A DNA stretch of 64,000 bases from Dimorphilus gyrociliatus (Eukaryota; Animalia; Annelida): positions 3,157,891 to 3,221,890 of the forward strand of contig CAJFCJ010000002.1 in assembly GCA_904063045.1 (NCBI GenBank). Reading direction: 5' to 3'. The position numbers and the translations under genes are program-made. This document shows, piece by piece, positions 1 to 64,000 of the stretch. The notes beneath the pieces are model-generated. The model was not told the origin of the DNA and did no database searches. It saw nothing but the letters and a program-made list of their open reading frames with translations. The number at the start of each line of letters is the position of its first letter. Positions within the stretch are counted from its first letter, which is position 1.

Positions 1-770
1 AGTCGCGCCATCTATAGTTAAGAGGATTGTTAATTTTTTAATGTTCAAAGCTTTGGGCATCAGTCTTGACTACTAATGGCTCCAATCCTCAGAGATCTTT
101 AATTCCACAGGGTGATTACAAGGCTAAATCAATGATAGTCAATTCAAATTGAGGAACTAAATAGGTTCGAGTAGTTGTTACATTCACTGTATTTTTTTTT
201 TCGATTAATCCATGCTCCTTTTGATGAAGTATAAAATGTAGTGAATTTCATGAATTGAGTAGGATTAGTCTTTTTTTTTTCAGGTATTATATTTCCAACT
301 GTAAATAAAGTTAACTTCACAGAGATTTAATTGGATCAATAGATTTTTTTTTTCTAGCGTTTGCTAGAGGTTTTGAAATAAAAATTTCATTTGCAATTCG
401 GTTGGATAATCAAACTGTAGAACTTTTTAAATTGAAAATGTAACAAACAAACTTTAACCATTGTAAACAAATATAGAAAAAGTTGATTATTTTTCTTTAA
501 TGGATTTGTATTAAATAAATACGACGCAAGCAACAGTAAATAATATCTCATTGTATACTACAATATACATATAACATGTCATGTATAAACATTCAAGTAT
601 ACATGGGGTACGTACGTATAGTTTGGTGTGTAAAATTTATATGTATAACGTAGTTACGTACATAAATACATATACTGTATATACTAATATATAGACGGGT
701 AATAAATTACAAAAATAGCAGCTCAAACAAAAAGAAATCTAACGTGACAAAGGACATAGTCAGGAGGCTA

Positions 771-2041
771 TCAGGATTCCAACGACGGAGTAAACATGTG
801 GTGAAAACATAAATCGGAATGCCTTGACTTTCTATGACAAAATGCAAACTTTACACCTGTCGGGGTCCGGAAATGACCTACTAATTGTTCATTGAAGATA
901 TTCCTTGGAAAAGTGTATAGTTGAATATCATCTATATATTTGTCATTATCGTCGATTCCGTTATAGGAGGCTGGCGGTTGAGCAACTATTGTGGTCAAAT
1001 AATTAGTTTCGAATGAGCACAGTATGTAGTGAGGAAAATAGTGAAAATCCGTAAGGAAAGATGATGGAAAATTTCTACGTTTCTTATTCCTGCTAATGTC
1101 GCCAACTAGTTTGCCATTTTTTACGTCCAGTACCCTTATAATACCCCGAGAACCAGACAAGAATACCTTATCATTAGCGACTTTCATTTCCTTAATATCT
1201 CCAATATCGTCCAAGTCGAAACGATATGTCCATTTAAATTGAAAAGCTCCGTCTAACATCTCTACAATATTATACTCCGAAGCATATCTCGTTATAATCA
1301 CTTCCTTAGAAGTAACATCCATATCGTGTAAACGCTCTTTGTCGTTTTTACAACGATAATAAATCATTCTACTGAAATCTTTAATTTTGTAAATCTCAAA
1401 ACCATTAACTTCTATGATATACAATGTATCGCCAGTCACCTTCATATCGTAGTTTTGCTCCAAATCGCATTTCCATTTTACAATCACACGTGGCTTTTTA
1501 AGACCGTCCATATCGTATTCTGTTATTTTATATAAATAATAGTCGGATAATACGTCCTCTTCCAAAACGTATATTTTCTCCTCCGTCAGAGCGACTGATT
1601 GATAATTTTCATTTAGACAGAAACTCTCATCCAATTTAGCGTCTTTCTCAATCAATCGATAAAATTTCAAATTTTCGTAACAATAATCAATACAAAACGA
1701 ACGGCTTAGAGAAGCGTCTATGGAGTTTGTCAACTTTTGCCACATATCTTTAACGTTTGAGCCAAAAGCATCGCCAATAGTAGTTTCGAAACTTTCCAAT
1801 AATTTAATATGCTGTAACAATTCGGCAAGTTGACTTTCCTTTTCATCGTAAAAAGTAATTATTCTATCTTCTAAAAAGTCCTTTTGTTTTTGAATGAATT
1901 CAATAGCCTTTTCAATATCAATATTAACATCGCTTCTTGTTCTTTGCTTTTCTTCAAACACTTTTTCAATACCTCTTAAAATAACCTTTCTTAATTCATT
2001 ACCATTTCCACCTTTAACCAACTTTTCATAATCATCTTTTG
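771..2041 (-). CDS. Terminal exon B of the RING gene, paralogous to exon A. With the RING exon it gives 522 aa.
   Basis: Acceptor tttaaacag|CA at 2042|2041 is phase 1 and the frame is open (T-KDDYEKLVKGGNGNELRKVILRGIE...). The ORF-track start is a TTG inside the exon. It aligns with exon A at both ends (LEDRI..F...KESQLAELLQHI vs LEDQI..F...KENQIGELLQQI; TGVKF...F.H.F.P). No RING-coding sequence lies in 2042-2499. Confidence 0.75.
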
Positions 2042-2499
2042 CTGTTTAAATAAGGATTCAATATTACTATACTATTGAAAAAAATTACTTATATTATTAA
2101 TGAATTAACTAATTAAAATATCAAAGAAATACGTGTGTATGTGTATATATATTAATATATATAATTATATATATATACATGTTTGTTTGTGTGTGTGTAA
2201 TATCTCAATATAACATGTACAGAACTAGATACAAAAAGAAGTTTTTGGTTGTTGTTGTTGTTTTTAAAATTTATACTTGTTTCCCTTCTTAATATAAAAA
2301 CAAAATAGTTAAATTATTAGAAACTCTAAAAATAAACCAAAATTAAAATAAAAAATATATAAAAAAGAAAACAAATGAAGGAGAAAAGAAACGAAAAAAA
2401 TGATGTGAATTAATTTACATAATGTTTTTTTGTTGCTTTCACTACCTAATACATATATATAGGCGTATGTGTGTGCTTTTTTATCCTTTTTTTGTCATT

Positions 2500-3752
2500 T
2501 TAAACTGATATTGGGTTAAACGTATGACGAAAGACGATTTTTAAAGTATTTGAGGCGTGTTGTTGTCCAATTAGAAATTTTACTCCAGTCTGAGTTAAAA
2601 AGTATCCCAAGACAGTTCCTTTTGTAAAAATTCTCTCAAATGTTAATATATGAAAGTCTTCATTTTTTTCTGCCGTTTTTATAATTCTTGCTAAAACGAT
2701 AATGCTATCTTTTTCGAATAGTGCACAATCAATTGTTAACTTTAAAGAATCGAGATTTGATAGTTCCGATAATGGACGCCTGACTTCGGTATGAGATAAT
2801 TGAATTTCTTGAAACTTGTTACCATTCTCCATTAGTACTATGTAAACTGTTTTATTAGAACCAAGTATGAACAGTAGTTCTCTTGATACTTGCATCTGCT
2901 CTACAGTTTCCATTTTATCATCCATGGTTGCTACCCAATCAACACCTAATGGATCTGATATTTTAACAATGTCATTTTGATTATCCTTTTTACCGTTACA
3001 GATAATTCCAGATTTAAATGATACTATTCTTTTACATTCGTAGCCGTTTTTCACTTCGAAAAATATCTCCAGCTGTTTATTAGCTTTTTTCACTTTCAGA
3101 CATTTTACACCGTTGATTTTCATTACGTAAACAGCTCTACCAACAGCAGCCATTTGATAATCGGCCCTTTCACCTTTCCATTCGGCAATATCAGCTGGTT
3201 CATTTTGTAATCTTATTCCATACTCTCTTATCTTGTAAAAATAATCTTCCATTTTCTTCTCTTCCATCAAAACATATAAAGATTTACTTGTACAAGTTAA
3301 TGTTTGATATTCCCTTGGTATATAGAAACTTCCAACTGGTTTATCTTCTACAGTAGAAAAGTTACCAAATTGAAATTTGTCAGTGTTCATAAAACTTCTG
3401 AAAAAGCAATCATATCCTAAAGACGAATCTATAAGATTCTTCAATTTTACTCTAATCTCATCAGTTTCGCTTTGAAAATCATCACCAACTCCCGATTCGA
3501 ATGAATCAAGCATTCTAATCTGTTGTAAAAGTTCACCTATTTGATTTTCCTTGTGCGAGAAAAATGATCTAATTTGATCTTCCAATAGGATCTTGTGCTT
3601 TTTAATAAGTAATAATAATTTTGATTCTTCGTCATTAATTGATTCAATAAGATTCTCCTTGTTACAAGCTATCCTCTCTAAGCCTTTTAAAACAATCTCC
3701 TCCATATTTTTTCCATTTTCTCCTTGAGGTAGTAATAGACTATAGCCGTCCG
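2500..3752 (-). CDS. Terminal exon A of the RING gene: coiled-coil plus beta-strand repeat (putative beta-propeller). With the RING exon it gives 516 aa.
   Basis: Acceptor tttag|CG at 3753|3752 is phase 1 and the frame is open to the stop at 2500 (T-DGYSLLLPQGENGKNMEEIVLKGLE...). 298+1253 nt = 517 codons. Helical N-terminal part, then repeated short hydrophobic strands such as QMQVSRELLFILGSNKTVYIVL. Confidence 0.8.
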
Positions 3753-4070
3753 CTAAATTATATAATTCTTGAATTAAATCTCTTTTTGGTTTTTTTTTGT
3801 GTCAAATTTCTTTCGTACAAACGTTTAACTAGGTTTGTCAAATAGATAAGAATTATATGGATAATAGGAAATATAATCGTGTTAAACATTTTAACTATAT
3901 AAAGTATTCTTTTTTATCAACTTTTGACTCGGTTAATGGCCAATGAGTTAACGTTGTTACTCAACTACAGTTATAAAAGACTAATTAGTTCATTTGTTAA
4001 GAATGTATATATATTCTTTTATCTTATTTAGACAATAGTCTAGCTCTTTCTCTTAAAAATGTACACTTAC

Positions 4071-4368
4071 TTGATATTTCTTCTTCACAAGTCTCAATAT
4101 CTTGAAATATTGGTAAACGGCTAAATCCGTTTACTCCATTTTCAGGCCAAATATGTGCTTTTCGACAAACTGGACAATGAAATTCGTCCCCAGTTTTTAA
4201 TTTATTCTTTTTGGAGAAAAGAACAAGGCAGTCAGCGCAGAAAATATGCGCCACTTGACATGGTAAACAATGTGGACTTCTCTCAATCCAAGAATATGAA
4301 CATATAGCGCAATTGGAACCTTTTCTGGATATAGTTGTCTTTGAAGTCTCCATGACGACTTTTCTCAT
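4071..4368 (-). CDS. First coding exon of a TRIM-like RING E3 ligase (C3HC4 RING), shared by two alternative terminal exons
   Basis: The ORF encodes CAIC...LPCQVAHIFCADC...CPVC followed by WPENGVNGF, resembling the post-RING motif of TRIM proteins. ATG at 4368 has an in-frame TGA just upstream. A consensus donor A|GTAAGT at 4071|4070 is phase 1, so the ORF-track tail to 4024 is intron. Confidence 0.85.
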
Positions 4369-4473
4369 ACTTCTTCAAATGATTTCAAACAGCGTTTGTT
4401 CTTCAAACAAACTTTTCTTTTTTCAATTGTACTATAAAACACCAGATCAATTAATGACACTCTCTGCATGAGC

Positions 4474-4480
<7 letters not shown>

Positions 4481-4507
<27 letters not shown>
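4481..4507. repeat. (AT)n microsatellite
   Basis: About 13 AT units, read directly. Confidence 0.95.
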
Positions 4508-5011
4508 AGGAAAACTTTTTGAGCATTATCACTAATACTCAATTTTTTATTATTCAAATACTCAAGTTTTTAACTAAATCATCTGAAATATTATAGAGAA
4601 GCGTACAGTTAAAAAAAAAATCTATATAGGCCAAATAAATACAATTGTTTTTGAGTAGTTATAAATAGTTATAAAGATCTATACCCTTTGCTTTAGCTTA
4701 ACTTTCTCTTTTGTATATATTTTTAAATAAATTTTTACGATTTAATTGGTACTCGAAAGAGGGGCGTTTCACCTTCACTTTTATTTAAATGATTTCCTGT
4801 AATTAATAGGTGAAAATTGATTATTTTTCTAATAAAAATAGATATATGTATATAAAACTATAAGAATAAGAGACAACGTCTATAAAATAGAGAGTCCGGG
4901 AAGAAAAAAGGCAAATTAAAAAAAACACTGTACTTTTTAGTTTTTTAAGTGGAAAAAATGTAAATCACATAGTGAATTTATATATCTTAACTAAAAACCA
5001 GCGGTAAGTTA

Positions 5012-5017
5012 TATACA

Positions 5018-5059
<42 letters not shown>

Positions 5060-5157
5060 CAAATTTCTCTGCTTAAAGTAAAAGAGGAAGGGATAAATAT
5101 TTACTGGTAAACGATTTAATTGTTATCAATTTGGTTATACAGTATATATACTGTATA
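5012..5157. mobile_element. Cluster of putative Tc1/mariner excision footprints (TA-CAG-TA, TA-CTG-TA) within and next to a (TA)19 tract
   Basis: TATACAGTATA at 5012 and the perfect palindrome TATACAGTATATATACTGTATA at 5136-5157. The same motif recurs across the window (see findings). Confidence 0.5.
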
Positions 5158-5998
5158 ATGGAAGTGTATTACTTGTAATATATTTGCAAACCATACGTTG
5201 GGGAAAAAATTTTTTATCTCGTTACGATCTTCCTTCATTTATTAGACTATTTAAAATAGCTTAATATTTTCATACATGGTCAAAAGTACAAATGGAAGGC
5301 TGCTCAAAGACACTAATTATATTTTAATTATCCGTAAAAGTATTCTGTATATTGATAAATAACAGAAGAAAATTCCACAACCCACTGATAACATCTAAAA
5401 TGTTGTTCTATTTATGCTTAATAGTTCTCATAACATTAGCTTTTGCCAAGAGAGAATAACGGTTCCGAAAGGCGAAGGTCGAAGAAACATACGTAAAAAA
5501 TATTGTACTACCGTAATCAGAGTTTATGCGATTTAGCCAATATTCATCTGACAGTCAGTATTATCCAATTATAGCTATCTACTCTTGCAAATATCGACAG
5601 ATTAGCCAAAAATACACATTGATATTTTTTCAATTGTGATGAAATGTTATTTTATCTTTTTTGATTTAACTGTTTGTTTGTTTTGTCATCTCTTTTGGTA
5701 CATCTTAGATATAATCTCTGAATTTCAAACAGGAAATAACATTCCGCAATTTTATTTTCTCGTTTTTCTTAATTCCTCGTTACGTGGCAATTTATAACAA
5801 AAAAAAAACAGTCAAAAATATGTTATCATCCAAAGTAAAATGAACAACATGATCTAATAATTAACGACAGAACTAAATCACTAAAATCTAATTTTACGTA
5901 ACAACGTATAAAACTATATATTAATCCGACACTATCACTTTAAAAATGAATATGCGGACTTATTTCAATCATTTTTAAAAGTTATCACTTGTACTTTT

Positions 5999-8538
5999 CT
6001 AACTACCATTTTGACCTTGGTCCTCTTCAGTTTTTATTTTACGGAGATGATTGTACACATTTGATTTTTTGTGCTCTTTTAGGTAATCGTGCCCAAATTC
6101 TTCGTACATCTTGCTATCAATTTTGGCAGAATTAAAATCTTCAGAACGACCCCATTTGCAGGCACCTTTGAAAGCAGATAAAGACGGTTCATTCGCAATA
6201 TACACTTTGAACTCTGTTCCACTCGGTAATTCTCGACGAATATCTACTTCTAAGCGCTCTTTAAGACCTAGTATACTACCACATCCTCCAGTAACATATA
6301 TACACTTTGCTACTCTTTCCATTTGTTCTTTGGCAAGCAGCTTTCGCATTATATACGAAATAGTATCACTAATGCCGGATTGATCTACCCCCAAGATAGC
6401 AGCAGGTTGAAAGAGAACCTCTGTTGATCTGATTTGCTGAGTGGCAACATGAATTCTATAGTATTCAGCGACATCAGTTTGAGTTGGGCTATTAGATCTA
6501 TTGAACAAACATTAAAGAAATTTATGTGAAATTATTTTAATCGAACCTTGAGTAATCAGGATCATATTCTCTTAGGTGATTATCTATCTCGTCTAACTTA
6601 GTTTGCTCCTCTTCAGAATCGCTGTGACCAGTGTCCTTATTCTAAGATATAAAAATGAATCGCGTTAATTAATAATTAGTTTTTTATTTTAATTTTAGAG
6701 CTTACAATTTCCTTATAAACGTCCCAATCATCATCCCTTTGTCCGAAAGTATCTGCTTTCTTACCTTGGCCTGCAGCCAGTTCACTAAGAATTCTCATTC
6801 TTTGCTGTGAGGCATGAGTTCTTCTTTTAGCACTCTCTATTCGATGCTGTCTTCTCTTCTCTCTTCTTTCAATAAGCTCTGTCTTTTGTTTCTTCAAATC
6901 CTTTACATAACTTTCTACTTCATCTTCAGGTATTAAATTCTTTTTTGAAGTTTGTGAGACAGCTGGAGCTGGCTTAACGCCATTTTCAACTTCTTCTAAT
7001 TTAGATCTTACAGAATTTATGGAATTGTTCAACTTATTTATTTCATGACCCAATTCAGCTCTGGATGCCAATCCTAGGTCATGTAAGCTTTTCAAAAATA
7101 TATCTTCGTCTTCTTCGTCAAGTTCTTGAATAGTAATAAGTTTATTTAATTTTTGTACATCTTCCTCGAGTTTTGCTCTTCTCCTTTTGACATTCATTTG
7201 TCTCAAACGCTCTGCTTGTACTTCCTTTTTCTTTCTAGCTTCTTCCACATTAATAGCACTTTGAGCATGGGCAGTAAAAGGCAACTGATACTTGGCAACA
7301 ACTGATTCATAATAATCCGGATCATTCCACTTAATAATTTCTTCGTTATAGCATTCTACAAATTTAGCGTGTTTTCTAACTAAATATTCTGCGCGACTTA
7401 AACTCATAGATGTTGCGAGAGGTGGGTGAGCTAATTGGAGTAATCGTAACATTACATAATCCACGTGAGCTCCACCTACATTTATCCTTCTAACGCTATT
7501 GAGCAGCATTTTGCCATCCAGTATTGGAATAACGTGACAGCAATTATATCCAATAGATACAACCAAAGCATCTTCCACCATGCTCTGTTCATGAAAGAAA
7601 CTATACAAAGCATCTATACCGTACGATACACTAGGAACATTATAACATTCGAAAAGGAGTTCATTCATCTGTTGACGACAGTAATTCGGATTGCAAATAG
7701 TTTCTGTCATTACAATAGGGTGGGTAACACTTGATGACGTGATAGAGAGTCGTTCAAATATATGATCGAGTATTTCCTCCTCAAAATCGTACTGGGTCAC
7801 AATATCTCTATCGAAAGGTGTTCTCAATTGCCATCTAACCAACTCCACATTTGGTATATCATTACCAACAATGTCCTATGAGAAAGATAGCATTTTATAT
7901 GATATTAAATAGAAATCAAACTGGTGATAGATGTACTTTCGATATTGACTTTTAGACTACTATAAAAAAGTAAAGCATAAAAAAACACAATTTAATAAAA
8001 AAAAAAACTAAATTTTGCTGTAATATCCTAATATCAAATTATCAGAGAAATAAAAGAAGCTAGTTGAAGGGATTTCTCATGTATTTAATTCTAATTTGTC
8101 TTGAAACGGGAATTATTTACGAAATTTTTTCAAGGTAAAATTTAGCATTATCTGTAGCATTATTTGCATGCGAACGAATCAATTGAACTGTCACGCTCTG
8201 TTTCACTAAATTGACTAAACAAAAGGCGATGTTAAATAGTCTTATTTAGAAGAAAGAATGATTAGTTATATAAAGTTGTATAATACATACGGGTTTGCCT
8301 TTCTGTCTACATATTACACTTTTAAAAACCATGTGTGGCTCGTCGTCATGAGCGTAACCTGCCCTGCATTTGAATGTACCTGCAATTGGAAAAAAATTTC
8401 ATTTCTCAGAATAGAAAAATTTACTTTATAAGTTAGTTTTTTACCATTGTCAATTACGATGGGAATATGATTTCCAGGCCTATTCTTATAAACTGGATCC
8501 GGAATAGATTTTTCATCATCAAAAGTACATATAGACAT
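5999..8538 (-). CDS. ACTR5: Actin-related protein 5 (INO80 complex), 5 exons, about 648 aa: 8445-8538, 8291-8379, 6706-7875, 6547-6641, 5999-6497
   Basis: Actin-fold motifs PIVIDNG|TFKCRAG, LRTPFDRD, HPIVMTE..CNP.Y.RQ.M.ELLFECY, GIDALYSF and the ARP5-type charged insert. All junctions are GT-AG with consistent phases (1,0,0,2), and the 1947 nt total is divisible by 3. Confidence 0.95.
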
Positions 8539-11063
8539 TCCAGATCGGATAGAAAAATTCTTTATAGACTCATCAGTTTAACAATATAGAACAAAGCAGA
8601 CAGAGATCAAGAGCGATAATAGAAATCAAGAAATATACATCAAAATGTTAGGTGATCGTCTTTACATTTACAAGACTGATAAAAGCTGTGGAACTGGTGC
8701 CTGTTTAAAATTACAAGCAATCACCGCCTTACTAACAAATGGACGGAAAATTTCTGGCCAATCAGTGCAGCTGTAAGACACGCCATCACTCCTAACTTCT
8801 TGCGAGATTTTAAATGTAAATATTGGGAGTTTGAAGATTTTTGCTGCCTCAGGGACAAGGAACAAAAGTGTAAGTTATTTTTTCCATATACTTAATATAT
8901 AATTTTTATTCTGAGCATGTTTTTGCAATGGTAAGCAAATACTAAGCTGTTATGCAAACATGCTAAATTGATCATTGAAGACCTATCAAATATTAGCTAC
9001 CGGTCACAAGGGATTATATTAAATAGTTTTCACTTAGATTTTCCCAAGGTTCGTTGATTTATGAATGCATCATCCTCTTATCAAATAATCATAGGCCCTC
9101 ACATCCGTTTGCAAACCAATAAATTATTGTAAAAACGTCTAGTATTGAAATCACCGTTTTTTTACGCGGTTTTACATTTGTAAAATGACCCCGACTACCG
9201 TCTAAGGGCCTATTGTTAACGTCCAAATTCGCTGGACCCTTGAATAGGTGTCATCACATTCAGTTGAAGTTTGCCGGTTGAAAGGAACGTAGTTAGGAGG
9301 AGTCTTTGATAGTCTAAATTTTCGGCTAAACATTAAATGAGGTATTGAGCGATTTTTTTTCTAATTCTTTTTTTCATTTCATCTGATCTGTCAATATCCT
9401 AGTTACTGATAGCACTTTGATGTTTCGAGTGGGGCATTAAGCGTACAATTTGTTTTGAACTCTATTGCGGCGAGTGCCTCAAAATTTGAAAACCGCCAAA
9501 TTTGTTTTAGCTATTTACGATTCGCTGTAAAACGCTATTGTTTAAATATACTGAACGTTTCAGATAATTTACATTTCTTTTGAATAATACCGTTAAGATA
9601 AAAAAATATATTTATCACGTGTTCATGAAATATAAGCAATAAAAAGAGTGGCTTTACTGTTAAAACTACCGGTTAAAGTAAAACTTGATCTTATTTATAT
9701 TAATTCAAAAATATCGGTTATACTGTGTAAATTATTTAAACTGAAAAGAAATTCCTGTTCGATAGAAGTCATTCAACATAAGTAAATGGGTATTATTAGA
9801 TCTTTTTTTAGCAATAAATGAAATAGATAACATAAAATAGTACTACCTATTTTACTTTATTGTATAGAATGTGAAATTCACTATCACTTTCTTTCTATAT
9901 TTGAAATAAGGAAATTTAAACTTTCTTTGGATAATAGCTATCAAAATATCTCAAGGTGGTATTCGGGCGCTCGCTCTTTCATTTCTTCTTCCTTCCGCTT
10001 GAAGTAAACATTTTATTCATCATCGGGTCAATTCACTATCATTCCTTTTATATAAACGTTCAGATCTTTTAATTTGACACCCCATTCCTCAATCACTTAA
10101 TAACCACCATTGTAAACGATTTATAACAGTCGATATAATTTAAAATACGGTCGGGTGAATATGTGTAATTTTAGGGAGTATTTCCTCACGTTATTACTGA
10201 CGCCGCTGGATGTCCTTTCGGTGTTTAACCTTCTATTATACCTCTCGCTGCGTTCCAGCAAGATTTTCAATATATGAAAGGAAAATCAATACTTTAGGGG
10301 AAAGTTTACAGAAATAGTGAAAGATGGGATTTAACATAGTTGTCCGTGTTCATAGAAAGAGATTTGTTTGGCTATAATTCTTATTCAGTAATTGTATAAA
10401 CATAGACATCACGGCCGAATTGCAAAGGCGTCTAAAATTAGGTAATCAATTGTGGCATAAGGTTTATTCTTTGTTAATGGCAGGTAGAAATAAGCCTATT
10501 AACTAATATTTGTCAAGGGTAAAGTAATCATTGTCAGTTGATAAGCGTCCATTGAGAGTCTGTTATTTTTTCGGACGCCACATCTGCGTCTGGCCGGCAG
10601 CTGGGTATTTAAAATAGTCACTGGTAGGCCTTTAATTCTGTTACGTAATAGAAAAGACGTTTATTGAGTCTTACGTTTCATCTCACATTGAACCTTAGAG
10701 GGGAGCATAAAAAGAGGTTGGCGACGCAACAAGCACACGAAAAAGAGTTGATTTAACGACGGGATGCCACTGTTATCGGTGGTATTGTAAAGAACAACAC
10801 TATTTAGAGTGATTAATTCTTAACAACTTGCCGACCAATTAACGAGTAATATAGAAGTCGTCGGCACCTTTGGCACATGGAGTGTGCACGATAATTTGAA
10901 TTCACTTCCTGTAATTTTATCGCCGGCTTTTACAACGTGCGAAATTTTTTCTCCATTTGATGTCTTGTCAGCTTTTTTATATATCTTATGTAAAAAGAGA
11001 AAACCGACGCCTAAACGTTAATTTCTTGTTTTTTTTGCTTGCAGATTCGTTAAGGTAGACACA

Positions 11064-14000
11064 ATGCCCAGTTCAAGTGGTATAGAAGATTATGATGTTA
11101 TAGAACAAATCGGCTCCGGTTCTTACGGAACTTGTTCTAAGGTTCGGCGGAAACGTGACAATCGAATTTTGGTATGGAAGGAAATGGAATATGGAGGAAT
11201 GACCGAAACCGAAAAACAGATGCTTGTCTCTGAAGTAAACTTATTAAGAGAACTCCGCCATGAACACATTGTCCGTTATCACGATAGAATTATAGATAGA
11301 TCAAGATATGTCCTGTATATAGTAATGGAATTTTGCGAAGGCGGTGATTTATCGTCTATAATAGGAAAGTGCAAAAGAGATGGAGAGTTTGTTAGCGAAG
11401 ACTTCGTATGGAAGATGTGCGTTCATTTATCATCAGCTCTCCAATTTTGCCATAATCGATGTATAAGGGGAGGACGTTCTATATTGCACAGAGACTTGAA
11501 ACCTGCTAATATTTTCTTGGATTCTGAACAAAACGCAAAATTGGGTGATTTTGGTCTGGCTAGAGTACTTAATCATGATAATTCCTTCGCCAGAACCTTT
11601 GTTGGAACTCCATACTATATGAGTCCTGAGCAGGTAACCGAAGTAATTTTATCAATAGCATTCATTTAGAAAAGTAATCAATTTTAGCATGAAAGTCTTC
11701 TAAAATAAACATCCGAAATGTTTCACTTGATCATGTAGCATGATTATTTCAGTGGAACTTTCGAGAGAAACCCTAATTATGTTGACATTTTACCATCAAA
11801 TTAAGGTTTCAGACAATGAATTAATGAGTCAGCCACCTGTCGGAATATATAAATGCCTTTTCTTCTATAAACCTATATTAATATGTTTTAATTGAATTGC
11901 AATATTAATAAAAATAACTTTCGACAGATGAACTGTATGACATATAATGAAAAGTCGGATGTTTGGTCTCTTGGTTGTTTATTGTATGAGTTATGCAGCC
12001 TTCGCCCGCCTTTCACGGCGTCTAATCAGAAAGAGTTAGCCTCAAAAATTTGTAAAGGAAAATTTCCCAGAATTCCACATCAGTTCTCAGACGATTTAAA
12101 CAACTTGATTGCGGCTCTGTTACGCGTAGAAGATTATAAAAGACCAACTATTGATCAAGTTTTAGACCATCCCTTATTGATAAAAAACGGAGGTGGATAT
12201 CTACAACTTTTACAGAAAAAGAGTTCTGGCTCTTCGGTTTCAAGTATGAAAGACTCGGGAGACGATAAGCAAAGGAGTTTAGAATTCAAACATTGGGAGG
12301 AATCTTTAAGATCGAGAGAGGAAGCTTTAAAAGAAAAAGAAGAATTGTTGAGAAAAAGAGACGAGCATATTCGTTTAAAAGAGATAAGGATTTCTCAAAG
12401 GGAAAATGACGTAGAAAGTGAGTAGTCTAGTCTCATTGCGAATATAGTATTTAGTACATTTAAAGTATTTTCTTAATAGCTTTTAAGGGTATTTTCGTGT
12501 GCGGAATTAAGGTTAAAAAAACACATTTAGAGATCACATTGTGTATTGATGGTCAAGCAATTTTAAATTCCTGCAAGCGACCCATAACGTTTGAGGGCAC
12601 GGGAGGAGAATTGATTAAATCAGTAATATATTTTTAGAAATATTAAAAGAGAATAGAGAAGAAAGTATTTCAAAATCGTAAAGTTTTTATAGTTTAATAC
12701 GTAGGTAAAAAATACCTTAAAATAGTACAATATATATATATTAGTATATATATATATATATATATTGTATATACTTTATATATCATTATTTACACCAATT
12801 TTACTGTTATTTTATAACGTAATTCTGCATATGTTTACTTTTTATTTTATTTCCGAAAGGCTTCTTTTTTTTTATATAAAACTGAACTACATATTGTATA
12901 TATACTTATTAAAGTTGTTATAAAGGCTAAAAACAACTTATTATTCTTTAGAAATGTTTTTAATCTTGTACATATTAAGCTATAAAAAATGTTATACTTA
13001 ACGTTGTATAATCTACAAAATTTGTTAAGGAAAAAGCTTTAGTTGATTTCTTTATATTTATTGATTAACGTGTGTATTTTATTATATGTTTGTATTCGAT
13101 TAGCTGAAAGAACGCAATTTTTTCACCTTATTTGTGAAGGTAAATTAAAAAAAACAGTTATAAATTTAGTAGACAATTGGAATATGATTATCTTTCCAAA
13201 CACGGCTTAACTTTTTGTTATTTTTAATTTATGCCGGGTCTAATGGATTGTTTGGTTTAAAGAATAATGTTTAGGTCTTTTTAAAGATCTCCCCCTCCGC
13301 TCTCTTTGTCAATGAAGAGACCCAGCAATAGATTTAAGAAATTTTTCTCCTGGGATATTATCTACTGAATCAACGTAAATTGAAACCAATTTGATAGGAG
13401 GGTTTAATTTGATACTTTTTTTAATACTTTATATTACGGCTTAGCAAGTAGAATAGTTTGAATAGGAAAATGTTTGAATTATTTTAAATTCCAATGGCGG
13501 TACTTAATATCTAACATGACAAAATATTCTTTCAGGAAAAGAGGCTGCTTTGTTAAGTCGCGAAAGATTAATCGAAGATCGGTTAATAAGAGTGGACAAA
13601 GTTTCTAAATCGGCTACAGGTAGACGGCATGTGTCATCTAGTTCTTCGTCTTGCAGTACTAATTCAGCTCGTAGAATTAGTAACATAGGGACGCCTGAAT
13701 TTGTTAAAACCCCTTCGCCTAATTCTAAACCTCCTAGAATATCTCTATTTCGTAAACCCTTGGCAACTTTGAACAATGATCGGAAGATTCGTTCAGCCCG
13801 TAGATAGTATGCTTTTGCAAGTAGAAGTGCTTTCAATAACTTTCATTCTATATAAATTTTTTATTTTACAGCAATATTTTGTATTGTATATTTTAACTAT
13901 TTTATTTTTTAACATTTCTTTTTAGAAAGAATCTTTTACGACTGTAAAGCGTCGATTAATAAAACTAAAAAAAGAGAAAAATAAACTTAAAATATGTCTA

Positions 14001-14326
14001 TATTTAGAATCCATTTTTAAGAGCTTAGAAAATTGAGATGCTCGATGTTCATAGATGATTCTGTTAGTGCTTCATTAGATTTAATTTTGATATTATTTAC
14101 TTTTTTAAAACTTTTAGGCCTTGTTTCAGCATATGGACTTCCTAAGTATTCGCCTACGCCATCTTTTGCTGATCGACTTTATTTACGAAGAAAAGAGAAT
14201 TTATATGCAAAACAAACAACATTCCGAAAACCTTTACAATTGTTCAATGGAAGAGATGAACAAGCTGGTCAGTCTAATAATAACGGTTCACCAAGTGCCA
14301 GAATGAAATTGTTATCCGTTAGATGA
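11064..14326 (+). CDS. NEK2: NIMA-related kinase NEK2: exons 11064-11633, 11928-12417, 13536-~13799, ~14118-14326 (last junction uncertain)
   Basis: Kinase motifs IGSGSYG, LVWKE, HRDLKPANIFL, DFGLAR, FVGTPYYMSPE|Q, SDVWSLGC. NEK2-typical EKQMLVSEVNLLREL and coiled-coil REEALKEKEE...RERLIEDRL. The last exon has a KEN box and ends LLSVR*. The first two introns have clear, phase-matched sites. Confidence 0.9.
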
Positions 14327-15650
14327 AATAATACACAGTTTCACATTACAAAGACTTTTGTATTTAACGTTTTATTTTTAAATGCTATCATTGTGATTGT
14401 TAAACGTAATAGTCAAAAGTTTGCTGTTAACATCATAATAAGACCGGAAACCGTTTTATCATAATCCTTTCAAGGAGATTTTCGATATCTCTCTGATAAT
14501 CAAGTCAATAAGATATCCCATTTGAATGTCAAGTTTGTTTGTAAATGAGGGTCGTTTAAAGGGTGATAAAAGTCGTTAAAAAGCGATTAAGGTATACATA
14601 TATTAGATTTAAGATATGTTAAAATGGACCAATTCTGTGCATAACAATTTTGCAAATCTATGGTCCGATCCAAGTTTGAAAGGATATTTAATCGTTTTTT
14701 GATATTTCAATAATTAACCAATTGTTGAGAGTAATAGAAATAAAAGGTTTTACAACTTCCCATTGCCGTTTAAATATCGATCTACTAACGACATCTCGTT
14801 TTACGGATTTATCTCATTTGAATGGGCCGGAAATGGTTTAAAATATTCGACACGACAGCAGCGTCGTTTTTCATTAAAATTTCCGTAAATAAAATAGTAT
14901 TTTGAATAGCTAATCAGCTATTACATCAGAATCTTTTTAATCCAAAAAACTAGTTGCGATCATTGTTTTACTGTAAAAATCTGTCTTCTTTCGTTTCACA
15001 TTTTCCCCCATCCGCCCTTAGGATAGAGAATAAATTAAGTTATACGGGTACAATGTAGATGTTCTAAATGAAAAAGGACTTTTCTTTCGTGACGTCTTTT
15101 ATTATTTGGCATTTGACGCCATTCTGTCAAATTTGTAACAGGAGCTGCCTACATTTTTTGTACATGATATATTTTTAAGGAATTTCAATAAGCAGTTATT
15201 TGTAAATGGAGATAGAATCTCACACAGAGATAGAGATAAGGTCATATTACAATGGTCTCAAAATAGTCAAAAGAACAAATAATTATACCGTCACCTTCCA
15301 AGTTCGAGACCTCCAAGCTTTCGTAATTCATTTGTAAAGCAATGAGAGCCATTTAAATTAATAGAGGTCGCCCTAATTATTTCCATTGGTTTTGGTCATT
15401 CTACCTGACAATCTTTGATTCTTTTTAAGATCAACATGACCTTATCGTCCGGAACATCTATTAGCTAATAGTATTTCATCTGGTACTATAAATAGATTCG
15501 TTATTTAAAGATTGCGGTTAAAAGCTGGCCATTTGATATCATCTTCTGGTCTTGAAACTTATACAAATATAATTTTAGAATCTACGAAAATTGCTTTTTT
15601 CTGGAGTATACTCAACCTTTAAATTTTCCTCACAGAATCAGGGAAATCAT

Positions 15651-16000
15651 AGAGAGAGAGAGAGAGAGATAGAGAGAGTTCTCGGAATAAAATTATGAAA
15701 GATATTTTCCTGTGGTACTGCTATTATATATCTACTTTTTCCTGATGTAGGTCTACCTTCACTATATATTTATTAGCATTTTCTTTATGTCTTCATTTCT
15801 TAGTAACTGAGTAATTAATTTGACACATTTACATTTTCGGCTCAAGGACGAGTGAGGTTGGATATATAGATGAAGACAGAGTGAGAGAGCGAATGAGTGA
15901 GTGAGTGTATGAGTGAATGAGTGAGAGAAGGAAATAGAGGGAGGGAGGGAGGGATGTAGGTAGGTAGTTAGGTAGGGGAAAAGAAAGAGAGGGAATATAG
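15651..16000. repeat. (GA)n microsatellite and long purine-rich degenerate tract (GAGT/GAGG/TAGG units)
   Basis: AG repeats at about 15651-15677 and a mixed purine-rich repeat at about 15880-16000. Confidence 0.85.
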
Positions 16001-16484
16001 AAAGCATGAAATCACATACAGATAGTTTAAATACATGCACTTTTTTCTCTCACCCAATATAAATAATACTTCATATGAGAATTCATTATATAAATCAATT
16101 ACGACAAAATTTATTATTTTATCATGATTTACCATTTGATTCATTATTGTTGCTTTTTTTTTCATCACTAAGAAATAATTATAATAAAAACATAAAATGA
16201 TGAAAGATTGAATTATTTTTTCTAAATATTTCAACATTAATTAAAATACACAACAACATCTGTGAATGTATTATAAATAAATAAAAGTTTCTATGATACT
16301 ATATCACTTTATCATAGAATTCTTAACAAATTCAACATGTACAATATATAATAATAAGAATATAGTATTAATAATAATAATAATAATAGCATTTATATGT
16401 ATGAATGTGTACTTTACTTTATATAATATAAATGCGACAGTTAAAGCGCCTGATTTTCAACATCGTTTCACAAGAGTTTTTACA

Positions 16485-17241
16485 CTAATATGCATTATTT
16501 TTGCATATACTTAAATTTCTACCTCCATTTCCTGGACCTGGAAAACGTTTAAAAATAAATTATTTCCAAGTAAAAAAGGAATATCATTTTTTTTGTTAAT
16601 ACAAACATCTATCTCTTGATATAGAGTCGTATTCTGTAAATAGAGAGTTCGCTCCGCACTGTATAAATGAATTTTTCCAGCAATACCAAGTTAGGCAGCT
16701 GAAATGCTTCATTGTGTTACAGGCTTTAAGTTCACATTGGCATTCTAAGAAATACAAGTTATGTAATGACATAATACCGAGGGAGAGTTTTTCTATATAG
16801 ATAATAAATACCGGATCTACAATAGTTCTGCGTGAAATTTTTAACTGCTTCCATATTACTGACTCTACAGGGTGCCAAGCTGGAAGCTTTTTTTAAACAT
16901 TTGATTTGATTTTTATAAGCTTGACACATCTTTTCAGCATCGTAGCCTTCAGAATTGATTCTAAAGACTTTTAATACAAGCTTTGAATTGCAATCATTCA
17001 TTTTTTTATGGCACATCCATCCAGTAAAACTTCTTTTCTGTCTAATTTCATTCGAATATTTAGCTGAAATACCCAATGCCAATCTGGAAGACGCTGTGAT
17101 ATCGTTCGAACAGTTAGTCGAAACTGTTAAATAGAAATATATAACATATATATAACTTTATTTCCACAAAGAAATCAATTGTTAGATTTTCATACCTAAA
17201 TAGAAAATATAGAAAATAAATCCAAGGAGAATATTCTTCAT
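16485..17241 (-). CDS. Secreted Cys-rich pro-protein, copy 1 (182 aa): exons 17196-17241, 16812-17123, 16607-16744, 16485-16537
   Basis: Signal peptide MKNILLGFIFYIFYLVST, furin-type RQKR site, and 14 Cys in the mature part. Three phase-1 introns (72, 67, 69 nt) sit at the same positions as in copy 2. 549 nt total. Confidence 0.8.
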
Positions 17242-18690
17242 AATTGTTTATTTACTTTAGCGTTGTATATTCAAGTTAACTTTGAAATTATAGTATTATT
17301 ATTTTTACATACAATATAGCTGTAAAAAGATCGATTTTTGATTCTTTTACGAAAAGATTACTTTTTGCCAACTGTAGTTCTATAAATGTTACTAAAAGGT
17401 GATGAACAGCCTTATATAGTTTTCGATTTTTTTTATTGATTACATGATTCTATGTATTTAAATGTATAAATATAAATCAAAGAGAGGACTTTGTGTTCTC
17501 TTAAGACAATAAATATTCCTAAGGACAATTGACTAATTCAATTAGAAGGACTTTTTGAGGACGAATACAAGTAAAAACCCAAAAAAAAAATTTGTCCTCT
17601 ATCCAATACAGAAAACTGTTTAGTTTAACAACTTCGAATTTAAGAAATGTAAATAATAAACAGGATTCTCTGTTTATTCTCTTTTCTTACTTTTATTGGA
17701 GTAAAAAAAGGGAAAATGTAAAAAACTTTTGCAATCTTAATCAAAGTTGATTTTTTTTTCTTTTTCTCCCATTTCTTTTAGTTTTTTTTCTACCTTTTAT
17801 AGGCTTATATACATATTACATAATAAAGTTTCTTTTATTTATAATGTTTTTATTCTTTCTTCTTAAATACAACAAATACCTTCTCAATTTCAACAAATGC
17901 TAGAGTTTGTACTAATGAAAGTCTATATCTGTTACTGGCAGCTTATTGTTATGTAAGAGTTACTATTATCATCATCTGAAGTGATTAATAACGTTAGTTA
18001 TAAATTATACGGATGAAAGAATATCGTTATCTTATCAGTTAGAAAGAGTGTGTATAAAGTAGCATATTGCACTATATACAGTATATCTCATTTTAGGAAG
18101 ATACCATAAATACGAGTGTTATTAGACGTTTATGCTAAGATGCTTGAGCACTAGGTGATAAATATTAAACTGATAGTCTGTTAGTACGTCTAATTAAGTA
18201 GAATTACGAAAAAATATATTTAATACTTTTGAAATAGACGAAGTACACCTATATAAAAATGTACTCAACAATTAACAAACTCCATTTAAATGGAAAGATA
18301 AATTGAAAGAAAATTTAAAATATACCAAACCATTAGGACTATTTCTAACTAAATTCTAATATTGCATATAGAATATTTAGAATGCTATTTATTATCTAGT
18401 ATTTTCCTATTAAGAAAAAACATATGATTTTTTTATTTACAATATATTTATATTTTTAATTATGTAGAGGCTGAAGTAAGATTATATGAAAATTGTCCTT
18501 GTAAATTGACAACTATAAAGAATCACCTTAAAAAAAAAGGCTTTTTAGTGTTTTCAACATAGTCGTTCGTTTAGTATGACAATAACGAAACCTTTTTGCG
18601 AAGGAAAGTGTTTACAATGATTATATTTTTTTTGCCTCTTTCTTTTAATTTAGCTGTTTAGGCCTAAAGATGTTCTATATATCTATATCT

Positions 18691-18725
<35 letters not shown>

Positions 18726-19444
18726 AAGTTACATATATGTGAATGTATACTTATACTATGTATAAATGAAAAACAATTTATTAGCTATTTCTATGTACAA
18801 TATGTAAAGAAATAGGACAGAAGGTTTTATTTTTCATTTTAATCAGTTCTTTGGAAAAGTAAAAACATCAAGATATTGTGGGTAAAGAATTTATCAAGTT
18901 ATTTTTAGATAAAGTGAACTATGATAGAAAACTGGTATGAGAAATATTATTTTCCCCTTAATTACAATTAAAAGAATGGTGGAATTTTTGGGACGTAATT
19001 AATGCTATTTAGAAACATTTAATTCTCTTTTCGGGAATTTTTTTGTTAATTATAGAACATCAGCTAGAAGAAATAAGCTATGATAGATATAGGACTAAAA
19101 TTCGAATTATTTGACATTGTAAACGATAATGGTACATTGAGTATTAGGTAAATAATAAGAAATTTCAAAACTACCACATTTAAAATAGGAACAACTTACT
19201 CATTGAACTATATACTTAAGTAGTAAGAGAAAAGGTAGTTTTGATAGGCACTCTTGAAAATCTTCCTTTTTATTCTAGCTGATCTATAAAGAACTGTTGA
19301 ACTTATATTTCCAATTTCTTCCGTTAATACAGCTACGTTCAGGGACTAATTAAAATATTTTTATTAACTGAAAGAAATAGTGTTCTTCTACTATGGAATA
19401 ATTAATTGCTTTAACCTACACGATCATACAGTATTTAAGGATCG

Positions 19445-20022
19445 ACCTACAATTTCCGAAATGTATCTATTACATTAGATGAAGGCTTTTCTCCAACGAT
19501 ATCCTATAGCATGATACCCACATTTGTGCTATTATAAACAGTCAACTCGAGCTGATAGTTTGAAAAGGGTGTTAAATGACGAAAAAGTAAAGTGACCCTT
19601 AACTATCTTTGCTATAATAATTGTCAGAAAAGTATTTTAAATTTGCTCAATTAACTACTCTATGTGAGGATAGTCACTGATTTCCTTAAAATAGTTATTA
19701 TGATTATTTAAATGATTACATTGTTTTTCTATTTTTATTTAAATAAAATAAATGCAGTAAGTTCTATTTAGGTTATTAATTGATACGTATTGCAATGGCT
19801 GCAATAGCATGTACTTCTGCTTCTGCTACTTCCAGATTTGCCACTCTCATCCTCAACAACTTGAGCAGTTCCATTAAAAATGTTCTTCAATTCATCTCCT
19901 TCTATATTGGTAATTTATTCCCTCAGAAGAGAAGTCTTTTTTTTTTTTTTTTAAAAAAAAACAAGTATGTTTTCCAAAGAATTTAAAATCTTACGAGAAT
20001 GTAACAAGGGATTTTCTCTCAT
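19445..20022 (-). pseudogene. Degenerate third copy of the Cys-rich pro-protein family
   Basis: 19768-19902 reads EGDELKNIFNGTAQVVEDESGKSGSSRSRSTCYCSHC...* versus EEEEIESTFNGTAISNEDDDKSGRSKRSTFFQRYC in copy 2. About 19450-19500 reads WRKAFI*CNRYISEI versus CRRNAFIQCGMYNSET, with CAA>TAA at 19475-19477. A possible decayed first exon lies at 19995-20022 (ATG...C|GTAAGA). Confidence 0.7.
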
Positions 20023-20882
20023 GACTTTAACAATGTTGACGACCGATGTTTTCTTTAAATCGTATGGTATTTTACACCTAAGGAGATTATTTCAAGCTTC
20101 TTAATTTTAGCCTACGAATAAGTCCATGTCATAAACCTCTGCTATCTATTGTTGCTTTTTATTTTCTTTATTTTGGCACTGTTCTTAGATAATGTTCAAT
20201 GAATTTAGTAAAAATGCCTCTATCTTCCTTTGTTCATAAATAAAAACTAAATAGAGAATTGTTTCTATTTGCCAACTGGAAAGTAAAAGAAATAGGATTT
20301 CATTTCACTTATATGTTTGAATAGGTTTAAAATAAAAAGAAGGGTATTTTATCTTTATCTTTTTTCTTTTTTTATCTAGAAATTCAGTCTAAATGCCAAG
20401 TAGAATAACGCGAATAAATCCCTTCTTGTCTTTCGTTACAAAAGTTAAATGTTTTAGAAAGTAAACCTGATTTAAATTCTATTTGGTAGAAAAGATATTC
20501 AAGTAACATTACATTAAGAGAGATAGAGAAGAGGCTCCTAGATATTTGCCTAATTAGCTATTAAGTTAGCATAATTGAATAAGAAAAGAGATAGTGGATT
20601 ATTGATGTTCTAGATTCTCAAATCTCTATCTCTCTCTCTTTCACTTTCTTTATTACTCCAGATGTGTTTAAATACAAATACTAAATGTAAACAGTTTACT
20701 TAAACTTATATATGGCGTTATTAACAACAAGTCGAGAATGCAATTTTTTAAATAGTCAGAAACTAATTGTATTTGATTAAAAAAGCCGGCTCATCACAAA
20801 TATACTACTGAAGAAAAAGATAAACATAGTGCCCAATACAAAATATTCAATGCTTTCATTTCATTTTCGCTTTTTTCGGAGT

Positions 20883-21669
20883 CTAAGGAGAGCATTGACA
20901 CTTGCAATCGCAGTTGCTTTTGCTCAAGCCACCGGATCCGGGACCTAATAGATTTCGAATTTGTTTCAAAAGTTGTATTCTTAAATAAAACTCTTAAATG
21001 TAAAAACTTACAAATTTTAATTGACTTGGGGAATCTTGCAATAGTTTCAGAGTTGTACATGCCACATTGGATGAAAGCGTTTCTTCTGCAATACCAAGTA
21101 GAACAATAGCTCAAGCTTTTATTGTCACAAGCAGCCAATTCACACTGACAATCTGAAACAAGTATAAAATGGTAAATTTAAAAGCTAAGCTGATTCTTCA
21201 ATTACCTTTGCTACAATAACTGTCAGCGAAGCGTTTTGTTAATCCCAAGTTAGTTACTCTGCAGAATGAGAGATTGTCAATTGCCTTGAAGCAGTTGTAG
21301 TGACTGCTGTATGCTTCACATAATTTTTTTGCATTGTATTTTCCGCGTAAAGAAATAATTTTAAATCTGGCTTGAGAATTGCAAAATGCTCCCCGATTTG
21401 AACAGTATCTTTGGAAAAATGTGCTTCTCTTTGATCTGCCAGACTTATCATCATCTTCATTGGATATCGCAGTTCCATTGAAAGTACTCTCAATTTCTTC
21501 TTCTTCCAAATCACCAATATCATCACTTGGTGGAGAATTTTCCTCAGCCATTATCATAACTTTAAGTAAAAAGAAAATCAAAATGTAAATTTTTAACAAT
21601 GAAAACAACTTGAAACTTACAAGGTAAGACTGCAAGAAGAGCGAGGGTTAAACACAAGAATTTCTTCAT
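20883..21669 (-). CDS. Secreted Cys-rich pro-protein, copy 2 (201 aa): exons 21621-21669, 21206-21559, 21012-21152, 20883-20944
   Basis: Signal peptide MKKFLCLTLALLAVLPFMIMA, acidic pro-region, RSKR site, and 17 Cys ending CPGSGGLSKSNCDCKCQCSP*. Three phase-1 GT-AG introns (61, 53, 67 nt). 606 nt total. Confidence 0.85.
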
Positions 21670-23738
21670 TTTTGGTTTGTAGGTAGTGTTTCTTCAGATT
21701 CTGAAAAATTGTTTGTGAAGATATTGTTCATGATCAAGTCGTTTTTATAGAGCTGGCTCATTTGAATAAATTTGAATATCAAAGAAACTTTGTTCATCAG
21801 CATATGCAAATAGAAGTTAAATATAGACATTTGTATATGTTTTTGCCAATTTTGGGGAAATAAAGTATTCCCCTAAAATTATTCCTCTTTATTCTGATGG
21901 TAGCCTTTGAAAGTGAAAGTAAATAAGGAACTATTTAAGCTTAATAAACAAATTTTGAAATTCAAAGTCTTAATATTACAAGTTTTAAGACTATGTTAGC
22001 AATAAATTAAAATTGACAATAATATACTTTCTAATTAATTATTCTTTAAAGTTAACAATAATTTCTATTTCGATATAGGACATTTTTAGCATTTGGCAAA
22101 TAATACATAAAAGCTAATGTTACAAATATAGTTTAAACTGAATCAATTCAAGCTAAATATTGTCTGAATATAAAACCTTTGCAAAGGAAGTATTCAGTTC
22201 TTCTGTATGAAATACTGCATTAATATTTCTTATATTATTCTTATGTTTTTTAAGGAAAAAATTTTTCCAAAAATAGACAATGAAATCCGAAAGCAAAATT
22301 TGCTTATTTTTCGGAATATCTACATCTAGAAGGAAGTTTATTTAAGCTTGGGAAGTGTAATTTCTTTCATATTTGCAAAAGAATCACTTGATTCAAATGT
22401 AAACAAAGGGCTGTATAACATTCATGTTTTTATTTAAATATCATAAACTCGTATGGAACTTTAGACTAGGGAGTTTACCTGCACTTAAAAAGTGCATTAA
22501 TATTGCAATTGACCATGGAAGAAGTTATGATGTGTTCGTAAATGTCAAAATAAGGTTATTTTCTATGAGAAAAACATTTGTATAAAGGTACTTCCCCTTT
22601 GAATATAAATTCAAATGAGTTGAACAAATGAAAGTTTTTCGGAAAAAACTAATAAATCTTTTCAGCTAATGCAAAGTGTTAAATAATTGAACAGAGATTT
22701 AAGTTAAAAAGAGTTAATATGCCACTTTGTATGTTGTGTTAACTTTTGATTTTGAAGTAAATTAATTACGAACATACAAACTGAAATAGATCATTAAAAG
22801 CTAGATATGCTTTTTGATAAAGGTAAGGGTTTCCTATCTTCATATTGATTGATAAGCCATTCAAAAAAACTGCATTACTTCATAAATCATAATCATTAGA
22901 GTGAAAGAAAAAAGTTTAAATGGTATGAAAGTGTGGTGAAAGTTTATATATATATATATTTTGACTGATATCTTCTGATTTGAAAACACTTAAGGTATTA
23001 GTCAGTATATTTTCTAATATAATCTATAAACCAGATCTATATTTCAACCAATAAAAGTCGTTATTTTGCAGGGACGTTCCAAATGAAGCCTTCGCTTAAA
23101 GAGATTTAAAATAATTTAAAAGGAGGATAAGTCTATTTAAATGCTAATTTACATTAAGCTTCAACCCATGTAAATAGGTTATTTAATTCGGAAAGCGGAT
23201 GTTATCGATTTGACACACCAGCTCATAGAAATTCTTAATTTCATTTTAACCAGAACTGTCAACAACTTTTGGTTATAAGTTTGCCGTAACATTTCAACAT
23301 ATCTTGTAAAGCATCTACTCCTTCTTCCTGATTTATCTTAAGCTTATATAGATATATGTACTAGTTGGTTTCACTGCTGTTTTTAGTTTGGAAGTTTAAC
23401 AAATGAAGAGAATGGAGAGAGAGGTACATACTTTCAAGATTTCTCAATAATATTAAATATATTGTATATAATATATACCGTATAATGTACTATATGTAAG
23501 TAATAATGTGGCACAGGGTTAACCCTAAACCTTCAGAAACGAGAAAATGAAGAATTATATAGTCAAGTTAATTTCTGAATTTTATTATTTGTTTGAATTG
23601 GCATTCTTTCATATTTGTATAGAGAAATAATACGTTAATACTGAAGGAATATATTTTCATATAAAAAATAAAACAATTAATATTTTTATTTCATTTTTAA
23701 TCAAAAAAATAAATTTAGCTCTAAAGGTTTCGTTGTTT

Positions 23739-26002
23739 CTATTTTGATTTCTTCTTTCTCAATCGTTCCCATTTAATTGTTTCCGATTCGAAGGCGCTTA
23801 ATTCAAGTATTCGGTGCTGAAAACTAGACGGTGCATACTGCATTGGATCTGGATAAACTATTTGGGAAAGAGGTAAGTAAGTAACAAAAAAAAGAGTGAT
23901 ATTTAATTCTTTTCTTATATCTATTAATTATCTTACTTAAGGTTTTACTTTTAAAAGTTGACTCGGTTGGCGATATATAACAAGATTTCGGAGAAAGAGT
24001 CTTTTCCCTGAGAGCTTGATTTGACGTAAAATGTATTACTGATGAAGAAGTTCGTTCTCTCTCTAAACCTGTTTTGAGAGTAGGATTTAAGCCAATACCA
24101 CAGGCGTACAAATCATTTCTAGTGTCAAAATTTGTATCTTTGTTTAAGAAACATTCCGGAATTGGTTGATAATTCTCATCAAAATCCCTTTTCTTAGTAT
24201 TGTTACTTGGTGTAGTTTCTAATAAACCCTTATCGTCAGTTCCTTTTCCATGTATAATCAAGGGAAATTCAGCTGGAATTTCATTTGTCGGTTTCTTATC
24301 AGTCTTCTTATGGTTCGCAACTACTTTTTGTTTCGGTGAGTAAGCCGATTCTGCTGATTGCACAGACCTGATAAATGATAACGAAATTTTTATTACGTCA
24401 TGGTTAATATTTAAAAAAAAAAGAATTTATAACTAGAAATATTAGAGACTTGTACAAGCATGTAAAAGTTAAGTAATAGATTAGGGCCAGAGATATTTAA
24501 ACTATTCCGAGTGTGTTAAAGTTATTTTCTCTAATAAGTTAAACATAAAATAAAAGAAAACAGAAAAAAGCGGGAGAAAATGAGAGAGAGAGAGAGAGAA
24601 AGAGAGAGAGATACAGACAGACAGACAGACAGAGAAAAATAGACAAGCAGACAGACAGAAAAAGAGAGAAATAGAAAGAGAGGATATATAACTAAATCGA
24701 TAATTTAAAGGATGAAGAGGAAAGAGAAAATTAATAAATAAAAACTACAATTAATAATCCTAAAATCAACCTTTTCAAGTTATTTTTATTAAGAAAACAA
24801 TTTATCGAAGAATTAAATATTGATTCGAGAAGAGCAAACAAGCAAATAGGTAGACAATGTATGATCAAAAGTATGATAAAATGAGAAGACTGACGAAGCT
24901 CTGGAATTGTTTGCTTTATCGAATCCATGTTTTTTATTTTTTTTTTATTTTTGCAGTTGCTGTCTATAATCGTTAAAGTCTAGGAAAAAAAAATAGAATT
25001 CTTATACTAGATATTATTGATAATAATTGTAATTATCAAGAAGTATATTCATCTATTATGTCTATATATATATCTATAGATAGATAGAATATACTTAAAT
25101 ATTCCTAATAGAATAGAAACATATCTTAGGATTAAGATTGGATAAAGATAAGTTCATAGATACCGAATATATAATAATATTCTTAATGAACATGAACCTG
25201 CTTCATAGGAATATATATATACTGATATATATATTTTTTTATAATACCACCTATTATTTTTTATCTTATCTGATATATTATAAAAATTCAATTAGTCTAA
25301 TCTTTTTCACTTTTATGCCTAATTAATAGAGAATACTTTTGTAATCTTAAAAAATCTGAAAGAAGAATAAAAAATTAATATAACTTTTAATATTATTTTT
25401 AATACGAAAATAAAATTCGTACATTTATATAATTCATTCGATTTGGACTGGTTAAAATATCAAATATACCTGTCTAAAAGTACGTATTTTTTTTTTACGT
25501 AATTGATCATAAGTATGTCAATTTAGTAAATATTGTCTTTTGACAGCGTACAAACAATCGAAGTATGTTTGCGTAGGCCTAGTTGAATATAAAATGCATT
25601 GTCCAAGTTTATTCTTTTCATTATAAAAAGCTAGTTTAGAGCATCCAAAAAATACAATATATACAGTATATCCTATAAGTTCGTATATATGTATATATTT
25701 CTAATACTGTATGTAGGTATCTAGTAGTAATAATTGTAGACTTATAGAGATATTTTCATTAATATATAGCATAGTTACCAGGATAATCCTGTTACTGAAA
25801 ACTCGTCCTCCACTTCTCGTTTATTTCTATTCCTATTCAAATGGCGGAAATAATCAACTAGAGACGAAAAGCCTCTCTTATCTTCCTTTTTACCAACGCG
25901 TTTTTCAACTTCCGGTAAAAGGCATAATGATAATCCTGCATCGTTCCTTTCAACTATAGATATTGAATAGGAATCGACGAATCTAGCCTTGTAGAACGCC
26001 AT
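23739..26002 (-). CDS. Uncharacterised 257-aa protein with a FAM217-like C-terminal motif: exons 25779-26002, 23937-24367, 23739-23857
   Basis: Junctions TG|GTAACT...cag|G (phase 2) and A|GTAAGA...tag|TT (phase 1) join two ORF-track fragments and a last exon IYPDPMQYAPSSFQHRILELSAFESETIKWERLRKKKSK*. 774 nt total. The RIxELxxLExxTIxxER pattern resembles FAM217 family motifs as I recall them; not verified. Confidence 0.65.
24582..24660. repeat. Compound (GA)n/(GACA)n microsatellite in intron 1 of the FAM217-like gene
   Basis: Direct reading. Confidence 0.9.
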
Positions 26003-27554
26003 CTTATAGAGAAGTGACGTCGGCGAGGACGCTGTTCTTTGTTAGCTCAGATCGATCGAGCACTTCGATATCGAATGATAAGCTTAAAAAAAAAACCTGT
26101 TCAATATTTTGGCGAGATTCCAAATCGGAAATTGAAGAGGTTTATTTCAGTTTTGTTTATTTTTCCTTACTGTTCAAAACCAATTATTACAAAATGAAAA
26201 TGGAAACGAAATGTGTCGAAACGATCCAGTCTAATGAAGGATAAACAAATATCTTGTCTTTGAATATGTTCAATTGTTCAAACAGCGACGACTCGTAGGG
26301 TAAACTGGATTTCAATAAAAAGTTCATCAGAGCGGATACTATTTAAATATTTTATATTAAATCGGCTAATTAAAGCAGTCTCGGTCTTGAATCGATTTTT
26401 ATGTATGTCTTATTCTTTTTCCAGAACTGTTTCTAGCTAATTAGCTCTTGTCGTTTTACGGTTGAATAGTTTGTCTTTTATCACACAAAATGTTCCGTAA
26501 ATTGTAGGGATGCTTTTCTTCTCAAATGTTCTATAAACTGATTACTTATAAATGTTTGAAAATAGCAATAAATTAATAGTCCCGTATTTTTTTAAAGGAA
26601 TACGTCCATAGAGAGAATATTATCTTGAAGATACAGAGGATCTAGGCTTAACTGAAAGTAGAGATGAAAAAATTTCTAATGTAGTTTTAAGTGGAATATG
26701 TATATTTGCCTAATGATTACCTTTTAAGGAAGTTTGGCCTATGCTAGTCTCGAATTGGAAAGCTATTTGAAAGCAGGAGAGAAGGAAATTAATGTAGGAT
26801 AAGTAACAAATTCAATAACTTTGGTTTATAGTTTACAAATGAATACAATATGATGGTAAAATGATTTTCTTTCGAAATGTAAGTCTTTACTTCTATGGTA
26901 TCCATAAATTAATCTAAAATGATATATAATACTTATTAGAGTTTCTATTTCATTCTTCCGCCCAATAACTTCTTAAACATAACAATTAAATATAGACCAG
27001 GAGCAAAGAACCTCTAATTAGTTTAGCATAGCTAGAAATCTAGGATTAACTGTCACGATAGAGGCCTATAATGCTTTTTTATTACAAAAAAAAGAATAAA
27101 TTGTTTTTTTACTCTTATTAAGAGATGCAGGCCTAAAAGAAACCGAACTAGAGAAAAAGTATCTCCAATTTGTATTTTTTTTATCTTTAATTTTCATTTG
27201 TCTTTTTTTCCTTTTTTGCATAACAAGTTCTTTTAAAATTACAAGTATGCAGCAGTTAAAAACTGATGATAAATGATAAAAAATCTGAGAAACACGAATA
27301 TCTTTTGTTATTTTCTTTACATGGACTGACTATATATACATGTATATATAAAAGTGTATATATACACTTAATATACATAATATACAGTATATATAAATAG
27401 GAGAATAAGTATAGATATTTATATATATTTATATATACTGTAATTACATATATATATATAACAAAAAAGGACTTGTATACATACAGTATATGCAAAGTCT
27501 TGCCACAGTGAAATAGTACACCAAAACATTTCCTTTTGATCTTTTCAAACGTAT

Positions 27555-27558
<4 letters not shown>

Positions 27559-27586
<28 letters not shown>
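27559..27586. repeat. (TA)n microsatellite
   Basis: Direct reading. Confidence 0.95.
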
Positions 27587-27589
<3 letters not shown>

Positions 27590-27982
27590 CACATTTAAAA
27601 ATTCATTAGGTAGATTATACAGCACGTTTTTGAACAAGTTAAAGACTATATAATAAGTTCTAAGGATATTTTGGAGTAGAATCTATCAGATTGTATCTTC
27701 CAATATGTTCAAGAAAATTGAATTTTATTTATGTAATAAAAACTCAATAACTATTATTTTAAATCAATTAAAAATAAAAGTTATTTAAGAAATTAATAAA
27801 GAAAAACATATAGGCCTAATATGTAAATAGATTTTAATCGGATGCTTGCCCTTAAAAATGCTTTAGTAAGGTTAAAAATTAATAGAAAATATCTTATTTC
27901 TATCATTTTTAACATAAATTATTTACGAAAATAATAAACTGACTTTTACTCCAAAAGATAGAGAGGATAACAGTATAAAGGT

Positions 27983-28018
27983 GGGACGGGAACGGGAAGG
28001 GGTGGAAAAGAGGGCGGG
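27983..28018 (+). other. Canonical G-quadruplex-forming motif (C-rich on the GluN3-like mRNA strand)
   Basis: GGG-AC-GGG-AAC-GGG-AA-GGGG at 27983-28002 plus two more GGG runs to 28018, about 250 nt past the GluN3-like stop. Confidence 0.45.
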
Positions 28019-28268
28019 TGACCAAGTTTTGTGACAAGGTTTTTTTGATACACTGCATTTACAGTACTGTATTTGCAGTATACGTAACAAACACGAAGAG
28101 TATTTGCATAGATAAAAGAATATGAAGTGAATGAAATTGATGGTCAGAAAAGGATGTTTTTTTTTGCATCCAGCAAAAAATAGAGAAAGCCCGGATTTAC
28201 CGAGTTAATCAGTTTTAAAATATAGAAATAACTTGAAAAATTAAAAGGAATTCTCTTTTTATACACAA

Positions 28269-30313
28269 TCATAAGATATGCTCCTTTATGGCTAGCTGCT
28301 GCCGTAAGAAGTCATTGTCTTTCATTGCGGATTTTAATTGTTTATGCAGGTGACGTTCGGAAACTTTCCACATCTTGTAGATTTGTTCTTTACTTACACA
28401 GTCTAAATTAGGATTCTTCTCTTCCTCTAATGCTGCCTTTTGCTTCTCTCTTGCTTTTTTCCGATCCAAAATAGACAAACTTCCATTCGGTAACTGATTT
28501 AATCTTGTTTCAGAGCTGCTTTGAGTAGTGTCTAAGTTAAATTTTATAACAGATCGAGGAGAATGTGAAGGTGAGCCGGACCAACTGCGAACGCTGACGT
28601 CGTCAGCGCTGATAAAATATAAGTTGGGATCAAGTGGAGGTGGTGGTTGTGGAGGGGTAGCTATCTGTAGGCTATTGTCAGGTAAGAGCCTTTCCTCCTC
28701 TGCTGTATTTTGCTTTTGTTTTCGATACAAATCTCTCTTAATTTCCGCCGTTGTTTCTTGTGATCTATCTGAATCTGAATGTGCACTTGTTTGTTGAGAT
28801 AACCTTTCTTCCCTCCTTTGCTTCCACTGAAGTTGTTCTACAATATTGAATAAATTCTTTCTGTTCAGCACCAATTTCTCTTGTTTTCTAACTGACTTTT
28901 GGAAGAGTTTTGTAAAGTCTCGATTTTTCACAACCTCAATCATTTCCCTAGCTGAATGATGAGGAGATACTAGTTCCTCAGAAGTTACAATTCTATAGAG
29001 GCGCTGAGACCAGAACATCATTTTGTATGTCTTCCATAGGCTTTTTGAAGGTTTGCTTCTCCAATAAGGAACCATCCACTTAAAAATAGCATGCTCAAGC
29101 AACATTAAAAGAATACAGAGAACCATTCCTAATAAAAGAAGTAGATAGAGGCCGGCATGCTGATCCCATTCCATACTCTCAGGGCTTCCCTATAGGAGAA
29201 TAAAAATGATATTTACAATAATTGAAATATTTATTTTTTCCATAAAACGATAATCTTAATTTCTATATCAATCCCTTTGGAATAGGGAATTCTCTCTTGA
29301 TGTTTTGTTTTTGCATTTAAAATTTCTATCACTCCAGTGGCTTGAACAAGGAAGACAAACCTGTAAATGAAAGCCTTGTGGTGTTTCTGTGCATTGCATC
29401 TTCTTGAAGTACAAATCCCTTAAGCTCTCAATAAATCCATTCCTATGATATTCTACAATCTTCTCCGACAATTGATTCTGCATTATGAAAAACAAATGTA
29501 AACTGGTGTTATTTTTACTTCCCCTTGACATATTATGCTCCTCTTCTTTTTTACCCTATGGATTTAAAACTTACCTCTAGCCATGAGTTTTTTGGTAAGC
29601 CTATCGCATAAGCATCTTCAGCAAAGCCGTTACCAACAAGTTGTAATTGACATTTAGCATCAAAAATGCTTCGGGCATACTGTAATACTGGACTGTCGTC
29701 TAGGTATGCATCCAATGATTTATTTCTGGTGACAAATAATTTCTAGTTAGAAAAAAGAATATAAGGATCAGAATAATATTCTCGTGAGATGACTCGTTCG
29801 GTTAGGGTGAGAAAAATTTTTGTTAGCCACAAAAATTCGCAGGGATGGGTCATTTGGTCCCTATTGTGGTTTGTATTAGCAGGGACGTTGATTGGCCAAA
29901 TTTAATCACGTGATCTATTTGGCTCTAATAAGCTATTGATTAACAGTCTACTAACGTGGCTACTGGCCACCCTTTTGTTAGTAAAGACCTCCTATACGGT
30001 TGGCAAAACATTATATTGCTGCTATTTATTACGCAATTGCTCAAGAAAATAAACTCCAGAAGGATATTTGACCTTTCAACTGTTTTAAGATGGCTGAGAA
30101 TTCAATCAAAGAGTATTTCTTAAAGATATTAATTAAAGATTCCATACAATGGAAAGCTAGTTAATATAAGAAAACCATATACAGTAATAGGTTTGTTAAG
30201 AGGGAAAGAAAGAAAGTAAATAAGAGAAAGAGAGATACTTGCAGAATGTAAAGGACATATAGGGAAAAAGAGAAAGGAAGAGATTCATACACAGACAGTT
30301 AGATAGAGAGAAT

Positions 30314-30375
<62 letters not shown>

Positions 30376-33300
30376 AGGAGGGAGAGAGGGAGAGAAATAT
30401 AGGAGGAAAGAATGAAATATTAAAGGAGTGGGTGAAAGAGGGCTTATAGAAGAAAGGTAGGCATGAAGAACGATTCAGAAGATGGAATTCTTTTTATGCC
30501 TTTTACACTTAGAAATATGTTTTTTATAGGCTACATTCATAAGAAAACAAAAAAAAGCAGAAATAAGGTTCGACTAGCTTTGCTTAAGCAGTTTATAAAT
30601 AACCAGATCACGTAATCAATTTCAGAAAAAAATCTCTCTGCTTTTGCAGTGTCCTCCGGTACAAATTTTTTTGTAAAACTATAATAGTAATTAATGGATA
30701 ATAAATGATAAAAGATAAAAGATTTCTATGAGAGAATAGAAAAGAAATTGAAATGAGAAATGCAAAATAAAGGAACGAAAATTGATAGATGGAAAGAGGG
30801 AGAGGAAGAGGGAGAAAATTTTACTTGATTTAGCTATTTCTTCGAAAAATATTAAATATTAATAATTTAAATCAATTTAAATTTTTCATCTATAAAAAGA
30901 TATTGTGCAGTCAGCAAATTATCATGATTCTAAAAGAACATAAAGTATATAAGATTGTAGATATTCTTAACATTAGACAGAGAGCCATTATACAGGGATT
31001 TTTCTTATTTATTGCTACTGAGCAGCAGAACAGAACGTTTTGATAATCGAATTATTTACTAAATTATTATCTATGACACGAACTGATTATATTTATGAAA
31101 AATGAGTAAGAGTGAGATGAGAAAGGAATATCATTATTTACAGATCTAATGAAAGTGTAGTTTGGCTTTCTGATTTAAAATTATAATTTACATTAAACTA
31201 TAATACATTTGAAAAATGAAAAAGATAGGCATCTGGTAAAAAAAATTTAGCTGTATAAAGCAAAATTCTACTATCTAAAATTAAATTAGAGCTATGCATC
31301 TGGCAGATTGATAAATAATAATGGGAATAATAAGAGAGATTGGAAGTAAGTGGGGAAGAAGTAGTAGAGGAGGCAGACAGAGGTAGGTAGAGATAGAGAC
31401 AGACAGACAGGCAGAGCGATAGAGGGCAGTAACAGAAATTCAGATAGTGAAATATGGAATATATATTTATAAATATACATATATACTCTATATAGATGTG
31501 ATTCGGAATTTTTACTTGGACAGGACCTTATAATTTATATTTACTGTTATTCTGTTTATGATCTACACAAGGAAAAATAGAATTTTTGCATATTAGGAGA
31601 GTCCTAATAATTTGAATCAATCATTCATGATCACGGCCAAAATAAAACGTGACATTTCCTACCAAGTGTAAAGAAGTATTACTAAAATTCTTACTGAAGC
31701 CCTCCGCCAGTCCTTTCCTTTTTTTTTTAACTTAATTAAAAAAATCATCAGAACGTTTATAATAAAAAAAAATTAAATAATGTAAAAGCGAATTATTGTT
31801 TTCAAAGAACAATAGAAATGATAGTTGGACAAGAAGAAAATAAAGATTAATTACTTAGGGCAAATGGGTAGAACTTTTACAGGAATTAAATATGTACACA
31901 CAAGGATGGCTCTGTCTATAGACAATCTAATTGCAATGGGGAAAATGGTGTATATATTTCTTCTGATTAGTCTCTTATAGTACAATAAGTTGGAGTATGT
32001 ACGTCAATAATAGTTCGCCGAATCGAAACGAGCTCTTTTCTTTTGTAGGGTTTTATGCTAAAGAGTGTTTTATTTTGGGATTTTTTCCGCATAATAGGCA
32101 AGCTAGAGAGATAAAAAAGAGCTTTCCGTTAGAAGAAACCTCTTTGAATGGTATATAAGGAAAAATTATATTAGAGAGTCAAAAAGCGGATAACAGTTTG
32201 CTAAGGTCAATGAAATCTATGATAGCAGAATATATTAAATGTACTTACATAACCATTAGAACACCACTAGCACTGTCCGGTACCAGATTTCGTTTACTTT
32301 TCAAATAGACTTGCCTGTTGAGTTTTTCGATATAATTCAAAACAGAACTGGACTGCAAAGCACCAATGCTTCTGGACGGTTCGATCAACTGTAATCGAAA
32401 ATGTGAACTTAGTGATTTTTGCCCTTTTCTTGTTATTTAGCTCAACCTTTGTATCGTGAACACCGGATATAACAACATCCGAATTTTTGCCAGCCAGAAA
32501 GGCCGCTAAATTAGCCGTATAACTCGAATAAATAAAAATGGATGTGGAAGCCCAAAAATTCTGCAGAACCTTGGACGGCCAAGCCTTCGGACTTTTAGTT
32601 TTTATCGTATGCTGGAAGAGGATAGCAAAGACCATGTTCAAACCAGAACCTAGAAAAGCAAAATTAATGCAAAGTAAATTATAGAATATAATTTAATAAG
32701 GTGGGGAGAACTATCGTAAAAATGCCTGATTTAATAAAAAATCTTGCTATCTGGTGTATAACGCTATAAATAAGACGAACTAAGAGAGGTAACTAATAAT
32801 AGAGGAAAGAAAAATTCCTTTGAATAAAGAATATACCTAGCGTATAATTCGTCTTTCTCTTCCTCCCCCAGGGATTTAAGCCAAAGGGACTGTTCCATTC
32901 TAGAATAGATACGGAGATAGCAGCAATACTGGCGGATACAGCGATAGAAGACCAAACTATCCCGTCGAACGGCTCCATAAATGCATAGAGCGGGACACTT
33001 CTCTTTTTCTCGGCAACCAATATACTAAAACCGGAAAAGAAGTACGGATGAGTAAACTCTATAACCTCCGAACGCTCTTTGGTCACGCTCATAGCTCCAA
33101 CTGCCATGTGAGCTCGATTCCTCATCAGATCACCAACTAAACCGTTCCAACTTCCGTTCTCTTTACTGCCATATTTTGAATCCCCAGTTAAATATAATTC
33201 AACGTCGAAATGAAGATCTGTCGAGAGTCTTTCCAGTAGTTTGATAGATAGGCCACTGCAACAGCGTATTTCATAAGTATCGCTTCTCACTCTGCTCTTG

Positions 33301-36300
33301 TACTTTTCAAACATTTCTTCAATGCTGTTCAATGATAAGAGATCTATAGTTAGTTTACGCATTGTAAATAGAAATTCTTTTAAACGACAAACAACTATGC
33401 GTCGTTAAGAATGGAAAACGTATGAGGATTGATAAACCCCTGAAGATCAATTTAATGGTTTACGTGTAGATGAAAAGTTGTTAGCGAATTTTTACAAAAA
33501 TAATTATGTGGTCATCTTTAAAGCTATTTTACCTTCTATCGTCAATAAAACCTAACGGTTTAAGGCATACAAATGAATTTTCACAATGGCCATCTTCAGA
33601 TGGAGCATCCATAACAAATGGTCCAGCTGGTGTAGCTGTAACCCGAAGACGTCTTCTACCCTTTTTCCAAGGTCCTGCTGTGATTGTATTCCCTGGCCAG
33701 ACGATTGTTGATAATCGATGTCGATTGTTGTCGTAGTAACCGATTTTTCTCCATTTCTTATCAGTTTCGTTAATTGCTTGCAGATTATAGAAGTTGTAGG
33801 AAGAATGAATATACCGTCCGTAGTAATCGAATTTTGAGGAGGATTTTAGGAAGCTGTCAAGGTAATTTACACGTAGAGTATGATACTTTATCTATACTAC
33901 AAAATATTATTGAATCTCTCTTCCTCTCTCTCTCTCTCTGATGTGAAGTTTTAGTGAAGATGTCAGATTAATGGGAGTATTAAAGGGAAATGAGTTTGCA
34001 GGGAATATATAATACAAATATATACAAATATAGCCTGTGCTTGCTATTTAAATAAATACATATTATTGAAATTATTATAAAAAGAAATAGTATAAACTGA
34101 CAAGCATTTCAAATATAATTTGATAGCTAAAATATCTCAAGCAAAGTATGGAATAAGTGGACTTGTTGCTCTTTATAAAAGAGTGATAAATCATAAGATA
34201 CGCACAAATGAATTATTATTTATTTAATTAAAGGCCACTTTTTTTACATTTAATTAATTAATAAATTAATTATATACATTTTAATAAAAGTGTTTTTTCT
34301 TTATAATTAACAAAATAGTATTCAAAAGATACCATTCTACGTGAAGATGTATATAGTATACTCTTTATACAAGCTTTTACATGCAAGTACCAATTCTTCA
34401 TCTCTAAAGAACTTATTGAAATTTACATGGTTAACTAATGAAAATGGAAAAAAAACTGTCCTAACTGATGAAGAGGGAGCTATTTCTCTGCTTTACCAGC
34501 TCTATTTATAAATACATTATATACTATAAAGTGTAAACCGTGTTTGATTAGTTTTTGAAGAAGAGAAGGAAAAAGAGAGTTTAATATAAAATACACAAAA
34601 ATTTTTAACGCAAACAAATGTTGATTAATTTTGATACTTTAGATGAAAACTCTAAATATGTATTTTATTATGATTCATAATATTACTACTTTTTTTATTC
34701 TTCTGTTTTAAATTAAGTTTATCTTCTCTGTTTGTCTTTCTAGAGAGTCTGCGTAATTAAAATTACTCTTTTAAGACGATGAAAAAGAAAACGATTCTTG
34801 GTAATAGAGACTTATTAACCATTAATAGGATAGAACAGAAAGATTTCACCAAGAAAACGCTGAAGAGATTTAAATAGAAAACAAACGACTGGCAAATCTA
34901 CCAATAAAACAACACAGATGAGAGAATGTAGAGTGGTCATTAAAATTTTGTGACGGTTTAACAATCGACGTTCCTTAATACTTATGGAAGTTGAGAAAGT
35001 AATATTATCTAATTAAGTAGTTATCTTACATTATTACATAGCGATAGCTATACAATACATCATTTAGAATATAGTGGTATTTTGAAAGTAATTAGTGCCT
35101 GAAATAATTAAACTGTAAGAGAGGACGAGAAAAAGAAGGAGGGAGGGAGAGGGAAGAAGGAAAGAAGAGAGGAAGAGGAGGATGGAGATATAAAATAGAT
35201 TTTTTTCTATTAAATTTATCTCGAGATTTTTCTTAATCATGTTTAGAATTTTTGGAGGAAATGAAGAAAAAAGTTCACAATACAATTATTGAGATTATAG
35301 AATTATACCTGCGAAATGTTTATTATGTAAAATTATTACCAATTTCCTCGTTGATAAAGTCTAATCAACTCATCAGATATAATAGTATTAGAGAGAAAAA
35401 AACACCGAAAAGATGATCAATAAAAACTTGAAGCCTTTTAGGTTTATTTTTAAATTGTAAGCTCAGCCCTTCTTTTCAACTAGAACTTGGACAATTTAGA
35501 AAGAAATGGAGGCATTTAGAATAGTTTGATAATTTAAATATCATTGAAAAGAAAATAGCAATATCCTTGAGTTCAATGAAAATTGATTTAAGACAAAAAA
35601 ATTGCTTTAATGTAACTTTGTTAGTTAGATGTCTTTTAATCAAGTCACTCTTTAGAAAGGGAATGAAGAAAGAAGGACTTTCCTATGCGATCCTATTAAT
35701 AGAGTATGATAAGTATATAAGTACATGAAAATATCAATTTCATGGGAAATTCGTGTGCATGAATGAATATTTGTTATTATTCTCCATATTGTTGTTACTT
35801 GTGCATACGGTGGAATTGTACGTGTATTTAATAAAGACAATTTTTGTAGGGGAAGCGAGCCGTATAGATTCAATTTCGTTTCTTTGACACGTCTTTCATG
35901 GGTGAGGATTTGGAAATCAATAAGCCGAATGCTCTTTTGGATTAACTTTCTAGAAAAAAAGAATTAATCTTGATTATATGGTGTCCAGCGTAAATATAAC
36001 CGCGAGGGAGGGCTTTTTATCATCTGCTTCTAGCATTTTATTTCATGGAATTAAAGTAATCTTCTAGAATAGATAAGAAATACTTGAAAAAGAGTATACA
36101 AGGGTAAATATCTGTACGTGTGTATATATTCGAAAGAAAGGAATGAGAAAAGAGAAAGAAAAGTTGATAAAAGAGCTTGTTAGGAAAAACGTTTCCAACC
36201 TTTAAAACGTAGTTGTTTTCATCATTCTAGTCGTAAAAATATCCAACTACCAATTAACAGTTTGGGAAAGGGCGAAAAAACACACGAGAAAATAGGACTG

Positions 36301-39300
36301 AAAGTGGTTTTTTAGGGCTAAGTCGTGGTTTGCTAGAGGGATGGAGAAAGAATCGTCTGGTGTATAACGGGGTCACTATGGCAACCAGTAGAAAGTGGAG
36401 AAAATGACATTTTCTTAAAAGCTACAAAGTGCTGGAGCAAAGTCTGTAAAGCGCTTTTCTTGTTTTTCTTTTTCACCTTTTCATATCATTTTTTCAACAA
36501 GAAATATTATCTTTTAGTAAAAATTTTATATTTAATATTCTCCTAGATGATCTTCTAGCGGAAATCCTGAACAACTTTTCCCCTTGACGAGTGTATGTTT
36601 GTTCCTATTATTGGTCTTTTCTAGTTAAGAATGTTGTTGTAAAAATTCATTTTCGTTCGCTTTCTTGCTAAATCAGACTATAGAAGGGGACGGAACCCGT
36701 ATTCCGCAGTAAATGAGGCGGAAAGGAGTCACGGCCGCAATGACTGCAACGTCAGAAGCGGCTAAGCGATATGCTTATAGAACTCTAATCCGTCGGATCA
36801 TCCCTCGTCGATATTTGCAGAATTTAATTTTCGTAGTCGATAGGGAGTATTTATTTTTGGACCAACTATGAGAATAGAATGTATACACTTATCTCACTCT
36901 TCCTATCTTTTGAAATCGTAACTCTCTTCTACAAAAGTATAACTGGGAAACGATAAAGTAGCTGAAAGGAAAAAAGGGAAAATACACACACACACACACT
37001 TACTCTCTCTCTTTAAGCTCTACGTTCGTTTAATCTATCAATTAAAATTCTAAATAAAGTAATAAATAATGTTTTACATCAATCTATATTAAGTTTAATA
37101 TTGTTATTGTATATTTTCATTAATTTATGCCAATTATTGGACATTTATGACTGTGAACTTGTGGGGAGAAAATATTCTAAGTGTACTTTTTTTGTATTGT
37201 TACCACTTTTGTAGGTAAATGGCAAATTACCTTATAGATTAATTCAGAGGTGACATTTAGGCTGTGTAAAATCATTCTTTAGAATTTTTATAGTCAATAT
37301 TTGCCTCCGGTAATTTTCTAGACTGGTTGATAATGCAAAATGGATTTTATTTTTAAATTTACTCCTCTTTTAAATAAGTTTTTCCTTTCTATCTCTCATC
37401 CTTAATTCTGTTTATTAAACTTTGAAGAAATCTGCATAATTAATTCAAAATTTACTATATTTGAGAAGAGTTAACAATAGATAAATAGTATCAACTGTTT
37501 TCATTTTATATATAGACGACCCTGTTTTATAGTTTATCTATTAATCGTTGGAATAGACAATATCGGAAAACTATACCAGATTTTATTGCTTTTACAATAA
37601 TTTTTAAGAGCTAATGGTCCGTTTAAAAGTTGTATCCTTAAGAACATACTTTTTTAATGCTATTATCTCTTATTTGCCAAAATCTTATCAATTTTCCATC
37701 TCACTTTTAGGGTTTAGAAGAATTCTTTATAATTATCATTTTTTAATATTATACGTATTAAATACGTATTCTACTTTCTCTTTTCACTGTCATTTTTCAA
37801 CGAAATATTTTATTGGACAGTGTAAATTTCTACAAATTAGGGCATATATTGGTGTAAGCTAATCAATAACTCTCATTACAAATGGCATTTTTCGTAAAAT
37901 TCATTCGGTAATTTGCATTGAAGCGTTACCCTTCTGTTTCTGTAAATAGAATGGAAACGATATTTGGCAACTTTGATCAGATCCTATTCGGAATTCTTTT
38001 TGGCATAGAATGAATAGAGAGATAGCGAGAACACAAATAAGAAAAGATAGCTTTGTACAATTCATCCAGGATATAAATAGACTATATAGAAATATATGTT
38101 ATATAATATTCACTTAAAAAATTGATCAAGAATAAATAGATATATTTATAGTCATTATAAATTATTTAAAGCGTTTTTTAAAACGAAAAGTACTAAATAT
38201 ATCATATATATGAATGAAATTAGCGTATTCTACTCCTGTAGCACTTATTGAGGACACTCATATGGTAACTAAACGCTTCTTAAGCGGAATTTTATCCGAT
38301 TTTTACTAGAGCAAATCTTATAAGAATAACGATAATATTTCATAAGTAAAAACCTCTACGCTTTTCTCGAATTTCTCTTCATTTGTTGCTATTGCAAGCC
38401 TATCATAGCAGTTAATGAATTAGTTACAAAACTAAAATGAAATATGCTAAAGTATAATTATACGATGGCATTCAATCAATCATTACGATGATCTTTATTG
38501 TTATTCGTATATACAGTATACATATACCGTATATGTATAAGTGAAATCCAACTGGAAAAGGATTGAAATTTAGAAAAATGTTATCAGAATATAAGAAGAT
38601 TAAGTCAAGCGCCAAGTACTTTAAGATTGACTTTTATTTATGGACTAAAAGGTACAAAAAAGCATTAAATTCTTACAAAAGAAGTAGATGGATAGATGGA
38701 GAAAAAAATGTTTCTTGGTGGGAATATATTAAAAAAAAACAGAAAATTTATATATGTGTACTTTAAAAATCTTTTTATATTATTCTTCCGTTTAATAGAA
38801 TTAGAAGAATGGAGAACGAGATTAAAATTTTCTATATCTATTATTAAAGGGAAAAAAAAGGTGAGCAAATAGGACTATTGCTTATATTATAATCTTATTA
38901 TCTCTTGCAACTTTCTTCCTGTCTGATCGGAGAATATGTATTGATGGGACCGTAGAAAAATAAAGTTCTCACACACACACACACACATCTCTCTCTCTCT
39001 CTGACACTAGCTTTTATTTTTAGTCATTACAGCTTTGATGGTGTTAGATGAAAAAAAATGATTTGAATATTGCATATTTATAACGAATTTAATTAACAGT
39101 TATTTTGATAAATCTATTGAGTGTAAATTAACTATTATCGGATTGACAGTATTTTTGATCATGGAATAACTCAAACATTCTATCTAATGATTAAATTAAG
39201 AGAACTAAAAGAACTTAGACTAACCTGTACAATTTCAATTTACTGGAATACTGAAAATTACCAGAGCACGTTGCCTTATCATCGGTTAAGTGCGATCCCC

Positions 39301-40720
39301 CATTTCCGACCGATTGCAAAAGATTGACTACATCCTTCAAGACCTCGTTCAAATTCACTTTTCTCATACCAACACTTATTAAACCAACCGGAAATGATGT
39401 TGGAATTGACCGTCTATTCCCAGTTACATCGTCCGTCACGAACCAGGCGTAACCTCGACCGGTCATCTCAAATTCCTCAGCAACCACCATAATCCTTTTT
39501 GCCAATCGTTTCGAACAATGTAGTAAAATGATCCTAGCTCTCCTTTCTTTTAGCTTTTCCAAGTTTAATCCTATTTAGTGGAAAAAGAGTGTTAGAAGAA
39601 AGCTTTTACTATTATTCTATTTGATAAAAAAAATCGAAATAGCCTTATTTCTAATGGACATTATCCCTAATAAATTTTTATATAAATAATATATATTTAC
39701 TATTATTATACAAAATATTCGTTTTATGAACAGTTTATCACCTATATTATCACTCATTTTGATTCTTATTGTAAAATCCAAAGTAATTTTTTCTTTGAGT
39801 GTTTTCAATGCATCCAAGAAACCGTCGCTTTCTATAGAATTTTCCACGACTGCTGCCACACGTGTCCAGTTATTCGACGCCAAGACGTCGATAAGCTTCT
39901 CGGCCATAAGCGTTTTAGAAGGATGCAATTGCAGGTAGTAGGCCCTATTTGCCTGTAAATAAATAAAATTAATAAATGTATAGTATACAGTATACATACT
40001 GTATAAAAATGCATATATATATATATGTGTGTGTTTATATTATATAAACATGATCAAGTGACTTAAATGCATATATACAGTCTACTGTATATATTAGTAG
40101 TATAGATTATAAAAATGATTAAATATTTTTATTAGTAACATGAAAGAAGCATTAAAATTGTAGAGTAGGAAAGAGAGTATACTTTAATCCCTTTAAGATA
40201 TAAACTTAAAAAGAAAGATTTACATGATTACAAAAAAACATAATAAAAAATAAATAGAATTCTTTTTTCACTTATAAACAATTCATTTTTAACGTAGGAA
40301 AAATAAAATTAATTAATTATCAGATTCCGGAAGTATGTTTTTTGTTAGGCTGTCGTAAATCGGAATTTGTTGGGATCGATTCTAATGTCTGTATAATGGA
40401 CGTATGGGATAAGAAGTAGTTTCTTCTTTTTTCTCTCCCCTACCTTTCACATTTCTCCTTTTGCCTTTTGCATAATGTTATATGCTACTAACAATAGAAA
40501 TATATATATATATATAAATATATATGGTCAGATAGGACATACAGGAAATATATTTATAAATAAATAGGAAAATCGTATATCGACTTTTTACTGCTGTCTT
40601 TGATTATTTCAGCTTGTGAACTGAGGTATAACAGTCATAATAAATTCAGTAGAATCCATTTCTTTTACGCTATGTCTTTTCTTTTGTTCATCTACTACTT
40701 CATCCTTTGTCTCTCACTCT

Positions 40721-40769
<49 letters not shown>

Positions 40770-43700
40770 TCCGTGTTTGCTTTCCCTCAGGGCTTTTGGT
40801 TTTCGAAGAGACCTATATACAGTTGATGCAATCATTGCAGGAAAAGCTTCTAAACGTCTCCTCAAGCAACGATTATGCAGTATTATTCTAGTTATTCATA
40901 TCCCTTTGCTCTCTATATTGTTTCTACGCGATAGGTCAGGGAAACTCGAAAAGTCGGATGTTTAACAAAGTAAATAAACAATAAGTGCTTAATAGACTAT
41001 TTCCTGTTAAAAATGACAAATTAAGGAAAGTAGTAGATATTGGTTAGATCTTACCTTTTAATATCTTAATCTGTAAAACGTTAGACTCGTGTCGTGACGT
41101 CATTATACTTTCTAGTTTTTAGACACGCTCTTTGTCGATATCTCACTTTTTAAATAATTATTATTCGATTAAATTTTCCCTTTTGTAAAATGCTCTATTC
41201 ATTTTCTATTTTAAAAATAGACTAGCTTAATAGTAATAGAGTAGAGATATTGATAATTAAGAATTCCAATAATTATAATGATAGTCTAACTATACAATAC
41301 TATACATTAAAATTTAATATTTAATATATTTGATTAGTTTGAAACAAATTTTAAAATCAGTATTTTATAACAATATTAAAAAACGAAGTTTGTGTAAATG
41401 GCAGTAAAACGTGGAATATTTTAATATAGAGTATTCAATTTATGTCAAGAGTGTTTTAGAAATCATATGTGATTGGAATGGTTTTTTTTCTTCTTTTTAT
41501 AAGTCTATTAAAACTATTTAAAGGGTATAAATTAAAGAAATCCTATATTCTATTTTCCTATATAGGAATGAAAAGATAAAAGATGGAAAAAATAAACTTT
41601 ATTCCCCCTAAATTCTCTCTTATTTTATCCTTTTAGTTAATGAAAAATATGTCAGAGAGATGGACAGGAATAGGGAAAAAAGAATAAGAGAGATAGATAG
41701 ATAGATGGAGAGTGAGAGAAGAGAAAATGATATATATATATATATATATATATATACAGTATATATAAAATTTATATATATATATTATATATAGATATAT
41801 ATGTAGTAAGGAAACAAGAGAACAATAAGGATATTTAAGGGAAAGGAGAAAAAAGAGGGAATTTTAGTTTTATTTTGTTTTAGAGAAGAGAATAAAAAGA
41901 ATCCTATTGAATAAATAAGATTAAAAGGTATGAGCAATTTAATTAGACCTAATTAAATATACTATTTATACTCTTGTATTGATAAAAATGCTATAGTTAT
42001 TCTGATGTCTAATATATTCAAACTTATTTTACTTTTAATAAACAAACATTACAATATTCTTATTTTTCTTTTACACTTAATTATACGTAATGCGCTGGAG
42101 GTTGTACGTGACTAAAGGAAAAAAAACCTTGCTAACATAGAATTTTTTTAGTGACCTAATTAAATTGAAAATTATTCTTAAGAAAGAAAGAAGGAACGAG
42201 GGAATGAGTGAATGAATGAATGGATGAAAAATAAATATTACTATTTATTACTATTATTAGTTTTATAAGTCTCTAATATTAGTACAGGACTAAATTTACC
42301 GTATACTGCAAGAAAAAAACTGAAATATTTTAATTAGATAATTTGTATATATAGTATATACGAAAATAGATTTTAAGTGAAAGAATAAAGGGAAAAAGAG
42401 CTCATAAATTTTTAGCCCCATACGTCAATTTAGCGTTAATTATGTAGTCAAGAAAAAAAAGATCATTTATCAATATTTTCTAGATGGTTTTTTTTTTTTT
42501 AAGAGTAAAGAAAGAATGATAGAGTGACAGATACCGAGAGAAAAAAATAAAAAGAGTTCAGATAGAGAAAAGAAGAAATAGAAGGATAATCAATAATGTG
42601 TTTCTTTTCGTTAAAGTTGTTAAAAATTAACAAATTGCATCTTATAAAGAGAAAAAACAGAAATATCTGATATTCTACATTGTTTTTAAATGATTTTATA
42701 TACATTATATAGAGTTTGTTTCTTTTTATCGTATAGTAAAAAGAAGAAGAAAAAAGTCTAAGTTTGTCAAAAAAGAAAAGAATGAAGGATATGTAAAGTA
42801 AAACAAGGAAAAGTACTCTATACATTTCCATTATTTTGCTTTTCTTTTTTAGAATAATAATATTATTTATTCCTTACGTTATATACAATTTATATTTTGT
42901 TCATCTCCGTTTATTTTCTCTTGTCTTTCTTTTACTATTCATTTCTCTCTCTCTCTCTATCTCTGTCCTTTTCCAATATTCTATTGGTTTATTTCGTCAT
43001 CCTTTCCACACAGAAAAAAGTATTTTGTGAAAGGAGAAAGTCACGTGACAAGGATAAATTTTTTATTGTTAAATAATAAGAGATTGAGAATTTGATTTTT
43101 CAATAATATAATTGGTATTTTCCTCTTTAGAGAAAATTCTGAAAGCTTGTATTTTATTCGAGTTGTTATTGAATAATCCAATAGGACATGTTATTCAAAG
43201 TAGAGAAATGATTTTTGCATATAGTGTAAATATCATAAACATGATGTGTATATAAAACATATTAGCTTCTTTTTTAAAAGCTCTAAAATTACTTTGATAT
43301 GAGATTTAAAAAACAAAAGAAAAAACGACTAACAAATGCGGTTTTTCTTAAATTGCTCTACATTTTTTTGATTGATCTTTGGGGAGTTGATAGAACACAA
43401 TATAGTGATAACATCACGTGACTAGAAAGCCTCAATACGATTGACTAGCTATCTGATAGCGCTCCGAAATTAAGGTTAGATCTCTTATTCCACATTTAAT
43501 AAAGAAAGGAAAGAAAAGATTTTGGATAATTTCTCAAGTAAAATCTCAGTAAAAATAATAAGTCGAACAGTTTCTTCTTTGCTTCTTTAGTACAAGTAGT
43601 AGTTGAAATGTTGATGGAGAAAAAGTAGAGACAAAAATACACTTCAAGCTTAATAAGGCTAAAGCTTTTTTTAATGACGATTGTAGAAATCGCCGATGCG

Positions 43701-46700
43701 TAAATCGTAGCTTTCCTAACATTAATAAATAGTATGGTTTTAAAATTTTCTTTTCAATCTTCCTTATATTTGAATAAGTCACTTTGACATTTTCACTTGC
43801 ATTAAATGATTAATATATAATACTTTATTAAAATAATACCCTAATAAGTAAGCTACTACTGGATTGATTGTTTTGTACAGAATTAGGCGTTTGGCGATTA
43901 ATTATTCCGCTATAAAATTCGAAAATGATAGAATCTCACGGCTCAGAAGAAAAAAGTGCTAGTTAAAGGACTGTTTCTTTGCTAGAAGTCTTTAATAGAG
44001 TCTGATATATATACATATATGTATATATATATATTTATAGGTATAACAGTATTTTTTTCTCTTTAAAAGGGAAAATATAAGAATTTAAACGAAAATAAAC
44101 ATTCAATATACTATTACTCTTCAAAAAAAGTTGAAAAGAGACGAGTTTACAAGTCTTTATTTTGTTTTTCATTCATAAATTAATAAATAGCTTCATTGAA
44201 ATCTCTTAGAAATGAGTCAACTCTATATTTTGTTGTTTAAAAAGAGTATAAAACTTGGATTTATCGTTTTCTACGTTTGTTTTTGTGTCTATAATGATTA
44301 GGATAATATGAAAGAAGGGAGGAAAGTATGGCATAAGGGAAAAGTCCGGTTATTGATCATATTCCCGTGAAAAGATGTATGCTACATTAGCAGTTCCATC
44401 ACAACTTGGACGAGTCATAAAGAGGAAAAGAATTCTCTAATATCATGCATATATATTTGGCACTTTATTGATTTTCGCCCAGCATCCTTATATAGGACTA
44501 AGAAATTTAGCGCGCGCAAACAGCGCGTTGCAATACCGCAATATCCGTTTGCCTTATACTCTTTACTCTCTTCCTCCTCCAGAAGATTTTTTATCCAGCT
44601 ATTTTCTTTACATTTAAGTGAAAACGACTTTTATGAAAAATATATAAGGTCTGACAAACATATGATGCCGAGCCTAAGTACAATTAGCGTTTGTGCAAAC
44701 GTCATGCACGAATTAACGACGTTGTACTTTTCTTGTTTGCTCTACCACTTACATACTTCGTTTATTTACCGCTCTATACAGTTTTGCTGCTTTCTTTAGC
44801 TGATAGAAAATAACTTTTTTCCCTCTTATTTTCATTTTTCTAAAAGATAATTTCTATTAAAAACTATTGCAATCGTATATTATAAAATGTCAATTTTGCC
44901 CTCTTTACGTTTTTTTTTGTATTTTATTTATATAGCAATACATATTTTTTGCTTGTATATTTCTATTTCTTTCTCTCTTTCTCTCTCTCTATACCAGTCT
45001 TTGCTTGCTTCATCTTCTTTGCCAAATATCCTATATTACATCAAATGATTTTTTTGGCGAGTATTAGAAAAATAGAGGAGAGAAACGATTTCTAGAGAAA
45101 TGGAGTGACAAATCAGATCAACCGGTGGAGGGTGGAAAATGGTGCGTTATAAAGGCTTAATTGAAGCAATATTAAGCCGCCAAAACACATTGATTTAATT
45201 CACTTTTCCCAAACTTTCTATATTTACTCATCCGACAATAAATGAAAATATAAAACTTTTTTCGATCGAGTTACACTAATGAATTGAACCTAAAAAATAT
45301 GGCGAATGCAAATAGACAACTGCAAATCTTTTAACTAACAGCTAACCAGCAGCAAAAGAGAAAACTAAATAGGATAACAATAAAACATTTAGATGATGTT
45401 TGTATTGCGGAATTCTTGAAGTAACTGGCATAAAAAATTAAAATCCACCTTTTAACAATACTTAATAAATTCTTTGTTCTCGTATCAAGCTTTGGATTAT
45501 TAGTTATAAATCGTTTATATTAAAATTTCTACTTTTTTGTTAAAAGAATAATGGTTGTGTGGTTTTTAAGTGGGGAAAATGAAATATACTCACGAGAGTA
45601 ATACTGTCGTGATCATTATAGCAATAGCCTTTGATCTTTTACCCCTTTGACTAAATTAGACTGGTGATCCGGTCCCGTCAAAGGGATGGAGAGAAGAGTC
45701 CCTAAAAGCATGGGACAACTAGGATCTACCCCTTACATTATAAAGACGGTCAAATTGTAAAATTTACAAGACTAAAAGGTCCCTTAGGAGTTATCTTTAA
45801 GAGTATTTAGCTTTTGTCATCTTTTATGGGCCTTTTTTCATCTTTAGGGGATATATTTATTAAAGCTTCATGCAACGTATCATTAGTTCTTTAGAAAGAC
45901 GATTGCTCTAGAGGAAATCGATTTTAGCTTAAAATATGAAATATTACAATAAGGAATGCATCCGTGAATAAACTATAGAACTAGTAGAATAGAAGTAAAA
46001 GTACATTTTCATAATTACTATCTAATCGTTAACAGTTTCGCCCATATATCATACATTTACAATCTAAAGCTTTCCCTTGTAAGTATTACTAATCATACAA
46101 ACTATTCGTTCTTTTAATGAAGTAAGAGAAAATCTTTAAAAAAAAGAATACAGGAGAGCAAAAAACTGGTGGTGATAAAAAGTGTGATAAAGAACGAAAT
46201 ATTCAGAAGAAAAGCTTAAGATCGATACACAAGCTATATACAGTGTATAAAGTGTATATACATATATATTTGTATATATTTTTAAGTGAGGATAGTGGTT
46301 TTTCAACTGTTGAATGTTTATTCGTATTTTTCAACCTTTATACAATATTATATAAAGAGAGAGTTTTTCTTCTTGTTTAAAAGAGAACTAAAAAGTTTCC
46401 AAGGTTATATCAAGTATTTTATGGACAACCATAAATAAATCGGTATAGATTTAACCATAATAAAAAGAGCATAAAAGAAAGAATTTAGACTGAAAAAAGT
46501 ACGTATTCTAAGAATAATGTTTATACTGTACAGTGTACTGAAATTGTAATATTTAGATATAAATTTATATATATATATAGTACATCTATGTAATTTCTGT
46601 ATATGCAAACTACATACAATATATACAATATATATGTATATACAGTATACAGTATATTTTTAGAAGTATAAATACATTCATATTAATGGTGCTGACTGTA

Positions 46701-49700
46701 AAATAAAGAAGAAATATTGTCAGAGATAAGGCTTTTCTTATCAATAATAAAGTCGGTAATGAGGGATTTTTTGTGCTTTTTTTCCTACTCAATTGTCATT
46801 CAGTTTATTAGTAAGACATAAACTGGAATATTTAGGATTCTTCAAATTAGTCATATTGTGATTAACTCTTCTTAGATACTAAAAGGAAATAGACATTTAC
46901 GGAAGATATACAAATGCCCAGGCAAAGAAAGGGAGTAAGAGAAAAAGTGGCATGGTGAGAATGAGGGAGAGAGAGAGAGAGCGATAGACAGATTGAAAGA
47001 AAGAAGAGACGTTAAATGATGCGAATAAAACAAACTGTAAGAAAAAACTGGAACGATCTTTATAAAAACCATAGTAATGACTTTTCCGACTTTGTTCATC
47101 CTTCAACCTGATAAAGCTAACTTTTAATGTCATCACATAGTCTACAAAACAATGACATTCGACCAACGACGCTCATTTGCCACCGAAATATTTGTAAACA
47201 ATTAGTTCAAATACATTCATTAAAATCAAAAGCAGAAGTATGGTTTGAAAAAAATGCTAGTTCAACGCTTTTTAGTTAATTAAGGTCTGTCAGGCAGTCT
47301 TATTCTTTTCATTTCTATATTTTCCTTTATAATCGTATTCTCTATTGTCTTCTCATATTTTATGCATCTCTTGATAAATTTTAATTCTTAATTTTTCTAT
47401 ATAGCTTCTCCTTTTTAGTACTAGAGAATGGTAAAACGAATAGAGGAGAGTGTAAAAGCATATATACAGTATCTGTATGTATGTATGTATGTATGTGTGG
47501 GTGACTGGGTGGGTGGTGTATGTATGCGAGAGTAAGAGAGACAGAGCGAGGACGAGTGCGATAGAAGAGCATAAGATGGGGAAAAGTTGACTTATTTTTT
47601 TATCGCATCTATAAAAATCCAATTGTCTACAACTTAGAGCGACCGTAATTTCTTTTCTGATAAAATTCGGCCAACCTTTTAGTGTTGGTAAATTAACGTA
47701 TATCGCATTATTTACAGGCGTTTGCCATGGCAACACGCCAATTCCGACGCTTTTATTCCTTTGTTCTGCTTTAGAATTATGGACGTCACTCGGTATTAGT
47801 TCCATTTAATCCCCCGAGTTGTTAAAGCGGTATCGTGTTGGGAATTTCAATTATAACTACAAATTGCACATAAAGTGATGTTGCTTTTGTTATATATCTT
47901 TGTAAGAAAATTAATTATGAAAAATTCATAATAGGCTTACAATTATCCTACTTACAACAAATTACATATTATTTAATAGAACGATATGCGTAGGACCAAA
48001 GTATTAACTTCGAAGTCTTAATTAATCATTAACTAGTCGATAGGTAATTACTCGTGAAAGAAGAAAAGGAACACTTCATAGAGTTATTTCATTTAAAAAC
48101 CAAAGTTTTTGTAAGTAAATGAAAAAGACAATAAACAGAATAAAGAATTATAAATAAAATTATAATATAATATATACATATGTTAATGTAGTATCGTATA
48201 CATTCCATTTCTATAACGTATATTCTGGATGTTCGTGTAGGAAATTATTATTTTTTTTTAGCTAAATAATAAATTCAATATATAGGTCAAGCTAATAACC
48301 CTCAGTCTGAAAGCTTTTCGTACATCTGGATTATAAAGATTTTCCAAGTCTCGCTTGTTCTTTTTTGTTGTTACTATAACCAGGATTAGAGGTCAACGAC
48401 ACTTAGAAAAGTACATTTGCGATAAAAGAAAACTCTCCGAGACGATCATTTCTTTTTATGAATTATTGCATTAACAAGTCCGATATATGTGAGAAAGACA
48501 GAGAAATTTATAAGGAGATTTATGGAAGAAGAAGAAAGAGGGGGTGGCAGGAGGAAGAGGAAAAGAAAGAGGACAGAGATAAATTGCAGTTTGAAGAAGA
48601 GATTTAGCTATATGGCAGATATTCATTAATATTTAACCAAATATGTGCTTATCTATTGTATGACTGCTTTAAGAGATAAATATGTATAATCCAAGAAAAT
48701 CCTAATGCAAATCTTTCCCAGTAGGATAAATTTAAAACGTGTTTTTTTTATATTTAAATACAAAAAACGTATTTTAAAGCATTTGATTGTTCAAATGAGA
48801 TTTTGAATGAATGTACTCAATTGAAAAGAAATAGCGCCGGAGGTGGTAAATTAATCAAGGTTACTTTGAAATAGCTGGATTATTTGCAAATGGACATAGT
48901 CTTGTTTAAACAGTGTCCGGTAAATTTAATTAAACTACAAACTACAACAAAAAACTGCTTTTATTTGTATAAGAATTTTAGAATAGATTAGGTTAGTAAG
49001 GAGTGAAAAATAGCCCCATTTTCCTTCTAAAACAGACTACGATAAAGTAGATTATCTTTACTTAACGAAAGTACTGTAAAATTTCAATAAGCCAATTAAA
49101 CATACGGAAGATTCATTTCTAATAGTGAAATAAGATAGGTTAAAGGTGGCTTAAAAAAGTGGCAACCTTTGAAATATAATTTTAAACTTACAGTCAGTAT
49201 TTGTAAACAAGTAAATATTCGTATATCAAACAGAATGGACTATCTGTCAGATTACTCTAAAAAGTTTACAACTTATTAACTTTGAAATAATAATTGTATT
49301 CAAATTAATCAATAGATTCTATATTTTCTCTTTATTATCGTTATATTAAAATAAACTTAACTGTTAAGTAAAAGTTTACTTAATTTATACGTGATTAGTA
49401 CTAAAGAAGGCTAGCTTTTAAATTTTATTATTTCTATATATATTCTCTTTTTGCCTTTGTTGTTTGCTTGTTTGCTTTGTTCTCTATTTATTTTATAAAT
49501 ATATATGAATACATACACATATATATGCATTGTATATAAGGTTTATGTAAATTTTTAATAGATATATAATTTTAAATGTTAAATTATTATCAGTTTGTTG
49601 AAAACATACAATGGCTGATTGAAAAAAACACAAATTTAATTAGGAAATACAAATTGAGACAAACCGAATCTTTTATACTACGATTGTACCAATTGTATTT

Positions 49701-52324
49701 TGTTTTTTAAGTATAATGTTATATATACTATACACTATATGTATATAGATTATAGATACATAGACTTCTTTTGAAGATATAGAGAACAGGTAAAGAAGAA
49801 GGGATACTCTTCTTTCTTTAGCTTTTCCGTTAGATTTTTTTTTCTTTTTCTTTTATTTGGTTTGTAATATCTATATAATAAACTTGGAGATAATCGTTAA
49901 GATCAATGTCGATTTATGGGATATCTTTTCTTTGAATAGTTTTATTTAAAGAAGGCAAAAAGAATCAAGTAAAAGAAAAAAAAACTTTTGAATATTAAAA
50001 GCCTACTTTCTTTTTAAATATAGAAAGAGAATTAATGATCAATACTTGATTAAGGGCAAATATGAGGTCAAAGACGCTTTAAAAAGGCTACTTTACATTC
50101 AAAACTGTAGATTTTTACCTTTTTATTCTACTTTTAGGATTTTTTTCTGTAAATAAAGATCCTTAATTAAAAAATTGATGTATCCTCTAAAAAAAGAAAA
50201 ATCGATGAAAAGTCATGTTCCTCGTTGGTAAGGTGTTAACGTTGTATGTCAAAGAACTAGTTGCAAAAATCCTTCATTTTTTTCTAGTGAAATGAGCCAA
50301 AAAGATCAGTATGATCAAACAACGATGGCATTGAATCGAGTTTATAGTAAAAAAATTTTTCGAACAGGAAGAAATTACGATTATTATCAATCTTGATGTA
50401 AATCTATCAAAGAGTAAATATTATTACAGTGTAAATCATTTCCCCCTCATTATCTTCGTATTAAAGTTATCCCATTAGTTGAGGGAAAAATGAGAAATAT
50501 AGAGATACAAAATTTTTTTGCTTATTTATTTAAACATTATAGATTGCTATTTGCATTTATTTTTACTCTTTAAACTAATAATGCATAAGAAGAAGAAGAT
50601 GATGATGAAAAACCAAGAGTAATCCATATTGCAAGAAGAAAAAGGCTTACTTCAGTAACGACGAAGGAGATAGATAGTTTGATAATATCACAACTATAAA
50701 ATTATACAATATGATATTTTTTACAATAGAATTATGTAAAGCCATAGTATTTCATTCAAATTCGATTTCTTTACCCTTGTAAAGAGAGAAACAAGAAGGA
50801 AAAACTAATGATAATCTTAAATATTTATTTATATTTATCTTCTGTATATATTAAAAATTTATTTTAATTTGTTGCCATTATCATTATTTTATTAGGGAAA
50901 AATCTATATTTGCAATAGTTATCATGTAAATTAATTACGCCTAAACGTTACTCTTTTAAGATAAATTTATATATAGACTTTATATAGAGAAAGGTATAAA
51001 TATTACTAGCTGTTTATAATTCTTCTTAGCAGTATCTGTAATTTAATTTGAGTAGTAATGCTAAAATTCTAAAGATATTTTAATCGAAGTACTGTAATTG
51101 GGTAAGATTTTAAAGGCTTTTTGTCTGTACCAATTGGTGAAGATGCCTAATGATGTATGTCTTTAATCTAAGACTAATATTATATGTTTAGCGCTGTTGA
51201 CTCTTGAGTACACTTTTTAGTACGTTATATGCGTCTCTTTCAAACGAAAAGTGATGAATTGTCATCAGCTTTATTCAATAAATCATTCTGAAAAAAATTT
51301 CTTTCTTTCTAGTAGTTTTATTAAGCTATGCGGTAGAAAATAGTATTATTTTTTACGTTATTGTAAGAACATAATCTATTATGGCTTTTACTGTTTCTAT
51401 ACTATCCTTCCGAAAAAATTCCAAAAAAGGAAAGTATTAAAATAATACTTTCTTTTATTTTTTATCTAATTATAAATCTGATGGAGAGAATGGACCAATC
51501 ATTCTTATTAGTCTTTAGCGCTTGTGGGGCTTTACTCGGGGAGAGAAATGAAGAGGAAAAATTGACGTGATCAAACCCACGTCTAGAAATATGTTAGAAA
51601 ATTGATTCTAGTCTTACTCTCTCCCTACTATGATACATATATGGTGGTATTTGTTAAGCGACGAAAAGAAAACATGTAGAATTGAAGACAAGTAGCTCTA
51701 AGAAAAGAATAAGAAAAAAAATGACTATTCGAGAAATGATTTTTACCCTATTTGTCATTTTCCTTAATAAAATCACTATAACTATATATAGAATAGCAGT
51801 TTTAGTCAATGTAAATCTACTGTATAAGAGAAATTGAAAAGATAAAATAAAATTTCACTTTTACGTGATTTAAGAAGCATTATTTATTCTTTTGGAATTT
51901 AGGGATTATATATATACTTTGTATACAGTACATGGAAAAGTGAAAATATTTAGTTTACCTTTATATCTTTCCCTTGATATTGGATGCAAAAGAAATGTAT
52001 ACTCACTGCAACGTAGCCATGAGCTGTATAGCGATAATCCAAGTCAAATGCCAGAAGAGGTGTACAAGTCCACCCAGAGACTATTTTCATAGCCTCAATG
52101 GCTCTTTTCTTGCCGATTCCCAGTAATATTTCTGGTTCAACTTTTTTATAAATCTCATGTAAATTCCTTAAATTAGCTGGGAAAAATCCAGTATCGGTTA
52201 AGTTGACGAACTTGAGGTTACCTTGGCGGCCAATTAGATTGTCGAACGCAGTTTTATTAGCGTCGAAGAGAGTTAAAACAGTGAGACCGACGGACGGATG
52301 CAAAAGTGCCAAAAGGAAGAGCAT
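28269..52324 (-). CDS. GRIN3-like: NMDA-type ionotropic glutamate receptor subunit, GluN3-like (about 1135-1147 aa): exons 52007-52324, 39742-39952, 39225-39570, 35799-35949, 33533-33891, (33420-33439?), 32837-33343, 32447-32649, 32249-32388, 29575-29725, 29361-29477, 28269-29189
   Basis: Signal peptide MLFLLALL, ATD, S1 (CCSGLSIKLL, GSWNGLVGDL, AVGAMSVTKERS), M1, SYTANLAAF, S2 and M4. GluN3-type segments: EWNSPFGLNPWGRKR, SPKAW, WSQRLYR and a C-terminal coiled coil. Glycine-site-like residues: S1 MSV, S2 QSSSV and AYLDD. Splice phases are consistent except for one unresolved junction at 33344-33551. Confidence 0.9.
30312..30394. repeat. Compound (GAAA)n/(GATA)n/(GA)n microsatellite in a GluN3-like intron
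   Basis: Direct reading. Confidence 0.9.
40726..40767. repeat. (CT)n microsatellite in GluN3-like intron 1
   Basis: Direct reading. Confidence 0.9.
41730..41768. repeat. (TA)n microsatellite interrupted by a single CAG
   Basis: ...TATATATATA-CAG-TATATATA, with CAG at 41757-41759. Confidence 0.9.
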
Positions 52325-52380
52325 TATTCCTTATTATTAGTATCCAAAAGTTCATCGTCTAATCCGTCGTTCCGTTGCAT
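52324..52380 (-). other. 18-aa upstream ORF (MQRNDGLDDELLDTNNKE*) whose TAA shares its last A with the receptor ATG (TAATG)
   Basis: ATG at 52380, 19 codons, stop at 52326-52324, main ATG at 52324-52322. Read directly from the sequence; translation is not shown. Confidence 0.5.
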
Positions 52381-52496
52381 TTTTACCCGAGAAGGAATTT
52401 TGGGGTTGGGAGTAGGAGGGATTTTCCCTTCTGCTCTAAGTGATCATGGCAGCCTCCCTTGTACGACTGATTCTGTTACGTAGGCCTCGATTGATG

Positions 52497-52508
52497 ACTA
52501 GGTGGCGC
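52497..52508 (+). promoter_or_regulatory. CTCF-like motif core ACTAGGTGGCGC between the divergent GluN3-like and SDR genes
   Basis: Matches the core ACYAGRKGGCRS of the known CTCF consensus but lacks the usual preceding CC. It lies about 170 bp upstream of the GluN3-like ATG. Confidence 0.35.
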
Positions 52509-53538
52509 CAATGACATATAAGATTAATACTAATGACAAATTTTGTCTACAGTAAATAGATGTCACAGGAAAAAGAGAATGCTAAAAATTACAATGAGTA
52601 CAAAATTAATCCTATAATCTCTTATTTATTTGAATAAGTGCCCAAATTTTTTAAATATATAATTATATAATGCATATACATGTATATTGTAGAATTAAAA
52701 GTTATAGTAAAATCTAAATATAAGACAAATCGGTTGACTTAATTTAGTCGCGTTCTGTTTTGTTGTTCTTAAATAGTAATTCAACTTGTACTAAGACAGA
52801 GATATGAGGAAAAGCTATGATAAAAGAGGAAGCCTAAGTAAAAGGGAAGGAAAAGATATCAGTTTCTATTTTTTTTAACATTTTATATGAGATATTTTTA
52901 GTAATAATGGCTAAACTTTATCTATAACAGCTTTGATTTTTTAAGGTAAAGAATAGGTAAAAAATATTGACAAACAAAACACTTTAATGGAGATGAACAT
53001 ATTTCCAATTCATTACGTACAATTTCGATCGTTTTTTACCTTAAAATGCAGTAGAATACTCTCGATCATTAACGATGGAATGATTGACCTGAATACATAC
53101 GATTTATCTTTTCTTTTTTGTTAGCAAGGCGTTAACATAATTATTATAGGCTTACATATTATATTTATAATAATAAAAAGTTGAACAAAAGCTTTAGACT
53201 TCTTGAGAGAAAATTTCTTAGATGTAATAAGCTAATTTATTAAATTTTGAAGGGAATATAAATCATATGAAGAGCTTTTGATGTTAAATTTAAGAAGAGT
53301 GAGAAGAGAGACAGAATCAAAGTGAGCAAAAAAAGAGACCTTTTCTGAAAAGAAGCGTTTCTTTTCTCCAATATGTTTTGTATGCTAAAATATAACTATT
53401 ATTTCTTAATGTTTTAACGAATCAATAAAATTCAATTAAGGTGACACCTACCGGATTATGACAATGATTCTAACCCGTATTTTCTGTAAGTTATAGTTTA
53501 TTTGAAATAAAATATCGTCAAAGTTAGTTGGAGAGAGT

Positions 53539-55304
53539 ATGTCGGATGATAAAGTTGCTATAATAACTGGTAATAGTTTGTATAAACGCTATAGTATTCA
53601 CAACTATCGTCTACATTTTTTATTAAATATTAATTGTTTACTGTAAATATTTCATATAATTTTTATGTCTGATACTTGTTGGATGAATGAAGACGTAAAA
53701 TATATATATATATATATGTGTGTACGCAAATGTTCATATTTATTTATAGGAGGAGGTTCCGGAATTGGAGCATCAACGGCTTTACAATTTGCAAAATTGG
53801 GTTATAGAGTTACTATAAATGGAAGAAATGAAGACAAGTTATTAAACTGTTTAAAAGAATTGAAAGAATTGGGAATTGATGAAAAAAGAGTAAAAATTTT
53901 ATTAATAACTTAAAATTATTGATTATATATCTAAAAGTAGTTTTAAAATGTTATTTCTTCCAAGTTAATTAATTTAAAAAAATAATTAATTTCTCAGCCC
54001 ATACTGTTCTTATTTAACTTACCACTCCTATATACTTGAAAGAGAATTGGATAAAGTTAATAGAAATAAAATAAAATTCATCTATATTTCGTCAGGTAAA
54101 ATGGATAGTTGGCGATATTAGCTTGGAAGAAGATGCTGAAAAACTTGTAATGGAGACAGTCAACACTTTTGGACGATTAGATGTTTTAGTAAATATCTAT
54201 TAATTAGTATCTACTTGAAAATGTTTTACTATAAAAAATATATGTACTGTATATATGTAAATTATGTATAAATTTTTAGATGAAAGTACTTTTAAGCTAT
54301 AATTATTCGATATACTATTTCTTTAAAATACGTATGAAAGTTTTACTTGTTTGCAGATTAATAATGCTGGCTACATTAAACAAGGAAGTATAGAAAAGTC
54401 GTCTTTGGAGGATTTTGACGCTATGTATAGAGTTCATATAAGGGGACCTTTACACCTTAGTAAATTGGCTCTACCCTATTTGGAAAGAACCCAAGGTTAT
54501 TACATTTACTTTATTTCGCTTCAACGACGCCTTTGATTGCTTTTTTTTTTCTTAAAAAACAAAAAAATATTTAGGTAATATTGTCAACATTGGTAGTGGA
54601 GTTGCATGGGATATTACGGTAAACCTTTAAAAACAATTAAAAATGATTCTAATGTACTTATTTTACTTATAAACATGCTAATCTCTTTGCGAAAAAGTTT
54701 CCATCAATGGCACCGTATATATTATCTAAATATGGTCTGAATTCTCTAACCAAATTATGCGCTAAAGGTAAACAATACAAAAAAACTACGATAAAGAAAA
54801 CACTATAATTACCTAAGTCAGCTAATTAAATCAAGGAATATTTTTAGAATTCAGCGAAAAAGGTGTGAGAGTAAACTGCGTTGTGTACGTAAACCTTTAA
54901 TAATTCTTCTATTCTATATAATCAGCCTAATTCTTAATATTTATGCTACTATATAAAAATTAATATATATCCAGACCGGGGCAAATAAGAACCAACCTAC
55001 TGGTAACTTCCGGATTTGCTACAACTTCCGAATTGGATAAAATTTACGACGGAGAAGCGAAACTTAATTTATTGAGTAAGAATTGTATTTGTTTTTTTTT
55101 GTATTTTTAGTGATTTTAGAGAAATAAGAATAATAGATAATCATGTAATGTTTTATAATTAAAGAAACAATCGGAGAAAGTAAACAAATAGCTGAAGCTG
55201 TAACTGTTCTAGCTGATAGTGAAAAGAGTTCATTTACTACTGGAGCATTCCTAGTTATAGACGGTGGCTTAAACCTAACTTCAACTTGTTTTGGAGGAGA
55301 TTAG
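53539..55304 (+). CDS. Classical short-chain dehydrogenase/reductase (264 aa), 9 exons: 53539-53569, 53750-53889, 54096-54188, 54357-54495, 54575-54618, 54698-54767, 54848-54884, 54975-55075, 55165-55304
   Basis: TGGGSGIG, GRN, LDVL|INNAG, NIGS, YILSK (YxxxK), GVRVNCVVPG and FTTG..LVIDGG. All junctions are phase-consistent; 795 nt total. Confidence 0.92.
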
Positions 55305-57022
55305 GTATACTACTCAAAAGTAAATTGAATTCACAAATGTATTGTATACTACAACGGTTAATGGTGGGTTATAACTAATACAATATTTTAAAACTATTTG
55401 ACTTGTTGAAATAGGCAAAAACATATACAATAATATAAAATGAGTTTATTTAATTAATATTCATTGATTTTAAATAGATAACGAATATAAGAAAATCTAT
55501 TTAACTATAGTAATACGTCAAATGGTGAAACTTATGTAAAATTTCAAATGATCCTCCTATGCAGTTCTTGTTATTTTACGAATTTAAATATTGTAAAATT
55601 GAATATTTTCTGACATATTTTTCCTATCCTTTTCCGGTTTTATCCACTTACATTAAATTTGTTCAATGCAATTTGAAAGTTAAGGAAATCTATAATGACT
55701 TATATTCTTAGTTAACATATTACTAATATAAATTTTTAGTATTCTCTTCTCTCCCACTTTTAGACTTTCTAATTTCTTAAACACTCTATTTATACTTGTT
55801 ATCTTATTTAGATAAATAATCTTGTAAAACCAAGAAAATTCCCTTAAAGTATATGCATCCAATAGAAAAAAAGTAGGAAAGTAACTTTGTTAAATTGGCA
55901 AAATCTAGAGAAAAAAAATCAATTTATGATTGAATCTTGCTATAAGATTAACTCGTGTCACATTCATCTTATTTCAATCCCATAAATTACGTTTTCTATT
56001 ATCTATTATATAAAACTTATGAATGGATTAATCATGATTATCTAAAAAAGAAATTAACTTTCTCTTCATACTTTCTGCAGAGGAAGGTTTTCTTATATAT
56101 ATATATATATATATATATACTAATACTTTCAAGACTATTCATATGAATTTCTATCGTATATTAAACTGAAAAAAGAAACTGATAAAGAGAACTAATTTTC
56201 TAGTTGAATGTAATTTTTTAAACTTTCTCATTTGTAGATATAAAGTGCTTTAGATGATAAATCCCTTTCTTAGTAGCATAATAGGATTATAGATTAAGTG
56301 CAATAAATATTTATTTACTCAAGTGAATATAAGTGAAAATACATGTCATAAAGATAGTATTAAACAAATAAATAAATAAAATACATATTAAGGCAATTCT
56401 AGAGATTCTTTTCTTATGGAATTACTAAAAGATAAAGTGTTTTTTTTTATATTAGTGTATTTAAAACAATAAAATTACTATCAATATAAATTGATAAAGA
56501 TAGTAAATTCCTGGTAAAAGATACCGTATAATCTATTTATAGATAATAAAAAATAGTTTTTTTAATAAACAAAGTATTGAATGTAAATAAACCAACATTA
56601 AGTGCTTTGCTATGCGTGAAAGTACGAATTCCTAAAGATAAGATAAGTAGAATTAGTTAAGAATTAGATTTAAATAACAATCTGTATATTTTAGACACTA
56701 GTATCATATTGCTGGTATATTAACCTATTAATTACTTAATGTATATATTGAACAAAGACAAATTCTAATCAATTATAAGGCATTATAGATTACATAAGTA
56801 ATTAAATTTGTGAGTATATTTGCCTAAGATGAAGCAAGAAAATATATTAAGTTTAACTATTAAAAATAATTGAAAATGTCTCTTTTTTTTCCATCTGGTT
56901 ACCTATGCAACTCAATTATTATTGTATACATATAAAAAAATCATACATTCTGCCTCTCACAATAAACATTTTTCAAAGTATAAGTCAATGAGTAACTATA
57001 GTATTTACAATGCATAGATTAT

Positions 57023-59656
57023 TCAATAGATTACATATGAATAATAGCTGAATAAAGTAACAAATAGAGTAACTGATGGATGAATTGTTGATGATGATGA
57101 CGGGGTAATTAATTTGCAGAAATCTGGTGGTAAATAGTTCTTTTTAACTTTTGGAAGTTTTATCGTTTTTTCATTTATCTAAAATATAAGAAATCACACC
57201 TTTTATTATCTTTAAATAGTTATTAAAATAGTAAGAAAATTTACCGGAAACGTTTTAGCGTTTCCTGTACAAACGGCAACAAATTCTGGTTTTTTTACAA
57301 ATTCTTGATATTCAACTTTCAGCTCTTTTGTCCAACCTTTTTCTTTAATGCTTTTATATGCAGTTGAAATTTTTTCCATATTCGGGTTACTTTGACAATG
57401 TGCTAAGCTAATTTTCGGATAATATCTGATGTATGCAAGGCACATTTCATCTCTCGTAGACAAACCTCCCTAAAGAGATCTTATTAAATTAATAATTCTA
57501 TACATTAAATGTGATTCAACCAACCTGAATCGTTTCACTATCTGTTTTGGTGTTGTAATAACACTCTAAAGTAAGCCTATCCCCCTATAAAAAGATATAG
57601 AGATATTGGATTACAAAATTATATAAAGTTATCAAGATTTGTCAGTTTACCTTTTTCAAAACTTTCATTGGTTTCATTAGTTTGTAGTCTTGATAGTTAA
57701 AATCATAACTGTCGTCATAAGTTATCGGCTCAATTTCTTCGTCTCCTCTATAGTGTCTTAAACGCATCTTAACGCCCTTTAAGTGAGCATGTAACATGAC
57801 GGAAAATATTTTAACTTCTTCTAATTTGTTTTCTTTGAAAGCCTAAGATCACATAATATAATTTTAATGGAGATTTAGAAGTCATTTTTCATTAGAACTC
57901 ACCTCATTCAGACATTCTTCACTACAATGACCCAAGGTAATGAATTCTTCAGTCTTTGGGGGAATTATTTGATATGGTCCAACAGTATGGCCAACTTCTA
58001 GGACAGCCTGATCATATTTTTTTAGTTTCTTTGTCAGCCATAATTTCACACCAGATTGATCGATGACATTTTTTACTCCAAATGGGTTATCGTAATGTGT
58101 TTCCATTCGGACATACAACGGTTTATCAGAACCTCCAAGTGGAAAGCCAACATCTTCAGGAAAAAATTCTTGCTATTAAATAAATAAGAAAATATAATAT
58201 GCCTTTCTCTCAGTGAGAGAATTATCAAATTACAATTAATTTTCATTTACCTCGCCCCCAACTGCCCAAGCAAATATAACGGTATCACATCCATTTAAAT
58301 GATCAGCCATATTTGTTTCATTGTTGTAGCATTCGTATGAAATTCCGACGTGACTGTCATCAACTGCATGATGACAGCTATAGACCAAAATATGATGTAG
58401 TATCTGAGAATGCTTTTCATCTAATATCGCCTTTGCCTATATTAGAAAAACCAAAATAATTATCTTAAATTTATTAAGAAATTGTTATGTATGTTTTACC
58501 GATATCACATGATGCTTTTCTATCATTGGAGGTATTTTAAATATTTCACATCTATAGAATGTATCCCTATCGTGTGGTAAGGAAAACTAAGAAATAGAGA
58601 AATATTAATTAGATTATTTTATTTAAATTATATGACAAACAGAGTTTGTATTACGTTAGAATTTCTTATGTCGTAGGTAAATGTATCTTTCAATCTCTCT
58701 TCTTGGTTAATAGTTTTCGCTAAATTTATTAAACTAACACTTTTTGTTCCTTTATTGTTTGTTCCGTGTTTGATAATTTTTTCACTGGGTTTTATGTCAT
58801 TATAAGCCCAAATAAGTCTCATTGTACTATTCCCCTGTAAACTTGAATGATCAGAATAAGTAATATTAATATATTTATAGTTTTACGGTTATAATTCTAT
58901 CGTTTTCATCGCATGTAATTAACTTTCGACGAAATTTCATTACTGTATAATCATCAGTCTCTTTTCCTAAAAGAAGTTTCCAATCTTGTTTTTCATCTAA
59001 AAGAGGTTCTTGTTCTCCTATAGCGTGTCTGTCCTGAAAACAGGTTTGTTTTGAATTACAGATTGACACGTAAAATGTGCTCAAATTTCTTAATAATTTG
59101 TTTAGTTATGTAAACAAATAGATTTCTTTAGAATAGAAAATTAGCTAAATTTCTTGAATTAATAATACTTTTTAAGCATTAATAGGTAAAACCAAATAAA
59201 GCTGATAAAAAAATATTGAATTATTAAATATTATCGTAGAAGGACTACTTAATGGAATTAAAATATACTGGCTTTTATTTAATTTAAGATCATTGAACTT
59301 AAAATCAGTCAGCATAAAATATTATTGATAATATATAATCTAAAAGTTTTATTATAGCCTATAAAATTAAACTTATTTTCTACCTCCAGCACTGGTTTAC
59401 CATTTGCAAACCATGCTAAAATCATATCAGAACCAGCCATTCCTCCATTTGGAGAAATTCCAAATCCAATCCAGCCTTTAGTTTTTACGTGTACCTCGAA
59501 AGTTATATCAACTTCGTTGTACTTCCAAAATACTTTGTAAATATCTGGAGTCTTTAAAATTAACTCATGTTGAAAGGTTTCAGTCGGGGTTTGAAATGTT
59601 GAAGACAATTGTAAAATTGCGATAAAGGTAAAAAAATGTACCAAAACTTTCATCAT
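57023..59656 (-). CDS. MOXD1-like: DBH-like monooxygenase copy A (591 aa), 10 exons: 59384-59656, 58887-59033, 58655-58834, 58500-58586, 58251-58436, 57903-58172, 57651-57842, 57525-57584, 57245-57469, 57023-57178
   Basis: Signal peptide, DOMON domain (GWIGFGISPNGGMAGSD), CuH ligands LHH and ETHY, CuM ligands HAH and EMC, and a C-terminal hydrophobic anchor. All introns are GT-AG, phase 0. Confidence 0.93.
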
Positions 59657-60776
59657 TCACTCTCTCTCTCTCTCTGACCAATTCGTCTACTTTACACTAA
59701 AGCAGAAATGAAAAAGAAGCCATATATATATAGCCGCTACTTACATAAATCCTATGACTAAGCGGCACGTGACTCTTTTTCTACCAACCTTTCACCCTCT
59801 CCTCCTGCTTGAATGTCGTCTAACAGACAAATTAAGTTGGTAACTTACGCAAAATTCCTAACTTTAAAATTGTTTACTAGGAATACATAGAGGAACAAAT
59901 TAAAGCAAAGCCATTCCTAGATTAAAGCAGATTTCTTGAGGGTGATTGACCGACTATTAAAACTTTATTTATTAATGAAAGTTCCATTTACTTAAATTAA
60001 TTATCTTAAGAAAAAGGCTTTATTATTTTCCTAGCCAACAACCAAAGTAATTTATTATTGTTTTTGTAATATAGACGTAACTTAAAATTTCGTTTACATT
60101 CAGGGGCGGAATGAATCATCGTTAACCATTTCAAACGAATAATTTATAATAGACCATATTATTTCAATAGGGAGACTGTATCTTTGCATTACAGAGTTTC
60201 CTCATTTTAGATCATTTTTACAAAGAAAAACTCTTTATTGCTTTAAGGGGAGAAAAAATTTTATTGCCGGGTTTAATTTAAACAGTACACTAGGCCAGTT
60301 AGGAATATACTAGGTCGACAATAGTATAGTAGGTCAATTTATTTAGTGATCAATAGGTCTCAATTTTTAAATAGTTTGAATAAATCCGTAGTTGAGGAGA
60401 AATTGCGTAATTGACAATACCACAAGACCTAAATATTACATTTGTAGGAATTATGACCATTTTTTTGTCATGTAAAGTATCAAAGATATCTTATAGATTC
60501 ATCACATATAACATACATAAATTTAGAGAGAGTATTTCAACTTCAATTATATTTGAATATAAATGTTCATAATTCTGTAATTTTAAATGAATATTTACTT
60601 AATTAGACATATAATAAAATTATATCTCATTATAAAAGGACTACGTTTTAAGGCTTGCAAAGTAAATTATATTTTTTTATAAGGGACTCAAAAAATCAAG
60701 AAAGAAGGAAAAATGATTTTCCTTGGTTTTAACAGTCGTCAAAGTAATTCATAGTTTTTCAGTAGTTGCTGCTTCT

Positions 60777-63196
60777 TCAAATAAACATGTTCATCAGAGT
60801 TGCAATGCAAAGAAGAATAGCAACTTTCGTATATTCATTTTGATTTCCTTTCGAGAGGCAAACATCTTCTCTTTCATATTCTTTTGTCGGTGGGGGAAAA
60901 TTGATCATCTCTCCATGTATCTGTTGATTATTAATCGATTATTAAAAAATGATTACAAATAAGTTATATTAAACAAATATTACTGGATAGCTCTCTCCTG
61001 AGCCAAGACAACGAACTCTAACGTTTCTTGTTTTAACCAATTCTTGGTATTTTGCAACTTTTGCAGGAGACCAATCAACATGATGAGAAGGAGGATCTAA
61101 TATTTCACCTAGAACTTCGGGATTTGGAAGACTTTGGCAACGAGAGAGATCAATTCTGGGGTAGTACTGGGTAAATGCGTAACACATTTCTTCCCTTGTT
61201 GTGAAACCACCCTAGTAAAATAAGCCATTGAGTACATATTCCTTGTAATAGTATTTTCCTGGAAAATTTAATAGAAAATTGTTTAACTAGATAATTTAAT
61301 ACTTACATATGTCGCATTTTTTTCATTTTCTGTGTTATATGAACATTCAACTTGAAGTCTGTCAGTCTAAAGTATATATCAATACCCAATGAGTCATTAA
61401 TAAATATATCTATAGTTGAAATATAATTAAACTAACCGCTTTTACGACTCTCTCAACTTCTAATTTTTGATACTCTTGAAAATTGAAATCATAAAACTCC
61501 TCAAAAGCAATTGGTTCAAGCTCTACTCCATCTCGAAAGTGACGAAGTTTAATTTGATAACCCTTTAAATGAGCGTGTAAGCCTACTGCAAATACTTTGA
61601 TCTCTTTAACATTTTTTCGTTCCAAACTCTGTGGATAACGAATAGTATTTCTAAAAATGGCATTCTCTCACATTTATACTAGAATCTTTCAAGAACTATC
61701 TATTTTCGTGCGGCAATCGAAAACAGAAATTGATTTAGGGCTATAAAATATATTATTACCTGACGAAGACATTCATTATAGCAATGTCCGATTGATACGA
61801 AAGGTTTTGCTTTAGGTGGGATAACATGAAGGTCTCGGCTGAGCACATGGCCTGCCTCTATAATGCCCGCATCGTATTTTCTTAGTTTGTTCGTAGTCCA
61901 TAGACGAAGACCGGAAGTGTCTATAATACCATCCTTTAGGGCTGGATTATCATAGTGAGTTTCCATTCTCACATACATTGGATCGTTTGGACCGCCTAAT
62001 GGAAATCCTATTTCTTCAGGGAAGAACCAAGGCTGCTCATAAAAAGAAATATAATTTTATATTTGCATTTCCATTGGAGTAGATTTTGCAGTCAATTACC
62101 CCTCCACCTATAGCCCATGCGAACATAATAGTATTACACGAACTGAGAGCACTACTTTTCGACTCATAGCAATTCCATGTAGTTCCCACCTCCGAACTTA
62201 AATTTCCAGCGCAGCCATATATTATTATATGATGGACCAAAGTTTTATGGTCTTGGTTTATAAGTGGGTCAACCTTTAAACAAGAGAAAGATAAGTTATT
62301 GATATTTTATTACTGTTTAGTATTTTGACCTACCACAACTACGTGGTGCTTTCCGGGAGGATGGGTCAATTTGAATATTTCACATCTATAGACTGTATCT
62401 GTATTGTTTGGTATGCGATACTGAAGAATATTAAAAAAGTTAAGGTAATGTACTGTATATAGATCGTATCTAATTATATAAAATGACAAACCGGTGTGTG
62501 TGTTATATCAATAGGAAAGGAGTCTTTTATTATATCCCCGGCGTTGTTTGGGGGTCCTTCAGCTAGTAGTGCCACACTGGCAGTACCTCGCATCTCGGTA
62601 CCATGATAAATTGGACGATCTATAGGCTTTAGCGGATTAAAGGCCCATATCAGTCTATTCGTTCCTTTCTGAAGTTTTTTATTTCAATTAATAGGATTGG
62701 AGATATTATAAAATTTATTCTTACTTTGATTTCAAGATCCTTATCATCACAGGTATTTAGTTTTCTATTAAATTTTGCAATTGTAAATTCTCCTTCTTCT
62801 TTAAGGGAATCTAAATGCCAATCTTGCTTTTCGTCTTTAATAGGTTCAATTTTATCAACGGCGTGTCTATCCTAATAGAGAAGAGTCAGCATTTTATATT
62901 AATTTTATATTATTGTTTCAAATAGGATATACCTCAAAGGTTATTTTATTATCAGTACCCTTCCAAAACATTACAATATCTGATCCAGGCATACCCCCAT
63001 TAGGAGAAACACCAAAGCCAATCCAACCTTTAGTTTTAGCGTGAATTTCAAACGTTATAGTGTTGTCATCATACTTCCAATAAACTTTGTAAATGTCAGG
63101 CTCTTTTAAAACAAATTCTCTCATATACTCTTCCGATGGAGTAGGAAAAGATAGAGAACAATGTATTAATGCTATAAAAATAAATTTCTTCAACAT
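60777..63196 (-). CDS. MOXD1-like: DBH-like monooxygenase copy B (581 aa), 10 exons: 62933-63196, 62725-62871, 62492-62668, 62334-62420, 62100-62273, 61760-62032, 61437-61628, 61307-61366, 60984-61211, 60777-60920
   Basis: Same domain order and copper ligands (VHH, ETHY, HAH, EMC) and the same intron positions as copy A. It ends SKGNQNEYTKVAILLCIATLMNMFI*, a hydrophobic or GPI-like tail. The ORF-track start at 63229 is TTG; the in-frame ATG is at 63196. Confidence 0.93.
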
Positions 63197-64000
63197 TATG
63201 AGGTCCTCGCCATACCATTTACTATACAATTTTCTGTTTATATATCCTAATCCTCATCAATATTTATAGGTCATCCTATAATAAAGATAAAAAATTTATC
63301 TTACGTTCTAACAAGTTAACACATTCGACGATGAGTCAAAATCATGTGTCATGGTTTTTCCCATCCTCTAAATGGGAAGACCATTTGAATCATTCGTATT
63401 TTGGTTTTATTAGTCTCTTTTAAAATCAGTTGGTTTATTAATTGTAACAAAAGTAATAAAACAGTGTATGCCCATGATGATTCAATCATTTTATCACAAT
63501 TTAAGTGTAATATAAACTTTGGTTAACTTTTCTCTTTAAATAAATAAAACTTATAAATATCCATTTCGCTATAACGTAATTTGGTTTTTAATTCAGATAT
63601 GTTTTTTTTTTTAAAAAAAAAATAAATACTTTTTTCTTTCTTTTTTCTGAAACTTTGGTAAAACTTATAGACCGTTGAATTCTTTACGTAACGCCATCTT
63701 ATGTCTATTGAGTAAACTTGGTTGAGGCGTACAAAGGATTACGAGCTCCACGAATATTTGTAAAGCATAAAGAAAATATGTTATATTATTATTGTTGGAT
63801 ATTTTTAATTTTACTTGAATTACATAAAGCTTTAAAGAGTATATAGCATATCCTGTTATTTCTAAACTACTTTCGAATATTATTTTCTCTAGTCTCTTCA
63901 ATTTCCGTTAGAGATAAATCTAGAATTTAGTTATTACCCTTCATCCTTAACCAATAACATAAACGAGTAAAATAATATCATTTTCCCCCTAATACTTTTA

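What the first reader, a model, noticed from the sequence alone, without database searches (positions are those of the whole stretch)
771..4368. One RING exon, two interchangeable substrate-binding exons: a modular TRIM-like E3 ligase
Seen in sequence: a single RING exon ends at a consensus phase-1 donor (4071|GTAAGT). Downstream lie two tandem, intronless ~1.25-kb exons (2500-3752 and 771-2041). Each starts with a phase-1 AG acceptor and is open in frame with the RING exon (516 and 522 aa). They are clearly paralogous from the coiled-coil start to the C-terminal TGVKF motif, yet highly diverged in the middle. The 458 nt between them is AT-rich and has no RING or plausible first exon. Established: RING-coiled-coil-propeller is the TRIM/NHL-type layout, where the C-terminal domain selects substrates. 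Inference: alternative last-exon choice lets one catalytic RING swap between divergent recognition modules, a constant-plus-variable design like clustered protocadherins or UGT1A but with the variable part at the 3' end, possibly for innate-immune or quality-control diversification. More variable exons could lie left of the window.
Basis: partly seen in the sequence, partly recalled or inferred. Interest (0 to 1): 0.8.

Follow-up and report, generated by a model that had tools for sequence, protein, structure and literature searches.

The report
One RING exon, two propeller cassettes
A small marine worm has a ubiquitin-ligase gene with one catalytic RING exon followed by two old, diverged coiled-coil/propeller exons; the second can only be translated if spliced to an upstream coding exon, so the gene most likely makes two ligases with different target-binding ends, though no RNA data could be obtained to prove it.

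Summary
The RING exon is 4368-4071 and ends at a phase-1 GTAAGT donor. Exon A is 3752-2500 and exon B is 2041-771. Both open at phase-1 AG acceptors, and A and B are 28% identical (E 3e-48).

An independently assembled relative has the same Arp - RING - A - B order, with the donor and both acceptors at identical positions and phase. All three exons are under strong purifying selection (omega 0.04-0.12, dS saturated).

B has no in-frame ATG before codon 99 in either species, yet codons 1-98 evolve as coding sequence (pS 0.43 vs pN 0.10, p 2e-7). The 458-nt A-B spacer of the window cannot encode any ATG-started exon with a phase-1 donor, and it holds no RING relic. Splicing from the RING exon is therefore the only in-frame route found for B.

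AlphaFold models give a ~100-residue helix plus a six-bladed, NHL-like propeller for both cassettes. No B-box is present.

There are no further cassettes to the left of the window. The low omega argues against arms-race diversification.

Earlier notes of this scan describe other TRIM-like families in this genome, but not this arrangement.

Verdict: a real, conserved locus; a new variant of constant-5'/variable-3' gene design; isoform use is inferred.

The parts
4071..4368 (-). Constant exon: start codon plus RING finger (99 codons + 1 base), ending in phase 1
   Evidence: Pfam zf-RING_2 E 9e-5. 74% aa identity to the relative, omega 0.07.
4065..4070 (-). 5' splice site GTAAGT, the only strong donor in the locus
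   Evidence: It is identical and in the same phase in the relative. There is no GTRAG inside the RING exon or exon A in either species.
3753..4070 (-). Intron from the RING exon to A (318 nt). Its last ~20 nt (3753-3772) are conserved between the two species.
2500..3752 (-). Cassette A: phase-1 acceptor, ~100-residue helix, six-bladed propeller, own stop codon
   Evidence: omega 0.06-0.12; pLDDT 83.
2042..2499 (-). A-B spacer (GC 0.20). It holds no possible in-frame first exon, no RING relic, no AATAAA/ATTAAA, and is not conserved with the relative.
771..2041 (-). Cassette B: phase-1 acceptor, the same helix + propeller layout, own stop codon. The first in-frame Met is codon 99. An in-frame TAA lies two codons upstream of the acceptor.
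   Evidence: omega 0.04-0.09; pLDDT 74.
284..339 (.). 56-nt block, 87.5% identical to the relative, about 440 nt beyond B's stop. It carries ATTAAA on the gene's strand and AATAAA on the other strand. It may be a 3'-end element of this gene, of the convergent neighbour, or of both.
   Evidence: The attribution was not resolved.

Best explanation
This is one transcription unit of a lineage-restricted RING / coiled-coil / six-bladed-propeller ubiquitin-ligase family. The single 5' exon supplies the start codon and the RING, which is the E2-recruiting catalytic part. Its phase-1 donor is joined either to cassette A or, skipping A, to cassette B. Each cassette carries its own long helix (presumably the dimerising coiled coil), its own propeller (presumably the target-binding part) and its own stop codon. 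The gene would thus give two ligases of 516 and 522 residues with the same RING and different recognition and dimerisation modules.

Shown:
- The exon anatomy, the phases and the paralogy.
- Conservation of the layout and of all three coding parts in a second species.
- B's N-terminus is translated but has no start codon of its own.
- The fold of both cassettes.

Inferred:
- That the RING exon is the exon joined to B.
- That A and B are used as alternatives.
- That the propellers select targets.

A and B arose by tandem duplication before the two species split. Duplicates elsewhere in the subfamily kept a first exon of their own; B has none.
For: - The donor and both acceptors are phase 1 and in frame.
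- A relative assembled independently from three runs has Arp - RING - A - B. It has GTAAGT at the same codon position and both AG acceptors at the same position and phase. This rules out an assembly error.
- Omega is 0.07 for the RING, 0.06-0.12 for A and 0.04-0.09 for B, with dS >1.6.
- The first in-frame Met of B is codon 99 in both species. Codons 1-98 have pS 0.433 vs pN 0.103, Fisher p 1.7e-7. The chance of 98 codons staying open is about 2e-4. Seven out-of-frame ATGs precede the first in-frame one.
- In the window there is no ATG-started frame ending at a GT/GC donor in phase 1, either in the spacer or starting in the last 400 nt of A.
- The spacer has no RING relic.
- There is no other strong donor.
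- The nucleotide similarity between the species starts at the B acceptor itself.
- A and B are sister clades, each with its ortholog, at aLRT 99-100.
- The window's spacer lacks AATAAA/ATTAAA, which fits frequent read-through beyond A.
Against:
- Splicing from the RING exon to B would remove 2,029 nt in a genome whose median intron is 66 bp and whose splicing favours short introns (PMC7854359).
- RING-less, body-only genes with their own ATG are common in this family: about 17 of 21 in one cluster. A RING is therefore not obligatory for a body.
- The relative's spacer does allow one short ATG exon with weak phase-1 donors.
- Absence of candidates in a 458-nt spacer is expected by chance in 21% of shuffles.
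Confidence: 0.7

Rival explanations
1. B is an independent, RING-less gene with its own promoter in the spacer. It would be translated from a non-AUG codon, from Met99, or from an unrecognised tiny first exon.
For: - Body-only family members with their own ATG are frequent.
- The C15 paralog body2 has its own degenerate first exon, which the RING search missed.
- The relative's spacer allows a 14-19-codon ATG exon.
Against: - The window's spacer allows no such exon.
- Codons 1-98 are constrained as protein, so a start at Met99 does not explain them.
- Seven out-of-frame ATGs come first.
- An in-frame TAA lies two codons upstream of the acceptor.
- The spacer is not conserved.
Confidence: 0.15
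2. B is transcribed on its own and joined to the RING exon by trans-splicing of two pre-mRNAs, as in Drosophila mod(mdg4). The protein product is the same as in the main explanation but the RNA route differs.
For: - A precedent exists for constant exons plus independently transcribed 3' variable exons (PMC13490949).
- The long distance would matter less.
Against: - A and B lie on the same strand and in order, so cis-splicing suffices.
- There is no evidence for a promoter in the spacer.
- This kind of trans-splicing is not known in annelids (own knowledge).
Confidence: 0.05
3. B is an orphaned partial duplicate. It is either untranslated sequence behind A, or the apparent arrangement is an assembly artefact that lost a second RING exon.
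For: B has no start codon and no RING of its own.
Against: - B is the best conserved of the three parts: 75% aa identity, omega 0.04-0.09, and open for 422 codons in both species.
- The same layout occurs in three independent contigs of the relative.
Confidence: 0.03

Closest known systems
TRIM5 / TRIM5-CypA (TRIMCyp) of macaques and owl monkeys
   Same: A RING-containing N-terminal part is joined by alternative splicing either to its usual C-terminal recognition domain or to a second recognition domain encoded by a downstream exon (PMC2279257).
   Different: - In TRIM5-CypA the second module is an unrelated, retrotransposed cyclophilin, and the coiled coil stays constant.
- Here the two modules are old paralogs, and each brings its own coiled coil.
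- Here no B-box and no SPRY domain are present.
- Here the splicing is not yet shown.
Drosophila mod(mdg4) and lola (also Broad-Complex): constant BTB exons plus alternative 3' exons
   Same: A constant 5' part with one shared donor is combined with paralogous 3' terminal cassettes, each ending in its own stop (PMC13490949 abstract; lola and BR-C from own knowledge).
   Different: - Those are transcription or chromatin factors with 4 to more than 30 zinc-finger cassettes, partly joined in trans.
- Here there are two cassettes, in a RING ligase, on one strand.
TRIM-NHL proteins (Brat, NHL-2, Mei-P26, TRIM2, LIN-41)
   Same: - The order is RING, coiled coil, six-bladed propeller.
- The best structural matches of cassette A are the Brat NHL (Z 17.0, rmsd 3.9, 233 aligned), NHL-2 (Z 16.1), Mei-P26 (Z 16.0) and TRIM2 (Z 15.3) domains.
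   Different: - There is no B-box, no filamin domain and no Pfam NHL repeat match.
- Unrelated six-bladed propellers score nearly as high (Z ~15), so common descent is not shown.
Clustered protocadherins / UGT1A
   Same: One constant part is combined with one of several tandem paralogous variable exons.
   Different: In those loci the variable exons are 5', each has its own promoter, and the choice is made by promoter selection (own knowledge). Here the variable part is 3', and the choice would be made by splice-site and/or poly(A) selection.

Membership tests
TRIM / RBCC family | N-terminal RING finger | tested here: met
   Pfam zf-RING_2 E 9e-5, which is below the gathering score. The C3HC4-type ligand spacing is intact and conserved in the relative. 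There are 130 paralogous RING matches in the genome.
TRIM / RBCC family | One or two B-boxes between the RING and the coiled coil | tested here: not met
   No zf-B_box match in the RING exon, in A, in B or in four full-length paralogs. The RING exon is followed directly by the helix.
TRIM / RBCC family | Coiled coil after the zinc fingers | tested here: met
   AlphaFold places a single helix at residues 13-112 of A and 14-112 of B, with pLDDT mostly 80-93. Dimerisation was not tested.
TRIM-NHL subfamily | C-terminal NHL-repeat six-bladed propeller | tested here: inconclusive
   The fold is a six-bladed propeller with NHL domains as top matches, Z 15-17. There is no NHL Pfam match, and other propellers reach Z ~15.
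Constant-5' / alternative-3'-terminal-exon genes (TRIM5-CypA, mod(mdg4), lola type) | One shared donor whose phase fits each variable exon's acceptor; each variable exon has its own stop | tested here: met
Constant-5' / alternative-3'-terminal-exon genes (TRIM5-CypA, mod(mdg4), lola type) | mRNAs that join the constant exon to each variable exon | not testable with these tools
The joined models were not searched, by rule.
Lineage-restricted RING / coiled-coil / propeller family of this genome | Sequence homology of the RING and of the body to the family | tested here: met
   A profile of the bodies finds 63 places in the genome. It finds only 95 proteins among 1.84 billion representatives.

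The most novel reading that the evidence does not exclude
This is a RING ubiquitin ligase built as a constant catalytic exon plus two swappable cassettes. Each cassette carries both the dimerising coiled coil and the target-binding propeller. The arrangement has been kept under strong purifying selection since before two worm species diverged. It would be the first case I know of in which a RING E3 exchanges paralogous recognition-plus-dimerisation modules by terminal-exon choice, giving two ligases that self-sort.
Probability: 0.6. Interest if true: 0.6.

Novelty: new variant of a known kind. Interest (0 to 1): 0.5.

Why it matters
If both junctions are used, one promoter and one catalytic exon serve two ligases with different target-binding ends. 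That would be a compact way to widen E3 specificity in a genome noted for streamlining.

It would be a natural counterpart of TRIM5-CypA. The differences are that the modules here are paralogous and that the coiled coil is swapped together with the propeller, so the isoforms could sort into separate dimers.

It also shows how a tandem duplicate that lost its first exon can be rescued by the upstream gene's donor.

The family itself (RING / helix / six-bladed propeller, together with many RING-less bodies) is lineage-restricted, and I found no description of it in the papers I could search.

Tried and rejected
- All searches were done exon by exon, by reference.
- Word-index protein searches with A and with B each found only the relative's ORF. 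They found no transcript-derived or longer protein.
- All four contigs that hold the relative's A are colinear genomic DNA, not spliced.
- Hidden first exon or RING relic in the spacer: none.
- Donors inside A or inside the RING exon: none of GTRAG type.
- SL trans-splicing or an operon as the source of B's acceptor: rejected on PMC7854359, provided the species name is right.
- The C15 paralog cluster as a second example of a shared RING: rejected. Its downstream body has its own degenerate 4-Cys first exon, and its upstream body has its own ATG.
- Further cassettes left of the window: none.
- Pfam on the bodies gave nothing.
- Paper searches for the run accessions and for 'alternative last exon' + RING + TRIM gave nothing useful.
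- The careful tree did not finish in the time allowed. The quick IQ-TREE tree is what I report.
Full report
**1. What is in the sequence**

The minus strand of window 771-4368 holds three open pieces.

- The first piece starts at the ATG at 4368 and runs 298 nt to 4071, where GTAAGT follows. That is 99 codons plus one base, so phase 1.
- The second piece opens behind TTTAG at 3752 and ends with TAA at 2502-2500.
- The third piece opens behind AACAG at 2041 and ends with TGA at 773-771.
- In both downstream pieces the first two bases complete the split codon, and the frame then coincides with the long ORF.
- By arithmetic the products would be 516 and 522 residues.
- In the third piece an in-frame TAA lies two codons upstream of the AG, so the frame opens at the acceptor.
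- Pfam sees a weak RING in the first piece (zf-RING_2 E 9e-5, below the gathering score) and nothing in the other two.
- The two long exons align over their whole length: 28% identity, E 3e-48. Identity is about 42% in residues 41-120 and only 11-20% in residues 201-360.

**2. Genome and family context**

- The window is C2:3157891-3221890 of a 77.9-Mb assembly with about 30% GC.
- An earlier, unchecked note of this scan names the organism as the annelid Dimorphilus gyrociliatus. The size fits the published 73.8 Mb (PMC7854359). I could not verify the name myself.
- The RING exon has 130 paralogous matches in the genome. A profile of the bodies has 63.
- Most members are intronless single ORFs of about 480-540 residues with the RING and the body in one frame.
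- The same body profile finds only 95 proteins among 1.84 billion cluster representatives, so the family is lineage-restricted.
- None of the members I scanned has a B-box.
- The family also contains many RING-less bodies with their own ATG. In C5:2366-2424 kb about 17 of 21 bodies are of this kind.
- No other body or RING lies next to the locus. The suggestion of further cassettes to the left is therefore not supported.

**3. A second species**

- A Logan contig of 34.7 kb (L052), and two further contigs from other runs, carry the orthologous region. It has an actin-related gene, a 107-residue RING ORF, an A ortholog and a B ortholog in the same order and orientation.
- Between the species only the exons align at the DNA level, at 73-78%.
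- The relative's RING exon ends with GTAAGT after 95 codons plus one base.
- Its A acceptor sits in an identical 16-nt context.
- Its B acceptor (AAAG|GG) is at exactly the same distance from the conserved DDYEKLV... start of the cassette.
- This excludes an assembly error that removed a second RING exon.
- Codon-based comparison gives, for dN/dS by NG86 and ML: RING 0.070 / 0.068, A 0.124 / 0.058, B 0.094 / 0.037. dS is 1.6-3.8.
- B is the best conserved part, at 74.6% amino-acid identity.
- In a quick maximum-likelihood tree A and B are sisters (aLRT 99), and each is paired with its ortholog (aLRT 100). The stems are several times longer than the tips. The duplication is therefore much older than the species split.

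**4. Can B be translated on its own?**

- In both species the first in-frame Met of B is codon 99. In the relative the first in-frame Met of A is codon 80.
- Codons 1-98 of B nevertheless evolve as protein: Sd 23.3 over 53.8 synonymous sites, against Nd 24.7 over 240.2 non-synonymous sites, Fisher p 1.7e-7.
- The chance that 98 codons stay open at this composition is about 2e-4.
- Seven out-of-frame ATGs precede the first in-frame one.
- So the N-terminus is translated, and the reading frame must enter through the acceptor.
- I enumerated every ATG in the 458-nt spacer, and in the last 400 nt of exon A, whose open frame reaches a GT or GC in phase 1. There is none in the window.
- The relative has one ATG with three weak GT donors (14-19 codons) and two GC possibilities. 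None of these is conserved.
- Absence by chance is not rare (21% of shuffles), so this is a logical exclusion for this species, not a statistical one.
- The spacers share no similarity beyond low-complexity words. They contain no RING relic (best tblastn E 0.16-0.9).
- No GTRAG donor exists inside the RING exon or exon A in either species.
- The phase-1 donor at 4070 is thus the only strong donor in the locus, and the RING exon is the only coding exon found that can feed B.

**5. Fold**

- With a 23-row alignment of family bodies, AlphaFold2 models cassette A at mean pLDDT 83. It has one helix at residues 13-112 and an all-beta domain at 114-410.
- Cassette B is modelled at pLDDT 74 with the same layout.
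- Foldseek returns propellers only.
- The exhaustive structural search ranks the NHL domains of Brat (Z 17.0, rmsd 3.9, 233 aligned), NHL-2 (Z 16.1), Mei-P26 (Z 16.0) and TRIM2 (Z 15.3) at or near the top. Sialidases, Sec12 and YncE reach Z 15-15.6.
- The domain is a six-bladed propeller of NHL-like shape. Homology to NHL is not established.

**6. Comparison inside the subfamily**

- The closest paralog cluster (C15, L051) shares the phase-1 intron directly after the RING. There the intron is only about 55 nt.
- Its downstream body has its own first exon (L051:7334-7493). This exon has an ATG, four Cys, a GTAAGC donor in phase 1 and an acceptor at 7597|7598. It is a degenerate RING exon that the RING search missed.
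- Its upstream body has its own ATG.
- So tandem duplicates in this subfamily normally keep a first exon. B at the C2 locus is the exception, and the C15 cluster is not a second case of a shared RING.

**7. Mechanism, with its status**

- The most likely reading is that one pre-mRNA starts upstream of 4368 and its single donor is joined to the A or the B acceptor.
- Consistent hints, all of them inference:
  - The tract before the A acceptor is A-rich and poor in pyrimidines, but its last ~20 nt are conserved.
  - The B acceptor follows a T-rich tract, which is long in the relative.
  - The window's spacer has no AATAAA or ATTAAA although its GC is 0.20.
  - A conserved 56-nt block with ATTAAA lies about 440 nt beyond B's stop. 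It could equally belong to the convergent neighbour.
- Points against:
  - The RING-to-B intron would be 2,029 nt, where the median intron is 66 bp (PMC7854359).
  - RING-less bodies are viable genes in this family.
  - There are no transcript data.
- SL trans-splicing and operons are reported absent in D. gyrociliatus.

**8. What could not be done**

I followed its instruction to go on with other tools, so there are no junction reads, transcript ends or expression data.
- No place was reported as human-like.
- The joined 516- and 522-residue models were not assembled or looked up.

**9. Comparison with known systems**

- Strict TRIM membership fails on the B-box.
- TRIM-NHL resemblance is structural only.
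- The gene design resembles TRIM5 / TRIM5-CypA, where a downstream exon gives the RING-bearing N-terminal part a second recognition domain by alternative splicing (PMC2279257).
- It also resembles mod(mdg4)/lola, where constant exons are joined to one of many paralogous 3' exons (PMC13490949).
- It differs from both in two ways: the cassettes are old paralogs, and each carries its own coiled coil as well as the propeller.
- The low omega of both cassettes speaks for two stable, distinct functions and against an arms race.

**10. Verdict**

- The locus is real, conserved and functional in all three parts.
- That the RING exon serves both cassettes is the best-supported explanation, at about 0.7. 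About 0.05 more goes to the same product made in trans.
- It remains to be shown at the RNA level.
- It is a new variant of a known design. Interest is moderate, 0.5.

Noticed in passing
L051:7334-7493 (G000:C15:164333-164492): A short first exon with an ATG, four Cys (CxxC...CxxC) and a phase-1 GTAAGC donor lies in front of a family body. It looks like a degenerate RING exon, and the RING protein search missed it. The body behind it is split over two overlapping frames (7609-8355 and 8325-8870), so it is either frameshifted or contains a short intron.
   Followed up: partly
G000:C5:2366001-2426000 (L056-L061): A dense tandem cluster of about 21 family bodies. About 17 have no RING but have their own ATG a few to ~60 codons before the helix. 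Body-only genes therefore make up a large part of this family.
   Followed up: partly
window 3753-3772: The last ~20 nt of the RING-to-A intron are nearly identical in the relative, although the rest of the intron does not align. This is a possible splicing control element at a pyrimidine-poor acceptor.
   Followed up: no
window 284-339 and 6-149: Two blocks conserved with the relative (87.5% over 56 nt; 73% over 144 nt) lie downstream of B. The first carries ATTAAA on the minus strand and AATAAA on the plus strand. They may belong to the convergent RAB10-like neighbour noted earlier by the scan.
   Followed up: partly
P0003 (1204 aa) vs L035 / G000:C5:2385811-2390916: A database protein runs through three adjacent family genes (body-only, RING+body, RING+body). 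It is most likely a merged gene model in a public annotation.
   Followed up: no
window 5999-6508 (-) and L052:5232-7066: An actin-related protein gene lies upstream on the same strand as the RING gene in both species. It served as the synteny anchor.
   Followed up: no
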